A stretch of 63,992 nt of DNA, the filler included, from Stramenopiles sp. TOSAG23-3 (lineage: Eukaryota), in NCBI GenBank assembly GCA_900128585.1. It is 5 parts of 5 records of this genome, joined end to end, with 100 filler letters (N's around TTAATTAATTAA, not from the genome) between each part and the next. Parts side by side here need not be neighbours in the genome. Positions count along the whole stretch, not along the records: positions 1 to 13,226 come from LT642632.1; 4 more parts are not named here. One strand, 5' to 3'. Each line of letters opens with the position of its first letter. Position 1 is the stretch's first letter. The notes beneath the pieces were generated by a model. It searched no databases and was not told the origin of the DNA. It saw only the letters and a program-made list of their open reading frames with translations. Of this stretch, positions 1 through 63,992 are shown piece after piece. The position numbers and the translations under genes were made by a program.

Positions 1-79
1 AGAAGCAGAGAAGCAGCCACTGCTGCTGCTATATTACTTAGGACTAGTAAAACCTAGGAGGTTTGAGAGGAGTCTCCTC
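1..79 (+). repeat. Left arm of a perfect 79-bp inverted repeat (partner 4191-4269)
   Basis: 1-79 is the exact reverse complement of 4191-4269. It abuts the dynein coding sequence and lies at or near the start of the first contig. Confidence 0.95.
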
Positions 80-2952
80 ATAAGCACGTTGAGAAAGTTA
101 GCCTTGCAGTCCTGCGAGTACTTTAGATCGATCGTCTCCGAGAGCAACCCCTGCCGAAAAAGAAAAGTAGTGAAAGTCAACCACGAAGAGGACGACGCGG
201 CGCTGATCAAAACGCACGACGTGTTGAAGGAGGAGCCCATGTTCAAGTTGACCGTAGGAGTCAACGAGGGGGCTCTGTCGATCGTTCCATCGTCCGACAA
301 ATTCTTAGAAGCCGTAGAAGATTCCATATCTGAGGCGATCACCATCATCGACATTCCCGAGCGCCTGTTGACGCACGCCGACCTCGCAATATACGTCACT
401 GCTTCGAGCAGTGGGAATGACACGGTCGTGGATGAGGACGAGGATGGAAATGGTGGCGAAGATTTGATCACGCTGATAACCCAGACGCAAGATTACCAGT
501 ACTGCAGAAGCAACATCTTGTCCAGTGTGTCCAGCGCCTTCGACGAAGTCGTGGAGTACTCCGAAATATTTGAGCCGTACAAGAACACTTACAATGAGAA
601 TGTTTCCACAGAGGCCAACATGAGGGACATGTTCAAAGACGTCCCGCTCGAAACGTTTAAGACCTATATTGAAAAATTTAATGCTCAAAATGGGAAGTTT
701 TCCGGCATTCCCTACACCGCTGACATAGGCCTGATCCGTGTAGACAGCAGCCGCTTCAAAGCGTTGCTGCTTCCAAGCCCAGAAGCAATGATTCAGAATA
801 TACGGGAACTCTTGCCCCTTCTCATGGAAGAAGATGGGGACGACCTGCTCAGTGTTTTGGAGCAAGGCAACGGGCAGATGGCGGCTGTGCCAGCAGATGC
901 CTCCGAATTTGTAGCCAAGATAAAGCAGCTGGGGGGCATCGAAGCCAAGATGGACGCGCACATGGACGCGTACAAACGTTGGCAGGACATGGAGACTTTG
1001 TTTGTGGAAGAGGAATGGGCATTACCGGATAAGTTGAAAGACCAGCGCATCATGTTGAGCCAAGCGATCAAAAATCTGGAACAAGGCATTGAGCGTACAA
1101 ATGCCACCAAAGACTCAGACTTGGAAAAATTTGCAGACATGGTCAAAAGCGACTTTGGACCCCTTGTTCAGAAACCAACGAGAAAAGTCCGGGAATCCCT
1201 TGATGATCCAATGATACGGGACGATAAATCAAAGCCGGAAGCGGTACTGGCCTTCATACGCGAGCAACAGTCGGCTCTGGAACAAGCTGCTGAAAATTTT
1301 GAAAGACTGACTGGGTATCAAGAAGCGCTGGAAAAAGAGTTGGATGAGTTTGAAGACTTGGTAATTACACGGTCTGACCTGAACGCAAAACTTGCTCTAT
1401 GGGAAGCGCTCGACAATTGGAGCCGAAAACGTGAGGACTGGGAGGGAACGTTGATGCAAGATATTAACTCGGACTCGATGGACAAAGACGTGCAGCAGTT
1501 CAACAAAACAGCAGTCAAATCCAAACGCTTGCTGCAAGGCGCCCCGGCCGCAATTAAGTTGAATAATGCAGTAAACGACTTCAAGTCGCTGCTGCCTGTT
1601 ATCTTGGACTTGCGCAACGAGAGTTTGCTAGACAGGCACTGGAAAGAAATTGAAGAGGCAATCGGTCATTCGTTCGACGAAGAAAAACCAGCTTCTGCCC
1701 ACACTCTGAAAGAATTGTTAGACCTCCGTGTTCAAGACCATCAAGAAGAGATTGCAACTGTATCGACCAAGGCCATCTCTGAAGACGCTCTGGTGCAGCT
1801 TTTCCAAACGAAAGTTATCAACGTATGGAAGAAGCTTGAGTTTGAAGTCAAGCCTTACAAGGACACCCGGGACTATTTTATTCTTGGGGGCTTGGATGAA
1901 ATTCAGGCGGCGTTGGACGAATCCCTCGTCCAAGTCAATACCATATTGGGTTCACGATACTGCGGCCCTATCAGGGAGGAAGTAAACCATTACCAAAAGC
2001 AGTTGCTCTTGCTGTCGGACACCTTGGATGCTTGGTTAATGGTGCAAAAAAATTGGATGTACTTGGAGACCATTTTTGCGGCCCCTGATATTCAACGGCA
2101 GCTTCCCCAAGAAGCCGCGCTGTTCAAAAACGTTGACAAATCGTGGCAAAATATCATGGCTAAGGTCAACGGCTATCTACCGTGCTGTCCCAGGAGATGG
2201 ACCGGTACAACCAGATTCTAGTGGTCATGAGTTCGTCTCTTGAGGAATTGCAGAGAGCAATCCGGGGCGAAGTTCTTATGTCGGACGAACTGGACAACAT
2301 GTACGTTGGGTTTACCAACAATACCGTGCCGGACAATTGGGGTCTCGTGGCCTACCCTTCCTTGAAACCTTTGGCATCTTGGGTTGAAAATCTAATTGGG
2401 CGTGTGAATTTCATGCAAATCTGGCTAGAGAATGGCCAGCCAAAAGTGTTTGAACTTCCGTACTTTTATTTCCCCCAAGGATTTACGACCGGATGTTTGC
2501 AAAACCATGCACGAAAGTACCAGCTTCCCATCGATGAGCTGCAGTTCAAGTACAAAGTACGGACGGAAGAAGGCCTTGCAGATGTTTCGGAAGAGAACAT
2601 GCCCGCAGATGGAGTGCTGGTGGGAGGACTGTTCCTTGATGGCGCTCGCTGGGATCGAGAGCTGCAGTGTCTCCAAGAGTCTCACAAAGGTCAGCTGTAC
2701 GACAACATGCCAGTTATTCATTTTGTACCCCATATTGATTTGTCAAAAAAGGCGATATGGGAATATGACAACAGCGACGGTGCCGTGTACCCGTGCCCGA
2801 CTTACAAAACTAGCACAAGAAGTGGTGCCTTGTCAACGACGGGCATGTCCACGAATTATATTGCACCAATCGATTTGCCGACTCCCGCTGGGAAACCACC
2901 GTCGTTTTGGATATGCCAAGGCATTGCGATGTTGTGCGCTCTGAATGATTAA
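80..2952 (+). pseudogene. Axonemal (inner-arm-like) dynein heavy chain, 5'-truncated and internally deleted: tail/linker (DHC_N2) joined out of frame to the C-terminal domain
   Basis: ORF 89..2221 has DHC_N2 motifs (LRNESLLDRHW, WLMVQKNWMYLETIF..PDIQRQLPQE). From 2173 another frame gives the C-terminal domain (LSTVLSQEMDRYN, AYPSLKPLASW, FYFPQGF, LFLDGARWD, CPTYKT..RSGALSTTGMSTNY). No AAA P-loops are present. Confidence 0.85.
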
Positions 2953-3067
2953 TGAAGCAAGACGCGCGTCCTAAGATAAATAACAGCATACAAAGTGTAT
3001 ATATTAAATATCATAAAAATTTTATGAAAAATTTAGAGTTAACTGAATTACGCTTTTTTTGCGCCCT

Positions 3068-3970
3068 TCAAGGAAGTTTTCGTTTCCGTTTCAATTTTCC
3101 CTCGGTTTTTGTCCCTTCTTCCGGTTTTAGCTTCTTGCGCTTCAACTTTCTGGCCTCTTTCGCCCTGTCGCGCGATTGCTTTGACTTTTTCGCCAGTGCG
3201 ATGTTCTTCTTTGCCTCTTCAAAGGTGACCTTTGTCGCAATGTGCCGGCCAACGATCGAACCGGATATACCAACCCCCATGTTGGGCATCGTAGGAACAG
3301 CATGCCTCGTTTTCAAATTAGTTTCTGCATCGACGAAAATGTCCGTTCCGGAAGGAAGTATCTTGTCAAAGATAACGATGTCGTCGCTCTTCAGCGTTAT
3401 AACGAACCGCCTGGGATGCCCCCACTTTCGAACGTGGAAACTGGAACCTTCAACCCAATTTTTTGTTTTGTCCGAATGAGCACCAATATAGTCATCTCCG
3501 TTTTCGTAGCAGGTCATTATCCAATGGTTTTGCGGACAAACTTTCTCCATGTTCTGGACCAGCTTCCAAATGTTTGGGTGAAGCATTTTGTCGACTCGGA
3601 ATGTTGCAGGAAGAACACTGTGCTGCCATCCCGTGTATTTGTACACATAGTAGAACCGGCCTTCTTTTTGAAACCAAACCTTATGGCGCTTCAGCTCATT
3701 TCCACGATATTTTAGCGACGGATGCGAACCACGGACTATCCTAGCCTTTGTTTCCAACCGACCATCTTTCACGTCCGGAACAATTTCACAGCCATCGTCC
3801 CAGCTCTTGTAGGATAAGAACTCTTTAAATGCAGCGTTGATCAGTTTCTCCTTGCCTAGCCTTATCTGCACGTTGAATTTGTCTCCACCGAACCATACGC
3901 AGTCCACGTTATTTCGTAGCAGTTTGCCGTCGCACAAAGACGCATCCGCCATTCCAAGGGAAGAAGCCAT
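3068..3970 (-). CDS. AlkB-like 2OG-Fe(II) dioxygenase with basic C-terminal tail
   Basis: YENGDDYIGAHSD (HxD), later HAVP and SIVGR motifs typical of the 2OG-FeII_Oxy_2 family; K/R-rich tail resembling an NLS. Confidence 0.75.
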   Translation of the reverse strand: MASSLGMADASLCDGKLLRNNVDCVWFGGDKFNVQIRLGKEKLINAAFKEFLSYKSWDDGCEIVPDVKDGRLETKARIVRGSHPSLKYRGNELKRHKVWFQKEGRFYYVYKYTGWQHSVLPATFRVDKMLHPNIWKLVQNMEKVCPQNHWIMTCYENGDDYIGAHSDKTKNWVEGSSFHVRKWGHPRRFVITLKSDDIVIFDKILPSGTDIFVDAETNLKTRHAVPTMPNMGVGISGSIVGRHIATKVTFEEAKKNIALAKKSKQSRDRAKEARKLKRKKLKPEEGTKTEGKLKRKRKLP

Positions 3971-4190
3971 TGTTCGGAATAACTATAGATGAATATAAAT
4001 GTATGCTTTTATTCGCCTATTCCCACGGGTACGTAGATGAAAACGATACAGAAATATTCTAAACTTTTGTTTTAATTTGTTTGTAAAAGAAAAAAGTAGA
4101 TTCATACAGTAACATTTTTTAATTCTACTATATACACTTGAAACATTTTATGAATTCCTAAAATAATAGTCGTATATATATACTTGGTAC

Positions 4191-4269
4191 GAGGAGACTC
4201 CTCTCAAACCTCCTAGGTTTTACTAGTCCTAAGTAATATAGCAGCAGCAGTGGCTGCTTCTCTGCTTCT
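4191..4269 (-). repeat. Right arm of the perfect 79-bp inverted repeat (partner 1-79)
   Basis: Exact reverse complement of 1-79. Confidence 0.95.
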
Positions 4270-4734
4270 TGCTTGCTGCTTCTTTTTTCTTCTTTCTATC
4301 TACGAGTATAGCACAGAGTTACTATTATTATTCTGTCTATTAGTAGCTATATAACAAGAACAACAACAAAGAAAAAAAAGAAGAACAAAAAAGAACAGGA
4401 AAAAAAATTCTTTTTTTCAATGCTATTTCTATATAGTATTTATTGATTCATAGTTTTTTATTTTACCCACCATATAGTGAGTCTAATAATAATTATTAAA
4501 CGTAAAAATAGCATCGACGACCACCACCTCTTGTTGGGATGGTAGTGGTGCGGTGAAGAAAATCATTCTTTCAGGAAGGAAAGGAAACGAAGGGTTTGAA
4601 GGTTTGTTGAATAAATGAAAAAGATTATTCTTTAATTTCAAATGAAAGCTCAATTTTTGCTGTCTCCTATCCTTTTATTCTCTAGCAAGTTTATAAATTA
4701 TATTCAAGAATTCTTTTCTCTACTAAAGAACACA

Positions 4735-5148
4735 ATGATTGATATTGTCGCGCTCCACGAGCGGGTTGACAGGTCTGTGAACAAAGCTTTTACAGAGTGG
4801 CAGCTGTACGATGATACAGAGCGTCGGCCAGACTTTGAACAGCACGAGTGTGACAGACTGGAAAATGTCTTTAGAGAACTTTTGGCTGAATATTCGGAAG
4901 TCAAAAAGGAGTATGAGGCTTACATGAAACTTCAAAGAGAAAGTGCGGGGGAAAGCGCGGCCGTAGAAGCAAATGAAGATGAGGAAAGTGGTGACCTGTT
5001 TGACGATGGGGATAATCCGTGGGATTTCATCCCCCCCCGTAGATCGGAGCCTCGTCCTGATGTGAATGGATCTATGTGGGGAACCGGTCGAACTGTAGGC
5101 CGGTTTAATGTTTCATACCGTCCATCTTTATATGTACCATCTGCATGA
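4735..5148 (+). CDS. Hypothetical protein (short coiled-coil plus acidic region)
   Basis: ORF 4642..5148. Coding-like composition begins at ATG 4735. No recognised domain. Confidence 0.5.
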   Translation: MIDIVALHERVDRSVNKAFTEWQLYDDTERRPDFEQHECDRLENVFRELLAEYSEVKKEYEAYMKLQRESAGESAAVEANEDEESGDLFDDGDNPWDFIPPRRSEPRPDVNGSMWGTGRTVGRFNVSYRPSLYVPSA

Positions 5149-5386
5149 AGACGTTGAGACTTTGTGCGTATTTAAAGTTTGTAAATAGGCCAAGAAACGG
5201 TGCGACGCGTCCGCGTGGCACTTACAAGAAGGAACATCTCAAATATAATAAATTAAAAAAACAAATTATATAATTAAATTAAGTGAAAATAAAATATCAT
5301 TAACTACTATCCTGCTCGTGCTCTACCAACCCACCCTTGCTGCAACGGTTGAATGAAATATTACGGAGTACTAAAAAAGCACTTTT

Positions 5387-7717
5387 TTAAAACAAATTAC
5401 GCCAGGACGTTGCCATCAGCGTCATCTTTCCCACTAACCCTGCCAGAATGATAGAGAACAGGGAACTGAATGAAATTTCCATCAGCCGCACCTGGAGCAC
5501 TGCTTCGCACACCATTTTGCTGCTAAAGGATACGCCAAGGATAGCGTTGATTTTTTTGTCCTTTCGTCTTATACACCGCTTCGATCTGTCTTTCTTCGAT
5601 GCGGACGGGCGAGACCAACCTTGCTGCTTCAGGAATTTGTCGATGCTGGGGTTCCTCTTCTCCAGTGCAGGCGTGTACTCCTCGCTTTCCTTGGACCTGT
5701 GCCACCACACGTCGCTCGCTTTCCCGACAATGGTGGCTTGTTCAAGACGATTGTTCCAGTACGTGTCCATTCTGGAGAAATCGTACTTGTACAGTTGCGA
5801 TCGGACGTACATGGGCGGCTTTTTGGTGAACGGGTAAGACTCCTCATCGAGCAAAGCAATGACATCTTTCGACCCTTCCAATATCTTATCGATGAGGTGT
5901 ATAATCCACGGCGCTCCCTGGTAATTCCCAAGCGCGGCGAACCACATCTGCCAGTCGAGCCTCGGCTGGTGGGGGGCAACCAGGGGAGGTCGTCGCCGGA
6001 CGTTCCCTGGTTTGTACTGGAATTCTATCTCTTTCCATGACTTACCGTCGTCGGAGCCTTCCAAAACTATCTCCGGCCTCGCCACTACGGACACGTGCCG
6101 CCCGTACTCGTCCTTCCCGTCCTTACCCATCCCGGTCATCCTACGAAAAAGCCCGTACGAAGATGTGACCATCCAAGGGTGGGAGGAGTGGTACACGTCA
6201 AAGGCGAACGGGGGAGCAATGGCCCTAATGCGGTCGGAGATGCTCACGAATGTAACACAGCTGGACGGCAGGATTACACCAATGACTACTGCGGTCACGA
6301 TCACAGATTTTAAAAACCGGACGAAGGCATAGACTTTGTAGCCCCTGGATATTGCAAACAAATTGCCCCCCACGTAATCAATGCCGAGAAGGATCATAAA
6401 GGCGCAGAACGGGATCAGTATGTATGGGAGGTACCCATTCACCATGTGCGTTGTGTTCGCTACTCCGATGCTTAGCGCGACCCTATGACGGTCGAGCGCA
6501 TTTGCGCGTACGCTGGAAGACTCGCTGGTGACCGCAAATAGAGACTTGCAGCACAACGCGACGAAGGCTGAAAACAGGGCGCCGAAAAGTTTGTTGCCGT
6601 GCGCTCCCCGCTCAAAGCTGCGCACGCACTTGCTCACCCAGGAGAAAACACCCAAACGATCAAACTGCGACCATGTAAAGAGCGCACCGTTCGCCCCCCG
6701 CTCTCCTTTTGGTTGAACTGAGTCTTCTTCCCGTGCCTTCAGGCAAGGGGGCGTGAGAGATGCCAGGTACTCGTCGTCCAAGCACGTAAGGGCCAGAATC
6801 ATTGTTAAGAAATTGAAAAAATTATAATTTCCCGTCAGGAAAATCAAGACCTGCAAAAAGATTTGTCCGACACTAGCGTATGCCCGAAGCTGTCGGACGG
6901 GGGCCAGGAGCAGCACCGAGAGCGGAATCTCGATGACCAGGCACGCCGCGACGGAGACTTGCTGGACAAATGGCGGCAGCTGGTGCGCGTACCACGCCAG
7001 CGGGGTCGGGATACACTGCGTTGCATAGTGGTACTCCAACGCTGTCAATTTCAACCAAGTCGGACAGTTCGCCTGTATCTTGACGACGCCGCTCATAAAC
7101 ATAAGCTTGAAGAGGGTGAAACGCAGCATCCACAGTACCACGGAAGAAGGATTTTCGTTTTTGCTAGAGAAAAGCCTCGGGGGAGCCCACATCACGGCCA
7201 GCACCCCGACTTCCAGCAACAGAATATCCCACTGGAACGAGAGAAAAGTTTGCCCCACGCCGTACAGCGAAATGTAAGGCAACCAGGACAGCGCCATCGT
7301 CACTATGTTGCACGGCCCGACCGCGGCAACGATCGACGAGACAAATCCAAGTATACAAAGCGCGTCGGCCATGGTGTCCGCGCTGAACCCGAACTGCTTG
7401 CGGTACCCAAACAGGTTGGTCAGCGACGCTTCTTTCGGATTTCGTTTCAAGAACGCGCCCGCAGGCTCGAGACCGTCGACACCAAACAGCCCGTCCCACT
7501 GAACGTACAGGGAAGCGTACGCAATAGCGTACGACACTGCAACAAGGCGACAAACTAAGGACTGGACATTCTGATAATTCGACGAACGCACAATTTGAGC
7601 ACCACCCGTATCGGGTGACGTTGAAATCGAATCGAGCGTGTCCGAGAGCATTGCGGCAGTTGCCTTTCGTTCACGGACGGGAGTTTTGCTTCGCCTTGGA
7701 CTACGAAAGACTGGCAT
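5387..7717 (-). CDS. LMF2: Lipase maturation factor (LMF1/2 family)
   Basis: FLSFQWDILLLEVG, FKLMFMSGVVK, LTALEYHYATQCIPTPLAWY, TGNYNFFN, YGLFRRMTG, APHQPRLDWQMWFAALG. Confidence 0.93.
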   Translation of the reverse strand: MPVFRSPRRSKTPVRERKATAAMLSDTLDSISTSPDTGGAQIVRSSNYQNVQSLVCRLVAVSYAIAYASLYVQWDGLFGVDGLEPAGAFLKRNPKEASLTNLFGYRKQFGFSADTMADALCILGFVSSIVAAVGPCNIVTMALSWLPYISLYGVGQTFLSFQWDILLLEVGVLAVMWAPPRLFSSKNENPSSVVLWMLRFTLFKLMFMSGVVKIQANCPTWLKLTALEYHYATQCIPTPLAWYAHQLPPFVQQVSVAACLVIEIPLSVLLLAPVRQLRAYASVGQIFLQVLIFLTGNYNFFNFLTMILALTCLDDEYLASLTPPCLKAREEDSVQPKGERGANGALFTWSQFDRLGVFSWVSKCVRSFERGAHGNKLFGALFSAFVALCCKSLFAVTSESSSVRANALDRHRVALSIGVANTTHMVNGYLPYILIPFCAFMILLGIDYVGGNLFAISRGYKVYAFVRFLKSVIVTAVVIGVILPSSCVTFVSISDRIRAIAPPFAFDVYHSSHPWMVTSSYGLFRRMTGMGKDGKDEYGRHVSVVARPEIVLEGSDDGKSWKEIEFQYKPGNVRRRPPLVAPHQPRLDWQMWFAALGNYQGAPWIIHLIDKILEGSKDVIALLDEESYPFTKKPPMYVRSQLYKYDFSRMDTYWNNRLEQATIVGKASDVWWHRSKESEEYTPALEKRNPSIDKFLKQQGWSRPSASKKDRSKRCIRRKDKKINAILGVSFSSKMVCEAVLQVRLMEISFSSLFSIILAGLVGKMTLMATSWRNLF

Positions 7718-8071
7718 TGTTACTACTTTCGGTCCCTTGCTTCGTGCGTGTATTCTCGACTGCTATCTGAACAAAGATTTCGGGCTTTTAGATATATGTT
7801 GATAGTCACACACACAAAAGTTATCTTCTTCTTCTTGCAATATAGTTAAAAATCAATCGAAATTGTTAACTATTATTTGTTTCTATTATTATAGAACTGA
7901 CTATTGTTTTTTGTCATCAAAAATTATTTGATGGCCCCACCACAAACAACTCCAATGAAAAAAATGAAAAAATTATAATAATTACTGCCTTTGTCTTCGC
8001 AGATACTTCGTACCGTAGTATAATACCAACACAGCATTAAAACCAGACGATGGAGACGAGAGACGATTCAC

Positions 8072-8559
8072 GTATCTTTGGCGCGGAATTGAAATCTTGC
8101 AATGGACTTTGTGTTAACTATTTGAAACAAAAAGATCTTTACGAAAAAAGGTTTTTTTTGTGAGTTTTAAAGTCGAAACAATGGTTTAAGATATATAAAA
8201 GTATGCGCGTGCGATTCACTTTTCGAATACACTCCTAAGAATAAGTGCTTGTTCCGGTAGCGTTTGGTCTAAATCGTCCATTTCACAAAATATTGTCCCT
8301 AGGAACCGTAATTCCAAGTCATTAGAGGGCAAACAATTTATAAACGTTCGTTGAGAAACAAACATCGCGTGAGGAACAATTGCCTCATCTAAACTTATGT
8401 AATTAGGCGTCCCCCTTGCTTCCTTTTGTCATGTTCTGGCCGAAAGCTTCCATACTTTGAAAATCGAGTCGGATTTTTTTTCGCGCCAAGGAACTTGAAC
8501 ACTTTATTGAACAGGTGTCTATCATCGCAATTTACTTATTAAAAAACAACGACGGTCGT
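8072..8559 (+). ncRNA. Dispersed ~490-bp element, copy 1; candidate large structured RNA
   Basis: Collinear with 33336-33822, 53077-53179 and 63751-63992. 13-bp closing stem 8076-8088/8479-8491; several helices with pair-preserving substitutions; no conserved ORF. The repeat itself is certain; the RNA call is inferred. Confidence 0.6.
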
Positions 8560-8930
8560 GTTTCTTCAGTTCTTAAGAAAATGGGAATTTTGTCATTTTT
8601 TGTTGTAAGTTTGTGTTGAAATATATTTCCTTCGTTTTTACACCAAAAAGAAATTAACATTTGTTTGAAGAGATGCTGCGTCAATATAAAATACCGAAGG
8701 GAAAAACGTACAAGAAACAAACAAAAAATACAAATGAAGAATTGTTGTTGGAACAGAGTAGTGTTTTTTTCAGTGCTGTATAGTGTATGTATTTCGGTCT
8801 TTTTATTTTTGAACTTTTTAATCGGAAGAATAAGAAAGGAAATGAAACAAAAAATGAATTTTTAAGAAATCTTTTTTTTATTTTTTATTGCAACGCTATT
8901 GTACTATAAAAAATAGACTTAACTATGAGA

Positions 8931-8998
8931 TATTAGCCCTGGATTAATCTGTTATTTCATGCTGTGATAGTATTACGCCTGGATTAATCTATGACTCA
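8931..8998. promoter_or_regulatory. Direct-repeat pair TATTAnnCCTGGATTAATCT (40-bp period) followed by TGACTCA
   Basis: 8931-8950 and 8971-8990, each containing the palindrome GATTAATC. AP-1-like TGACTCA at 8992-8998, about 220 bp upstream of ATG 9215. Confidence 0.35.
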
Positions 8999-9214
8999 TC
9001 ACCAGTAATAATTATTGCGTCAGCATTTTATATTTTTTCTTCAGTTGAAACAAACAAGAGAGTAACTTACTCGTAGTTATTTAGTCACAATTTAAGAAAA
9101 AAGTTTAGTAACAGACAAATGGACGATAGATTTTAAATTGAGACAGGGCTAACCTGTTTTTTTTCAATGTCGATTCAATTGAATGCGTTGTAACGTGTTG
9201 AAACAGAAATCAAA

Positions 9215-11161
9215 ATGAAACGTCCCCACAAAGGCCAGAACAGCAGTGCACGCCCTCCTGGCAAACGACGGCGACCGCTTTTACTCAGTCCGGAAGTGTA
9301 CATTACACTTATTTGTGAGTACAAACAGGAACAAGAGAGGAAGAACCCTGGGAAGAAGTGGGACGGGCGCATGCCTCGGCCCTATTCCGTCGATATGTAC
9401 AACGGAATAAGGGTTAATGTGGGCGAATGGTTGTGTGGACAAAGACTGAAATATGCCAAACGCATTAAGGATAATAATAAAGAGGAATCATGGACTGAAA
9501 AACGACTCCGTGAAATAGGAGTAAGATTACGTACGAAGATTAAGTCGGAAGAATACATTGGGTTACTTATTGAATACATAAAGGAACAGGAAAGGAAGCA
9601 TCCTGGAGTAAAGTGGAATGGGTCCGTACCTTATAGGTATTCCGCAAAATTGGAGGACGGCATAGAGGCAACCGTCGGTAAATGGCTTCTCGCGCAAAAA
9701 CGAAAGAGAACCGAACGTATTAATCATAATATTTTTGAGGAATCGCCGGAGGAAAAAAAACTCAATGAATTAGGATATGCATGGAATTCCCGAAATCATG
9801 ACGTGGAGTTTTACATCGAAATGCTTCTTAGATATAAACTGAAATGGGAAACGAATAATCCGGGGGTGGAGTGGGATGGGAAGATCCCCCTGGACCATCT
9901 CGTCGAGGGGAGGGACGGGACAATTGCAAACCTAGGGCGGTGGGTAAGTGCTCAAAGAGTACAAAGAAAGAAACGTATTCGTGATAATATAACAGAGGTT
10001 TCTCTATTAGAAAGACGACTCGATGCCATAGGAATAGAATGGAAAGGGTTAGATCGTTATTCGCGGATGATCATGTCGGACGAGTATCTCGAAGTACTGC
10101 TTGCACACAAGAAGAAGGAGGAGATGAAGCATCCTGGAAAGCCGTGGAATGGACATGGTCCTCGTGAAGCCACGTTAGCCGACGGAAAGAAGGCGAACAT
10201 GCATGATTGGTCCGCCAAGCAAAGATGCAGGAGGAAGAATCGGATTAATAATAATATCAAGGAGATACCTGAATTGGAAGCACAGTTGACTAAAATGGGG
10301 TTTTGTTGGACAAAGCGGAAGGTTACAGACCAGGATTATGTGGATTTACTTCTTGCACACAAAAAGAAGATGGAGATGGAGCATCCGGGGAAGCCCTGGA
10401 ATGGGATGGTACGGAAACGGCATATCATCACATTGGACGACGGGGTAAAGGCACGCTTGGGTGACTGGGTGACAAGGCAGAGAAGAAAGAGAAAGTTACG
10501 TATTAGTAAAAAGATAACAGAGGTACCACCGTTCGAAACATGGCTCACTGAAATTGGATTTAGTTGGGCACCAGAGAGAAAAAAAATACAATGCAAACCG
10601 TTCAGAAAAAAAAGGGTAATGTTGGAGGATTATATGGGCATATTGCTTGAATACAAAAAGAACGAAGAGAAGAAGCATGGGAAGCCATGGGATGGGAATG
10701 TTCCTGATGCATATTCCGTCATGTTGGCCGACGGAAGATTGGCAAGACTTGGCCAATGGGTTTGTTCCAGAAAATCACTGAGAAGATGTCGCATTCGTGA
10801 TAATATAACAGAGGTGTCTATATCAGACCAACGAATAGAACAAAGACTCACTAAGGCAGGATTTAATTGGGAAAAACAAAAAGTAGGGCGGAAATTTAAG
10901 AAACAAAAAGAAGAGTCGAGTGAGGAGGAGGAAGAAGAGTCCAGCGAGGAGGAGGAAGAAGAAGAGTCCAGCGAGGAGGAGGAAGAAGAAGAGTCCAGCG
11001 AGGAGGAGGAAGAAGAGTCCAGCGAGGAGGAAGAGAGTGAAAGCGAGAGAGGCGACGACGACGATTCACCATGGGACTTACGGACAATTGAATCATTTAC
11101 AATTGCATCACGAAAGCTTGAGTCGGAGGACTACACTGAATTAAGGCTCTACGATTTATAA
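9215..11161 (+). CDS. Protein with six tandem helicase-associated (HA)-like repeats and an acidic tail
   Basis: Six ~85-aa units Y..LL.YK....PG..W(D/N)G.VP......DG...LG.W...QR....L..IG..W, matching the HA domain pattern. Confidence 0.8.
   Translation: MKRPHKGQNSSARPPGKRRRPLLLSPEVYITLICEYKQEQERKNPGKKWDGRMPRPYSVDMYNGIRVNVGEWLCGQRLKYAKRIKDNNKEESWTEKRLREIGVRLRTKIKSEEYIGLLIEYIKEQERKHPGVKWNGSVPYRYSAKLEDGIEATVGKWLLAQKRKRTERINHNIFEESPEEKKLNELGYAWNSRNHDVEFYIEMLLRYKLKWETNNPGVEWDGKIPLDHLVEGRDGTIANLGRWVSAQRVQRKKRIRDNITEVSLLERRLDAIGIEWKGLDRYSRMIMSDEYLEVLLAHKKKEEMKHPGKPWNGHGPREATLADGKKANMHDWSAKQRCRRKNRINNNIKEIPELEAQLTKMGFCWTKRKVTDQDYVDLLLAHKKKMEMEHPGKPWNGMVRKRHIITLDDGVKARLGDWVTRQRRKRKLRISKKITEVPPFETWLTEIGFSWAPERKKIQCKPFRKKRVMLEDYMGILLEYKKNEEKKHGKPWDGNVPDAYSVMLADGRLARLGQWVCSRKSLRRCRIRDNITEVSISDQRIEQRLTKAGFNWEKQKVGRKFKKQKEESSEEEEEESSEEEEEEESSEEEEEEESSEEEEEESSEEEESESERGDDDDSPWDLRTIESFTIASRKLESEDYTELRLYDL
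10909..11035 (+). repeat. Coding tandem repeat (21-24 bp) encoding ESSEEEEE
   Basis: About five copies of gaagagtccagcgaggaggag(gaa). Confidence 0.9.
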
Positions 11162-11242
11162 ACTACTTGGGAGGACGTTCAAAGTACGAGAAGTAAAATT
11201 CGTACAAAGGAATTCTTAAGAATACTATCATATAAAAAAAAC

Positions 11243-11440
11243 AAACAAGAAAATTGGCTGTTATTTATAAGTAGTTAAAATTTTAATGTACTGCGAACTG
11301 AAATCTAGATTAAAAACAAGAAAATTGGCTGTTATTTAAGTAATTAAAATTAATGTACTGCGAACTGAAATCTAGATTTAGACATTCTNNNNNNNNNNNN
11401 NNNNNNNNNNNNNNNNNNNNNNNATAACAGCCAAATTTTT
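11243..11440 (+). repeat. Repeat family B: two tandem ~68-bp units plus an inverted fragment after a gap
   Basis: AAACAAGAAAATTGGCTGTTATTT...TAATGTACTGCGAACTGAAATCTAGATT twice; N gap 11389-11423; inverted ATAACAGCCAA at 11424. Confidence 0.9.
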
Positions 11441-11509
11441 CGTTTTTAATAAAAATTGAAAATTTAAGAGCCAACATACAAAAACAATTATAATACTTCG
11501 TACATTACA

Positions 11510-12970
11510 CTATATGTCTGTAGATTCGGGCACGTACCTCTCTTCAGAAAGCTGCGCCCAAGAATTTTTGCTGCTATGCGAACCTATGCTGCTGACAGGG
11601 CTATTCGAATCGTCTGTAATAGCTACAGCAGCAGCAGCAGCAGACTTTTCTTGAAATTCGAGCACTTCGCCTGCACGCACGATTTCGGTCTTAACTTTCC
11701 CCGAGTTTGTGACCACTCTTAGCTTTAGCTCAGAATCGTGCGAAAATCGAATTCTGTAGCAGCACGAGGGCACGAATTTAGATTTCAACGTCCCTTCCAA
11801 TATTCTTGCAATGTTGTAGATCATGGCCACGTCCAGCAATGCGGAAAGCTGGAAGCAGGCGGTGAAGGACGCTATCGACGCGTACTTTGCGGAGAACACC
11901 CCACAGACGAAGGCAGACGCAACGTAGACACCAAGAAGGGCAACCACTGTAATTATCTTGTTCGACATGACAATCATCATTCCGATCGTCCGACGCCTCC
12001 TCTCAACGCACATCCCCCCGCCCTCCACCTGAAGCGTTCTCAGCGTCGAGACAACACTGCACCCCGAGTAAAGCGTAAAGGCACCCTGGTAAATGAGAAG
12101 AACATTAAATACAATGCGCTCGTTGACGAAGTGGACAGTGTCAATGCCTTTCCAAAAACTAGGGATGTTCATCCATACATTGCACGAAATCTCCAAGACC
12201 AGCGACAGCACCAAAACGGTCCTGTAAACGTTCATGTGCCCTCTCAAAGTGCATCTTTTTCGAGTCGGGACGTACGACGCTCGGCCAGGAATCACCGAGG
12301 ACGTCATTTGGGACCATTTTTCGAGCATGAAGGTGCAGGCTAGTATTATGCCCCACGACCCAAAGTCCATGATGATGTCCTCTACGGTATCGGGGATCCA
12401 GCCGTACATGTCCACGGTCCCGGGAAGAATGCGACATATAAAGCGGGAGGCCCAGAACACAATCAGGCCTACAAGGCAGGTCACCACTGCGTTCCCGAAT
12501 ACGTACAAGCACGGGTTGGAAGAGCATTTCGTTTGGTTTCGTCGAAACGTGCCTCGCGACTCCTGCTGTTTTTTCAGAGCTGTCAGTTTCACTAGGTACA
12601 GGCTAACAATCATGTACAGTGAATGGATGAACAGGGGCAGCAAAACGGCGTAATTCACGATGGCAGGGACCAGAGTGTGATCATACAGGACGTGCACGCA
12701 AGTGACAGACTCCTCCTCTTTGGCCCGAATGCGCTTGTTATTGGTGCACAAGCAGGTTTGCTTCCCCGCTTCCTCCCTGCACGTCGCGAGAAGATCGTTC
12801 GACCCAACTGGCGACTTGCCCGTTATCACACAGTCGGTGCAATTGCTCACTATTTTTCGTCGTTGAATAGCAACCGCGCGGCTTTCAGCTGTACACAAAA
12901 ACGTGCACAGCAGTGCACCACAGAGGAGGAGTACAAATGGTCCCGTCCGACGACCCGGACAAAACTCCAT
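11510..12970 (-). CDS. Signal-peptide, Cys-rich ectodomain, ~7TM receptor-like membrane protein
   Basis: Hydrophobic N-terminal signal (FVLLLCGALLCTFLCTAES), Cys-rich segment, about seven hydrophobic helices and a Ser-rich cytosolic tail. Start placed at ATG 12970. Confidence 0.65.
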   Translation of the reverse strand: MEFCPGRRTGPFVLLLCGALLCTFLCTAESRAVAIQRRKIVSNCTDCVITGKSPVGSNDLLATCREEAGKQTCLCTNNKRIRAKEEESVTCVHVLYDHTLVPAIVNYAVLLPLFIHSLYMIVSLYLVKLTALKKQQESRGTFRRNQTKCSSNPCLYVFGNAVVTCLVGLIVFWASRFICRILPGTVDMYGWIPDTVEDIIMDFGSWGIILACTFMLEKWSQMTSSVIPGRASYVPTRKRCTLRGHMNVYRTVLVLSLVLEISCNVWMNIPSFWKGIDTVHFVNERIVFNVLLIYQGAFTLYSGCSVVSTLRTLQVEGGGMCVERRRRTIGMMIVMSNKIITVVALLGVYVASAFVCGVFSAKYASIASFTACFQLSALLDVAMIYNIARILEGTLKSKFVPSCCYRIRFSHDSELKLRVVTNSGKVKTEIVRAGEVLEFQEKSAAAAAVAITDDSNSPVSSIGSHSSKNSWAQLSEERYVPESTDI

Positions 12971-13226
12971 TTGCAAATTTAACAACGTGTACAGAACGAC
13001 AACACACGAGGAATAACTATCAATTCATCCGAAGGTATAAGAGCCTATCAAAAAAACAATCGAAATAGAACAAGAAAATCCGTTCTTTTTTAGCTAAAGT
13101 TTTTATTAGTCGTCTATTAATTGTTATTTATGGTTTGACTTTTGCCTTTTTTGTAAAAAAGATACGCAGTGGTGGGGATGAATTAATACCGTAACCGTAT
13201 TAATGATGGCCGCCCACCTCCCACCT

Positions 13227-13326
13227 NNNNNNNNNNNNNNNNNNNNNNNNNNNNNNNNNNNNNNNNNNNNTTAATTAATTAANNNNNNNNNNNNNNNNNN
13301 NNNNNNNNNNNNNNNNNNNNNNNNNN
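13227..13326. other. Artificial contig-joining spacer
   Basis: N44-TTAATTAATTAA-N44; stops in all six frames. Confidence 0.97.
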
Positions 13327-13948
13327 ATTGTTTTAGAGGTGCTCGTTGTCTGCTATGTAAATCAGTTAAGGGATTGTCATTTGTGAGTTGGGGTGTCGGG
13401 GGAGGTTCGTTGTGTGGGATTCGTTGGGGTGCCGTTTGGGATCTCGTCCTGCGATATATACCATTGCTCTGGTTTCCGTCTTCTGGTGATTGAGGTGAGG
13501 ATTGTATCTCTGTTTCTTCGTCCGAGGATGACACTTCTAGGGTCGAGGCAATGCTGGATTGCTCACTGCTGGATGGTGGTGGGGACTGGAATGAAGTGTC
13601 ATCCCCAGAGACCGTGTCGTCCCGGGAGGATAGCACTTTAATTATAGTCGGGGAACTACCGGGGTCGTCGCTGCTGGAATGCTCCTTCTTTTTTTAGATT
13701 GTAAATTTTTATAATAGCATATGTCCTTAATAAATAACAGTCAATTTTGTTTTGTTTTTTAATTTATATCTCCAAAAATAACAGAGCATACCCGGTATAT
13801 TCTGGTTTTTAATTATTTTGTGTTTTTTTTTAACTAGATTTTTAAAACTGGTTTTTGTTACAAAACCAATGGGAAGGAATCTATAAGGTTGGTCACAAAG
13901 AAAACCTTCGCCCAGCATTGATCAGCATCCATCGCGCCACGTACGACA

Positions 13949-15343
13949 TTAAGCCAACAAACCGCTGATGAAGTCTTCTTCCTCCCGAGGGGATGCGAAC
14001 AACCCAGCAGTTTTCAATGCTCCAATCGTTTTCTGGGGTATTTCCAGATCGGCTGCAAAGTCTGCCCTATCGATGTCCATGTCCAGGTCGGAAAATGCCA
14101 TAAAAGTATCCGAGTTTAGGCCACTAGCGAGCGTATTGAAGTTCATTTTATTACTGTTTCCCAAAGCACTTTTTAACGGGGAGTACTCTTCTGACTCGAA
14201 CGGGCTTGTGCTTCCAGATGGAATGTAGTCTTCCGTGCTTGCATCGCTGGCGCTGTCGAAGTCGAAGTTCTCGATGTCTTCATCAAAAAATGTCAAATCC
14301 GGCTCTGGGGAGATGTTTTTTTCACTTTTTTGGTTTTCCCCAGTATGGAATAAATCAGCAACGGAGCGCGGGGTATCGTCCACAAAATCGACAGAAAATG
14401 CCGCCGCTAAGGATGCGGCTTGGGACAGCGCCGGCGCTTTAATAAACAGCGACGAAGGGATGGGCTTGTAATCGTCCTTTTTTCCCCGCTTCGTGGACGG
14501 ACGCTTGCGCGGTTTCTTTGAAGTCGTGGCAACGGTGTCCTCCTTCTTTGTGGCTTTCGCCGTCTGTTTCTTCGCGCGTTTTCGCTTTGGTTTTCTATTG
14601 CCATCTGGTGAGATTGACGAGGCAGTGGAACATATGCTCCCCAAGGTAGCATCATCTAGTACACCTTCTTTCTGGTGCGATTTTGCTACTTTCTGAAAGT
14701 ATTTTTGAGCGTGGGTTCGAATTTGAACCACAGACCTTGTCGGAATCAGTTGCGATATGTCCTTCCACTCTTTTCCAAATTGCTCCAATCCCAAAAGAAA
14801 CATTTCATGCTCTTCTTTTGTCCACCTCCCTGTATTTTCGCCGACCTCTGGCTTCCGAGTGGATTTTTCTGGCGAGCCTTTCTCTTTCGACTTAGATTTT
14901 TTTGCCTCCGCGTCCGATATGGTGCGCATAATTACGTGAGGAATCGAGTTGAGTATGCTCTGCGGCAAAGGGCAAGAAGACGACGTGGACGTTTCCTTGT
15001 TGACGATGTGGCGAGCTTTTAGCGACAAGCTGACTTTCTTCATTGCTGCAAGAACGCTTTTTCTAGATTTCAAGCCAGACTTTGGCGAGGAAGACACCCC
15101 ACCGTCGGAACGAAATGACTTCTTTTTCACAACATTCTTTTTTCTTGATATGGACACCTTTCGGCGCGGACTTCCTTTCTTCCCTTGCCCGGAACTGGAT
15201 GCTGATGTCTTTCCAGAACTTGACACAACTTTTTTTGGTACGGAGTAAGACGCTGTTTTGGACGCATTCAACGACGTGCTTTTCTTGGCGTTCAACGCCG
15301 TACTTTTCTTTCCGCCCCCGGATGGAACGCGTGATAAATTCAT
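13949..15343 (-). CDS. MYB-related transcription factor, SHAQKYF class
   Basis: GRWTKEEHEMFLLGLEQFGKEWKDISQLIPTRSVVQIRTHAQKYF; basic N-terminus and acidic C-terminus. Confidence 0.92.
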   Translation of the reverse strand: MNLSRVPSGGGKKSTALNAKKSTSLNASKTASYSVPKKVVSSSGKTSASSSGQGKKGSPRRKVSISRKKNVVKKKSFRSDGGVSSSPKSGLKSRKSVLAAMKKVSLSLKARHIVNKETSTSSSCPLPQSILNSIPHVIMRTISDAEAKKSKSKEKGSPEKSTRKPEVGENTGRWTKEEHEMFLLGLEQFGKEWKDISQLIPTRSVVQIRTHAQKYFQKVAKSHQKEGVLDDATLGSICSTASSISPDGNRKPKRKRAKKQTAKATKKEDTVATTSKKPRKRPSTKRGKKDDYKPIPSSLFIKAPALSQAASLAAAFSVDFVDDTPRSVADLFHTGENQKSEKNISPEPDLTFFDEDIENFDFDSASDASTEDYIPSGSTSPFESEEYSPLKSALGNSNKMNFNTLASGLNSDTFMAFSDLDMDIDRADFAADLEIPQKTIGALKTAGLFASPREEEDFISGLLA

Positions 15344-15737
15344 TTTCTGTTTTATTTAATATGACGACGGTAGGGAACAACGCAGTGCTTGGGCAAAGGC
15401 GAGGGTTAAGAAGAAGAAGGATAAAAGTGGGTGGGTGGGTGGGAACGGGAATTAAGTAACAAAGGGCGAACAATTTCAAGGTACTAAGTTTCTAGAATGG
15501 TTGCAATTGATGTGGAATGGTAGGACGCAGCTGGAGAGAGCGAAATATACTTTTGGAAGCGGCACTGCTGGACGGAACGCGAACCGGTAAAGGATTTGGG
15601 AGTTGGAGGCAGGAGGAGGAGAGCTGAGAACCTCACATTATTGTGAGATTATCACTTGAACAACAAAAAACAACTCGCCCAACAAACACACAGCAGCACA
15701 ACACAAAAGAACCACAACAGGAAGTTAACTAATTTCC

Positions 15738-15845
15738 GCGAATAAATGAAATACATCTAAATAGCATTGGAAAGGAAAAATAATCCGAACAACCTCTGCG
15801 AATTAATGAAATAGAACAAAATAGCATTGGAAAGGGAAAATATTC
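15738..15845. repeat. Imperfect tandem duplication, 60-bp period
   Basis: GCGAAT(A/T)AATGAAATA...AAATAGCATTGGAAAGG at 15738 and 15798. Confidence 0.85.
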
Positions 15846-16484
15846 GTATTATTTTATTATTTTTTACTGGGTCTGTAGCATCTATTTCAGCTAGTAATTT
15901 TTATTAAATTAATAAATGTTTTGGTTGGGTGAATTTTTGGGCCAAAAAAAAATCAACCAAATAAAATAAAACTTCATTTCAAGTACAATTAAAATTCCTA
16001 TCAAAACAAGAAACCCACTCAGGCCACTACTGATAGATTTTTCAAAATTCGAGTCAAACTTCTGTGCATCAAATTCCTTATAATAACAGGGGAGGCTGCC
16101 CCGCGTAGTTTGTTTCTGTGTGTGTTTGTGATTGAACCAGGTTGAATTGGCAAAAAAAGCTGGGCACCAGATGATATGTCCTGTGGCGGCGACCTCAAAA
16201 TACTGTATCGATTTCCTTAACCGAGAGGGAGGCTGCCCCGCGTTAACCACAACACGACGATCATCATCATCATCTTCTGTGTTTTTTTTAATTATTTTTA
16301 TTAATATACTTGGTAATAATTTAGTAGCGAGTACTAGTCGTCAACCGTAGTTCGTAATAGTCCTCCATTTGTGGAGGCTTGTCACACTTGTTTCCGGCGA
16401 TGCATATTAAAAGTGTCCATATGTGTAACTACAACTGCTCGGTGCAATCAAAGCAGGTTGAGTAGGCAACAGACGGGACATCGA

Positions 16485-18347
16485 ATGCACCAGTGTAACT
16501 CCGGGCGGGCGCCGTTCCAGCTGTCCGCTGCGGAGCGGCAAAGGGCGGAAACGATGGGGTGGAAAAGTTGGGCACCGGATGATATGTCCTCTGGTGGTGT
16601 CAAGGTTGGCGATCCTGTAAAACGAATGGGCGGGGAGTTTTTTTGGTCGAAACACCACGTTTATGGCAAACAGCTCGAAGAACTCCGTGCGCACGGCGAC
16701 CCTCTAGTAGATGGGGTTGTGGAAAGTTTGAGTCTCAAACCGCAGGACGATATCATAGAGCTCATTTTTCCTTCGCAAAATGGAGGAACTGTTAGTAAAA
16801 ATAACCCTGGTGGCGACAACAAGACAGTCGATCGCCTGAAGGTGCACCTGCTGTCTACCCCTGAGTGGGTTGACCAAGATAAAGTTCGCCGGGCACAAAA
16901 CTTCTTCCACCGACACGGTCCGGCTGCCGGCATGGCCCTTTTGAATCTGAGCCTTGCTGGTGGTTTCTCGGCCCCAAGAATCAATCAGGTCCTCGCTTCC
17001 ACTGGGTATATGTCGAACAGTTCAAAGTCGTATTTGCGCTTGGTTGAAACCCTCCAAATGATCAATGACTGCATGCAGCCGGGAGCGCTTGAGCCCCATG
17101 GCAGAGGATGGACATCTTGCATTCGCGTAAGATTTCTGCATGCCAAAATTCGCCGTCGGCTGGCAAAATCCAATTATTACGACGTGAAGAAATTCGGAGT
17201 TGCAATTAATCAAGAAGACATGTGCGCGACTTTGTTGTCGTTCCAAATCCTTGTGATCGAAGTGCTGGAATACATCGGGTATAACGTTTCGCCCCAAGAG
17301 AAGGAGGACTACACACATCTTTGGCGCTTGATCGGATACTGGAGCGGTGTTTCTGAAGAGACTAACCCTTGCGGTACCTACCAAATTTCGCGTGCGACGC
17401 TGGAATCCATAACAATGCATTTAATTGACCCTTCAACAGACAACACTTGCGCTCAGATGACAAAGAACGTATTGTTGTCTGTGGCTTACAAGGCTCCTTT
17501 CTATTGGAGTTTTGAAACACTTGCTCAGCTATCACGAATGTTCATGGGGCATGAGCTTGCCGATGCCTTGGATTTGCCACCAGAGAGCCGTCTGTTGAGA
17601 TTTTTCCATAACAGCAATTTCGCTGTAATGAGAACCACAACTGCACTCTCCTATGTTCCGATCATTGGCAGTAGCATGGTCTCACTCAATAATGCTTTTA
17701 TGGAACATTGGGTAGATTCGATGCAGCAGAATAAGAGAACAAAGTTTAAACTCAATTACCCACCCCCAATTTCAAACGAGGAAAAAAGTAAAATTGACCA
17801 CCGTGTGTTGCACGACAACGAGGCGCTTCAGGCACGGATAAGGAATCGGGGTTACTGGGAGTGTTATTTATGCGAATTAAGATCAAATCCATTGAAAACC
17901 AAAATGTTCAGCAGCGCTGTACTGACAGGAATGGGACAGGTATTTGGTAACTTTTTGGCCGGGCGTAAGTTCAACAAACGACGTTTTCTTGCGTTTGGGC
18001 TCTTTGGGTTGCTTGGAACTGGCCCAATCATCCATTACTGGCTAAAGGTGTTGAGGTCGTATGGGCCATCGAACATATACTTACAAGTCGCCATCGATCG
18101 GCTTGCGTTTCATCCACCATTTCAGTATCTCTTCTTTTTGTCGGTTGGGATGATGGAAGGCCGAGGCTTTCGCAGTGTCATAGAAGAAACCAACAAATCG
18201 TTCTCGTCGGTTATTTTGAACGCCTTAAAGTTCTGGCCCCCGGTGATGTTTCTGAACCTGAAGTTCATACCAGCAGAATTACAAGTGCTCTGTTCGAGCA
18301 CAGCGGCATTTTTCTGGTCGTGCTATCTTGGCCTTGCGTCCAGGTAG
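16485..18347 (+). CDS. ER-bound oxygenase MpaB/rubber-oxygenase-like domain fused to an Mpv17/PMP22 domain
   Basis: PEWVD..KVRRAQNFF, RLVETLQ, VRFLHAKIR, AINQEDM..TL, EDYTHLWRLIGYWSGV; C-terminal NPLKTK..SAVL..GQ, GPIIHYW, IDRL.F.P, FWPPV..LN.KFIP..Q, W..YL. Start is ATG 16485 or 16554. Confidence 0.85.
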   Translation: MHQCNSGRAPFQLSAAERQRAETMGWKSWAPDDMSSGGVKVGDPVKRMGGEFFWSKHHVYGKQLEELRAHGDPLVDGVVESLSLKPQDDIIELIFPSQNGGTVSKNNPGGDNKTVDRLKVHLLSTPEWVDQDKVRRAQNFFHRHGPAAGMALLNLSLAGGFSAPRINQVLASTGYMSNSSKSYLRLVETLQMINDCMQPGALEPHGRGWTSCIRVRFLHAKIRRRLAKSNYYDVKKFGVAINQEDMCATLLSFQILVIEVLEYIGYNVSPQEKEDYTHLWRLIGYWSGVSEETNPCGTYQISRATLESITMHLIDPSTDNTCAQMTKNVLLSVAYKAPFYWSFETLAQLSRMFMGHELADALDLPPESRLLRFFHNSNFAVMRTTTALSYVPIIGSSMVSLNNAFMEHWVDSMQQNKRTKFKLNYPPPISNEEKSKIDHRVLHDNEALQARIRNRGYWECYLCELRSNPLKTKMFSSAVLTGMGQVFGNFLAGRKFNKRRFLAFGLFGLLGTGPIIHYWLKVLRSYGPSNIYLQVAIDRLAFHPPFQYLFFLSVGMMEGRGFRSVIEETNKSFSSVILNALKFWPPVMFLNLKFIPAELQVLCSSTAAFFWSCYLGLASR

Positions 18348-18515
18348 CTCGGCCTGGGGTTTACGAAAAGGAACAGTTTTGGTGGCATCTTTTCCTTGTT
18401 GGATAAACAGCTCCCATTTTATTTTTACTCATCTAGATTTTTACATTTTTACTCATTAACACAATTAATTTTTTACCAACACTACAACCATTAAAATTCG
18501 TTTCAATAAAAAATA

Positions 18516-19240
18516 AGATTTCAGTTCGCAGTACATTAATTTTAATTACTTTAACGTAATATAAATAACAGCTATTAATTTTAACTATGATACTTTAAAT
18601 AACAGCCAATTTTCTTGTTTTTAAAATTAAATAATTTTGAGAGTCTCAAAGCATACTATATAAATTAAAACATCAAGATAGGATCAGGGTTGGAACTGAA
18701 ATCGTAATTGATTTAAAATGAGAGTCTTAAAGCATACTATGTATGATTTGTTTTTTAAAATATATTGCCATAGCCGCTGTCCCAAACAATCTTCTGATAG
18801 TTTGACGCGACCATATGACCAGGTCACCTTATTGCCAAGACTATCAAAATAGTTTTTGGGGAAGATCCAGGCGTCTACAACACAATAATGGCCGCTGTCT
18901 CAAACAATCTTGTGATAGTTTGACATATCAAAATATTTTTTCGTATTCTGGAACAAGGAGGAGTTTGGGTTCTTGAACGGTTTTATTTTCTTTTTTTTTG
19001 AGCGTATTAAAACATACTATTAATATATTGCCATCGTCGCAAATCCACCTACCGATTCGGATCATGCATGGAGTACACATGGGAATGATAGTCAAGACTA
19101 AGTGACAAGGGCATATTGATTAGTAAAACCACATGAGCAGAACTAAGTTCGCAGTACATGAAGGAACGTAAACCTTTAATTTGCGGTGCATGAGGAAGAT
19201 GTATTTTAATTACTTAAATAGCAGCCAATTTTTTGTTTTT
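18516..19240 (-). repeat. Repeat family B cluster (several modules)
   Basis: Inverted B core at 18516-18622 and 19146-19240; GAGTCT(C/T)AAAGCATACTAT twice; 34-bp direct repeat at 18773 and 18891; CTACCGATTCGGAT module shared with 27681. Confidence 0.85.
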
Positions 19241-20451
19241 ATCCTTTTTTAAATAACTCAGAGTAGAAGTAAAATCTAAATCCGACGACAGACGACGGAA
19301 AGAAAAAAAACTAAATTTTTTCGATTTTCTTCTTTTGGACGCTATTACCTGTTATTGTGTTGAATTTGTGTTGTCCGAACAGATTTTCCTTTCTTATCTG
19401 CTTACTTATATACTTGTAAAATACTCTACACTACAATTGTAAGAAGAAAAACAAGATTTCGAGGTTTCCTTTATATATCCCTAAGAGATCATACAAGTAC
19501 TTATTTCCAATACAATGTAATTTTTTTTCTCACGTTTTATCGGAACCCGTATTGAACTTCGCACGGTCAGTGCACAGGGGGGGGGTACCTCTCGTCTCGG
19601 CACTCGGCACACATATTATAACCTTATAATTCACCCGAAAACCAGGTAAAATTCACCCATCTAATCAGAGAGGAGAGTATCAGTTGTAATAAGAAAAAAT
19701 TAATTATTCGTGCAACTCCATCCTCTCGCACCTGCAAAACGTTCATCAAATTGTACTTTTAATTATATAATATAATAGTCGTATGCTATTCCTGTTCAAA
19801 ATACTGTGATTACATTGAGCACTCACTATTTCTCTTATATATCATACATTTGGATTGATTTGAATATGGTACTCATCTTCTCTCAAGCCAATAAAACGAT
19901 TACACCATAAACCATTATATAATTTATTTTGACACAAACAGAGGGACGAATTATTTTAGGCAAAAAATTGGGCATTTATGTATTAATATCCATTTAGCAT
20001 GAAGCCGAAGACGATTAAAACACAATTTGATCATATGATCGTTTCTTTTCCACCACAGATTTTTTGCACTGTTTCTACTGTAATGCTCTGCAGTGTAAAA
20101 ATGTTTGCTCTTTTTTTCTTCTCTGTTTCTGTCTCAAATAATACGCTCTTGGTAATTCTTTCCCCCTACTCTTCCCCTGTTGTTGACGGTTTGGTCAACC
20201 TGTGATGGAAGGCCAACACGCTCCTACAACAGGAAATAATCAGTAGTGTATTATTAATATATCACAGGCCGCTGATCACAACGAAAACAAATCCTATTGA
20301 GTAAAGCAGCTATCACATTGGCAGTTGACTTGCAATTCATCTGCTTGAAAAGTTAAATCAAATAGGGCTGTGTCGCGAAGCAGAGCCTTAAAAGTACTTT
20401 GTGACCCACAGAGATATTTCTGAATAACTAGTTTACCCACGCTTACTCACC

Positions 20452-23400
20452 ATGGCCACTCGAGAAGAGGCCTTGGAAAAGCTCGATGAGACCATTCAAG
20501 CAGACAAGGAAAGGTCCTCAGTTGAGATTACTGCTGCATTCCAGGAGCAGAAAGCAAAAATGGCGGAGATTGCCGCCGCAAAAAAGGAAGCTAAAAAGGA
20601 GGGGAAAGAGCTTGATTTGCGCGCCGATCTGCAAATGACCGAACATTCCTGCGATTTGGACGAATTGCTCGAGGAGCTCGGTACGGATCGCAAAACCGGT
20701 CTTTCCAAGCAGCAAGTGAAGGACAAGCAAGAAAAGGAAGGCTTCAACAGGTTGTCTCCTCCGTACGAAAAACCAGAGTGGCTGAAACTTTTGGAAACAC
20801 AGAAAGGTTTTTTCAATATCCTCTTATGGGCGGGGGCAACTCTATGCTTCATTGGGTACGGTTTGAACGAGTCCGTAGACAATTTATACCTTGGGATTGT
20901 TCTTTCGTTTGTTGTTACCGTCACGGGTATATTTGAATATTTTCAAGAGAAAAAGAGCAACGATTTGATGAATAGTTTCAAAAATATGTTGCCACCGGAA
21001 GTCCAGGTGCTTAGGGAAGGGCAATGGGACACTGTTGAAGCGCACGACATTTGCAGGGGTGATATTGTTAAGGTAGTGGCTGGAAACAAAATCCCTGCTG
21101 ATTTTCGTGTCATTGAGTGCACTGATGATATGAAAGTTGAGCAGTCTGCCTTGACTGGAGAACCTGATGCTTTGAGCCGCAATGCAAATATGTCGACAGA
21201 GACAAATCCTTTGGAAGCAAAAAATCTGTGCTTTTTTGGCACATTGTGCCCTCAAGGTTCGGCAAAGGGAATAATCGTTAATATTGGCGATAGTACGGTT
21301 ATGGGTCGAATTAAAACCATCGCCACGCAAACGGAAAATGTCCAAACTCCTATCAACAGAGAAATTGAACGGTTTGTTAAAATTGTTTCCAGCGTTGCAG
21401 TATTTTTGGGTGTAACTTTCTTCATTATCGGTGCCATCAAAGAGACGGATTTTATCACAAACCTTGTGTTTATGATTGGTATCATTGTTGCAAACGTTCC
21501 GGAGGGTCTTCTAGCGACCGTTACCGTTTGCTTATCTTTGACTGCACAGCGAATGTTTTACAAAAATGTGCTGGTGAAGAATCTGGAGTCTGTTGAGACC
21601 TTGGGTTCCACCTCTTGCATCTGTTCAGACAAAACAGGGACGTTGACCATCAACAAGATGACTGTTGCAAATGTTTGCGTTGATACCACGATATATGAAA
21701 CCCACTATTGCAGAACAAAAGCAGACTTGCCGGAGTTAGATGTCACAAAGGATTCAGCAAGGCGTCTCATTCGCTGTGGGACATGCTGCAACAATGCTAC
21801 GTTCCCAGCATCTGGACGCAGAGCAAGTGAAGACGACCCCAAAGGCGCCTATAAAAAAGGGGATGCTTTGCCATTTCGTAGTATCATCATGAAAGGCGGG
21901 GTGGAAGACAGCGTGATCAACTGGGTTACCGATGGTGATGCTTCGGAGAGTGCCATGATCAAATTCACTCAAGACCAAGGCATGTATAATGATGCAGCCG
22001 TGGAAGCATCAAAGGCAGCGGGTCTGGACGAGGTCGGAATTATGGGTGCCCGGGCGGCATACCCAAAAGTCAAGATTGAAAACAAAGGTCAAACGCGATC
22101 TTGGGAAATACCGTTTAATTCAAAGAACAAGTATCAAGTATCTGTTCACAAACAGCCCGGGGATGCAAAGAAGGCGCTTCTCTTGATGAAAGGTGCCCCT
22201 GAACGCATCTTGGATCGATGTGCATATGTTTGGCATGAGGGCGAGCGAGTAGAACTAACGGAAGACATGAAACAAAAGTACAACGATTTGAATCTTGACT
22301 TGGCGAAAATGGGAAGGCGGGTATTAGCCTTCTGTGAACAAGAGCTAGATGAGGCTAAGTACCCCGCAAATTGGGACGGGTTCAGTACAGATCCGCCTAA
22401 TTTTCCTCTTGGGGAATCAGAAGAAGTTGTCAATGAAAAACTTGCGCAGCAAAAGGAGGGAGACAAACCTGTGGCGTACAAACAAACGTGTGAAAAGCTT
22501 ACCTACATTGGTATGATGGCACTGATTGATCCCCCTAGACGACAAGTTCCTGGGGCCGTAGACAAATGTAAATCGGCTGGTATCAAGGTAGTTATGGTCA
22601 CTGGTGACCATCCTGCGACAGCCCATGCAATTGCCAAGGAAGTTAACATTATCTGGGGGAACACAAAAGAAGAACAAGAGGAAGAAAACATGAAGAAATA
22701 CGGCAATAAAATTGGGAAAGATGGTAAGGATAACCCAGAGTACGCACCTGCCAAAGTGGTTCCCGGTTGGACGTTTACACACTTGACGCCGCAAGAATGG
22801 TGGGATGCAACCTGTTCAAAGCAACAAATTGTCTTTGCTCGCACCTCACCGCAACAGAAACTAATTATCGTTGAAAATTTTCAGAAACGGGGGCAAGTTG
22901 TAGCCGTGACGGGTGATGGGGTCAATGATGCGCCAGCGTTGAAAAAAGCTGACATTGGCGTAGCAATGGGAATTATGGGCTCGGAAGTTTCAAAAGATGC
23001 TGCTGACATGATTCTTCTGGACGATAATTTCGCGTCAATTGTGTCGGGCGTTGAGGAAGGGCGTCTGATATTTGATAACCTGAAAAAGTCGATCGCGTAT
23101 ACTCTGTCTTCCAACATTCCAGAAATTTCACCGTTTCTTGCATTTATAACTGTCAACATCCCTCTGCCTTTATCCACCATCCTGATTTTGTGCGTCGATT
23201 TAGGGACCGACATGGTCCCTGCTATTTCGATGGCGTGGGAAAATGCAGAAGCTGACATTATGAAAAGAAGACCTCGCGATGCCCAAAATGATCATTTGGT
23301 GACCATGCGCCTGGTGTGTTTTGCATACCTGCAGATTGGTGTCGTGCAGGCTTCTGCAGGCTTCTATGCCTGGATGACCATCCTGAGTGATTACGGGTAC

Positions 23401-24672
23401 CAACCTAAAACACTTCCAGGCCTGGGGGCATTCGACAATTGGGGAAAACAATTGATGTACTGCAAAGTTAAAAATGGGGTGCTCCGAGATATCGATGGGA
23501 AGTATGCCACAACGCCATATGAAGAAATGAAGCCAGGGGAAGTTAACAAATGGTTTAGCGAAGGGTATTTCTTCTGGGACGATGACATTACTGTTCTTGA
23601 CGACCCATCAAAATCGTTGAGTGGTTTTGATTATGGGACTATTGACTCCTGCCATTTTCCTTCAAAAAATTTTGTTGGGCAATCCTCTACAGAATTTACC
23701 TGGACAAAGAAGGACAATTGGCCCCAAAACAATAAAGAAATCGAAACAACTGGAAAAAGGCGAGTAATTACTACCAACCAAATGCTTGCCCTACGAGAAG
23801 CGGGTTACATACCGTACATTCCATTTCGAGGCCGTATGTCCCCCTTTTTCAAAAAAGGTTGGTTGAATTGGGAAGTATCCGTGCAAGGCGAAGGACTTGG
23901 GGTACCAGGGATGGGAGAAACCCGGCAACTCAACTACCATTTTCAATCGCAACCGATTGGATACTATACCATCAAGAGTGGGGCGGAGAAGTACCAAAGG
24001 TCTGAATGGTTTGCTCATGTGACCACTGCATCGTTTACGGCAGCGGATGTCAACGAATTCAAAGTAGCAGGCCTGAAAATGGGGAGCGAAGTGTACAAAG
24101 ACAAAACTTCGTTTTTCTTGCCCGGGAGAAATTCGTCTGAATCTACGAAACTATTTACGAACTTTCCAATTGCAGATGAAGATATTGAGCAATCAGACGT
24201 CCCGAAAGCAAGCCACCAGACGGTCAACAAACTTCATTCTTGGGTTCAAGATGGGAAAATATACCAGAACGTAGCCAGTCGACAAATGCAATCAGAAGCG
24301 CTGGCGCATGCACAATGTGGTGGCTTCATCTGTATCATTGTAGTCCAATGGGCCGATTTGATGATCTGCAAAACGCGATGGCTTTCGATCAGACACCAAG
24401 GTATGAAAAATCATATAATGAACTTCGGGCTTCTTTTTGAAACCTGTCTTGGGGCATTTTTATGCTATACGCCTGGTTTGGGCGATGTGCTTGGGACTCG
24501 TCCACTGCGATTGTTGCACTGGACTCCAGGCATGCCGTTTTGTTTGCTCATATTTTTATACGACGAAACTCGAAAAAAAATTATGCGTGATAGTAGTCAA
24601 ACCATCACAGACAAAGTATCCGGTGAAAACTTTAAAAAAGCTGGATGGATGGAACGTATGACGTACTACTAA
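20452..24672 (+). CDS. Na+/K+-ATPase alpha subunit (P2C P-type ATPase) with an extended M7-M8 loop
   Basis: ANVPEGLLATVT, CSDKTGTLT, KGAPERI, MVTGDHP, TGDGVNDAPALKKAD, SNIPEISPF, DLGTD, VQWAD, C-terminal TYY. Confidence 0.95.
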   Translation: MATREEALEKLDETIQADKERSSVEITAAFQEQKAKMAEIAAAKKEAKKEGKELDLRADLQMTEHSCDLDELLEELGTDRKTGLSKQQVKDKQEKEGFNRLSPPYEKPEWLKLLETQKGFFNILLWAGATLCFIGYGLNESVDNLYLGIVLSFVVTVTGIFEYFQEKKSNDLMNSFKNMLPPEVQVLREGQWDTVEAHDICRGDIVKVVAGNKIPADFRVIECTDDMKVEQSALTGEPDALSRNANMSTETNPLEAKNLCFFGTLCPQGSAKGIIVNIGDSTVMGRIKTIATQTENVQTPINREIERFVKIVSSVAVFLGVTFFIIGAIKETDFITNLVFMIGIIVANVPEGLLATVTVCLSLTAQRMFYKNVLVKNLESVETLGSTSCICSDKTGTLTINKMTVANVCVDTTIYETHYCRTKADLPELDVTKDSARRLIRCGTCCNNATFPASGRRASEDDPKGAYKKGDALPFRSIIMKGGVEDSVINWVTDGDASESAMIKFTQDQGMYNDAAVEASKAAGLDEVGIMGARAAYPKVKIENKGQTRSWEIPFNSKNKYQVSVHKQPGDAKKALLLMKGAPERILDRCAYVWHEGERVELTEDMKQKYNDLNLDLAKMGRRVLAFCEQELDEAKYPANWDGFSTDPPNFPLGESEEVVNEKLAQQKEGDKPVAYKQTCEKLTYIGMMALIDPPRRQVPGAVDKCKSAGIKVVMVTGDHPATAHAIAKEVNIIWGNTKEEQEEENMKKYGNKIGKDGKDNPEYAPAKVVPGWTFTHLTPQEWWDATCSKQQIVFARTSPQQKLIIVENFQKRGQVVAVTGDGVNDAPALKKADIGVAMGIMGSEVSKDAADMILLDDNFASIVSGVEEGRLIFDNLKKSIAYTLSSNIPEISPFLAFITVNIPLPLSTILILCVDLGTDMVPAISMAWENAEADIMKRRPRDAQNDHLVTMRLVCFAYLQIGVVQASAGFYAWMTILSDYGYQPKTLPGLGAFDNWGKQLMYCKVKNGVLRDIDGKYATTPYEEMKPGEVNKWFSEGYFFWDDDITVLDDPSKSLSGFDYGTIDSCHFPSKNFVGQSSTEFTWTKKDNWPQNNKEIETTGKRRVITTNQMLALREAGYIPYIPFRGRMSPFFKKGWLNWEVSVQGEGLGVPGMGETRQLNYHFQSQPIGYYTIKSGAEKYQRSEWFAHVTTASFTAADVNEFKVAGLKMGSEVYKDKTSFFLPGRNSSESTKLFTNFPIADEDIEQSDVPKASHQTVNKLHSWVQDGKIYQNVASRQMQSEALAHAQCGGFICIIVVQWADLMICKTRWLSIRHQGMKNHIMNFGLLFETCLGAFLCYTPGLGDVLGTRPLRLLHWTPGMPFCLLIFLYDETRKKIMRDSSQTITDKVSGENFKKAGWMERMTYY

Positions 24673-25555
24673 TTTTGGGTAGTACTACGGCAATATAATT
24701 TATAACAGTTGGCACGAATTGAAGTGCTTCCTGAAAAACACGAAGGTGAACATGCTGATATATCAGCCCATGGGGATTGACCCTAATCAATATCCAGTGA
24801 TTTATTACAACTCTGTTAGTGCAAATCATTCATACGAAATTATGAGATGGGTGAATTGTGCATGCCCAACAGCACATACATTTACAGGTTACACTGGTGA
24901 AAGCAAAACTGAAGACGCATCATATGATAAGTGATAAGATATTTTGGTTGGATTTATACGGAGAATTTAACGTAAGCTTATTGTAAGATTTTATAAGACT
25001 AAAAAGCACAACGATTATTTCGTCGTTTAATTAAAACGCCTAATCTCCTCCCAACTTGTCTTATATCCGCGAGATTTCTGGAAAGTAAATACAGTGTCCT
25101 ATCATATTTTAAAGAACAAAATATATGTTAAGGGATATTACTATTATATTATGATGATATTTATTAAAAAAAACAAATTTGTGAATTTCTTCATTATTTC
25201 CTTAGAGCCTATATACTACCTCCCATTACTTTTTGTGAACCGGTATATTTCTACTATAATTCCTTAAACTGAGAGTCCATAGTTGGTGGGAGCACCAATA
25301 CAACAGCAATAATAGATGAATAATTATTATTCATTCATCATCTCAGACGACGACAGCAACAATAAATAACACAATATTACAGGATACCTTGGGGAAACTT
25401 ATCTCTTCAACTCTTTTAAAGGTATGCGTCCGATCTGTTTACAATTGCCTGCACTTTTCACTTTTGAACTTTTGAAAATTGCAGGCATACGTCAAAAGAC
25501 AGGACCAAATTTAAAATCAACCCCCCAAAAAAACACCTCAAAAACACCCCAAAAT

Positions 25556-26113
25556 ATGTCACAAACTCGAACTCTACGGGAGACGGAAGACAGTCGAACG
25601 GCTAATAGTCTGCCAGCCCCAGCTGCCCCAAACCATGCTCTCTACAAAGAGTACATGTTAAACCCGTCGGCACGGTTTCCAAGGCGCAGGGTGGACAGAA
25701 CTGTGTGATTTGTAATAGCGAACGCGCTATCTAGGATACAGAAAACCTTGAAAACCTTAGTACAAATATTGTGCTGGAGGGGACCAATATTAAAATTGTC
25801 AGTGTGGAGGAGATAGAACTCCACAAGATAGCAATTGCTGAAGAAAAAGAACGTTTGTCACAAAAAAGGAAAGCAGAATCTGAAGCAAGGTAAGAGACAA
25901 CATTTAAAGGGTTCAAAGAGACGAAAGGGTGGTGACCTGTCAAGCCAACTGGCAAAGTAAAAGAAAGCCCACGTTGAAAGAGAAAAACAAAATTCCCAAT
26001 CAACAGGTAAAAGGCTTGAGGAAGAAAAAACTTACGAACAAACGGGGAAGAAGCTATGGGGCGAGAGCATGACGTCGCACCTCGCGGTTACTGTTCCGCA
26101 AACTGTCCTTGAG
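25556..26113 (+). pseudogene. Possible degraded coding sequence
   Basis: Coding-like composition with one frame (..GQNCVICNSERAI*DTENLENL..EEKERLSQKRKAESEAR*..) broken by several stops. Confidence 0.25.
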
Positions 26114-26551
26114 CATAGCGAGCGGGAAGTCGTGTAACAATACAAAAAAAATATTGGTAATATAAATGCTATTATTCAGCACCTTGATATTACATTGTGT
26201 ACATGTTGTATATCAATCGTTACAGGGTCTTCATCATTGGATGTTCTTTAAAACCAGAGGGTATTTTTAGTATTTAAGGAAGGACAATTCGATAGTTAAG
26301 GAACACCGAACAAACTGAATTTTTCTTATTTTTTAGGAGGAAGCACGACAAAAAGTGAAAAGTGAACAAAATATGAAAACCGGGCGATATGTAAATAGCT
26401 CAAATTAAGTTTATAATATCATATAGTCCAGGATTTGATTTTTCAAAGTGCAGACAATTATTAATTTAAAAGTACCTCCGGCACGATGACCCTGCTGATT
26501 GAAGTAGATTTAAGGATGTTGTGTATCGTTTCGAATATATATTACAGTATT

Positions 26552-26651
26552 NNNNNNNNNNNNNNNNNNNNNNNNNNNNNNNNNNNNNNNNNNNNTTAAT
26601 TAATTAANNNNNNNNNNNNNNNNNNNNNNNNNNNNNNNNNNNNNNNNNNNN
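26552..26651. other. Artificial contig-joining spacer
   Basis: N44-TTAATTAATTAA-N44. Confidence 0.97.
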
Positions 26652-27550
26652 CCATTTGCGCCTTTGCCGGCGCAGAGAACTTGAAAGACACCCGAGTATC
26701 CCAGGGCATTTCGAGCAAAAGCACTCTTACCAAACAGGGATTGGGTACTGCTTCCAAAACGAAGTTCGTAAAAAAATACTGGAGAAAGATGTCGACATTT
26801 GTCAAGGGTAAAATCGAAAAAGTCGAGGCAGCAGTTGTCAAACTGCAAGGGAGGGCTAAGGCGAGGTTGGAAGCGCTGAAGCAAAAAATCAAAGAGTGCC
26901 ATCCCAGATGCCATAGACAGATGTGGAAATTTGTCAAAGGTGTTTACCAAAAAGTCAAGGTAGCATTTGTTGAACTGCATGGGAAGACTAAGACTTACTT
27001 TGATGCGCAGAAGCAAAAGAACAAAGGACCTAAAGGCTACGTATCAAAATTGCCGTACTCCCAACATGCCATGATGGGCACTAATTTATATGTGCCCACG
27101 CATCCCATCAACTGCGGCGTTGTCTATGACTACGGGAGAAAAGGCAACGATATCGCCGACGAAGCTTGTGTAACACTTGTGACAAAACGTCTGGAAAAAG
27201 AAGAAATATCGAAAGATATTTTTCTTGAAGTCGGTGTCTTGGCACTTGAGGGAACTGCTCCATCAGGTTGCGACCTCGAAGGAATGTTTAGCCGTGGCCA
27301 TCTTCCTAACAGATGTCCCGAAAGAGGCGAATCGGTTGAATTTACCGCAACAGATGCTTTGGCAAAATGCGTTGAAGCACTTCACAAATATAAGAAACCA
27401 GCGGTGTATCAAAACAAAAACACAGGAGACCGACTCGAGCTGTGGGTTGATGAAAACACTGATGAAGAACCTCAGCTGATGGCCAAGGATAACTGTGGAA
27501 TGAAGAGACGACGATTGCTCCAAGCTGGTAATAATAATGCGCAATCATAA
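26652..27550 (+). CDS. Hypothetical protein, 5'-partial (Lys-rich helices, Cys-containing C-terminal domain, RRRLL motif)
   Basis: ORF 26681..27550 runs back to the contig edge; coding-like composition. Confidence 0.65.
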
Positions 27551-27680
27551 GCGAGAGTGAAGAAATTGTGCGAAGCGTCGCATCTCCTCGTATGAAAAGT
27601 AAACTTAAGCTTTTGTGTGTACCATAAAATTTATTTCTTTTCCTGTGGTTTTCTTAATTTAAAAACAAAAAATTGGCCAG

Positions 27681-27842
27681 CTACCGATTCGGATTGTGCA
27701 TGGAGTCCATCTATTGATTAGTGAAACCACAAGAGCAAGATAAGTTCGAAATTTAGAGTTCAGTTCGCAGTACATTAATTTTAATTACCTAAGCCAATTT
27801 TCTTGATTTAATTATCATAACAGCCAATCTTCTTGTTTTTTT
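27681..27842 (-). repeat. Repeat family B copy
   Basis: CTACCGATTCGGATTGTGCATGGAGT..TATTGATTAGTGAAACCACA and TTCAGTTCGCAGTACATTAATTTTAATTAC..ATAACAGCCAAT. Confidence 0.85.
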
Positions 27843-28003
27843 TATTTTGCTTAAAATATCAATCAACTCATAATATTAATACTATTCGTCCCTGTTTCAC
27901 TCTACTACCATCATATTTCAAGTCAAACCCTAATAATTTATTTCGACCCACATCATGATTACGAGCTTGGTGCTATTCCTCACAGCAAATTAACTTATCA
28001 CTT

Positions 28004-31000
28004 CTATATCAAAATTTCTCTTATTCCGTCGCTGCTAGCGATAAGAATTTTCCTTGACAGCGGGAACAGTTGGGCGCACTGAATACGCTGAGAAAATATG
28101 GTGGCCGAGCCTGTTCTGAACGGGAAAAATTGCGATTCCATAAACACGCACTTCTGGGACTGAAAATCAACCGGCATAGTTGTCACCGCAACATGGCCTT
28201 GGGACAAGCCATAGAAGCGGTCGTTGCTGCCGGGCAAGACCGTCAGGGTCGGGTCTTCATTTGCCAGAATAAGATTCTTTCTGCAAACGACTTGGGTAAC
28301 CTTGTTGCTGGATTTGAAAGAGTTGACAATGCAGCCAGTTCGCTGGTCCAAAGTGTGAACGTTTCCGAGTTTCGAGCCTACCGTGATGTAGTGTTCGGTC
28401 TCTAGGGCAACGCACGATAGTGTGTCACGCTGCATGGACACCTTCCATTCATAAGATACTTTTGGGTTTTTTTCACGGAAATCTATGCATACGATCGTCC
28501 CACGGTTTGTTGTCAGCGCGGCGCGCCTCGGAGACCGCTCCCAACCGGCCATTGCTGTAAAAAAGGCTCCAGGGCTTTTTCTTATTCTCCCCGTGAACCT
28601 CCCTTTGTTAATATCCCATAGGTGAACGCCACCATCGCACATCAAAGCGTGTTGTTCAAATATGTGAAGGCCGGTCACGGGGCTGCTGCCTACGCTTACC
28701 TGGTGCGACAGAATCGGTGTGCCGTTGCCAACGCTTATAGGAGCCAACATTCCTTCCCGCGTTCCTGCCAAAAGCAGGGACTCGTCCCGGTTCGTTGCCA
28801 TCGCAGTGACGTCTGCTAGTTGGTCCTCGTCGGAAGCGTGGTGGCGCACATAGAATGTTTTTGCCGGGGAAAAATTATTGTCGATGTTGTCTCCATCGTG
28901 GATGTTCCTTCGCCTGATCTTGAACTTTTTTAGTCTCTCTTGGCTCAACAAATCCGTTCTTCGGCTCGAAAATGCCTTGAGTTCGCCTTCAAACGCGTTC
29001 GATGTTGAATCGTTCTGGTTAGTTTTCTTTAGCAGCGCTTTCTGCCTCGCCTCTTCTGCTTCTTTCGCAATGCGCTCGGCTCTAGTCAGCCCAATTTTCC
29101 CGCCACTCTTCTTCAGAGACAGCAGTTCCAACGTCAGGACAGAATTCTTGTGAGTGGTTCCACCAATAGTGCTACTCAGCGTGTTGCTGACGGCTTCAAT
29201 GCTGCTCCCAATGACCCCCATGTCTTCCTCGGGACTCGGGGCCTCTGCATTGTTTTGAGAATCAGTGGGCGGGGCAGACTCTTCTTCTTCTTCTTGATCC
29301 AAGTCTTCCATGGAAAGTATCCCAACAATTTGGTAAAACTCTTTAATTCTTTGTCGATCGCAGACGCCAAACACAAAGTCAAACCGTTTCTTTCCGAGCA
29401 TCATGGACAGGGGCAGGAAAAAATTGCGCGCAAACGTAATGACTGCCTTCAGCTCAATAGACCGACTTTCCATGTTTGGGAACGTTTTTATAATGTGCAG
29501 CACTAAATTTTTCAAGGACGGTACAATTTTCTCCACGGTAACCTGCTTCCCAACTATTCGAGACAGGCTCAAAATTGTGTTGCCGAGCAGGGTGTGGAGC
29601 TTGATACCCCCTTTGTTTCCGTGCCCGCGCTTAGGAAGCGGGAGCAGCTCCAAAAAATTAAACAGCGTGCAGTGCTGCACGCTGTTTCCTTCGGGGCCAA
29701 CGTTCCCATCAATAAACAGACGGTACGTGGTCTGCCGACGCGTAATTACGGGTATAAGCAGTGATAGCGCCTGCACCACTTCGAACGCGGCAACGTTTAC
29801 GTTTTCTGGTAAGACCCCATTGTCTCTTATTTTTCGCAAAAAATTGGGCAACAAACCAAACAAATGTGGAATGATGACTTTTGACGTAGCCCTTTCTCCA
29901 ATCCTTCGTGCGACGCCCCGGATCGATTCTGGCATCAATGTTACGTTTGGTTTCACTTGACCCATGCGCTCGAGCAACATGGGCAACAGGTACTTTGTCG
30001 AAACATCACTGCCCAAGGCACCAGGCGAAGACAGTTGGTTGATGCTCTCCGATGCATTAACTTGGGCCTTTCGTTTGCCAGCATCGTACGAGTTTACGCT
30101 GGCAGCAACGTCCTCCGTATGAATCACGTCTACCAGGAGAGGTACGTAAGCTTCTAGAAAGACTTTTGGGCCCATTTCTCCCAACACGCTGTATATGAAT
30201 CGAAAGCCTGTAAAAACACTTAGGACTTCCCAGACGTTCTCGTACTCCTCCGACGACGAGGGACTATCGGATGCATTATCGCTCTCGAGTACGCGCAGCA
30301 GACTCTCAACAACATTTACAGTGTGGGAAAAAATCGTCTCCGTGCCCACATGGCGACCAAACAGATACCACATGTCAAGGGCCACTTCCACGGCCGTTTT
30401 TGAGTGGGAGGCAATTAAGTCCAAAAAATTGGGCAACAGCATCTGTACAACGTGCGTCCCGGCGGCCAAGAGCGACGGGAAATGTTTCTTCGCCAACGCA
30501 GCCCGCTCGAACCAATCTTCTTTACGGTACCACATGCAGTGAAAATGGTAGACACCTTCGTAAATATCCGGAAATACCGCCGGGTCTTGCAGCAGAGCAG
30601 CCGCAGACGGTCGCCTATGCGGCGACGGGTGTAGCATCCGGAGCAGTGCATTTTTCAGGGGGCCGGGCATCATTTCAAGATGGGGTGCGAGCTGGTGCAA
30701 TCGCTGTACGGTGCTAAATTGCTCCTTCTCGTCGCTGAGCCCAAGGTAATAGTTCAGCGCGCTGGAGTCAAACAGTGGCCTGAAATTTGGCATGAAAAGC
30801 TGCCCTAGGATAGACCCGATGGCGAATATATCGTCTTTTGGGTTGATCCCGACTCGGTCGTATGGCGATGGGTAGTACGCGGGGTCCAGCAGACGCCGTT
30901 CACTGTCATTTTCAATCGGAGGGCGCTCGCTACTGCTCATGGCATCGTTGGGGTGAACTCTAATAGAACTCAACAAATCCCTCTCCACGTCGCTCGAACG

Positions 31001-32905
31001 GAACGGTAGGTGTATCTTGGGGGATCTCTTGAGAAGGTCCCAGTCGACAGACTCCGGCTTGCTGCCAGGCCTTCGGGGCCGGCTTTCCCCTCTCTTTTGC
31101 GCGCCGGGACTATCGCTACTGTCGAACGCTTTGAAGCTGGTGCCACCCTCCGCGGAGCTGGGCCGACCGACGGGGGGAAATTGCCCCATTTCGGAAGAAA
31201 AATCTATTGTGTCCAGTGCGTACTCCGTGTCCTCTTCTTCGAGCGCAGGCTGTTGCGTCGAAGCCCCCCAATGGTTTTTACGCGCGGGATGGGGGGCCGT
31301 AAAAAGCTGGACAAATCCAGTGCCGTGCGATAGAAATGACGTATGTTCGTCTTTTTCGACGACTAGCGGAACATTCATGGCGGTAACAGCTGCTTCGCCG
31401 GAGAGTTTGAAACCAAAATTCAAGTCGATCCAGTGGTGAAGAAAAGACGACACATGGTCGCTTTCGAGCATTTCGCGATGCTTTCTTATAAACTCCGCTT
31501 GCGCGCTTCCCCCCTGCACCGGGGTCGACAAATCGGGCATGCTTTCATGCTCTGAACTGAAAATGTTTGGGTCGGTATAAAATTCAACGATGGCCTCGTC
31601 GGGCGTCCACTCGTACAAGCTGGCCATGGAGTTTGGGTATTCGCGGGCGCGGAAGTTGGACCTGACGACCGACTTCAAAACATGAATCGGCGTCTTCCGT
31701 GCCAAATAGACGTAGTAAGTTAAATCGGTCAAATTCTCCGGTATATGGTGAGGGGGCATGCCATTGACGTAGGTCGATTGAAGCTGTGAGTCCCCTTTTT
31801 TTAGTCTAAATTTGCTTTTGGTGAGATCACGCCATTCCCATCCTCTGAAATTCGTCACCCACGGGATTATTGGAGCGTACTTGTCGTCCCCAAAGTTCCT
31901 CCCCGCAGCTCGATTTACGAACATCAAATATTCCAAATTGGACAGACGGCCCTCCACCCATCTTGCTGTATACGAAGCGAAGACGTTGCCCGCGGCATTG
32001 TGGACGGGCGTAAGATCGTCGACGTGCCTGGACATCCTCATGCTTGGACTGCAGGGGATTGACAGCAAAGTCCATATCCCCCGCGGGTCGATCGATATTT
32101 TACTGGGGACTATGCTACCATGACCGACCCCTTTCTCATGCAAGCAGTTGACAGCTCTCAAAAGTTGGTACAGGATGTACGTCAAGTGAAAGTCCGCTGG
32201 ACCCGTGCTTCCGCGACCATCGTGCGCAAGAAAAACTGCCTTTGAAAAATACAAAAATGCCCGTTGAAGCGTCATCACCGAGAACTCGGTCAGAACGTAC
32301 ACGCTCTCGTCGTCCTCTGCGATCTTTTTGACTTTTGTGTACCCGTCCAAATTCTTCTCTAGAATGTACCCCAGTCTGCGTCTATACGTTCGAAAGTCTT
32401 CGGTTCGTTCACTGTTCTTTTCTGTTGCAGCTCTGGTACGGACATTCCCGGGGTTGGTAGGGAAGCCTGCCGGCCCGTTCTCTCTGTTAGCTCCACCGTT
32501 CACTAAGATTCCCTCAAGGTACTGGTTGATGGATATGAATTCTATTTGGTCTGTTCCCTGCCCTTCGGTTTGGCCTACTCCGTACCTGCTCCGTAGCGAA
32601 GGTGCGCTGCCATTCCTTTCCGGCAGGTAAACCGGCAGATTTACACTATCAACACGCGCCTTCTTAATTCGAAATACACGGACCTCCTTCGCACTGGCCA
32701 GGGAAGCAGGATAAACACTACGGCCCTTTCCCTGGGCCTTCCATAATCGGTCATTACCCTCAACCCCCGCTTTGAAGTACGCACACCTAACGCCAAAATT
32801 GCTATCATTTTCTTCGAGCGGCTGGACTTGAAGCGCAGATGAATACATGATCGGAAACCCGAAAATGGCGCTCAAGTCCGTCCGTCCGCCCCGCCCTCCC
32901 TCCAT
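28004..32905 (-). CDS. WDR81: BEACH-domain protein with split pseudokinase, HEAT-like region and WD40 repeats (WDR81-like)
   Basis: WVEGRLSNLEYLMFVNRAAGR, PWVTNF, RDLTKSKFRLKKGDSQL, WTPDEAIVEFYTDP, HREMLESDHVS..LHHWIDLNFG; DIFAIG..RRPSA..LL kinase C-lobe; C-terminal WD40. Confidence 0.88.
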   Translation of the reverse strand: MEGGRGGRTDLSAIFGFPIMYSSALQVQPLEENDSNFGVRCAYFKAGVEGNDRLWKAQGKGRSVYPASLASAKEVRVFRIKKARVDSVNLPVYLPERNGSAPSLRSRYGVGQTEGQGTDQIEFISINQYLEGILVNGGANRENGPAGFPTNPGNVRTRAATEKNSERTEDFRTYRRRLGYILEKNLDGYTKVKKIAEDDESVYVLTEFSVMTLQRAFLYFSKAVFLAHDGRGSTGPADFHLTYILYQLLRAVNCLHEKGVGHGSIVPSKISIDPRGIWTLLSIPCSPSMRMSRHVDDLTPVHNAAGNVFASYTARWVEGRLSNLEYLMFVNRAAGRNFGDDKYAPIIPWVTNFRGWEWRDLTKSKFRLKKGDSQLQSTYVNGMPPHHIPENLTDLTYYVYLARKTPIHVLKSVVRSNFRAREYPNSMASLYEWTPDEAIVEFYTDPNIFSSEHESMPDLSTPVQGGSAQAEFIRKHREMLESDHVSSFLHHWIDLNFGFKLSGEAAVTAMNVPLVVEKDEHTSFLSHGTGFVQLFTAPHPARKNHWGASTQQPALEEEDTEYALDTIDFSSEMGQFPPVGRPSSAEGGTSFKAFDSSDSPGAQKRGESRPRRPGSKPESVDWDLLKRSPKIHLPFRSSDVERDLLSSIRVHPNDAMSSSERPPIENDSERRLLDPAYYPSPYDRVGINPKDDIFAIGSILGQLFMPNFRPLFDSSALNYYLGLSDEKEQFSTVQRLHQLAPHLEMMPGPLKNALLRMLHPSPHRRPSAAALLQDPAVFPDIYEGVYHFHCMWYRKEDWFERAALAKKHFPSLLAAGTHVVQMLLPNFLDLIASHSKTAVEVALDMWYLFGRHVGTETIFSHTVNVVESLLRVLESDNASDSPSSSEEYENVWEVLSVFTGFRFIYSVLGEMGPKVFLEAYVPLLVDVIHTEDVAASVNSYDAGKRKAQVNASESINQLSSPGALGSDVSTKYLLPMLLERMGQVKPNVTLMPESIRGVARRIGERATSKVIIPHLFGLLPNFLRKIRDNGVLPENVNVAAFEVVQALSLLIPVITRRQTTYRLFIDGNVGPEGNSVQHCTLFNFLELLPLPKRGHGNKGGIKLHTLLGNTILSLSRIVGKQVTVEKIVPSLKNLVLHIIKTFPNMESRSIELKAVITFARNFFLPLSMMLGKKRFDFVFGVCDRQRIKEFYQIVGILSMEDLDQEEEEESAPPTDSQNNAEAPSPEEDMGVIGSSIEAVSNTLSSTIGGTTHKNSVLTLELLSLKKSGGKIGLTRAERIAKEAEEARQKALLKKTNQNDSTSNAFEGELKAFSSRRTDLLSQERLKKFKIRRRNIHDGDNIDNNFSPAKTFYVRHHASDEDQLADVTAMATNRDESLLLAGTREGMLAPISVGNGTPILSHQVSVGSSPVTGLHIFEQHALMCDGGVHLWDINKGRFTGRIRKSPGAFFTAMAGWERSPRRAALTTNRGTIVCIDFREKNPKVSYEWKVSMQRDTLSCVALETEHYITVGSKLGNVHTLDQRTGCIVNSFKSSNKVTQVVCRKNLILANEDPTLTVLPGSNDRFYGLSQGHVAVTTMPVDFQSQKCVFMESQFFPFRTGSATIFSQRIQCAQLFPLSRKILIASSDGIREILI

Positions 32906-33335
32906 CTTTCACACTCCTGAACACGGACGCCGGAAAGAGGGATGGCAGCCCTTTGAACGTTTGGAAAGAGTTATGAGGACGCGGTATGTTCCTTTACCTT
33001 GTCGATACAACCAACATGAATAATGCGTAGAAAGGCGTACCAAGTTTCCATTTAGTTTGCTAAATATATATTTCTATGGTATCCAGTAAAAACAACAAGA
33101 AGAAATTATTTTATAATTTATATGTACCAAGTCGTAATAAAATATATATCATAATAAAATAATAATGTAGTATAAGAAAAGAAGAAGAATGATTTTTTTT
33201 TATTTTTTATTATTACTCCTCTTCTATCTTCTTCTCTCCGGTGGTGGGTGGGTCGTTGCGGCTTTCTTGATTTTTAAACGATAGTATACGCACAGCATCG
33301 ATAATGAAAAAGACGAAAAGATTATTGCGAGTTCA

Positions 33336-33822
33336 GTATCTTTGGCGCGGAATTGAAAAATGGGGAAGAACTTTGTGTTAACTATTTCAAACGCAGAGAT
33401 CTTTATGAAAAAATGATAATTTTCACAATTTTAAAGCGTCAAAAGGGGTTTGAGATAAATAAAATTAGCGCGCACGATTCATTTTTCTAATGCATGGAAA
33501 AGAATACTTGTGCATTCGGGTGGCGCTTGGTCCAAATCGTCCATTTCACAAAAAATTGTCCCTTGGAACCGCAATTCCACGTCAATTTAAGGCAAACAAT
33601 TTATAAACGTTCGTTGGGGCTCGAACATTGCATGCGGAACGATCGCCTAAGCTAAACTTATGCAGTTAGGCATCCTTCTTTCTTCCATTTGTCATTTTAT
33701 GCCGGAGCGTTTCTATACTTTGAAAATCGAGACGGATTTTTTTTCGCGCCAAGGACACTTAACACTTTATTGAACAGGTGTCTATAATGGCATTTTACTT
33801 TTAAAAAAACAAGGACGGTCGT
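33336..33822 (+). ncRNA. Dispersed ~490-bp element, copy 2; candidate large structured RNA
   Basis: Full-length homolog of 8072-8559 (487 vs 488 bp) with pair-preserving substitutions. Confidence 0.6.
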
Positions 33823-34047
33823 CGTTTTATTTTTTAACAAAAATTGTGCGAATTACATAGGAACAGCATTGACATTTTTGGTATGATAATTATTTTCTGT
33901 TTGTATAAAATATTAAAAGCTGGCACGGTACTTCGTAATAATACCTTTGGTAGAGTCTACACCACAGTTCAACTTAGAGTTGACGCCATCATTGTATACA
34001 ACAGTCTTTCCCCTCCGTCCTTAGACTATTAACTCTTTTTTATTTCT

Positions 34048-35538
34048 TTAATCTTCCGCGTCCGTAGACTCTTCGTCTCCCATCTGAAAGGATAATTTGA
34101 ATGGACGCTTGCTCTTCGCAATAAGCTCGTTAACGTCTTTTAGCTCCATGTCTTCTGTAATCTTCGTTTCGTTCACGAATAAAAGGAGGTCCCCTTCACA
34201 AATGTCTTCGTATTTGTCTGCTGGTGACCCTGCCTCAACGTCGTCCACAATGACTCCCTGGGACAGTTTGGCAAACTTAAGACCAATCGGGCCCTCTCCG
34301 AACGAGAATGTTGCGTCCCCGTGCTCAGCCTTGTCATGCAGTTCTTCCTCCCTTTTCGCAAGCCTTTCTTCTTCCAGTTCTTCAAATCCCAATTTCGGGG
34401 CTACCTTCGAAATAGGAAAGTGGCCGATTTTGTGCGTTGCATAATGGTCGGGATCTGCGGTGTACACCGTCAGCTCTCCGATCCAGCACTTTGTCGATTT
34501 TGGGTCGTACACTGGGTAGTTGACGTCCATGATCCCTCGGACTCGCTTTGGCTCCCGCGGGACATCGGTCGCTTTGGTCCCGTCCGGCATGCACTCCCCA
34601 GAGACGTGAATCACGTCTCCTTTTTTGAACGACAATTCTGTCTTGCTATGGTTTCCTTTGTACGTCTCGATTGCCACGACTTTGAACGGAAACTTACATG
34701 TATGGTGCTGAAAGTGACTGGTCCAGTGCAGCAGTTTCGTCCCCAGCCCTTCCTTCTTCTGCTTTTCGTCTTTTTTCGGAGGGTCTTTCTTGCTCTCCTT
34801 TGCCTTTTCCTCCTTCTCTGGCTCTTCCTCGCCTTCGATGTCATCGCCCGTAAAAAGGTGGTCCTCCGCAAACGTCTTGGGGTAAGTACTTAATTTTTTA
34901 ATCAGCCCGTCCATCATGTTTTCGTACGCAGGATCGCCATCATTCTTAAAGTCCATGATCTTTGAGTAGAACTGAGACATGTTCATTTTTCCGCTCAACC
35001 CGCCGTCGACGTTTTGCGCAAACCAGGTTCGTAGCTCCCTCGTCCGTGTCCTACGCTTTCCCTCGGGCAGTTTCTCCACCGTGTTCAGAAAGAGAGTTAA
35101 AGTCTCGTGGTTGACGTACGGCTTCTTGGTCGTTCTGGTGATTGCCAAAAACACAATTTGGATGACCTTCTTTTCGACCTTTTCCCACGCCTTCTGGTTG
35201 AAACCTGGGGCCTCCCGTTCTCCTGGCGCGGAGTACATGCCACTGAAGGTGTCCACAAAAGTATCCTCGTCCACTCCTTTGACATTCCGTGAGGCAAGCA
35301 GCGCGTCGAAAGCGATGGTGCTTAATTTATCTTTTCTCGGAATGTCCGCAAGGCTGTTCCCCGACGGGAGCAGCAAGGGATCGCCGCCCAGTTGCCTGAA
35401 ACGATAGTGAAAGTGTTGATGCTTGGAATCTTCCTCCGACATCTTCTTCGACGCATGACTTATTGCCTTGGTTGCCGTTTTCAACTTTCCTTTCGAAGAT
35501 TTCCCCCCTTTACCATCTTTCCCTTGCGCCTGGCCCAT
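34048..35538 (-). CDS. Putatively N-myristoylated protein with degenerate EF-hand-like region, SH3 and PDZ domains
   Basis: MGQAQGK start; SH3 VAIETYKG..TELSFKKGDVI..WIGEL..GHFP; PDZ GPIGLKF..GVIVDDVEAGSPA...GDLLLFVN. Confidence 0.8.
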   Translation of the reverse strand: MGQAQGKDGKGGKSSKGKLKTATKAISHASKKMSEEDSKHQHFHYRFRQLGGDPLLLPSGNSLADIPRKDKLSTIAFDALLASRNVKGVDEDTFVDTFSGMYSAPGEREAPGFNQKAWEKVEKKVIQIVFLAITRTTKKPYVNHETLTLFLNTVEKLPEGKRRTRTRELRTWFAQNVDGGLSGKMNMSQFYSKIMDFKNDGDPAYENMMDGLIKKLSTYPKTFAEDHLFTGDDIEGEEEPEKEEKAKESKKDPPKKDEKQKKEGLGTKLLHWTSHFQHHTCKFPFKVVAIETYKGNHSKTELSFKKGDVIHVSGECMPDGTKATDVPREPKRVRGIMDVNYPVYDPKSTKCWIGELTVYTADPDHYATHKIGHFPISKVAPKLGFEELEEERLAKREEELHDKAEHGDATFSFGEGPIGLKFAKLSQGVIVDDVEAGSPADKYEDICEGDLLLFVNETKITEDMELKDVNELIAKSKRPFKLSFQMGDEESTDAED

Positions 35539-36570
35539 AACTGCTTCGACCTATCAACTAAGGTAACGTTCAAAATTATTCTTCGTACTATTTCCTCGTG
35601 TGCAACAGAACGTTGCGTAGAAGACAACACGTAACGTATATCGAGAACGAACAAAATAACGCAATTGTGCCTGCCCTGCCGTACACCCATTTATCTCACA
35701 ACCATTCCTCGAATTCATTTATTCGTTCATTTAAACTTTTATAAAATATATAGAGTAGAAGAAGATGCAACTTCTTATAACTAACTATAATAATTGACAA
35801 GTAATTATTATTATTTTAATAAAATATAATATATAAAAATAGACCAACAATAAATAATAGGAATATATGAAAAAAAAAGATGACAAAAATATTATTATTT
35901 TAAAATAATATTTTATATTGAAGAAGTTTTTTTTAAAAAGCTATTATACTATTCTGATTATGGATGATGTTTACGAATTAATATTATTCGTTCTATAAAT
36001 ATTATTCGTACAATTTATTAAACATGAGGAGGAGATAATATTCGTATTATAGATGGAGTCGTCTTCTTCTTGCTTTTTATATTATTTTTTTTAATAAAAA
36101 AAAATTATTTAATAAAATATCTTTTTAAAAATAAAATAACTAGTGCTGTGCTTTGCTTATGTGTTTTGTAATAATAGACACTAATAATGATGATGGATGA
36201 TATAATAAATTAAAAAAGATTTCTTCTTCTTCTTTTTTGTTGTTGTTGTTGTTGTTGTTGGCATGTTATTTTATTTCTGTGTATTTACTTATAAGAAGTA
36301 TTATTGAAGTATTATTATTTTAATATATCGAAATACCTCTACCTACCCGCCGGTATGTATGTATATACATAATTATAATCTATTTATCTTCTCTACAATG
36401 TCCTATACGAGTAAGATATGTTTCATACGAATGAAAAGAACTGGGATAAATTGAGAAGAAGAACTTGATCAGGTACACGAATATGATGGTAATTATTTGA
36501 TTATCTTTTTGGTTGGTGAAACGAGTTTGTAGTGGGGAAAATTTGGCGGAGAGAGGGCAGGCACAGCAAG

Positions 36571-37797
36571 ATGCCTTTGTGTTCGGCGGTCGTGCTCTTG
36601 AAAACGCCGCCGCCGCAGCAGCAGCGTTCGGGAGCGGGCAGTGGCGTGCTTTTCATAGAACCGTTTATTCTTCACACTGCATCTCTCTTGACCCCTACTA
36701 GGGCGATGTGTGTGATCGACTGCCTTGTTCCGTCTTTTGAACGTGCCTTGGGGGAGTACGAAAAATTTCATGCAAGGGAGGCGATCTTTGCGCCTGCAGT
36801 TAGTGACCTCGTTGACAGCAACCCGGGCCGGGCGGCTCACTTCCGAGAGGAGCGAGACGTTGCTGCCTGCCTCCGCGGAGACGTTGTCGTGGACGAGTGC
36901 TTCCGCGCGTCGTACCTGGTGATCCCAGAGAAGAGCCTAGCTTTGGTTGTTCTTGCACCGTCCGCGGACAACGCATTCGAGGCGCAGAAAGTTTTGAACC
37001 GAACGAAGTGCGTGTTGGAGACGACGCTGGGGACCATGGGGTCAAAGCGGGACGCCAAGCTGAGCTTCCACAGGCGCTTGGAAAAGTTGCACGGGGAATT
37101 ATACCTTTTGACGCACCGGGCTTTGCTAGGTCATGGCACCGGCACGGTTGTCGGAGCACGGCACTTCCATGACATAGATTTATCGAGCGATGTGAAAATT
37201 ACGCACAACAAGAGGGGTAGTAGCTACGGTGCGGCGTCTGCGGTTGGAGAGACCCCGTCAATATCTGAAATCGGTAACTTGTGGAAGCCCGGGGAACCGA
37301 GCAAGTATGGGGATGACCCGGCACATGACATTTTTCAATTAAATTTTTCACACCACTTCCAAAAGGTTAGGGCGTTGGACACAGCCTCCCAAAAGCAGAA
37401 AGAACACAGGGAAAAGAATGTCTTTCTGAAGGCCAGAAGAAAGAGCAAAGTTTTGGCAGTTCAGGCGGTCGAGGCTAGCGCCTGGAAGCTGTCCGCTGCG
37501 GACGCGAAGATGTACATAAGCTCCTCCTTTGATACGTTGAAGGACAAGAAAACGAACCTTTGCCACGGTAAGGTGGCGTTTAATTTTTTCAAGCGCAGAA
37601 CCGACGAGCATAGACTGAAAACATTGTACTCCTTGTGCAGCATTAAGAAGACGGAGTCGCTGACTCCTAGAATGTTCGGTGTTTTGATGCACATGGTGGC
37701 GATGACCGCAGTCAAGAAACCCCCGTTGCCCGTGCCAAAAACGTTGCCGGTGAACTTGGCAAAAATATTGGCAGGCAAGAAGAAGCGAGACGAGTAG
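36571..37797 (+). CDS. TCUP/TML-like longin domain (TSET/TPLATE complex medium subunit) fused to a C-terminal EH domain
   Basis: N-terminus ILHTASLLTPTRAM..GDVVVDECFRASY..NAFEAQKVLNR..EKLHGELYL resembles plant TML as I recall it. C-terminus WKLSAAD..Y..FDTL..G..A..FF..L..LYSL....LT..F..LMH..LPVPKTLP fits an EH domain. Confidence 0.6.
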   Translation: MPLCSAVVLLKTPPPQQQRSGAGSGVLFIEPFILHTASLLTPTRAMCVIDCLVPSFERALGEYEKFHAREAIFAPAVSDLVDSNPGRAAHFREERDVAACLRGDVVVDECFRASYLVIPEKSLALVVLAPSADNAFEAQKVLNRTKCVLETTLGTMGSKRDAKLSFHRRLEKLHGELYLLTHRALLGHGTGTVVGARHFHDIDLSSDVKITHNKRGSSYGAASAVGETPSISEIGNLWKPGEPSKYGDDPAHDIFQLNFSHHFQKVRALDTASQKQKEHREKNVFLKARRKSKVLAVQAVEASAWKLSAADAKMYISSSFDTLKDKKTNLCHGKVAFNFFKRRTDEHRLKTLYSLCSIKKTESLTPRMFGVLMHMVAMTAVKKPPLPVPKTLPVNLAKILAGKKKRDE

Positions 37798-38065
37798 TAA
37801 TCCGGTGCACTCACGCTAGTAGTGGAGAGAAAATGCATTTCAACGTGTGTGTATTAAATCTTCGAGTTTGTATAATAATTTACTTTTCTTATTCCCAGAA
37901 TATTCTGTGTAATTCTTAAGAACACATTTTGTAAAAATTTGAACTTACTCATCGGTACTTTATATTTCATAACTTCGTAAAAATTCTTAGGATGTGAAAA
38001 AAGCGGTGTTGTTGGCGTTAAGTTTGTGATATGATGATTTCCCACGCCCGCTTCTTTGGTTCTTA

Positions 38066-39433
38066 TCAGTAATCTTCACGGCTGTTTCTCTTCCGAATAG
38101 CTGCGATTTCGCCCCCAAACTTGACGTAATCCGACGCCATCTGCGTTGGAACAAGCGTCCCGTCCTCCGACTCATCGCTCGCGATCGGATCAGCAAACAG
38201 GGGCAACGGAACCTTCCCTTTTTTCTGGAAAAAACTATCGACAAAGCCATCCTGTACATCTTCTAGCTTTGCAGGGGACCAGCTCGGGCTTTGGTCCTTG
38301 TCTACCACCACCGCTCTTACCCCTTCAAAAAAATCATGAGATTCCATGAAAGCTTGGGCGACGTAATGTTCTCGAACCATACACCTGTTCATCATGGTTG
38401 CTTCTGCCTCAGGCCCACGCCTGCGAGTAATCTTGTGACCGTTCTGAAGAAGCTTAAGCGTGACCTTCAGCGCGGTCGGGGAGGCACGGTGGATGCTCTT
38501 CAGCGCCCTCGTGGCCCACTGGTCCTCGTCGGGGGTCTCTTTCAAACGCCTCTCTGCATCCCGAAGTTTGTGAATGATGGACTCCATGGTCATCTTTTTG
38601 GGCACAAACGCATCTGCGATGCTTTTCATGTTGCGGTAAAAAGGAGTGTCAGTTTTATTCGTGTGGAACTCTTCGGACAGCATTTCTTCGATACGAACGT
38701 AGTCCTCTGCAAAATTACGTTCGGACATGCTGGTGCCCACCACGTCTTGGACCCGGCTGATCACAGCGTCTATGTCTCGGTTTCCAATGTAATGCGTCGC
38801 GACACCGGCGTGCACGCAATCGGCCCCCTTGAGCCGCTCCCCCGTCAAGCCAAGGAAATTTCCGATCCCGCGCATGCGGCACCGAGGCAGAAAATATGAG
38901 CCCCCCACGTCTGGGAAGAAGCCGATTCCCGTTTCGGGCATGGCAAACATGGTGTTCTCGGTCGCCACCCTGAACTCGCCGTGAACCGAGAGGCCGACAC
39001 CCCCGCCCATCGTTATCCCATTCAGCATGCTGATGATGGGCACGTGGGAGAACTTTAGCAGTTGGTTCAGGTTGTACTCTTCTGCGAAGAATTCCTGGGT
39101 CAAGTGCCTCGTGCTATCTTCCCTCCCGTTGTCGTAGAGGCTTCGAATGTCCCCGCCGGCGCAAAACGCCCGCCCGCCCTCGCCTTTCAGCACGACCGCC
39201 TTCACCATCTTATTGTCGTGGTAGGCTTTGATCATTTGCGTCAGCTCACGGACCTGAGTAAGGGAAAGCGCGTTCAGGACTTTCGGCCGGTTCAGCGTTA
39301 TAATCCTCACGTTCGACGCATTTTCCACGAGAAGCTCCCCACTCGGAGAAGGTTTTCCAACGGTACCCCCACTGCTGTACGCCCGCCGCAACGAAGACTT
39401 GGTGAGGTGCTTTCCAAAGTTAGAGTATCTCAT
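38066..39433 (-). CDS. HIBCH: 3-hydroxyisobutyryl-CoA hydrolase, mitochondrial
   Basis: ITLNRPKVLNALS, AFCAGGDIR, GITMGGGVGLS, FAMPETGIGFFPDVG, DFFEGVRAVVVDKDQSPSW; presequence-like start at ATG 39433. Confidence 0.93.
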   Translation of the reverse strand: MRYSNFGKHLTKSSLRRAYSSGGTVGKPSPSGELLVENASNVRIITLNRPKVLNALSLTQVRELTQMIKAYHDNKMVKAVVLKGEGGRAFCAGGDIRSLYDNGREDSTRHLTQEFFAEEYNLNQLLKFSHVPIISMLNGITMGGGVGLSVHGEFRVATENTMFAMPETGIGFFPDVGGSYFLPRCRMRGIGNFLGLTGERLKGADCVHAGVATHYIGNRDIDAVISRVQDVVGTSMSERNFAEDYVRIEEMLSEEFHTNKTDTPFYRNMKSIADAFVPKKMTMESIIHKLRDAERRLKETPDEDQWATRALKSIHRASPTALKVTLKLLQNGHKITRRRGPEAEATMMNRCMVREHYVAQAFMESHDFFEGVRAVVVDKDQSPSWSPAKLEDVQDGFVDSFFQKKGKVPLPLFADPIASDESEDGTLVPTQMASDYVKFGGEIAAIRKRNSREDY

Positions 39434-39723
39434 TCTTTCGCTTCCTTTGCGTGTTGTCTGTAAACAAAAACAAAAAAAACAATCCACCAAAAAGGGATTT
39501 TAAGAAATAACAATGGTAATTAAATTCAAACGATGCAAATAAATACCTTTCTCTTCTCTTTCCACACTCTTCATAGTTTTTTTTCGTAACGTCGTATATA
39601 TATATAAATATATATTCGGCAATTCTTTTGGTGGTAAAATAATAATAAATTATTATTTTGATTGTGGTGTTTTTTTATTATTATTATTATTAATTATCAA
39701 TATTCGAACTCTCCTCCTCCTCC

Positions 39724-39869
39724 TCTTCTTCTTCTTTCTTCTTCTTCTTCTTCTTTCTTCTTCTTTCTTCTTCTTTCTTCTTCTTCTTTCTTCTTCTTCT
39801 TCTTCTTTCTTCTTCTTCTTCTTCTTTCTTCTTCTTCTTCTTCTTCTTCTTCTTCTTCTTCTTTCTTCT
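39724..39869. repeat. (TTC)n/(TTTC)n microsatellite at contig end
   Basis: Direct inspection. Confidence 0.95.
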
Positions 39870-39969
39870 NNNNNNNNNNNNNNNNNNNNNNNNNNNNNNN
39901 NNNNNNNNNNNNNTTAATTAATTAANNNNNNNNNNNNNNNNNNNNNNNNNNNNNNNNNNNNNNNNNNNN
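39870..39969. other. Artificial contig-joining spacer
   Basis: N44-TTAATTAATTAA-N44. Confidence 0.97.
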
Positions 39970-40033
<64 letters not shown>

Positions 40034-40097
40034 AACCAAAGAAAGAAAGAAAGAAACTAACAAAGAAAGAAAGAAAGAAAGAAAGAAACCAAAGAAA
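39970..40097. repeat. (GAAA)n microsatellite at contig start
   Basis: Direct inspection. Confidence 0.95.
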
Positions 40098-40754
40098 AAT
40101 TATTATTAAAGTTGGAATACTCCCCCCTACTACCGGTATTATATAGTTAGTCTATGTAATAAAAAATAAAAAATAAAATGATGATATCATTTTTTTTTAA
40201 TATAATTAGCATTCGCTGCTGTCCAAATAAAATGAGCTGAAATATTCATTATTACACCACACAGTATAGGGGAAAAAAAGAAGAACAACAAACACTTCTT
40301 CTTCTTCTTTTTTTTTTTTTTGTATAAAAAAATAGTTTTCGCCACCAACCACAATCATCAACAAAAAAAAGAGAGAGAAAAAATCCAACAACAAGAACAC
40401 ATCATCATAACGAACGAATCAACTTGAAGTTGTTTCATACATATATATTTGAACCGACTATTTATTAATCGTCTTCTAGTAGTAATTACGAGAGTGGAAT
40501 TGAATATATATATGTATGTACATACAGTAGGAAAAGAGGAAGAAGGAAACGGAAAAAGGGAAGGAACAGATCAAGCTGCTTAGATTCGGTCAGTTTTCTT
40601 CTATTATTTGATCGGTTTTGTTTGTACAGTTAGTTGATTTCTTCGTTTCTTCGGTCGGGTGGGGTGAGTTGTATACTAGAGGGGTGTTTTCAGTGATGGA
40701 GTGCATGAGTTCGTAGTTGGCAATTAGAAAAGGACCTCTTCTTTTTTTTTAATC

Positions 40755-41909
40755 ATGCAGTGGGATACGATGAAGGACCTGATGGGGGGTATGTGGGGAG
40801 GTATTCTTGGGTCGGTCGCTGGTCAGCCCACGGACACCGTTAGAATTCGTATGCAGACGCTCTCGTCGACGTCCCCCCTGTACTCGTCCAACATGGACTG
40901 TGTCAGACAAATTTTGAAGCACGAAGGTCCGAGAGGTTTCATGAAAGGCCTCCTTCCGCCACTGCTTGGCAGCATACCCATAAATGCTGTCGTTTTTCCG
41001 GCACAGACCACTGTTCTAAGGCTTTGCAATGCCGCGAACAGTAACGAAATAGACGATGTTGATGACTTTTCGAGCACCTTGATGAACGGCTTCGCAGGGG
41101 CCGTGGCCGGCGCCGTGCAGAGCCCGTTGGCCTCGGTCACGGAGCTGGTCAAGATTCAGTTGCAGACCGATCGGAGCAGCAGTGGGAGCAAGAATACCAT
41201 GATCGGTATGACTCGAAAGATTGCTCGGGAGTACGGTTTTGGCACCTCTGGCCTGCTGCGAGGCGTAGGGATCACCTTAGGACGGGATCTTCCTGGGTTC
41301 GCGTCTTACTTTTTCGTGTACGATTTGTGCCAAAAAGAACTGCTGCACTTTCGGGAAGTATGGTTGGAACTGATCGCCTCGACCGATCGGAGAGAGGGGC
41401 GGGGGGCGGGGACCGGCAGGACCGTGAAACGTCCTGTAAAGGATGGACAACCAAATCAAGTGACAGGCTATCCGTCCGAGGCTCCGCCGGGGTGGTACGA
41501 CTCCCAAGGGGCTGACTTTCAACAGTTTCATAAAATTGAGACGCACGAAACGCAAATGTACGACAACGTGTCGTGCTTGGTTAGTGGCGGGCTGGCAGGG
41601 GTAGTATCGTGGCTTATTACAATGCCAATAGACGTTCTGAAAACCACCGTCCAAGCCCAGTTATCGTTAGACTCAGACGGGAGTGCGGGAAAGAAGACGG
41701 CGCAGCCCCCCTCCATAGTATCAATTGCCAAGAGAGGCTTTGAAATGGATGGGTACAACTATTTTTTCCGCGGCGTAAAGCCTACGTTAATGAGGGCCTT
41801 CATCGTCAACGCCGCTGTTTTCTTTGGGTACAACCAAGCAAAGAGACATTTGAAAATTTTTGATCATAACTTTGAAGATGACGATGTGAAAGATTTTTGG
41901 TCGCCTTAG
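40755..41909 (+). CDS. Mitochondrial carrier (SLC25; carnitine/basic amino acid carrier-like)
   Basis: Three repeats PTDTVRIRMQ, VTELVKIQLQ, PIDVLKTTVQ; GRDLPGFASYF; RAFIVNAAVF. Confidence 0.9.
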   Translation: MQWDTMKDLMGGMWGGILGSVAGQPTDTVRIRMQTLSSTSPLYSSNMDCVRQILKHEGPRGFMKGLLPPLLGSIPINAVVFPAQTTVLRLCNAANSNEIDDVDDFSSTLMNGFAGAVAGAVQSPLASVTELVKIQLQTDRSSSGSKNTMIGMTRKIAREYGFGTSGLLRGVGITLGRDLPGFASYFFVYDLCQKELLHFREVWLELIASTDRREGRGAGTGRTVKRPVKDGQPNQVTGYPSEAPPGWYDSQGADFQQFHKIETHETQMYDNVSCLVSGGLAGVVSWLITMPIDVLKTTVQAQLSLDSDGSAGKKTAQPPSIVSIAKRGFEMDGYNYFFRGVKPTLMRAFIVNAAVFFGYNQAKRHLKIFDHNFEDDDVKDFWSP

Positions 41910-42403
41910 AATACACGATGTGCGTGCAAAACACCATCCCAAACCATAGAAACCAAACGCATCACACATCCATTCATTCATAATTAATTTTACTTTTTTG
42001 TTTTAAGAATACTTTGTTTAACGACGTGGTACCGGTACAAAACAATTAATTTTTTTTTAATTTGTTTGAAAAAACCGAAGGAAAAAAAAAGGAACTCTCC
42101 TCCTCCTCCTACTATAAATTTTTACAGCAGCAGCACACCGGTGTGCTGCTGCTCCACCTCTACCGACCATCCAACCAATAATAATAATACATTTTATTTA
42201 TATCTACTACAAAACACGATCAAAACCCGTGTGTGTCATTTAAGCTAAGCTTTTGTTTTAAAGTGAATTGAAATAGAAACAACGGGAAACAATGTGCGTA
42301 GTACTCTGCGTTTATAATTTCAATTCTTTCTGTACTCAATTTTTGCCTCTCGTGTCTGATTACTCTTACGAAAATAGAGAGAAAGAAGAATTGAAAAAAA
42401 CAG

Positions 42404-43162
42404 ATGAGCAAGCGAACGGCCGTCGAGGCGGGACTCAGTGACTTGCCAAATACCAAGTTGAAAAAGACTGAAGAAGAAGGAGACGCTTCGTTTCGAAACG
42501 ATTTGGACGAGTTGGAAAATGATTTAGAAGAAGACGGCGATAATATGGACGAGGTAGAAGTAAGCGTAGAGGATGCGAAAGACGTGACCAAGGCTGAAAA
42601 GGACGGGTTGATGTACGGGGGGGGTGAAAAGAGCGAGGGACAGTTCACGGCCTTCAACCTAAACGAAGAAAGGCGCCTGGGCAACTATGGCCAAGACGGA
42701 AGCTTCACGTGGACACGAAGGAACATTGAGGATGACACGCACGCCGAGGATGCATGGCTACAAGGGAACGAAGCGCTGTCAAAGGAAAAATTAGTCGCGA
42801 TTGAGGAAAGGAAGAATCAAATTGATGGAAAGAAAATGGAGTTTAACAAAGTCTCCACGCTTCGGATTGTGGAAAAGCACTTGCTGCCGGGGGAAAGCGT
42901 CGACGCCGCGCTGAGGAGATTGGCGAAAAGTTCAGGACACAATGTAAATAAGAAGCCAAAGAAGAAGTCTTGGCGGGATCGCAAGAAGAAGGCTGGCGCT
43001 TCCAGCAATGCTGGGAAAACAAAGAGCGCTGCGTCTGGGAACAAAGGGGGCCCATTTTTGGACCTGACTGGGGCCGTCACCCAGCTGCTGGTAGACGGGG
43101 AAATGGCAAGCATCTATTCCATGACCAAGGACGACATTGGGCGTGCAATCATTCTGAGCTAG
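42404..43162 (+). CDS. CD2BP2: CD2BP2/Lin1 (U5-52K)-like protein lacking the GYF domain
   Basis: FTAFNLNEER..G.Y..DGSF, DAWL, LLPGESV..ALRRL, LTGA..L...G...IY.MT. Confidence 0.7.
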   Translation: MSKRTAVEAGLSDLPNTKLKKTEEEGDASFRNDLDELENDLEEDGDNMDEVEVSVEDAKDVTKAEKDGLMYGGGEKSEGQFTAFNLNEERRLGNYGQDGSFTWTRRNIEDDTHAEDAWLQGNEALSKEKLVAIEERKNQIDGKKMEFNKVSTLRIVEKHLLPGESVDAALRRLAKSSGHNVNKKPKKKSWRDRKKKAGASSNAGKTKSAASGNKGGPFLDLTGAVTQLLVDGEMASIYSMTKDDIGRAIILS

Positions 43163-43293
43163 TAAATCTTAGTACAAAGTATTAAGAATACGGTATACAT
43201 GGTATTTGGCTGTGCGTTTGTATTTATTTTACTTGACTGCCTGTACTCTGATGGTCCGCTCTCCCTAAGTTCTTAATTCTTACTTCGTGAGAA

Positions 43294-44865
43294 TTACTTC
43301 TTTTTCTTGCTGTGGTGGGACATTCTCAAACGGCGCATGTTCTCTTCCGCCTGCTTCACTGCCCGGCGAGCCTCCTCCGCAACGGCTCTGGACGCGCGGC
43401 GCCCGGTCTTGTTTCGCAAGCGTTTCCAGCGCCTTCGATCTTCATCGTTCATCACGAATATATTGCTAAATACCATATTGGCCTCCGCAACTGCGACCGC
43501 AGTGTCTGCTTCTTGTTTCATGATTTCGAATCGGCGCCCCAGCAGGTACTTGGGATTCCGTCGTACGTCCTCCCATGCCGTGTCCATTTCCACGAAATTG
43601 TTGTTTGCCCGTGTCATCGCCGAAAGGTTGTCTTCTCTCTCTTCTCGAATTTTAGCGCAGCGTTCCACGAGTTCCAAGTAGCTCACCTGGTCCTTAAATG
43701 TACTGTCGTTCAAGGCGTTGTCGACGGACTCGATCTTACGGAAACCATAAATTGGTTTGTCGTGCTCTCTGCCAATCATGATGCTTGCCGTCGGTGGGGC
43801 GCGCTTCTGCTTCTCCGCCTCCAGCATCGCTTGCTCGGCCTGCAACGCTTCCCTGGCTTGCTTTGCCTTCTCTACCGTTTCCCTGCGAAGGTTGTCCGCC
43901 AAAAGTTTTGCGCGATCCTTTGCAGAGAGCTTCAGCTCCTTTAAACGCTCCTTGTGTTGCCTGTAAATCTCTTTCGACTGCATCTGTTTCGCAGCACGGA
44001 CCTCCTCGGCCATCAAAAGTTTCACCATTCCCTTGTCCGCCTCGTAGGCCTTTGTAGAAATCTTGTCTGGAAAATCGACGTTGGCTTGCATGGCCATTTT
44101 CTTGTTGTAATCGTCAAAATCATGGGTTGTAATTGTATCGATTTCGGTCGGCGTCAGTGGCCTGCTCCAAGGCCTTTTCCGTTCGTGCACCGGGCTGTGC
44201 GGAACCTCCATTTCTTTCAACAATTCTCGGTTTGACGATCTGTCGTTTTGAAAAAGTTCGTTGAGCATTGGTCGGAATTGCAAGTGAACAGGCTTCGCTC
44301 CCTCAACCTCAGCTCTAGGGGCCGGTGACAGCGCAGCTTTGTAGAACGCGTCTTTCTCGTGATTCCTCTCCAGCGCATGTTCATACTCGTCCCCCAAAAT
44401 ATCAAGGGACTGTCGCCGAAGCAAATTGGTCGCTCGAAGCGTTCGTTTGCTTTCTATTTTTGGGTCAAAGTTCCTCCATATGACTTCTGCTTTTTGCCGC
44501 GGTAAATACTCCTCTTCTTCGACTTGGTTCGCCTTTCTTTCCTCTTTCAACCTTTGCTCTGTAGAAAATTCTTCAAAAGACTTTAAGCGGTTCGTGCTGC
44601 TTCGCTTCAAGAGTCGAGCGAATTTCTTTTCTGGCGACACTTTTTTTTTCTTGCCCTTTTCCTTTCCCTGTCTATGTTTTTCCTTTTTCGACGTCGCCGA
44701 CTTGCCGTCTGGCCTCGCCGAGGGGCTCACTACAGTATGCCACCCTCCATCCCGCTCCCTGTGCCTCATGTACCCTTGCCTGTCTACGGTTTTCTTGCGC
44801 AGCAGCCTCGTTCGATTCACAGGCGATCCCGTCCACGGATCATTGTCTATTTCATCAACCTCCAT
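43294..44865 (-). CDS. Hypothetical coiled-coil protein
   Basis: 523-aa ORF, charged and helical, ATG start; no domain recognised. Confidence 0.75.
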   Translation of the reverse strand: MEVDEIDNDPWTGSPVNRTRLLRKKTVDRQGYMRHRERDGGWHTVVSPSARPDGKSATSKKEKHRQGKEKGKKKKVSPEKKFARLLKRSSTNRLKSFEEFSTEQRLKEERKANQVEEEEYLPRQKAEVIWRNFDPKIESKRTLRATNLLRRQSLDILGDEYEHALERNHEKDAFYKAALSPAPRAEVEGAKPVHLQFRPMLNELFQNDRSSNRELLKEMEVPHSPVHERKRPWSRPLTPTEIDTITTHDFDDYNKKMAMQANVDFPDKISTKAYEADKGMVKLLMAEEVRAAKQMQSKEIYRQHKERLKELKLSAKDRAKLLADNLRRETVEKAKQAREALQAEQAMLEAEKQKRAPPTASIMIGREHDKPIYGFRKIESVDNALNDSTFKDQVSYLELVERCAKIREEREDNLSAMTRANNNFVEMDTAWEDVRRNPKYLLGRRFEIMKQEADTAVAVAEANMVFSNIFVMNDEDRRRWKRLRNKTGRRASRAVAEEARRAVKQAEENMRRLRMSHHSKKKK

Positions 44866-45806
44866 TCTTCTATAAAAGTAATAACCCGCCGTCTATTCAC
44901 AGTGTACCCCCCAGACCCTTCGACGAAGTGTAATGCTTTATATGTCCCTACGAACAATCGCCTGTTCGTTTGTACGTCAACGGAAGGACACTGCAGCCTC
45001 TGTATATTTATATTTATATTATCAATTTTTTAAACACTGATTCGTCAACGTGCATTACACTTTCTTAAATAGATTAAAAATAAATCAATCGCAATCGCAA
45101 TGTGAAAATGTCAAATCGAAATTAGTAAATAGAATTGGCCGTTATTAAGTATTTATTGTTCTTCTCCCTCCTCTCCTCCTCCAAAACATTTTTTTTTTTT
45201 AGTTACAACAGAGTGTAAAAATTAAATAGGTAACATAAAGTATAATAATATGTATTCTTATTTTAATATTATAAAAAGTAGAGAATTAATAAAAAAAAGT
45301 AAAACTCATTTCGCAAATGTCCGTTTAGAATCTATATTATTAATACCGACTTATCACTGTTCCTGGGTGCATGTACGTACCTGTACCGTAGTACCAGTAT
45401 TAACATTATATTACCTCGAAAAATAATAAATAGATTTTAGTTGCAGTTTGTTGTGTTTCAATTCTTCCTTTGTTGTCGTCTTCTTCTTTCTTCTTCTTCT
45501 GTCTATCATCTGACTTCGCACCTTTGTTCTAAAATGAATTATAGTGACAGTAACAGGAGAATAGCAACAAATAGGGCGTTTTTTCTCCTACTCTATACAC
45601 TACAACTATTATTATTGTTGTCAGCCAGAAGAAAAAAAGAGTTTATTTTGTTCTTTGCAGTGAGCGTGCAATTATTGCGTGCCAAAACTTGAGTTGTGTT
45701 TAGTGGGGTACTGAAATTATTATGGAAAACCCACCGTTTCAAAAGGTAGTGTTTCTTGCAGGTGTCGTTAGTTTCACGTTCACCATATCCCAGAGTCCAC
45801 TTCGGA

Positions 45807-48800
45807 ATGGCGCGACTGCACGATGCAAACGAAGTGCTGCCGGTTTACAACAAAAGGCCGGGAAAAGTGTCCCAGGTTCCTCGTCGGCGCAAATCCAAAG
45901 GGGGGAAGAAGGATGATATTCCCGTGGATCCGAGGAAGATTGAGGCCAAGCTGGCGCTGCGAGATCTTGCGAGGGAGTCCAACGCAAGAATAGGAGAAAC
46001 TCTAGCCAATTTTGAAGATTTTGTGCGCAAAGACAAACGTTTCTTGCGCTCGGGAAAGACGGGCGACGCCTACCAAGCCGCTTCGGAAGCTTTTGAGGAC
46101 GCCGAGTTTTTATTCACGGAAGTTGATAGAATTACCGACGAGCAAGTTGACTCCATGGAAGAAATGAACAAATGGTTCAATAATAATATAGAAGAAGGGA
46201 GTTTAATGGAAGCTGAGTTTTTGGATGCAGAGGAGGAATCAAAGGGTTTGACAGATCTGCTGGAGACGTCAGAGCGGGTGAAGATGGACTACCTTTACAC
46301 CGCTGCAAACGCGGGAAACAACATGAAAAAAATTTTTGGAAACGTCAAGAAAGCCGCAGAAGACGGGGTAAAGAATGCAGTAGCCCACGCAGAGCAGCAT
46401 GTTGCCGAGATGGAAAAGCACAAGAAGGAGAAGAGAAGACTTCAAATAATTGGGGCGCTGCACCACCACAGGGCGACCAAGAACACCGCCGGGGCGGCTG
46501 AGCCAGTCGAGGAGAAAGAAGAGGCGACGAAGGGCCCGAAGCCCAACGTCAAAGGTTTGCTCGGCGCAGCTAGCAAGTTCAAGACTAAAAAAAAGGTTAA
46601 GGAGCCCGAGGTGAAAGAGAGGGAACCGGAGGAGAGCGATTTGGACTACTACAACAGAACAAGGAAAGATAAAATAGTCAGCGAGTCAGAGGAAGAGGAG
46701 GAAGAAGTTGTGGAAGAGGAAGACGATGAGTTCAAGGAATTGCTGGACCAAATAGCGACTATGAAAGCAGAAATGGACGAATTGAAGAAGCAGAAAAAGG
46801 AAGACGAGACGAAGGTCAAAATGGCCGAGGCAAAAGTGGACCAGTTGACGCAGAAATTTGCTGCGTACCGACAGGACACCGACAACAAAGAAGTCAACTT
46901 CCGGCGTCAGAAGGCGTCGCTGAACGAACAGCTGATGCGTGAGTCTACGAGGGCCAGGGAAAAGGAGTTGGAAGAGCGAGCAAAGTTTGAAGCAGAGACT
47001 TTCATTCACAAGTCTGCAAATAGAAAGGGCGCTGAAGCTTCTAAGATCAAAGAAAAGGCCCTTCGAAAGGAAATTCATGGGCTCCAGGATAAGCTGCAAA
47101 AGTTAATAGTTGTAAAAGAGAAGCAAGACGAAGAACTTGAGGAGTTGCGAATTGAAGTTGCAAAGCCGAAGATCGAGCCAGAGGAGTACGAACGAGTGTG
47201 TCAGTTACAAAGAGAAACGGACGATGCATTGGCCGTCTTGCAGACGGAATTCGGACAGTTTAAGATTGATGCAGCACAAGAAAAAAAGATGCTGGAGCAG
47301 AAAATTTTTGATGCGCAAGAAGAGACCGAGAAGGAACGGCAGAAGGTCCAAGAAACGCTAAAGCGCGCTTTGGCCGCAGAAAAACAGGTGGAAAACCTAG
47401 AGAAGGAGGTCAAAAATTTAGAGCAAAAACTCATTGAAGCGGAAGAAGAAAAAATTCGCGCAGTCGCGGAAGAGCGGGAAAGAGGGGAGAAGCTGCTTGC
47501 GGAGCAGGTGCTCAAAACAGAGGCAGAGACCGCAAGAGCAGACGCCGCTGAGGAAGAAGTGGAAAGGCTCGAAGCTGAGATAGAGGATTTAAAAATTCAG
47601 CACGCGAAAGAGGTTGAGAAGCTCACGAACAGAATCGAAACTCTGGAGCACGAAGTCGACGTTTTGAAGGAGTTTGCAACGGACATAATGGGCAGCGCTA
47701 TCGAGCTTACGTCAAAGGGGGGGGAGCAGTGCAGAGTAATTATTGAAGAGCATTACAGGGCTGACAAGCTTAAGAAGTACATCGAAGTGGGAAATTCGGA
47801 GCCCGATGAGGAGGCGATACTGGACTCCTCCAAATTGGACGGCATGCCAATTGTGGCAGAAATCTTGCACGTAGCCGTGGATCTGACAAGTGCCAGCCAT
47901 GCAGACGTGGAAGAGTACGGGAAGCTCGTCTCCGATTTTGACAGTGGGAAGTCCCTTCGGGACTTGATATTTGCGGTGGAAAACACAACGGCTGTGAAAA
48001 CGGGGCTCATCGAAGCTCCCGAAAGTACGAAGGCGATCGATAAACGGCTTGAGGAGAGTCAGAAATCGATTGACAAATGCCGTGTTCGACTGGCCACAAG
48101 TGGAGATATAACTGCGGACAAAGCCAAAAAGTACATAAAGGCGGGAATAGACACAGCCATGACTGCACTAATATCGAATAAAACTGACCGGGCCGCCAAC
48201 CGAGTTCAAATTAGAGATGATGCTCGAAAGCTTGCAAAAGAAAAGGCCGAGGCACTCTTGGCTTGTCTTCGCGGCGACAGGGAGGAGGCCTACGCGCACG
48301 CGGACAGTCTGGCGACCCCATTAGTGCAGACGTCGCAGCTGCTTCACAGGCTCCGTTACTACCTAGAGACGTCGTGGGAGGACGAGAAGGAAGATGCTGA
48401 CGTCCTGATTGCGGAAGTTCATAAGCTGGAGAGCAACAACGTCGTTCGAAAAATGGTTGGAGAATGCTTCGATTTGGCCTTGCCAAAGCTGAAAAAGAAA
48501 CCCGTGAACGACCTGGTTGCCTTGATCATTCAACGTCGGAACATTGTTCGGTCGATACGCCTTGGGCGTGTCGACGATCCGCCATTGAAACCAGAAAAAA
48601 TAAAGAAGCTCAATAACAATCTTAAGGCCGTTGTCGAGAAGATGTCGAAACTGCGCGCCTCAATGAAGTCGATGGTGGACGTTTCTGACGAACACTTCGA
48701 CTGGTACTTTCCATTTATGGGAAAGCTTGAGCACACCGACGACATGCTCGGTCTTGTCGATCGCGGGGAGCAGCACGAGGCCAAGAGGCTGGAGATAGGG

Positions 48801-51155
48801 GGGGAGATTGAGAAGATCGAAAACGCGCAAAACGGGGTATTGGGGGAACTTCAAAAGCACAGAACAAAAAAATCTGCCGAGCGGGTTCAATCTCGCAATG
48901 TTGCAATTGCAGAGAAGGTCGAGAAAACGAAGGCCCTTATTGAATCCTTGGAGCTCGGCGTGGAAAGACGAAACGGGGCGATTACGATAACGCTAGATCA
49001 AATCAAGCTGCTGAAGAAGGCGCTAACAGACCACTCGATTCTTCTGCAAAAGTTGAAGGTACACGCAGGGTCGCATGGGAAAATACACGAACGGGGAAAA
49101 CTTGTGGCAGCTGCGCACAAACTGGAGCTAGAATCAACAATTGTGACCAGTATAGTTGGTCCTTGCATTGACTTGCGAGCTGCGGAAAAGAAAATTATAA
49201 AAATACTGCGAGACACACAAATGGTGGTGTACGAGAACATGCTTCGCCTGAGCTACGAGACAGACGAGAAGGAGAGGGAAGCCATCAAAAGTTCGCTTGA
49301 AAAAGGCTTCGAAACGGTCCGAAAATCGAAATCGGACTTCATCCGCAGCGGAGGGATGTGCGACCTCATGGACGAAGAGAATGCGACAAGAGACCAGGAA
49401 AATGACGTTCAGCAACACTTAAATGCAGAAGCGGATCTAGCAACATTGACCCTCCAGCTGCAGCTAGACCCAGGCAGCCAAAGCCTAATGGAGCAGGTAC
49501 AGCTGGCGACGAACAACGTTGAATCCCTGTCGATGACTATTGTGAAGCGTCGACAGAGTTTGGCAATGGTGCTCTTTGATTTTGAAGACGAAGAGGCGAA
49601 GAAGCCGAGCCCGCTTCAGCTCGAACGCGATGCGCTAAAGGTCAAGCTAGAGGCCACTGAAACCGAGTACGAACAGTCCAAGGTAACTTGGGAAGGGGAG
49701 AAAACTACTCTGACCGAAGACTTGAGCGAGACAAAGACTTCGCTCGAGGAAGCCATGAAAGAGTTAATGAGGCTCCAGGCTACCGATATCGACACTGTCC
49801 TTGACAACCAGAGCAAGGAACGGTTTGCCTTGGCCATGCTATCCTTTAAAATAGAAGATGCAATCCGATACCTGTCCAGGCAAGCACCCTTGAGTGCAGA
49901 GAGCTCAAAGCCACAGATTCCGTCGAAAAAAAATATGTGGATAGCAAATAGAACCAAGGTGCAGAATGTGGCGGAGGGGGTCGAAGTAAAAGAGAGGGAC
50001 CAGTCTGACCTGACCCCGCCGCTGGTTTCCAAAGAAGTGCAAACGTTGCTGAAGCACATTGAAAAATGCGTTGGTACCATTATGAAGCTTGAGTTTGATA
50101 GCGAGAGTGGCGGGGGCGGCGGGGGCTCCTACGGTGGAGGGGCAGATCGGCCCGACGCCAGGCCAATGAAGAGCATCAAAAAGAGCCTACGGATTTCAAG
50201 GGCAGACGGTAAAGGCCGAGGGCAGCCCGGTGTAAAAGGAAAGATCGAACCGAAGAACCTGTCTGCTATTGCCCACATGCGTCATGTTGTCGCTGACCAG
50301 AAAAGACAAATGTCCATATTGGAAATCGAACTGAAGGCGCAGACAGACCAGCATCATGGGTACGGTGAGCTCGAGGCGACCGAACGTCGGGTGCGGAAAG
50401 ACAAGAAGTACAAACGGATCAAGTCCAAGGCACGAATGCAGAATTTGAACAACGGCCTGAAGATGCAGCGAATCAACGAAGTCTTGGAAAAAGCCACTGG
50501 CGAGAATGTTAGCGAGTCGGAAAAAAAGGCACTAATGCATCGAAAGACGAAACTGGAATTCGAAATGCAAAAAGGCAACGAAATGATCGAATCAGCGGAG
50601 CAGAAACGGGAGGAAAATTTACTGTATGCTCTCTCTGCGCTGGAACGAGTCCAGGTTGCAGCCGAGACTATAATATCTGACCTGCCCTCGAACGAAGTTC
50701 TGGACAGAGCGTTTGAAAAAAGAGAGGAGCTTCGGAGGAAAATGATGTCGTCTGGAACGGAATCGGGAAAGTTTCCTTCGTTAACGGGTCAGGGTTACCC
50801 CCACCTTCACGTTAGCGCGACCGTTCGCGAGGTCAACATATCTTCGCCGTCGACAAAAGCGCGACAGCGAACGCCGTCGAAGATGTCCTCCTTCGGGAGC
50901 TCAGCGCCACGGACAGCATTCACCGACCGGCAGGCCGGCTCCAGTTCAGGCAATGAAAGGACCACGACTGGCAGCAGCGTGAACAAGTACATAAAACAGG
51001 GTTTGTTTGTTGGGCAGATCGAGAGTGCGGACATGTCGAAGCATATCCGACGGGCCAGGAGCATGAGCACACTTGGCAACAAAGTCAGCCCCGTGGCCAT
51101 GAGAAGAACGTCTCCCAACATGCCACCGTGGTTTCCTGCAAAAGACACGTTTTAG
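45807..51155 (+). CDS. Large hypothetical coiled-coil protein (~1780 aa)
   Basis: Uninterrupted ORF 45756..51155; first ATG at 45807; long E/K-rich heptad regions; no P-loop or motor motifs seen. Confidence 0.85.
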   Translation: MARLHDANEVLPVYNKRPGKVSQVPRRRKSKGGKKDDIPVDPRKIEAKLALRDLARESNARIGETLANFEDFVRKDKRFLRSGKTGDAYQAASEAFEDAEFLFTEVDRITDEQVDSMEEMNKWFNNNIEEGSLMEAEFLDAEEESKGLTDLLETSERVKMDYLYTAANAGNNMKKIFGNVKKAAEDGVKNAVAHAEQHVAEMEKHKKEKRRLQIIGALHHHRATKNTAGAAEPVEEKEEATKGPKPNVKGLLGAASKFKTKKKVKEPEVKEREPEESDLDYYNRTRKDKIVSESEEEEEEVVEEEDDEFKELLDQIATMKAEMDELKKQKKEDETKVKMAEAKVDQLTQKFAAYRQDTDNKEVNFRRQKASLNEQLMRESTRAREKELEERAKFEAETFIHKSANRKGAEASKIKEKALRKEIHGLQDKLQKLIVVKEKQDEELEELRIEVAKPKIEPEEYERVCQLQRETDDALAVLQTEFGQFKIDAAQEKKMLEQKIFDAQEETEKERQKVQETLKRALAAEKQVENLEKEVKNLEQKLIEAEEEKIRAVAEERERGEKLLAEQVLKTEAETARADAAEEEVERLEAEIEDLKIQHAKEVEKLTNRIETLEHEVDVLKEFATDIMGSAIELTSKGGEQCRVIIEEHYRADKLKKYIEVGNSEPDEEAILDSSKLDGMPIVAEILHVAVDLTSASHADVEEYGKLVSDFDSGKSLRDLIFAVENTTAVKTGLIEAPESTKAIDKRLEESQKSIDKCRVRLATSGDITADKAKKYIKAGIDTAMTALISNKTDRAANRVQIRDDARKLAKEKAEALLACLRGDREEAYAHADSLATPLVQTSQLLHRLRYYLETSWEDEKEDADVLIAEVHKLESNNVVRKMVGECFDLALPKLKKKPVNDLVALIIQRRNIVRSIRLGRVDDPPLKPEKIKKLNNNLKAVVEKMSKLRASMKSMVDVSDEHFDWYFPFMGKLEHTDDMLGLVDRGEQHEAKRLEIGGEIEKIENAQNGVLGELQKHRTKKSAERVQSRNVAIAEKVEKTKALIESLELGVERRNGAITITLDQIKLLKKALTDHSILLQKLKVHAGSHGKIHERGKLVAAAHKLELESTIVTSIVGPCIDLRAAEKKIIKILRDTQMVVYENMLRLSYETDEKEREAIKSSLEKGFETVRKSKSDFIRSGGMCDLMDEENATRDQENDVQQHLNAEADLATLTLQLQLDPGSQSLMEQVQLATNNVESLSMTIVKRRQSLAMVLFDFEDEEAKKPSPLQLERDALKVKLEATETEYEQSKVTWEGEKTTLTEDLSETKTSLEEAMKELMRLQATDIDTVLDNQSKERFALAMLSFKIEDAIRYLSRQAPLSAESSKPQIPSKKNMWIANRTKVQNVAEGVEVKERDQSDLTPPLVSKEVQTLLKHIEKCVGTIMKLEFDSESGGGGGGSYGGGADRPDARPMKSIKKSLRISRADGKGRGQPGVKGKIEPKNLSAIAHMRHVVADQKRQMSILEIELKAQTDQHHGYGELEATERRVRKDKKYKRIKSKARMQNLNNGLKMQRINEVLEKATGENVSESEKKALMHRKTKLEFEMQKGNEMIESAEQKREENLLYALSALERVQVAAETIISDLPSNEVLDRAFEKREELRRKMMSSGTESGKFPSLTGQGYPHLHVSATVREVNISSPSTKARQRTPSKMSSFGSSAPRTAFTDRQAGSSSGNERTTTGSSVNKYIKQGLFVGQIESADMSKHIRRARSMSTLGNKVSPVAMRRTSPNMPPWFPAKDTF

Positions 51156-51247
51156 GGACAGAAAGAGACGGTTGGGCGGAAGAAAAACACTTGTAATGTA
51201 CGTACGTAAATACTAATCTTTCCAGTGTACCAGTAATCACGAGCGAG

Positions 51248-52792
51248 CTAATTTTCTTCTTTGCCTAAACGCTCCTTCCACCCTTGGGAGATTGCCCGAA
51301 AATGTTCCTCGAGGTACTTGGTCCAATCCTTGCTCTTCTCCAAATACACAGCGCTCCCTTCCTCCTGCTCGAGCTTCAGCAGTGCACTAATGTTCCGGTG
51401 TGACCGATCGTCGTCGGAGAGCCACCAGAAATGGTCGTCCGTTTTTGCAGACCCTTCGTTAACTAGAGCCTTTACAATAGCATCCGGAAACTTTGAAGGG
51501 TGGGCGCAAGCCATGCAGACAATCGTACACTCGCTCCCTTTTCGAATCTCTATGTCGGCGGTTGCAACCCCCACGGCAGTGTGCGGATCCAGAGTATATC
51601 GGTCGGACGATCGATAAACCTTCTGAATCGTTTCCAGTGTTTTCTCGTCGTCGCAAAAGCTCGAGTGTACCCCCAGCGCGCGGATGGACTGCACAACTTC
51701 TCCCGACAGCCTCATCTCACCGGTCGCTTTGAAATTCATCATCAGGCTGTTGATATCGCCCCCGCCCACGCTTGCAAGGTACAACAGTCGCTCCACATTG
51801 TACGGCACCTGAATGTCCATGGACGGGGAAAGGGTTACCAGAACGTTCCGCCTCACTTCCGTGTCCCCAGTGCTCAAGAGCCGGTGAAGCACGCAGTTTG
51901 AATTTGTGCAGGCGAACAGACGCTTCACGGGCAGACCCATGAGCCTTGCAATGGCCCCGGCCGTGATGTGGCCAGCGGCGCCCGTTGGGACCGAAAAGTC
52001 AAGGCACTCGCCTTCGTTTACGGAGGGGTACACCTGCAGATATGCCCAGAAATAATGGATTGTTTGAACGATCAACCGACAAAAATTAACGCTATTGACG
52101 GACCCGAGGGAATGCTCCCGTTTGAAATCTTGCATGGAAAACAGTTTTTCCATTGGAACGTCAAGGTCGTCCGACGATCCTTCCACACCAATAACGTAGA
52201 CGTTCGGGTCCGATACAGTAGTCATCTGAAGCTCTTGAATTTTGCTTATTCCCATACCTCTCGGGTACAGCACCGTGATCGAAACGAACGGGAGGCCCCG
52301 GACCGACTCTATAGCAGAGGACCCCGTGTCTCCGCTGGTTCCGACAAGCAGGTTCAGCACTTTCTTCGGTTCCCCTTCCTTGACCTGGGCGTTGTGCTTT
52401 TCCAAAAAGTACGACAAAAGCTTCCCCAAAACTTGAAGGCCCAAATCTTTGAACGCAAGCGTCGGCCCGTGCCACAGTTCACACACGCGAAGCTGTCCGT
52501 CCACTTTCTTCAACTTACAAACCGAGGGAGTACCGAATCTTTCGAAGCTTGCCTTGCACAAGTTCAATAAGTCCTTCTCCGGGATCTCTTCCCTGGAGAT
52601 GAACAAAGACATGATCTCAGCGGCAAGGCTTTCATAGCTCAATCCTGCCCACGCTCGCAATGTTTCCCTAGACACTTTCGGGACAACTTGTGGCATTATC
52701 ATCCCATTGTCTTCTGCCCACCCGGAAAAGATTGCTTCCTCAAAAGAGTAAATTCTCTTGGCATCTTGGTCACGACAGGAAACGTACTTCAT
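51248..52792 (-). CDS. thrC: Threonine synthase (thrC/THNSL2-like, PLP-dependent)
   Basis: ELWHGPTLAFKD (PLP lysine), GTSGDTGSSA, IQELQMTT, SVNSVNF.R, VPTGAAG, LSPSMDI..PYN.ER, LDPHTAVG, AHPSKF. Confidence 0.9.
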   Translation of the reverse strand: MKYVSCRDQDAKRIYSFEEAIFSGWAEDNGMIMPQVVPKVSRETLRAWAGLSYESLAAEIMSLFISREEIPEKDLLNLCKASFERFGTPSVCKLKKVDGQLRVCELWHGPTLAFKDLGLQVLGKLLSYFLEKHNAQVKEGEPKKVLNLLVGTSGDTGSSAIESVRGLPFVSITVLYPRGMGISKIQELQMTTVSDPNVYVIGVEGSSDDLDVPMEKLFSMQDFKREHSLGSVNSVNFCRLIVQTIHYFWAYLQVYPSVNEGECLDFSVPTGAAGHITAGAIARLMGLPVKRLFACTNSNCVLHRLLSTGDTEVRRNVLVTLSPSMDIQVPYNVERLLYLASVGGGDINSLMMNFKATGEMRLSGEVVQSIRALGVHSSFCDDEKTLETIQKVYRSSDRYTLDPHTAVGVATADIEIRKGSECTIVCMACAHPSKFPDAIVKALVNEGSAKTDDHFWWLSDDDRSHRNISALLKLEQEEGSAVYLEKSKDWTKYLEEHFRAISQGWKERLGKEEN

Positions 52793-53076
52793 GATCGTCG
52801 TTGCACGTTACATTCACACGTGCCACAGGGTTTCAAAACGATAAAATTGACGTTTCTGTCATAGTCTTGGTTTAATTTTACAAGCAATGAAACGATGTTA
52901 CGAATGGAGTTAATTTTTTAGTAGTAAATTTCTGGATACGCAATACGAACGCACTACACACTCACTCCTCCGTCGTCGCACGTCGTCGCACCACCTCTTT
53001 TTCTCTTTTCCTCTTTTTTTATTTTAATGTAGACACAGCATAGGTAACGGAAATAGACGAAACATTGCGGAGTCAA

Positions 53077-53179
53077 GTATCTTTGGCGCGGAATTGAAAA
53101 GTTGCAAAGGACTTTGCGTTAACTATTTGAGACAAAGAGATCTTTATGAAAAAAGGGTATTTTTTCTAAATTTAAAGCG
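53077..53179 (+). ncRNA. Dispersed ~490-bp element, copy 3 (truncated by contig end)
   Basis: GTATCTTTGGCGCGGAATTGAAA..ACTTTGCGTTAACTATTT..AGATCTTTATGAAAAAA, collinear with copies 1 and 2. Confidence 0.55.
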
Positions 53180-53279
53180 NNNNNNNNNNNNNNNNNNNNN
53201 NNNNNNNNNNNNNNNNNNNNNNNTTAATTAATTAANNNNNNNNNNNNNNNNNNNNNNNNNNNNNNNNNNNNNNNNNNNN
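53180..53279. other. Artificial contig-joining spacer
   Basis: N44-TTAATTAATTAA-N44. Confidence 0.97.
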
Positions 53280-53354
<75 letters not shown>

Positions 53355-53356
53355 AA
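53280..53356. repeat. (GAAA)n microsatellite at contig start
   Basis: Direct inspection. Confidence 0.95.
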
Positions 53357-54305
53357 TGTAATGTTGTGATGTTGTGAATAATATTTTAACGACTTTTGTT
53401 GATTCATTTCCTCTTATTAAAAGGGTGGGCACCAGACACAGAAAGAGATCGGAACATTATCCAAAATGGCAATAGTATTTTGAATAAGATCCAGAACACC
53501 ATTGTCCAGAGTGTTCTTTCAATCGTATTGCATTCATTTCGGTGTTACCTAGTAGGTATTTTTTCCGTACCAGGTACCTGGTATTAAAAAATATTAATAC
53601 AACCTGTGACCAATTCGACACAGCAGGAATAATCGGTATTTCTTCACTAGGAAATTCTATAGAATCTCATCCTTGCGCGTGATAAACAACTAGAAGGAAG
53701 ATAGCAAAGGGAACCGCTCCCTCGAACGAAGGGAACATATTTTCCATTTAGTCACAAATCCGTGACATTTGGTGGAGAGTGTGGTCTATCATTTATTCTC
53801 ATATTATTTGCATTAATATATGCAGTGTTCTTACTATTGCATTACCAATTCCCTTTTTGTTTAGATAAATTGTATATACATGTTGAACCATTTTCAAATC
53901 AATAGTGATCAAAGAAAAAAAGTGTGAAAAAGTCTGTGAAGAAAGAAGGAAGCTGGACACAGCAATGGAATGTCAGTCAAGACGACAAGATGAATCCCTT
54001 CTATCTACCTATTTTTAGAGAATTTTAATACTTGATACTGTTATTATAGTGACAGCAGTATGTATAATTATTATATATTATATAATAAACAACAACTTTT
54101 AATTATCAACTTCCGGCTCACGAAAAGGCTTGTTCCAACTATTAATAGCAATCGACCACCGGTGGTACAGTTCATTTCCTAAATGAGTACGGCCCAACGT
54201 TTCTTTCATTTTGAAAACTGACGCACGCATTATTCAGTTCAGATCCCCCAAGTTTTTGAGCTACTCACCATTGAACCGCAACAACCCCTTCCACGCACTG
54301 CCCCC

Positions 54306-55556
54306 ATGGCACAAAACTCAACAGCTCCCACTAAGGACCAGCCGTTGACGTCCACCTGTCGAATTAGCTACCTGTCTTTCTTTCACAAGCACTACCTGCG
54401 AAACAACCGTGGGAGTGGAAAGAAAAATGTTCGCTGCTTCCCCCAATGCGCCTGCAACGGCCACGTCACCCGTGGTTTTTGTGGTTCTTCGGTCCACATC
54501 AAATGCCCCAACGTCCACGAGCAAGACCTCGTGTTCACGCAGTTCATCACTCCAAGTTTGACGACGATGTCGGAAACGGGCGAAGTAGACCCTAACCCGT
54601 TTGAAGTCAACCTTACCGTCGGAAACCGGTACGATTGGGATAAGCTGATGAGATACACTCGCCCAGACTATGCTGCAGGCGAAAGGAAGAAATTATTTCA
54701 AGCCCTTCCGACCTACGACTCCAAGCACAAAAGGAAGAAAGAGCTCGTGTGCTCCCCTCAGAGCTGGAGCTGCAGCTGGACCTCGAACAAGCACACCCAC
54801 GCCCTCATGCACTTGCTTCGAGCCTACCATTTCAGGTGGATCGAAGGGACCCACTACCCACAACAGTACATATTGGTAACGACTTGCGACTCGGGAGAGT
54901 TCCAACTGTCGAGCACGAAACGGTTCCAGATGGTACAGCGAGCGACGGAAAAGGAGACGGGGGGAAAGGTGAAACTGACGCATCCCCACGATTACGAGAA
55001 CACCGAAAAGCTCATGAAATCCCTCAAGAGCAACATTAACGGAATCAGACGCGTTCGCACCAACCGACAAGGTAAATCGGTCCGGCAAAAGCACATCGAG
55101 CAGGCCGAAAACGCGATCAAAAGAGACACCGTCCGCAGCGTTCCGAACGCCCCAGCCCGTCCCCCACGGAAGAAACGCAAAGCTTCCAAGAGCGTTGCCG
55201 CCAGTGCGAAGAGCAACGGCAAGGCTAAGGCTACGAAGAAGAGAAAAATGAACAAGGAGGGGGGGGGGCTAATGGCCCTGGTCAGTGCTATCGAAGACGG
55301 GGTGGGCGACGTGCAGCACCTCGTAAAAATGCTGGGCGGAGGCAAACCGAGAAAGACTATCCCGCGCAAGCCGCGGTCCAACGTAAACCGGTGGCGGATC
55401 GAGGAAGACAACCTGCTCCTCTACCACCGTCGGCTGTCGCCTCCCACAAGCTTTCAAAACATCAGCATGATGATGAAGAGTCGAACGCCTGCATCGTGCC
55501 AAAGCCGGTGGGTAGACTACTTGCAAGGTGCTAAAAACACCACGTTGCTTTTGTGA
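54306..55556 (+). CDS. Putative transcription factor: uncharacterised Cys/His N-terminal domain plus C-terminal Myb/SANT-like repeat
   Basis: YLRNNRGSGKKNVRCFPQC..GH...GFCG; basic NLS-like stretches; RWRIEEDNLL...F..IS..M..RT..SC.SRW..YL. Confidence 0.7.
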   Translation: MAQNSTAPTKDQPLTSTCRISYLSFFHKHYLRNNRGSGKKNVRCFPQCACNGHVTRGFCGSSVHIKCPNVHEQDLVFTQFITPSLTTMSETGEVDPNPFEVNLTVGNRYDWDKLMRYTRPDYAAGERKKLFQALPTYDSKHKRKKELVCSPQSWSCSWTSNKHTHALMHLLRAYHFRWIEGTHYPQQYILVTTCDSGEFQLSSTKRFQMVQRATEKETGGKVKLTHPHDYENTEKLMKSLKSNINGIRRVRTNRQGKSVRQKHIEQAENAIKRDTVRSVPNAPARPPRKKRKASKSVAASAKSNGKAKATKKRKMNKEGGGLMALVSAIEDGVGDVQHLVKMLGGGKPRKTIPRKPRSNVNRWRIEEDNLLLYHRRLSPPTSFQNISMMMKSRTPASCQSRWVDYLQGAKNTTLLL

Positions 55557-56355
55557 ATAGTTCTACACTGGTCAGTCTTTCAGGTAGACGTGCATCACAC
55601 GAATTTTGATACTTTGAGACAATAATTGTTTTAAATCTTAGAAAAGAAGAAGTCGAAAAAAAAACATCGCTAACTTCAGGAAATACAGACTGACGTATCC
55701 TCGTAATGGTAGTATAATACGTCGTATATATATTATTATTATTATACTCTCCTTCTTCCTCCTTCTTCCTTCCTTTTGAAAAAATAATTTAATTATAAGC
55801 CTATAGACTATGAAACTAAACTAACTAGCCTAAAAAAATAATAATCCTAATTAAAGTTCTACAAAAAAAAACCTCTCCCAGACATCAGACAGTGTGTTCT
55901 CCTCCTCAGAACAACTGCGGTGTACAACAACGAACAGCAACAAAAGAAGAAAACAACAACACAACACAGAATGGAATAATAAAGAATCACCACCACAAAA
56001 ATTATTATTCTTCGTCGTTTTTTGTTGTTTTTTTTTTTTGTTTTGTTTGAAAGAAAAGAAGGAAAAAAATGACCTTTTCTTCCTCCTCCTACAATAAATA
56101 GCTCCGTCCCACATAAATTCGACTACATATACTCGTACGCGAGGACATGTATGTTTGTATGTGCCATTTGGATTTATGAACTTTAAAAGTTTACGTGAAA
56201 GAGATTCATTTTATAACATTTTGTTGTTATAGAAAAAGTAGCGCAACGGTAAAATTGACGGAAGAACGGGCGGACGGAAGGGCGGTTGATCAATCGAGTA
56301 GGTCTTTTTTTTTCAATTCCCAGAAACGCAAGAACGGTGTACAGATCTGCTGACG

Positions 56356-57261
56356 ATGGTTCTGTTCTTGCCCACCGTGATTGTTGCGGCAGTGCTACTA
56401 CTTGATTCAGTAGAGTTGACAGCTGCGCAGCTGACGGTACGGCCCGGTTTGCAACGTCCGCGGTATGGGCCAACGAACGCGACTTTTTTCTCAGTGCAGC
56501 GTGCGAAGCTTTTCGCACATTTTTCCAACGCGGCATATTGCAGTGCCGAATCCATAAAGGACTGGTCCTGCGTACCGTGCAAGGAAGCCGACCCTACCTT
56601 TTCTGCCAAAGTCTACGAGGGGCAGAATGCTGGGACGCAAGCGTTCGTTGGGGCGTCGAAGGATAGCATTGTGGTCTCCTTTCGAGGGTCTGCGAACTTT
56701 GAGAATTGGATTCATAATTTGGAGGCAGCAAAACGTGCGGCGTACCCGAAGTGTGACGGCTGTGAAGTTCACGATGGATTCTACACCGCGTGGCAGGAAC
56801 TGCAAGGGATTGTTGTTGATGAAACCGTCCGATTGGTGAAACAGAACCCGAATGCCCTTATTTTTGTGACTGGCCACAGCCTTGGGGCGGCGCTTGCCGT
56901 CCTCTGTGCCGCGGAGCTTGGAGCTTCGGAGCACAGTTTAGGGTTTCCCATCGAAGCCGTCTACACGTACGGTCAACCGAGAGTAGGGAACGCAGCATTC
57001 CACGATTTTTATAGCTCGGGGTCCCACGTCAGTTGGCGGTTGACCCATTTTCGGGATATCGTTCCACACTTGCCGTTCGAATGGCTAGGGTTTGTGCACA
57101 CTCGTAGGGAAGTGTACTGGGACGAACGCCAAACCACTCACAGGATATGCGATGACAGTGGGGAGGATCCGGAGTGTTCGGACCAAGCTGAAGCGACGGA
57201 ATACTCCATTGCCGACCATTTCAATTATGTTAACGTGAGCATTTGTGCATGTTCGGATTAA
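56356..57261 (+). CDS. Secreted class 3 lipase
   Basis: Signal peptide; VVSFRGS, VHDGF, VTGHSLGAALA, YTYGQPRVGN, DIVPHLP, DHFNY. Confidence 0.93.
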   Translation: MVLFLPTVIVAAVLLLDSVELTAAQLTVRPGLQRPRYGPTNATFFSVQRAKLFAHFSNAAYCSAESIKDWSCVPCKEADPTFSAKVYEGQNAGTQAFVGASKDSIVVSFRGSANFENWIHNLEAAKRAAYPKCDGCEVHDGFYTAWQELQGIVVDETVRLVKQNPNALIFVTGHSLGAALAVLCAAELGASEHSLGFPIEAVYTYGQPRVGNAAFHDFYSSGSHVSWRLTHFRDIVPHLPFEWLGFVHTRREVYWDERQTTHRICDDSGEDPECSDQAEATEYSIADHFNYVNVSICACSD

Positions 57262-57932
57262 ATGGTTGACATCAATATTTACGCCTCTCTTTTTTTCTCT
57301 TCTTTGCGGTGGGCCATCTACACAATAATTATTTCATACGCGCTGCAAAATTTCCAGAATCCTCCAAAAATTGAGAAATTGCACTTTTTTCATTATTTTT
57401 TAGTACCAACAAGGGTACAGCATTTTTTATTATTTATGTGCGCTTCGAATGCTACTACCGTGCTGCGTACCTCGTATTTTTATACCCAAATACTAAAATA
57501 ATTAATCAATCAAATAGGTATTTTATTATATTCTAAATACACAACCAAGTAGGAGGCACGGCACGTACTACCACCGGTAGAAAACAATTAAATTCTTCCA
57601 TTTTTTTTTTTTTCCAAGTAGCAAGAAGAAAAAAAAGAAGAAAATTACCTTTGTTGTTAGGCGACAGGAGTTCACGTTCAAAAAGTTTACGTTAACAAAC
57701 ATTCTTCTTCTGTTCTTCTTCAACGATGATTCAGATTTTAAATGTTTTGTAGTATTTGTAGATCAATTGAAAGAGCGAGAGAGGAAGATATTTTATTTTG
57801 TATGGTTCTATCCCGTTCTGTTTTTACGAGACGATTAAACGGTTTTTGATTAAATTGATCGTTCTGGCATACAGTGCGCTGGCCGATGGTATGAAAGTGT
57901 AACGTACAGATATTGTAAAAGCAACGAAGGCA

Positions 57933-58619
57933 ATGTCGGACGGGGACGTACCGAACGCAGCGAACAGGGACGAAGCGAACCGGGCCCGTGGGCTCGGTAT
58001 GGAAGCCCTGCGTACTGCGAACTCTGCGATCCTTGCGCCGGACCGTTCTAACGTCAGTGTCGTAGTTTACCAATACAAACGGGCCGTACGGATGTTAAAA
58101 GTCTCCTTGCGTATGTACGAAAACCCTAGCGTCCGCGACGAGCTCAACACAGCCCTGGCGGGTTTGGCCCGCGCAGAAGGCCCCAGGAGGCCGGGTCAAA
58201 GCGGAAGCAGCTCAGCTAGGGCGGCGGCGGAACGGCCCGCCGACCAGGCTGCTGGTGCAAGTACTCGGACAGGCAACTCGCCTGAATTCTACCCGAACAT
58301 CCCCCAGCGAAATAGGCAAGGTGGCTGCCCGGGCCTTATTCGCCGCTCTCGACTGTGCACGTGCGTCCACCCTGATTACCGCGTTCCCATTGCGTTCATC
58401 TTTTTCGTAGCGTGGGGGATTATCCTCTATCGGTGGGTGCTCCATCGCGGCCCATCCTGGCAGAATTTTGTTGAATATGCTACCCCCGAAGCTCCCACCG
58501 GACCTTGGAGCATTGTAAAAAGAATACCCAGAGGGCTGATGCTGAGCATGACGGTGATGTTCGTTCAGAGAGTCATCTTTGGTAGAGAAGAAGTGAACTT
58601 CTTCTTTTGGTCGTTTTGA
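57933..58619 (+). CDS. Membrane protein with DNAJB12/14-like N-terminal helical hairpin, no J domain
   Basis: NRDEANRARGLGMEAL...AVRMLKVSLRMY; one or two C-terminal hydrophobic helices; no HPD motif. Confidence 0.55.
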   Translation: MSDGDVPNAANRDEANRARGLGMEALRTANSAILAPDRSNVSVVVYQYKRAVRMLKVSLRMYENPSVRDELNTALAGLARAEGPRRPGQSGSSSARAAAERPADQAAGASTRTGNSPEFYPNIPQRNRQGGCPGLIRRSRLCTCVHPDYRVPIAFIFFVAWGIILYRWVLHRGPSWQNFVEYATPEAPTGPWSIVKRIPRGLMLSMTVMFVQRVIFGREEVNFFFWSF

Positions 58620-58859
58620 TTGAAGTGATGGGCGCGGGGGGGGGGAGGGTGCAAAAGAGTTTTCAAAAAGGCGGGATGTAAACCAAAGAGAGTACGAACC
58701 CCATGTGTGTCTCTCGCTTTGTAACATTTGTTTTTACATTGTATCACATTTATCATCGTTTTTGAATATTTTTTAAAAAACGCACGAAGTAAAGTTTTAT
58801 AAAAATATTGTATGATACGTAAGTCAACATAAATAAGTGAAGATTAAATGACAAAAGTA

Positions 58860-59179
58860 AATTGATTAAGAAAACCACACCACGTGGAGCAGAAATTAAT
58901 TCACAGTACATGAAGGAAGTAAAACTTTACTGGGCATAAGGAGCAGAAATAAATTCGCGGTACATGAAGACATAAATTTTAAATACCTTAGCTTAAGAAC
59001 AGCCATTATTTTGTTTTTAAATGATTGAGTCACCTATGAGTGAGATATCGGATGAGGAAGTTGATTACGGTTCATTTGCAAGCATTGCTAATCCAGATAC
59101 CTAGATTTCAGTTTTCAGTTTTCAGTTCGGAGTACATTAATTTTAATTACTTAAATAACAGCCAATTTTCTTGTTTTTA
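58860..59179 (-). repeat. Repeat family B copy
   Basis: ATTGATTA.GAAAACCAC..GAGCAGAA..GTACATGAAG twice, then CTAGATTTCAGTT..GTACATTAATTTTAATTACTTAAATAACAGCCAATTTTCTTGTTTTT. Confidence 0.85.
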
Positions 59180-59292
59180 TTAAAAAAATTAAAAAAGTTT
59201 TCAAAACGAAAACGGAGCGGGCGGCAGGCCTCGCGAGTGAGTATGTAATTTTATTAGCGTGTTGTGAGCCCGTCCCCGTCCACTCGTCATCG

Positions 59293-59880
59293 TTAACAAC
59301 ACCCACCGCTCTTCTTGGCCTTTGGTTTGCTTACTTTCACCGCGGACTCTGTCCTTTTCTCCGGCATCCGCTTGACTATTTCAGAAAAAAGTTCAATAAC
59401 CCCGGTTCCTAACTTTGCGGACGTGTTCATGTGGATCATCCCGTGCTGCTCCGCAAAGGCGACGGCCTCGTCTTCGGACACCTGGCGCCGGCTGTCCGGA
59501 ATATCGCACTTGTTGGACGCCAAGCCGAGCACAATGTCGTCATCCGTCTCGGCCCGCAACTTTTCGAGCCACTCGACGGCCTTTTCGTAAGATTTTCTGT
59601 TCCCGACGTCAAAGACGATGACGGCCGCCTGGGCACCCCGGTAGTACAGGGGAGCAATGGCCGCGTACCGTTCTTGCCCTGCAGTGTCCCAAATGTCCAG
59701 CACCCTGCCGTCGACGGTCTTTTGCTTGTAGGCCGCGCCGATCGTTGCCATTTCGTTCTCGCTAAATTTATCGTCTACTAAGCGAATCGTTAAGCACGTT
59801 TTTCCTACACCTTGCCCCCCTAACATGACAACTTTCGCGGACGACGGCCCCCCAGCAGTGGTTGGAGTGAATTTGGCCAT
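59293..59880 (-). CDS. Rab GTPase, Rab5-related
   Basis: GGQGVGKT, TIGAAY, WDTAGQERY..IAPLYYRGAQAA, NKCD, TSAK, C-terminal GGCC; ATG at 59880. Confidence 0.9.
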   Translation of the reverse strand: MAKFTPTTAGGPSSAKVVMLGGQGVGKTCLTIRLVDDKFSENEMATIGAAYKQKTVDGRVLDIWDTAGQERYAAIAPLYYRGAQAAVIVFDVGNRKSYEKAVEWLEKLRAETDDDIVLGLASNKCDIPDSRRQVSEDEAVAFAEQHGMIHMNTSAKLGTGVIELFSEIVKRMPEKRTESAVKVSKPKAKKSGGCC

Positions 59881-60089
59881 TGCACGACGCTTATAAGTAA
59901 TAACAAGGAACGCCTGGACGGACGGACGGACAGACGGGCGGACGGACGGATGGATGGATAGAGGAAGAATAAACAAACAAACGCGCAGGCACACACACAC
60001 AAATGGTCGTTGTTATTGATGAATAGGAATTACAAAGGGGCCTAGAACATGAATAATAAAAAGAGAGAGAAAAAGAAACAAATGAAGAA

Positions 60090-60138
60090 AGGAAGGAAGG
60101 AAGGAAGGAAGGAAGGAAGGAAGGAAGGAAGGAAGGAA
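60090..60138. repeat. (GGAA)n microsatellite
   Basis: Direct inspection. Confidence 0.9.
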
Positions 60139-60562
60139 AGAATAAAAGTTACTAAGATTCCTCATTATTAAAAAAACGGTATAAATAATAATAATATAAT
60201 ATTTTTATTTATATATTATTATAGAAGACTACTACTACCCGTAGTAATAATATTTAATTATTAATATTTTATAATACTGTAGTTACTAATAAAATAAAAA
60301 CTTTTTTTTTTTAAATCATCTTCTTATCTGGTTCTATCATATTATCTGATATCACACTACGGCGATAATAATACACGCACACACTTAAATTTATTACTTA
60401 AATTATATTATTATTAATATTTTTTTTTTATGACACCTAAAAAAATTATTATTCGATTAATATAATGTATTATCACCTGATGAAACCAACAACAAAAGTG
60501 GTCCAACAAGAGATCATCATCTACCAAGTAATAACAATATAATAATAATAAAGCAGACCAGC

Positions 60563-60594
<32 letters not shown>

Positions 60595-60790
60595 GGGAGA
60601 GGAGAGGAGAGGAGAGGAGAGGAGAGGGAAAAAAAAATAATATTATACCACCACCAAGGTAATAATAAAAAAAAAACCCTCATCAACAATACGGTAATAA
60701 TAATTGTTGTTAATCTTAAGCTTGGACTACTATTAAAATTATAAGTACGAGGATGGAAATACTCGTAATTTAAATTACTGCCTGCGTTTG

Positions 60791-60886
60791 TTTAAATGCA
60801 TGGATAAATGTCTCTACGTTTGAAATATCGAATTTAGTTTTAAATGCATGGATAAATGTCTCTACGTTTGAAATATCGAATTTAGT
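60791..60886. repeat. Perfect 48-bp tandem duplication
   Basis: TTTAAATGCATGGATAAATGTCTCTACGTTTGAAATATCGAATTTAGT twice. Confidence 0.95.
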
Positions 60887-60957
60887 CATTGGATTCTTGT
60901 TGTTATTTTGTTTGTTTGGTAACCATTTTGTTTTGCTCACGGTGCGTATAAATTGAA

Positions 60958-61869
60958 ATGGCAGCGGTTGTGGCTACGGCGGAGGTTTCGCCACCGACGG
61001 AACGGTTGAAGGGTTTGTTGGCAAGTGGGAAGTGTCTGAACGTTCCCTGTTGCTGGGATGGGCTTACGGCCCGGCTTGTTCATCAGGCAGGGTTTTCCTG
61101 CACTTTTATGAGTGGGTACTCGGTGAGCGCCTCGCGCGGCTTCCCCGACTGCCAGCTGGTCTCCTACGAAGAGATGCGGCAGAACGCAACGCTCATCTGT
61201 TCCTCTGTCCCTGACATGCCCGTCATTGGGGACGGTGACACGGGGTATGGGAACTGCGTGAGCGTCAAGCGGACCGTAAAAGGGTACGCGCGGGCGGGAA
61301 TGGCGGCCATCATGATAGAGGACCAAAGGGCCCCGAAACGGTGCGGTCACGTCGGTGGGAAAGATGTCGTGTCCCGGGCCGTTGCCTTCGAACGGGTCCG
61401 CGCCGCGTGCGACGCCCGGGACGAGCTTCGCGCGTCGAGACAGGGCGACATTTTGATTTTGGCACGGACCGACGCCCGGGTAGTGTCCATGGAGGAAGCC
61501 ATCTTTCGCTGCCAGGAGTTCAGACGGTTGGGGGCAGACATCACTTTCCTTGAAGCCCCGCAGTCGGTGGAAGAAATGAAAGACTATTGCGCGAATGTGA
61601 CCGGCCCGAAAATGGCCAACATGCTGGAAGGGGGAAAGACCCCAATAATGACCACGAAAGAGCTGGAAAGCCTCGGGTTTTCCCTGGCCGTCCGGCCTAT
61701 TACCCTGCTGAGCACGGCCATCAAGGCCATGCAGGCTGCGCTCAACGATTTGAAGAATGAGCAAGACACCACGCCGAACATGCTGCCCTCCTTTGCCGAG
61801 CTGAAGACCGTTGTTGGCTTCGACGAGTACTTTGAGGAAGAGAAAAAGTACGTCGTCAACAAGGATTGA
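60958..61869 (+). CDS. Isocitrate lyase/PEP mutase family lyase (methylisocitrate/2,3-dimethylmalate lyase-like)
   Basis: GFPD, DGDTGYG, IEDQ..PKRCGH, ARTDA, GAD..F.EAP, ANMLEGGKTP. Confidence 0.9.
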   Translation: MAAVVATAEVSPPTERLKGLLASGKCLNVPCCWDGLTARLVHQAGFSCTFMSGYSVSASRGFPDCQLVSYEEMRQNATLICSSVPDMPVIGDGDTGYGNCVSVKRTVKGYARAGMAAIMIEDQRAPKRCGHVGGKDVVSRAVAFERVRAACDARDELRASRQGDILILARTDARVVSMEEAIFRCQEFRRLGADITFLEAPQSVEEMKDYCANVTGPKMANMLEGGKTPIMTTKELESLGFSLAVRPITLLSTAIKAMQAALNDLKNEQDTTPNMLPSFAELKTVVGFDEYFEEEKKYVVNKD

Positions 61870-62113
61870 AATTTAGTGACACTTCTCCAAAGGTAGGTAG
61901 GTACCGAGAGGTACCGGTACTGCAGTAGGAATAATACAAATGGTATACGCTACATCCAGCTTGTGTTGGTCTTATTTGTCGTCCGTAAAAACCCCATGCT
62001 ATGAAAACTATAATAATCGAACAAATCACACTACAACGACGTCCAAAACGCCCTCATCGAACCTAAATCCTTCCTCCCGCATAACCCAGAACCCAGAACT
62101 GTGACTAACTATT

Positions 62114-62226
62114 TAAAACAAGAAAATTGGCTGTTATTGCTATTTAAAAAAACAAATTAATATCTAGGTATGCTTTAAGACTCTCATTTTATATTCAATT
62201 CCAATTTCAGTTCCAACACTTATCCT
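62114..62226 (+). repeat. Repeat family B copy
   Basis: AAAACAAGAAAATTGGCTGTTATT plus the reverse complement of the 18686-18737 module (GTATGCTTTAAGACTCTCATTTTA..ATTTCAGTTCCAAC). Confidence 0.85.
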
Positions 62227-62487
62227 TAACTTGGTTTTTACTAACTATATTTTAAAAAATATATTTTATCAAATCCAACGATTGGTTCGTCGCACACCCT
62301 ATAAATGAAATCCTCTATGAAATTTATAACAAAGCACGTTGAATAGTGGAGCAAAAAAATCATCCAAATATGAGCTAGCTACCACCGGACCGGTACCGTA
62401 GTCCTCGTATTAGACGACTAATATATAGACACTAAGACTACGGCCTTCTAGTCCTATGTAATAATAAATAAGTCAGTCATCTATTAT

Positions 62488-62673
62488 GAAGAAGGAAAGA
62501 AGGAAAGAAGGAAAGAAGGAAAGAAGGAAAGAAGGAAAGAAGGAAAGAAGGAAAGAAGGAAAGAAGGAAGGAAGAAGGAAGAAGGAAAGAAGGAAAGAAG
62601 GAAAGAAGGAAGAAGGAAAGAAGGAAAGAAGGAAGAAGGAAGAAGGAAGAAGGAAGAAGGAAAGAAGGAAGAA
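62488..62673. repeat. (GAAGGAAA)n / (GAAGGAA)n purine-rich minisatellite
   Basis: Direct inspection. Confidence 0.95.
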
Positions 62674-62708
62674 ACAAATACCATACCGACGGGGGAGTGC
62701 CAGAAAGA

Positions 62709-62790
62709 GGGGGGGTCCCGAGTACAGGTGTACCTTGGTATTATAGGAATTAATTATACCAGGTACGGGGGGGTCCCGAGTACAGGTGTA
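62709..62790. repeat. 24-bp direct repeat pair flanking an imperfect hairpin
   Basis: GGGGGGGTCCCGAGTACAGGTGTA at 62709-62732 and 62767-62790. Confidence 0.9.
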
Positions 62791-62935
62791 TTGTAGAGGA
62801 ACGTTAATAATATTCTGAAAGGACTCAAGCTGGGTATTGAAGACAAAATTTTTCGTGTAGATAATTGATACAAAGGGTTTAAGTTTGTAAACAGAAGAAT
62901 TTAAGTTTGTAAACAGAAAAATCGAATTAGTTCAC

Positions 62936-63592
62936 ATGGTTCGTTTGGCTTTGGCAGGCGTGGTTGCACTTACTTTGTTGTGTGCGGGTGTGTCAGAAGA
63001 GGTAAGGAAGCAGCCTTTGGTTGTTCCAGACGAGAGTGGGCGTGTGTGTGTGTATTCGAGGGATGTAAAGTCTATGAAGAGGCGGAAACTTCAAATTGTC
63101 AAGGACTATTCGGTATGTAACGATTTTAGTCGTAGCAGGTGCATCTACGATAGAGAGCTTCGCCACTGTATTCCGAAGATGTTGCTTGACAGTGATGAAG
63201 ACGTTGTTTCCTCGCCGCTGACGGTGGAGGAATGCAAGAAGAGGTGTGCCACTGTAAGTTGCGCCAGCAGGTGCGAGGGAATGGGGTTCGATGATGCCCC
63301 AGCAGGGACGAAAGAAAAGACCAACCAGAAGGGCATGGGTAAACTCAAACTCTGCGTTAACCGCTGTGCAACTCGCAGCTGCAAGGACAGGTGCTTTTCC
63401 ATGGGCTATGTAGATTTTGGGACCCTAAAGGCTGAGCGGCGGCGGGTGAAGTCATGCGTGCGCCAGTGTGTCACACGAAACTGCGTTAACAGGTGCTTCG
63501 CGGCGGGGTTGACGAAAAACATGGGTGAAACAAAGCTGTACAGACAGTTAAAAATGGCACAAGAGAAGAGAAAACGTAAACGTAAAATATAA
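62936..63592 (+). CDS. Secreted Cys-rich protein with three CxxxCxTxxCxxRCxxxG repeats
   Basis: Signal peptide; CKKRCATVSCASRCEGMG, CVNRCATRSCKDRCFSMG, CVRQCVTRNCVNRCFAAG; basic C-terminus. Confidence 0.75.
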   Translation: MVRLALAGVVALTLLCAGVSEEVRKQPLVVPDESGRVCVYSRDVKSMKRRKLQIVKDYSVCNDFSRSRCIYDRELRHCIPKMLLDSDEDVVSSPLTVEECKKRCATVSCASRCEGMGFDDAPAGTKEKTNQKGMGKLKLCVNRCATRSCKDRCFSMGYVDFGTLKAERRRVKSCVRQCVTRNCVNRCFAAGLTKNMGETKLYRQLKMAQEKRKRKRKI

Positions 63593-63750
63593 TGATGCAT
63601 TTTTTTGATATCACGGCATTCTTTCTCTCCAGTTTCAAACGAAAATTGGTAAATTATTATATAGGTAAACATAGGTACGTTTATTAGTATACTATATTAT
63701 TATTCTATTATTTTTTCAAGGGAGACGTTGCGACGAGAGCAAGGATGCAA

Positions 63751-63992
63751 GTATCTTTGGCGCGGAATTGAAAAATGGTTAACAACTTTGTGTTAACTAT
63801 TTCAAACGAAGAGATCTTAATGAAAAAAGGATAATTTTTATAAATTTAAACCGCCAGAAGTGCTTTCTAATATATAAAAGTATGCCAGAATGGTTCATTT
63901 TTCTAACGCTAAGAAATGAATAAGTGTTTGTTAGGGTGGCGTTTGGTCTAAATCGCCCATTTCACAAAAAATTGTCCCTAGGAACCGTAATT
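63751..63992 (+). ncRNA. Dispersed ~490-bp element, copy 4 (truncated by window end)
   Basis: Collinear with the first ~240 nt of copies 1 and 2. Confidence 0.55.

What the first reader, a model, noticed from the sequence alone, without database searches (positions are those of the whole stretch)
8072..8559. Multicopy ~490-nt non-coding element with covarying helices: candidate new large structured RNA family
Seen: four copies on four unlinked contigs (8072-8559, 33336-33822, 53077-gap, 63751-end). They differ by many substitutions yet have almost no indels (488 vs 487 bp) and no shared ORF. By hand alignment, the changes preserve + strand RNA pairing in five helices. (a) A 13-bp closing stem CTTTGGCGCGGAA/TTTCGCGCCAAGG (8076-8088/8479-8491) whose two non-Watson-Crick positions are both G.U. 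(b) Hairpin CTTTGTGTT/AACAAAAAG (8107-8134), whose 3' side reads AACGCAGAG, GACAAAGAG and AACGAAGAG in the other copies, mostly A/G changes opposite U. (c) Hairpin 8225-8254 / 33488-33517 / 63904-63933: pair 4 is U.G, U-A, C-G; pair 5 is A-U, G-C, G.U; pair 1 is G-C in copy 1 and U-A in copy 4 (mismatched in copy 2). (d) ATCGCGTG/TATGTAAT (8364-8403) vs ATTGCATG/TATGCAGT (33627-33666). (e) Long-range GCAATGG/CCCTTGC (8099/8413) vs GGGAAGA/TTCTTTC (33363/33676), in the same register with the same single mismatch. A further hairpin ACACTT..AGGTGT follows the closing stem. Inference: selection acts on an RNA (or ssDNA) fold, not the neutral decay expected of a MITE. I do not recognise it as rRNA, snRNA, SRP, RNase P/MRP or a group I/II intron. 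Four copies in 64 kb of unlinked contigs implies a very high genomic copy number.
Basis: partly seen in the sequence, partly recalled or inferred. Interest (0 to 1): 0.9.

Follow-up and report, generated by a model that had tools for sequence, protein, structure and literature searches.

The report
Length-locked multicopy non-coding element
A roughly 0.6-kb non-coding DNA element is scattered in many copies between the genes of an uncultured marine microbe and is kept unusually intact by selection, but the elaborate conserved RNA fold proposed for it is not there.

Summary
The repeat is real and larger than described. The window holds four copies. A capped 19-mer scan of metagenome contigs found 54 distinct loci. 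Thirty-four full-length copies average 78.5% pairwise identity, with only 6 gap characters in 34 x 471 cells. They have no shared ORF and no codon periodicity.

The five "covarying helices" do not hold up. Helices c, d and e pair in only 59-62% of cells, the RNAalifold covariation term is -0.07, and local fold z-scores are near 0 on both strands. Only the 13-bp long-range stem and two short hairpins are conserved, and these hardly vary.

The inference of selection does hold. At 11 loci seen in two or more assemblies, the element has 2 indels in 7,652 nt against 49 in 11,655 nt of flanking intergenic DNA (p = 7e-9), and half the substitutions.

Copies carry a TATA-like/CACAGCAT flanking module, are mosaic, show no target-site duplication, match no Rfam family, and are covered by many contigs in two RNA libraries.

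Best reading (0.4): a selectively maintained, gene-like non-coding transcription unit of mobile origin that works through fixed-spacing sequence blocks.

The parts
8016..8037 (+). Copy 1 upstream module: TATA-like stretch followed by CACAGCAT (8030-8037)
   Evidence: A forward motif with at most 1 mismatch lies about 49 nt before the 5' arm in about 30 of 54 unique loci, always preceded by an A/T-rich TATA-like stretch. It is not found in sense orientation upstream of ORFs.
8038..8071 (+). Semi-conserved spacer between the motif and the core
   Evidence: subfamily-specific spacer types (...GAGACGAAA.ATTGC.GATGCA or ...CGATTTTGCAATTGACG) ending in AGTATC.
8072..8565 (+). Copy 1 length-invariant core. 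Conserved blocks are about 8068-8162, 8268-8352 and 8448-8572; variable blocks are about 8163-8267 and 8353-8447.
8076..8088 (+). 5' arm of the 13-bp inverted repeat (CTTTGGCGCGGAA)
   Evidence: Invariant in all copies, but it is part of the search motif.
8479..8491 (+). 3' arm of the inverted repeat (TTTCGCGCCAAGG)
   Evidence: found in 45 loci independently of the search motif. Several copies lose homology right after it.
8107..8134 (+). Short hairpin b, kept by U-A/U.G alternation
   Evidence: 85.3% of cells paired on the + strand, 63.1% if read on the - strand.
8499..8518 (+). Short hairpin ACACTT/AGGTGT after the 3' arm
   Evidence: corrected register: 87.7% of cells paired.
8549..8559 (+). 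Near-palindrome ACGACGGTCGT at the 3' end of the core, followed by T-rich sequence
   Evidence: Read from the sequence; conserved in alignment A2.
8560..8794 (+). Long-class 3' extension of copy 1. It holds an inverted copy of the motif (ATGCTGCGT, 8673-8681) and a TATA-like stretch (8682-8695).
   Evidence: shared by about 20 loci, where about 110-nt units with the inverted motif recur at +596, +705 and +820.
33280..33298 (+). Copy 2 upstream module (CACAGCAT at 33291-33298)
33336..33822 (+). Copy 2 core (arms 33340-33352 and 33742-33754)
33823..33869 (+). Copy 2 short-class 3' tail: T-runs, then ...GAACAGCAT (33861-33869)
   Evidence: A tail ending in GAATAGCAT-like sequence is shared by 13 listed loci.
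53033..53179 (+). Copy 3: motif (53033-53041), spacer and the first about 100 nt of the core (5' arm 53081-53093), cut by the contig end
63648..63992 (+). Copy 4: long-class 5' extension (63648-63750) and core from 63751 (5' arm 63755-63767), cut by the window end

Best explanation
The finding is one copy of a dispersed, high-copy, non-coding element of an uncultured marine eukaryote. The unit is about 0.6 kb. It has a TATA-like stretch plus CACAGCAT, a spacer of about 35 nt, a 500-bp core of fixed length, and a T-rich end with class-specific tails. I read each copy as a small, selectively maintained, gene-like transcription unit of mobile-element origin. It is neither decaying transposon debris nor an RNA with an elaborate conserved fold.

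Proposed working: the flanking TATA/CACAGCAT module directs transcription into the core, most likely of the + strand. The product, or the DNA itself, acts through three blocks of conserved primary sequence. These blocks must stay at fixed distances, with variable spacers that accept substitutions but not indels. One invariant 13-bp GC-rich stem brackets them (8076-8088 with 8479-8491). The family spread by an unidentified DNA-level mechanism without target-site duplication, and copies exchange segments by recombination.

Shown: the family, its fixed length, no coding capacity, no covariation, mosaicism, the motif association, constraint at resident loci, and cover by RNA-library contigs. Inferred: promoter function, transcribed strand, a discrete RNA, and the protein-binding role of the blocks.
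For: Family size and boundaries: 69 of 86 motif-bearing stretches are homologous, giving 54 unique loci, with sharp shared boundaries.

Fixed length: 6 gap characters in 34 x 471 cells at 78.5% mean identity.

Constraint on resident copies: in same-locus comparisons (11 loci, 14 pairs) the element has 2 indels in 7,652 nt against 49 in 11,655 nt of flanking intergenic DNA (Fisher p = 7e-9). Substitutions run at 2.6/kb against about 5.7/kb (p = 0.005 on non-low-complexity positions). ORFs have 0.2-0.4 indels/kb. Both element indels lie at its periphery. Allelic substitutions are 5 in 3,765 nt of conserved blocks against 13 in 2,519 nt of variable blocks. Singleton variants are 2-6 times rarer in the most conserved blocks.

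Gene-like placement: no copy overlaps a large ORF, apart from three marginal or odd-frame cases. The downstream neighbour is convergent in 26 of 35 loci.

Dedicated flanking motif: CACAGCAT occurs 111 times in 539 kb, points into the core, and is rarely found in sense orientation upstream of ORFs.

RNA libraries: 82 and 88 contigs of two runs from two studies lie on the element, at all degrees of likeness, so they come from many copies.

Strand hints: all G.U positions of the stem and of hairpins b and f pair only on the + strand.

Mosaicism: L038 is 98.3% identical to L008 in columns 28-200 and 98.4% identical to window copy 1 in columns 381-505, but at most 86% identical to any copy in between.
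Against: Transcription is not proven. The RNA runs are contigs, so they show no strand and no ends. Carry-over DNA of a repeat with hundreds of copies could assemble where single-copy flanks would not (the tool's own caveat).

Promoter function of TATA/CACAGCAT is inferred only. The motif also occurs inverted downstream of long-class copies, as CACAGCAT-N8-ATGCTGTG palindromes, and at the head of another repeat. That pattern would also fit a shared transposon end or a protein-binding site.

Dispersal to more than 50 unlinked intergenic sites with sharp ends needs mobility, and modular, chimeric architecture is typical of transposons.

The same-locus pairs are not all independent: 4 of the 14 involve window copy 1. 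Assemblers may also treat repeats differently from unique DNA.

No function is shown, and fixed-length variable spacers are not explained by any known RNP.
Confidence: 0.4

Rival explanations
1. Plain non-autonomous DNA transposon, Helentron/HINE-like or another class without TSD, with no host role. Conserved blocks are cis-signals for the transposition machinery, and most extant copies are young offshoots of many long-lived source lineages.
For: High copy number, and 11 of 54 unique copies are cut by a contig end. Boundaries are sharp and there is no TSD. There are 13-bp inverted repeats with short palindromes and T-runs behind the 3' arm. Some copies carry tandem units and some are chimeric. 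These match several HINE/DINE-1 features described in PMC4067079 (passages read). Most variation is shared between copies: private variants are only about 0.6 per column in 32 copies.
Against: Resident copies show about 16-fold fewer indels and about half the substitutions of their own intergenic flanks, which neutral inserted copies should not. Conserved sequence extends 45-125 nt upstream of the 5' inverted repeat in class-specific forms, not 2-4 nt. No autonomous partner was seen, though none was searched for. Orientation relative to downstream genes is biased.
Confidence: 0.25
2. Cis-acting chromosomal DNA element, such as a replication origin, a chromatin boundary or nucleosome-phasing module, or a cell-cycle factor platform. 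Its protein-binding blocks must keep fixed spacing, and any transcription is incidental.
For: Variable spacers take substitutions at the flanking rate (5.2/kb against about 5.7/kb) but no indels, as expected for fixed geometry between binding sites. Conserved and variable blocks alternate with a period of about 195 bp. Density is about one per 16 kb in the window (4 copies in 63,992 bases), always intergenic. There is no RNA-structure signal on either strand. Both GC-rich arms resemble E2F-type sites; this is recalled from memory and was not tested.
Against: Many RNA-library contigs lie on the element. G.U-only compatibility favours one strand. Orientation relative to neighbours is biased. A 500-bp sequence-defined origin or boundary has no precedent that I know of.
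Confidence: 0.2
3. One reading: a new large structured RNA of 420-490 nt, whose fold of five or six helices is maintained by compensatory substitutions.
For: The closing stem is present in 34 of 34 copies with G.U at both non-Watson-Crick positions. Hairpins b and f pair in 85-88% of cells. Whole-core + strand z averaged -1.9 in 17 copies with 20 shuffles each (a run cut by time limit with no - strand control). Paired cells exceed all 500 shuffles, by 0.9 points.
Against: Helices c, d and e pair in only 59-62% of cells. Covariation measures are within the range of shuffled and slid controls. The RNAalifold covariation term is -0.07. Consensus energy is nearly the same on both strands. Block z-scores are -0.46 to +0.35. 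The tool's z-scores for copies 1 and 2 are -0.07 and -1.25 on the + strand, and +0.31 and -1.61 on the - strand. The top covarying column pairs are mostly non-canonical.
Confidence: 0.08
4. Retroelement remnant: a solo LTR or a SINE.
For: The size (about 0.5 kb), the copy number and the presence of a TATA-like sequence would fit an LTR.
Against: No TSD. No second copy or internal region at any locus: one motif match per locus, and no shared sequence beyond about 1 kb. The TATA lies at the extreme 5' edge. No tRNA, 7SL or 5S relation was found. There is no A-rich tail. Resident copies are under constraint.
Confidence: 0.04

Closest known systems
HINE / DINE-1, non-autonomous Helentrons (PMC4067079; passages read)
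   Same: Both are non-coding and high-copy. Both have 13-bp inverted repeats with the 5' one near the start of the part shared by all copies, a short palindrome and T-runs behind the 3' repeat, no target-site duplication, tandem repeats in some copies, and chimeric forms.
   Different: Conserved class-specific sequence extends 45-125 nt upstream of the 5' repeat. The 3' repeat lies about 70-80 nt from the end, not 38-60 nt. The 5' flank is not T-rich. The tandem units lie outside the repeats rather than between them. No Rep/helicase partner is known. Resident copies are under purifying selection.
MITEs (miniature inverted-repeat transposable elements)
   Same: Both are small, non-coding, multicopy and intergenic, contain inverted repeats, and break assemblies.
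   Different: The inverted repeats are internal, not terminal. The outer CACAGCAT motif is inverted on both sides in only 5 of 54 loci. There is no TSD. Indels are far fewer than neutral decay would give.
SIDER elements of Leishmania
   Same: Both are about 0.55-kb dispersed elements, present in very many copies in the intergenic or UTR space of a compact protist genome and retained for a host function.
   Different: SIDERs are degenerate retroposon relics with many indels that act inside mRNAs. This family is length-locked, shows no retroposon signature, and appears to be its own unit.
Dispersed multicopy non-coding RNA genes with a dedicated upstream promoter element, the snRNA-type gene architecture (recalled from memory)
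   Same: Both have a specific upstream motif plus a TATA-like box not used by protein-coding genes, a T-rich or boxed 3' end, many dispersed copies, and constraint on each copy.
   Different: This element is much longer, with 20% divergence between copies and variable blocks. It matches no known RNA family and has no demonstrated fold. The motif also occurs inverted downstream.

Membership tests
   helices c, d and e pair in 58.7-61.8% of cells; covariation score 0.109 against 0.101 in shuffles (17 of 500 reach it); no better than slid registers on both-sides changes; covariation term -0.07, and 2 of 44 pairs show a compensatory change; top mutual-information pairs are mostly non-canonical.
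   mean z -0.46 to +0.35 for five blocks on both strands, 34 copies; z -0.07 and -1.25 on the + strand, +0.31 and -1.61 on the - strand; alifold energy -23.6 on the + strand against -23.1 on the - strand. One search gave mean z -1.9 for 17 copies on the + strand only, in a run that was cut short.
Any Rfam 15 family | Covariance-model match at the gathering score | tested here: not met
   Searches (window; 415 kb of related contigs holding about 50 copies): 0 matches; the best sub-threshold E-values are 1.1-6.3.
Independent non-coding RNA gene | A discrete transcript with defined strand and ends | tested here: inconclusive
   82 and 88 contigs of two RNA-library runs lie on the element. Contigs show neither strand nor ends, and DNA carry-over of a high-copy repeat cannot be excluded.
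HINE / DINE-1 (non-autonomous Helentron) | 12-15 bp subterminal inverted repeats | tested here: met
   13-bp arms at 8076-8088 and 8479-8491, present in 34 of 34 copies. The 3' arm is found in 45 loci.
HINE / DINE-1 (non-autonomous Helentron) | 5' subTIR 2-4 nt from the 5' terminus | tested here: inconclusive
   Homology common to all copies starts 4-8 nt before the arm. Class-specific conserved sequence continues 45-125 nt further upstream.
HINE / DINE-1 (non-autonomous Helentron) | Short palindrome near the 3' end, Ts at the boundaries, T-rich target, no target-site modification | tested here: inconclusive
   Palindromes at 8499-8518 and 8549-8559, followed by T-runs. No TSD: longest flank match 6.6 against 6.9 in controls. 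The 5' flank is not T-rich, and distances are longer than the published 38-60 nt and 8-35 nt.
HINE / DINE-1 (non-autonomous Helentron) | An autonomous Rep/helicase Helentron sharing the termini | not tested
   No whole genome is held. The fetched contigs were not screened for Rep/helicase.
MITE / cut-and-paste DNA transposon | Terminal inverted repeats at the very ends, plus a target-site duplication | tested here: not met
   The outer motif is inverted on both sides in only 5 of 54 loci. There is no TSD (flanks of the five two-ended copies were also read by eye).
Solo LTR / LTR retrotransposon | TG...CA ends, a TSD, and paired copies around an internal region somewhere | tested here: not met
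   One motif match per locus. No shared sequence beyond about 1 kb. No TSD. The ends are not TG...CA.
SINE | A tRNA-, 7SL- or 5S-derived head, an A-rich or simple-repeat tail, and a TSD | tested here: not met
   No tRNA found. No Rfam match. The tail is T-rich, not A-rich, on the strand that carries the TATA-like module. No TSD.
Protein-coding gene or exon set | An open frame shared by copies, with 3-base periodicity of variation | tested here: not met
   stops in at least 50% of copies in every frame; entropy by phase 0.51, 0.56, 0.60.

The most novel reading that the evidence does not exclude
A genome-wide family, hundreds of copies or more, of host-maintained, length-locked non-coding units of about 0.6 kb with their own dedicated promoter-type motif. 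Conserved sequence blocks are held at fixed distances by spacers that are free to mutate but not to change length. This would be a kind of dispersed functional non-coding element, either a linear RNA scaffold or a chromatin/replication module, with no described counterpart, in an uncultured marine protist lineage.
Probability: 0.3. Interest if true: 0.8.

Novelty: new variant of a known kind. Interest (0 to 1): 0.5.

Why it matters
If the constraint is real, a compact protist genome devotes a few percent of its DNA to one non-coding module that selection keeps intact copy by copy. The mode of constraint, fixed length with freely substituting spacers, is known from very few elements, for example the fixed-length central part of budding-yeast point centromeres (recalled from memory).

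That would make the module either a new abundant non-coding RNA class or a sequence-defined chromosomal element in a lineage with no cultured member.

If instead it is a transposon, it is an unusual one: no TSD, nested inverted repeats, and its own promoter-like module. It also matters practically, because it is the main cause of assembly breaks in these genomes.

The finding is also a caution. Apparent compensatory changes seen in two to four copies disappeared when 34 copies were aligned.

Tried and rejected
- **Own genome:** none is held, so genomic copy number could not be counted.
- **Earlier notes:** nothing found.
- **Taxonomy by protein atlas:** uninformative. A homology search with threonine synthase gave unnamed best hits (100%, 71%, 57%). 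The best named hits, at about 40-47%, include stramenopiles and animals, so only "uncultured marine eukaryote, possibly stramenopile" can be said.
- **Protein coding:** rejected.
- **DGR-like adenine-directed mutagenesis or RIP-like transitions:** rejected (ts/tv 0.94).
- **TSD search:** negative.
- **CACAGCAT as a general mRNA promoter:** rejected. It occurs in sense orientation upstream of only 4-5 of 134-176 ORFs.
- **Variable blocks as antisense guides to neighbouring genes:** no excess complementarity (own flanks 10.7 nt against 10.5 in controls).
- **snRNA genes sharing the motif:** could not be tested, because no Rfam family at all occurs in 64 + 415 kb.
- **Viral contigs:** 0 matches.
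- **Prokaryote genome contigs:** 6 matches to a second 19-mer, none with the 3' arm, so these are chance hits.
- **Metagenome stretches:** 15 of the 17 non-homologous stretches are chance 19-mer hits in unrelated DNA, and 2 (L015, L062) are 5' fragments of the element.
- **Parts without cover in the read-laying:** the single-copy flanks on either side of the element had little or no cover in the two RNA runs, and the oligo-dT and poly(A) runs laid 1 and 4 contigs. These absences are noted here only and prove nothing.
- The analysis was redone in smaller blocks and with the fold tool.
- **My first register for hairpin f:** off by one, corrected.
- **Literature (listings and abstracts only, except passages of PMC4067079):** no description of such an element. 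Supplements were not consulted.

Full report
**Setting.** The window is five contigs joined by N runs and a ttaattaattaa linker. The contigs carry long uninterrupted ORFs for eukaryotic proteins: LMF1, HA domain, BEACH, PDZ/SH3 and a P-type ATPase. The stretch 7000-9600 is held by DNA runs labelled marine or seawater metagenome from many studies. The threonine-synthase gene has only unnamed close relatives. Its best named hits, at about 40-47%, include stramenopiles. No whole genome is held. I therefore treat the source as an uncultured marine eukaryote, possibly a stramenopile.

**Observation.** Copy 3 ends at a contig end and copy 4 at the window end. An exact scan of public metagenome contigs with the invariant 19-mer of the 5' arm returned 82 stretches. 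Together with the window, 69 of 86 motif-bearing stretches are homologous over the element. After removing the same locus seen in several assemblies, 54 distinct loci remain, and 11 of these are cut inside the core by a contig end. Of the 17 non-homologous stretches, 15 are chance hits in unrelated DNA and 2 are 5' fragments. In the window the density is 4 copies in 63,992 bases.

**Anatomy.**
- All copies share a core of about 500 bp with sharp ends.
- In 34 full-length copies (alignment A2) the mean pairwise identity is 78.5% (range 66.5-99.8%), yet there are only 6 gap characters in 34 x 471 cells.
- Conserved blocks (columns 1-95, 201-285 and 381-505) alternate with variable blocks (96-200 and 286-380).
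- No reading frame is shared, variation shows no codon phase, and the substitution spectrum is ordinary.
About 30 of 54 loci have a TATA-like stretch followed by CACAGCAT about 49 nt before the 5' arm, and a 3' tail of T-runs ending in GAATAGCAT-like sequence. I call this the short class.
- About 17-20 loci have a different upstream extension of about 125 nt. They also have a downstream extension with two or three units of about 110 nt, each holding the same motif inverted so that it points back into the core. I call this the long class.
- Window copy 1 combines the short-class 5' side with the long-class 3' side.
- The motif occurs 111 times in 539 kb, but in sense orientation upstream of only 4-5 of 134-176 ORFs. 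It also heads another small repeat and occurs as CACAGCAT-N8-ATGCTGTG palindromes.
- There is no target-site duplication.

**The proposed RNA fold.**
- The closing stem pairs in 96% of cells, but 11 of its 13 pairs never vary, and its 5' arm is invariant by ascertainment. Its 3' arm is independently conserved (45 loci).
- Hairpin b pairs in 85% of cells and hairpin f, in the corrected register, in 88%.
- Helices c, d and e pair in only 58.7%, 59.9% and 61.8% of cells.
- For the whole structure, paired cells are 73.9% against 73.0% in shuffles. The covariation score is 0.109 against 0.101 (17 of 500 shuffles reach it). The number of pairs changed on both sides (13) lies within both controls.
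- RNAalifold finds 44 pairs with a covariation term of -0.07. The consensus energy is nearly the same on the two strands.
- The strongest mutual-information pairs are mostly non-canonical, which points to linkage within subfamilies.
- Fold z-scores of five 100-nt blocks are between -0.46 and +0.35 on either strand in 34 copies.
- The fold tool gives z of -0.07 and -1.25 (+ strand) and +0.31 and -1.61 (- strand) for copies 1 and 2. My own interrupted run gave a mean of -1.9 for 17 copies on the + strand, with no - strand control.
- No Rfam family matches the window or 415 kb of related contigs.
- What speaks for an RNA at all is modest. Every wobble position of the stem and the two hairpins pairs only on the + strand.

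I conclude that the covarying helices seen in two to four copies were chance. Apart from one invariant long-range stem and two short hairpins, no conserved fold is detectable.

**Selection.**
- Eleven loci are present in two or more assemblies or metagenomes. In 14 same-locus comparisons the element (-60 to +560) shows 2 indel events in 7,652 aligned nt, both at its periphery. The flanking intergenic DNA shows 49 in 11,655 nt (Fisher p = 7e-9; with low-complexity positions excluded, 2 against 37, p = 7e-7).
- Substitutions are 2.6/kb in the element against about 5.7/kb in the flanks (p = 0.005). ORFs have 4.3-4.7 substitutions and 0.2-0.4 indels per kb.
- Within the element, allelic substitutions are 5 in 3,765 nt of conserved blocks and 13 in 2,519 nt of variable blocks. 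Some of these are the same variant counted in several pairs.
- The variable blocks therefore mutate at about the flanking rate but do not change length.
- Singleton variants among paralogues are 2-6 times rarer in the most conserved segments.
- Caveats: the pairs are not independent, and repeats may be assembled differently from unique DNA.

**Other behaviour.**
- Copies are mosaic. L038 is 98.3% identical to L008 in the first third and 98.4% identical to window copy 1 in the last third. Several other pairs show the same pattern. Copies therefore exchange segments.
- The long-class 5' extension begins with a copy of core columns of about 440-453.
- Elements never sit in genes. The downstream neighbour is convergent in 26 of 35 loci, while the upstream neighbour shows no bias, 26 against 22. 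This fits a unit read on the + strand.
- Two RNA-library runs from two studies each lay more than 80 contigs on the element, at every degree of likeness, so they come from many copies. Contigs give no strand and no ends, and DNA carry-over of a high-copy repeat cannot be excluded.

**Interpretation.** The best-supported reading (0.4) is a selectively maintained, gene-like non-coding unit of mobile origin. It has a dedicated TATA/CACAGCAT module pointing into a length-locked body whose conserved sequence blocks must keep fixed spacing, bracketed by one invariant stem.

The rivals are:
- a plain non-autonomous transposon of Helentron/HINE-like build (0.25), which shares several features but fails on the position of the 5' end and on the constraint at resident loci;
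- a purely DNA-level chromosomal element (0.2), which best explains the fixed-length spacers and their period of about 195 bp;
- a retroelement remnant (0.04).

**Novelty.** I found no Rfam match and no description in three full-text searches. The closest described architecture is HINE/DINE-1 (passages of PMC4067079). I rate it a new variant of a known kind, a dispersed non-coding repeat or RNA-gene family. There is a 0.3 chance that it is a functional element class without a described counterpart.

Noticed in passing
window 1-82 and 4188-4269: An 82-nt inverted repeat, 99% complementary, with one arm at the very start of the first contig. It may be an assembly or amplification chimera, or a real inverted duplication.
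   Followed up: no
window 11311-11373 and 59117-59179: A 63-nt inverted match at 97% between two different contigs, so another short dispersed repeat. An N run (11389-11423) lies just beside the first copy.
   Followed up: no
window 39970-40105, 53280-53357, 60070-60139, 62489-62558: Purine-rich microsatellites, (AAAG)n, (GGAA)n and (GAAGGAAA)n. Two of them lie exactly at contig starts, so they also break the assembly.
   Followed up: no
L045 near 82, 106 and 211; L021 near 4571; L052 near 4183: A second small repeat family begins with the same CACAGCAT motif (shared sequence ...TTAGAATCTCTACCGA.CGGCTC.TCCCATTCTAT...). The motif also occurs as perfect CACAGCAT-N8-ATGCTGTG palindromes. The motif is therefore a module shared by more than one element type.
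   Followed up: partly
alignment A2, columns 1-505 (window 8068-8572): Conserved and variable blocks alternate with a period of about 195 nt, with centres of the conserved blocks near columns 48, 243 and 443. This is close to a nucleosome repeat length. It may be coincidence.
   Followed up: no
window 8076-8088 and 8479-8491: Both arms of the inverted repeat (TTTGGCGCG / TTTCGCGCC) look like E2F-type binding sites. This is recalled from memory only, and no motif library was available to test it.
   Followed up: no
window (64 kb) and 51 related loci (415 kb): Not a single Rfam family, not even a tRNA, reaches the gathering score in about 480 kb of this organism's contigs.
   Followed up: partly
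L072 about 900 nt downstream of its copy; L010 and L022 flanks: Short telomere-like CCCTAA-type strings (for example AAACCCTAACCCT) lie near some copies. They are too short to call subtelomeric.
   Followed up: no
L015 and L062: The same locus in two records holds only the spacer and the first about 31 nt of the core, then unrelated sequence. This is a 5' fragment of the element.
   Followed up: no
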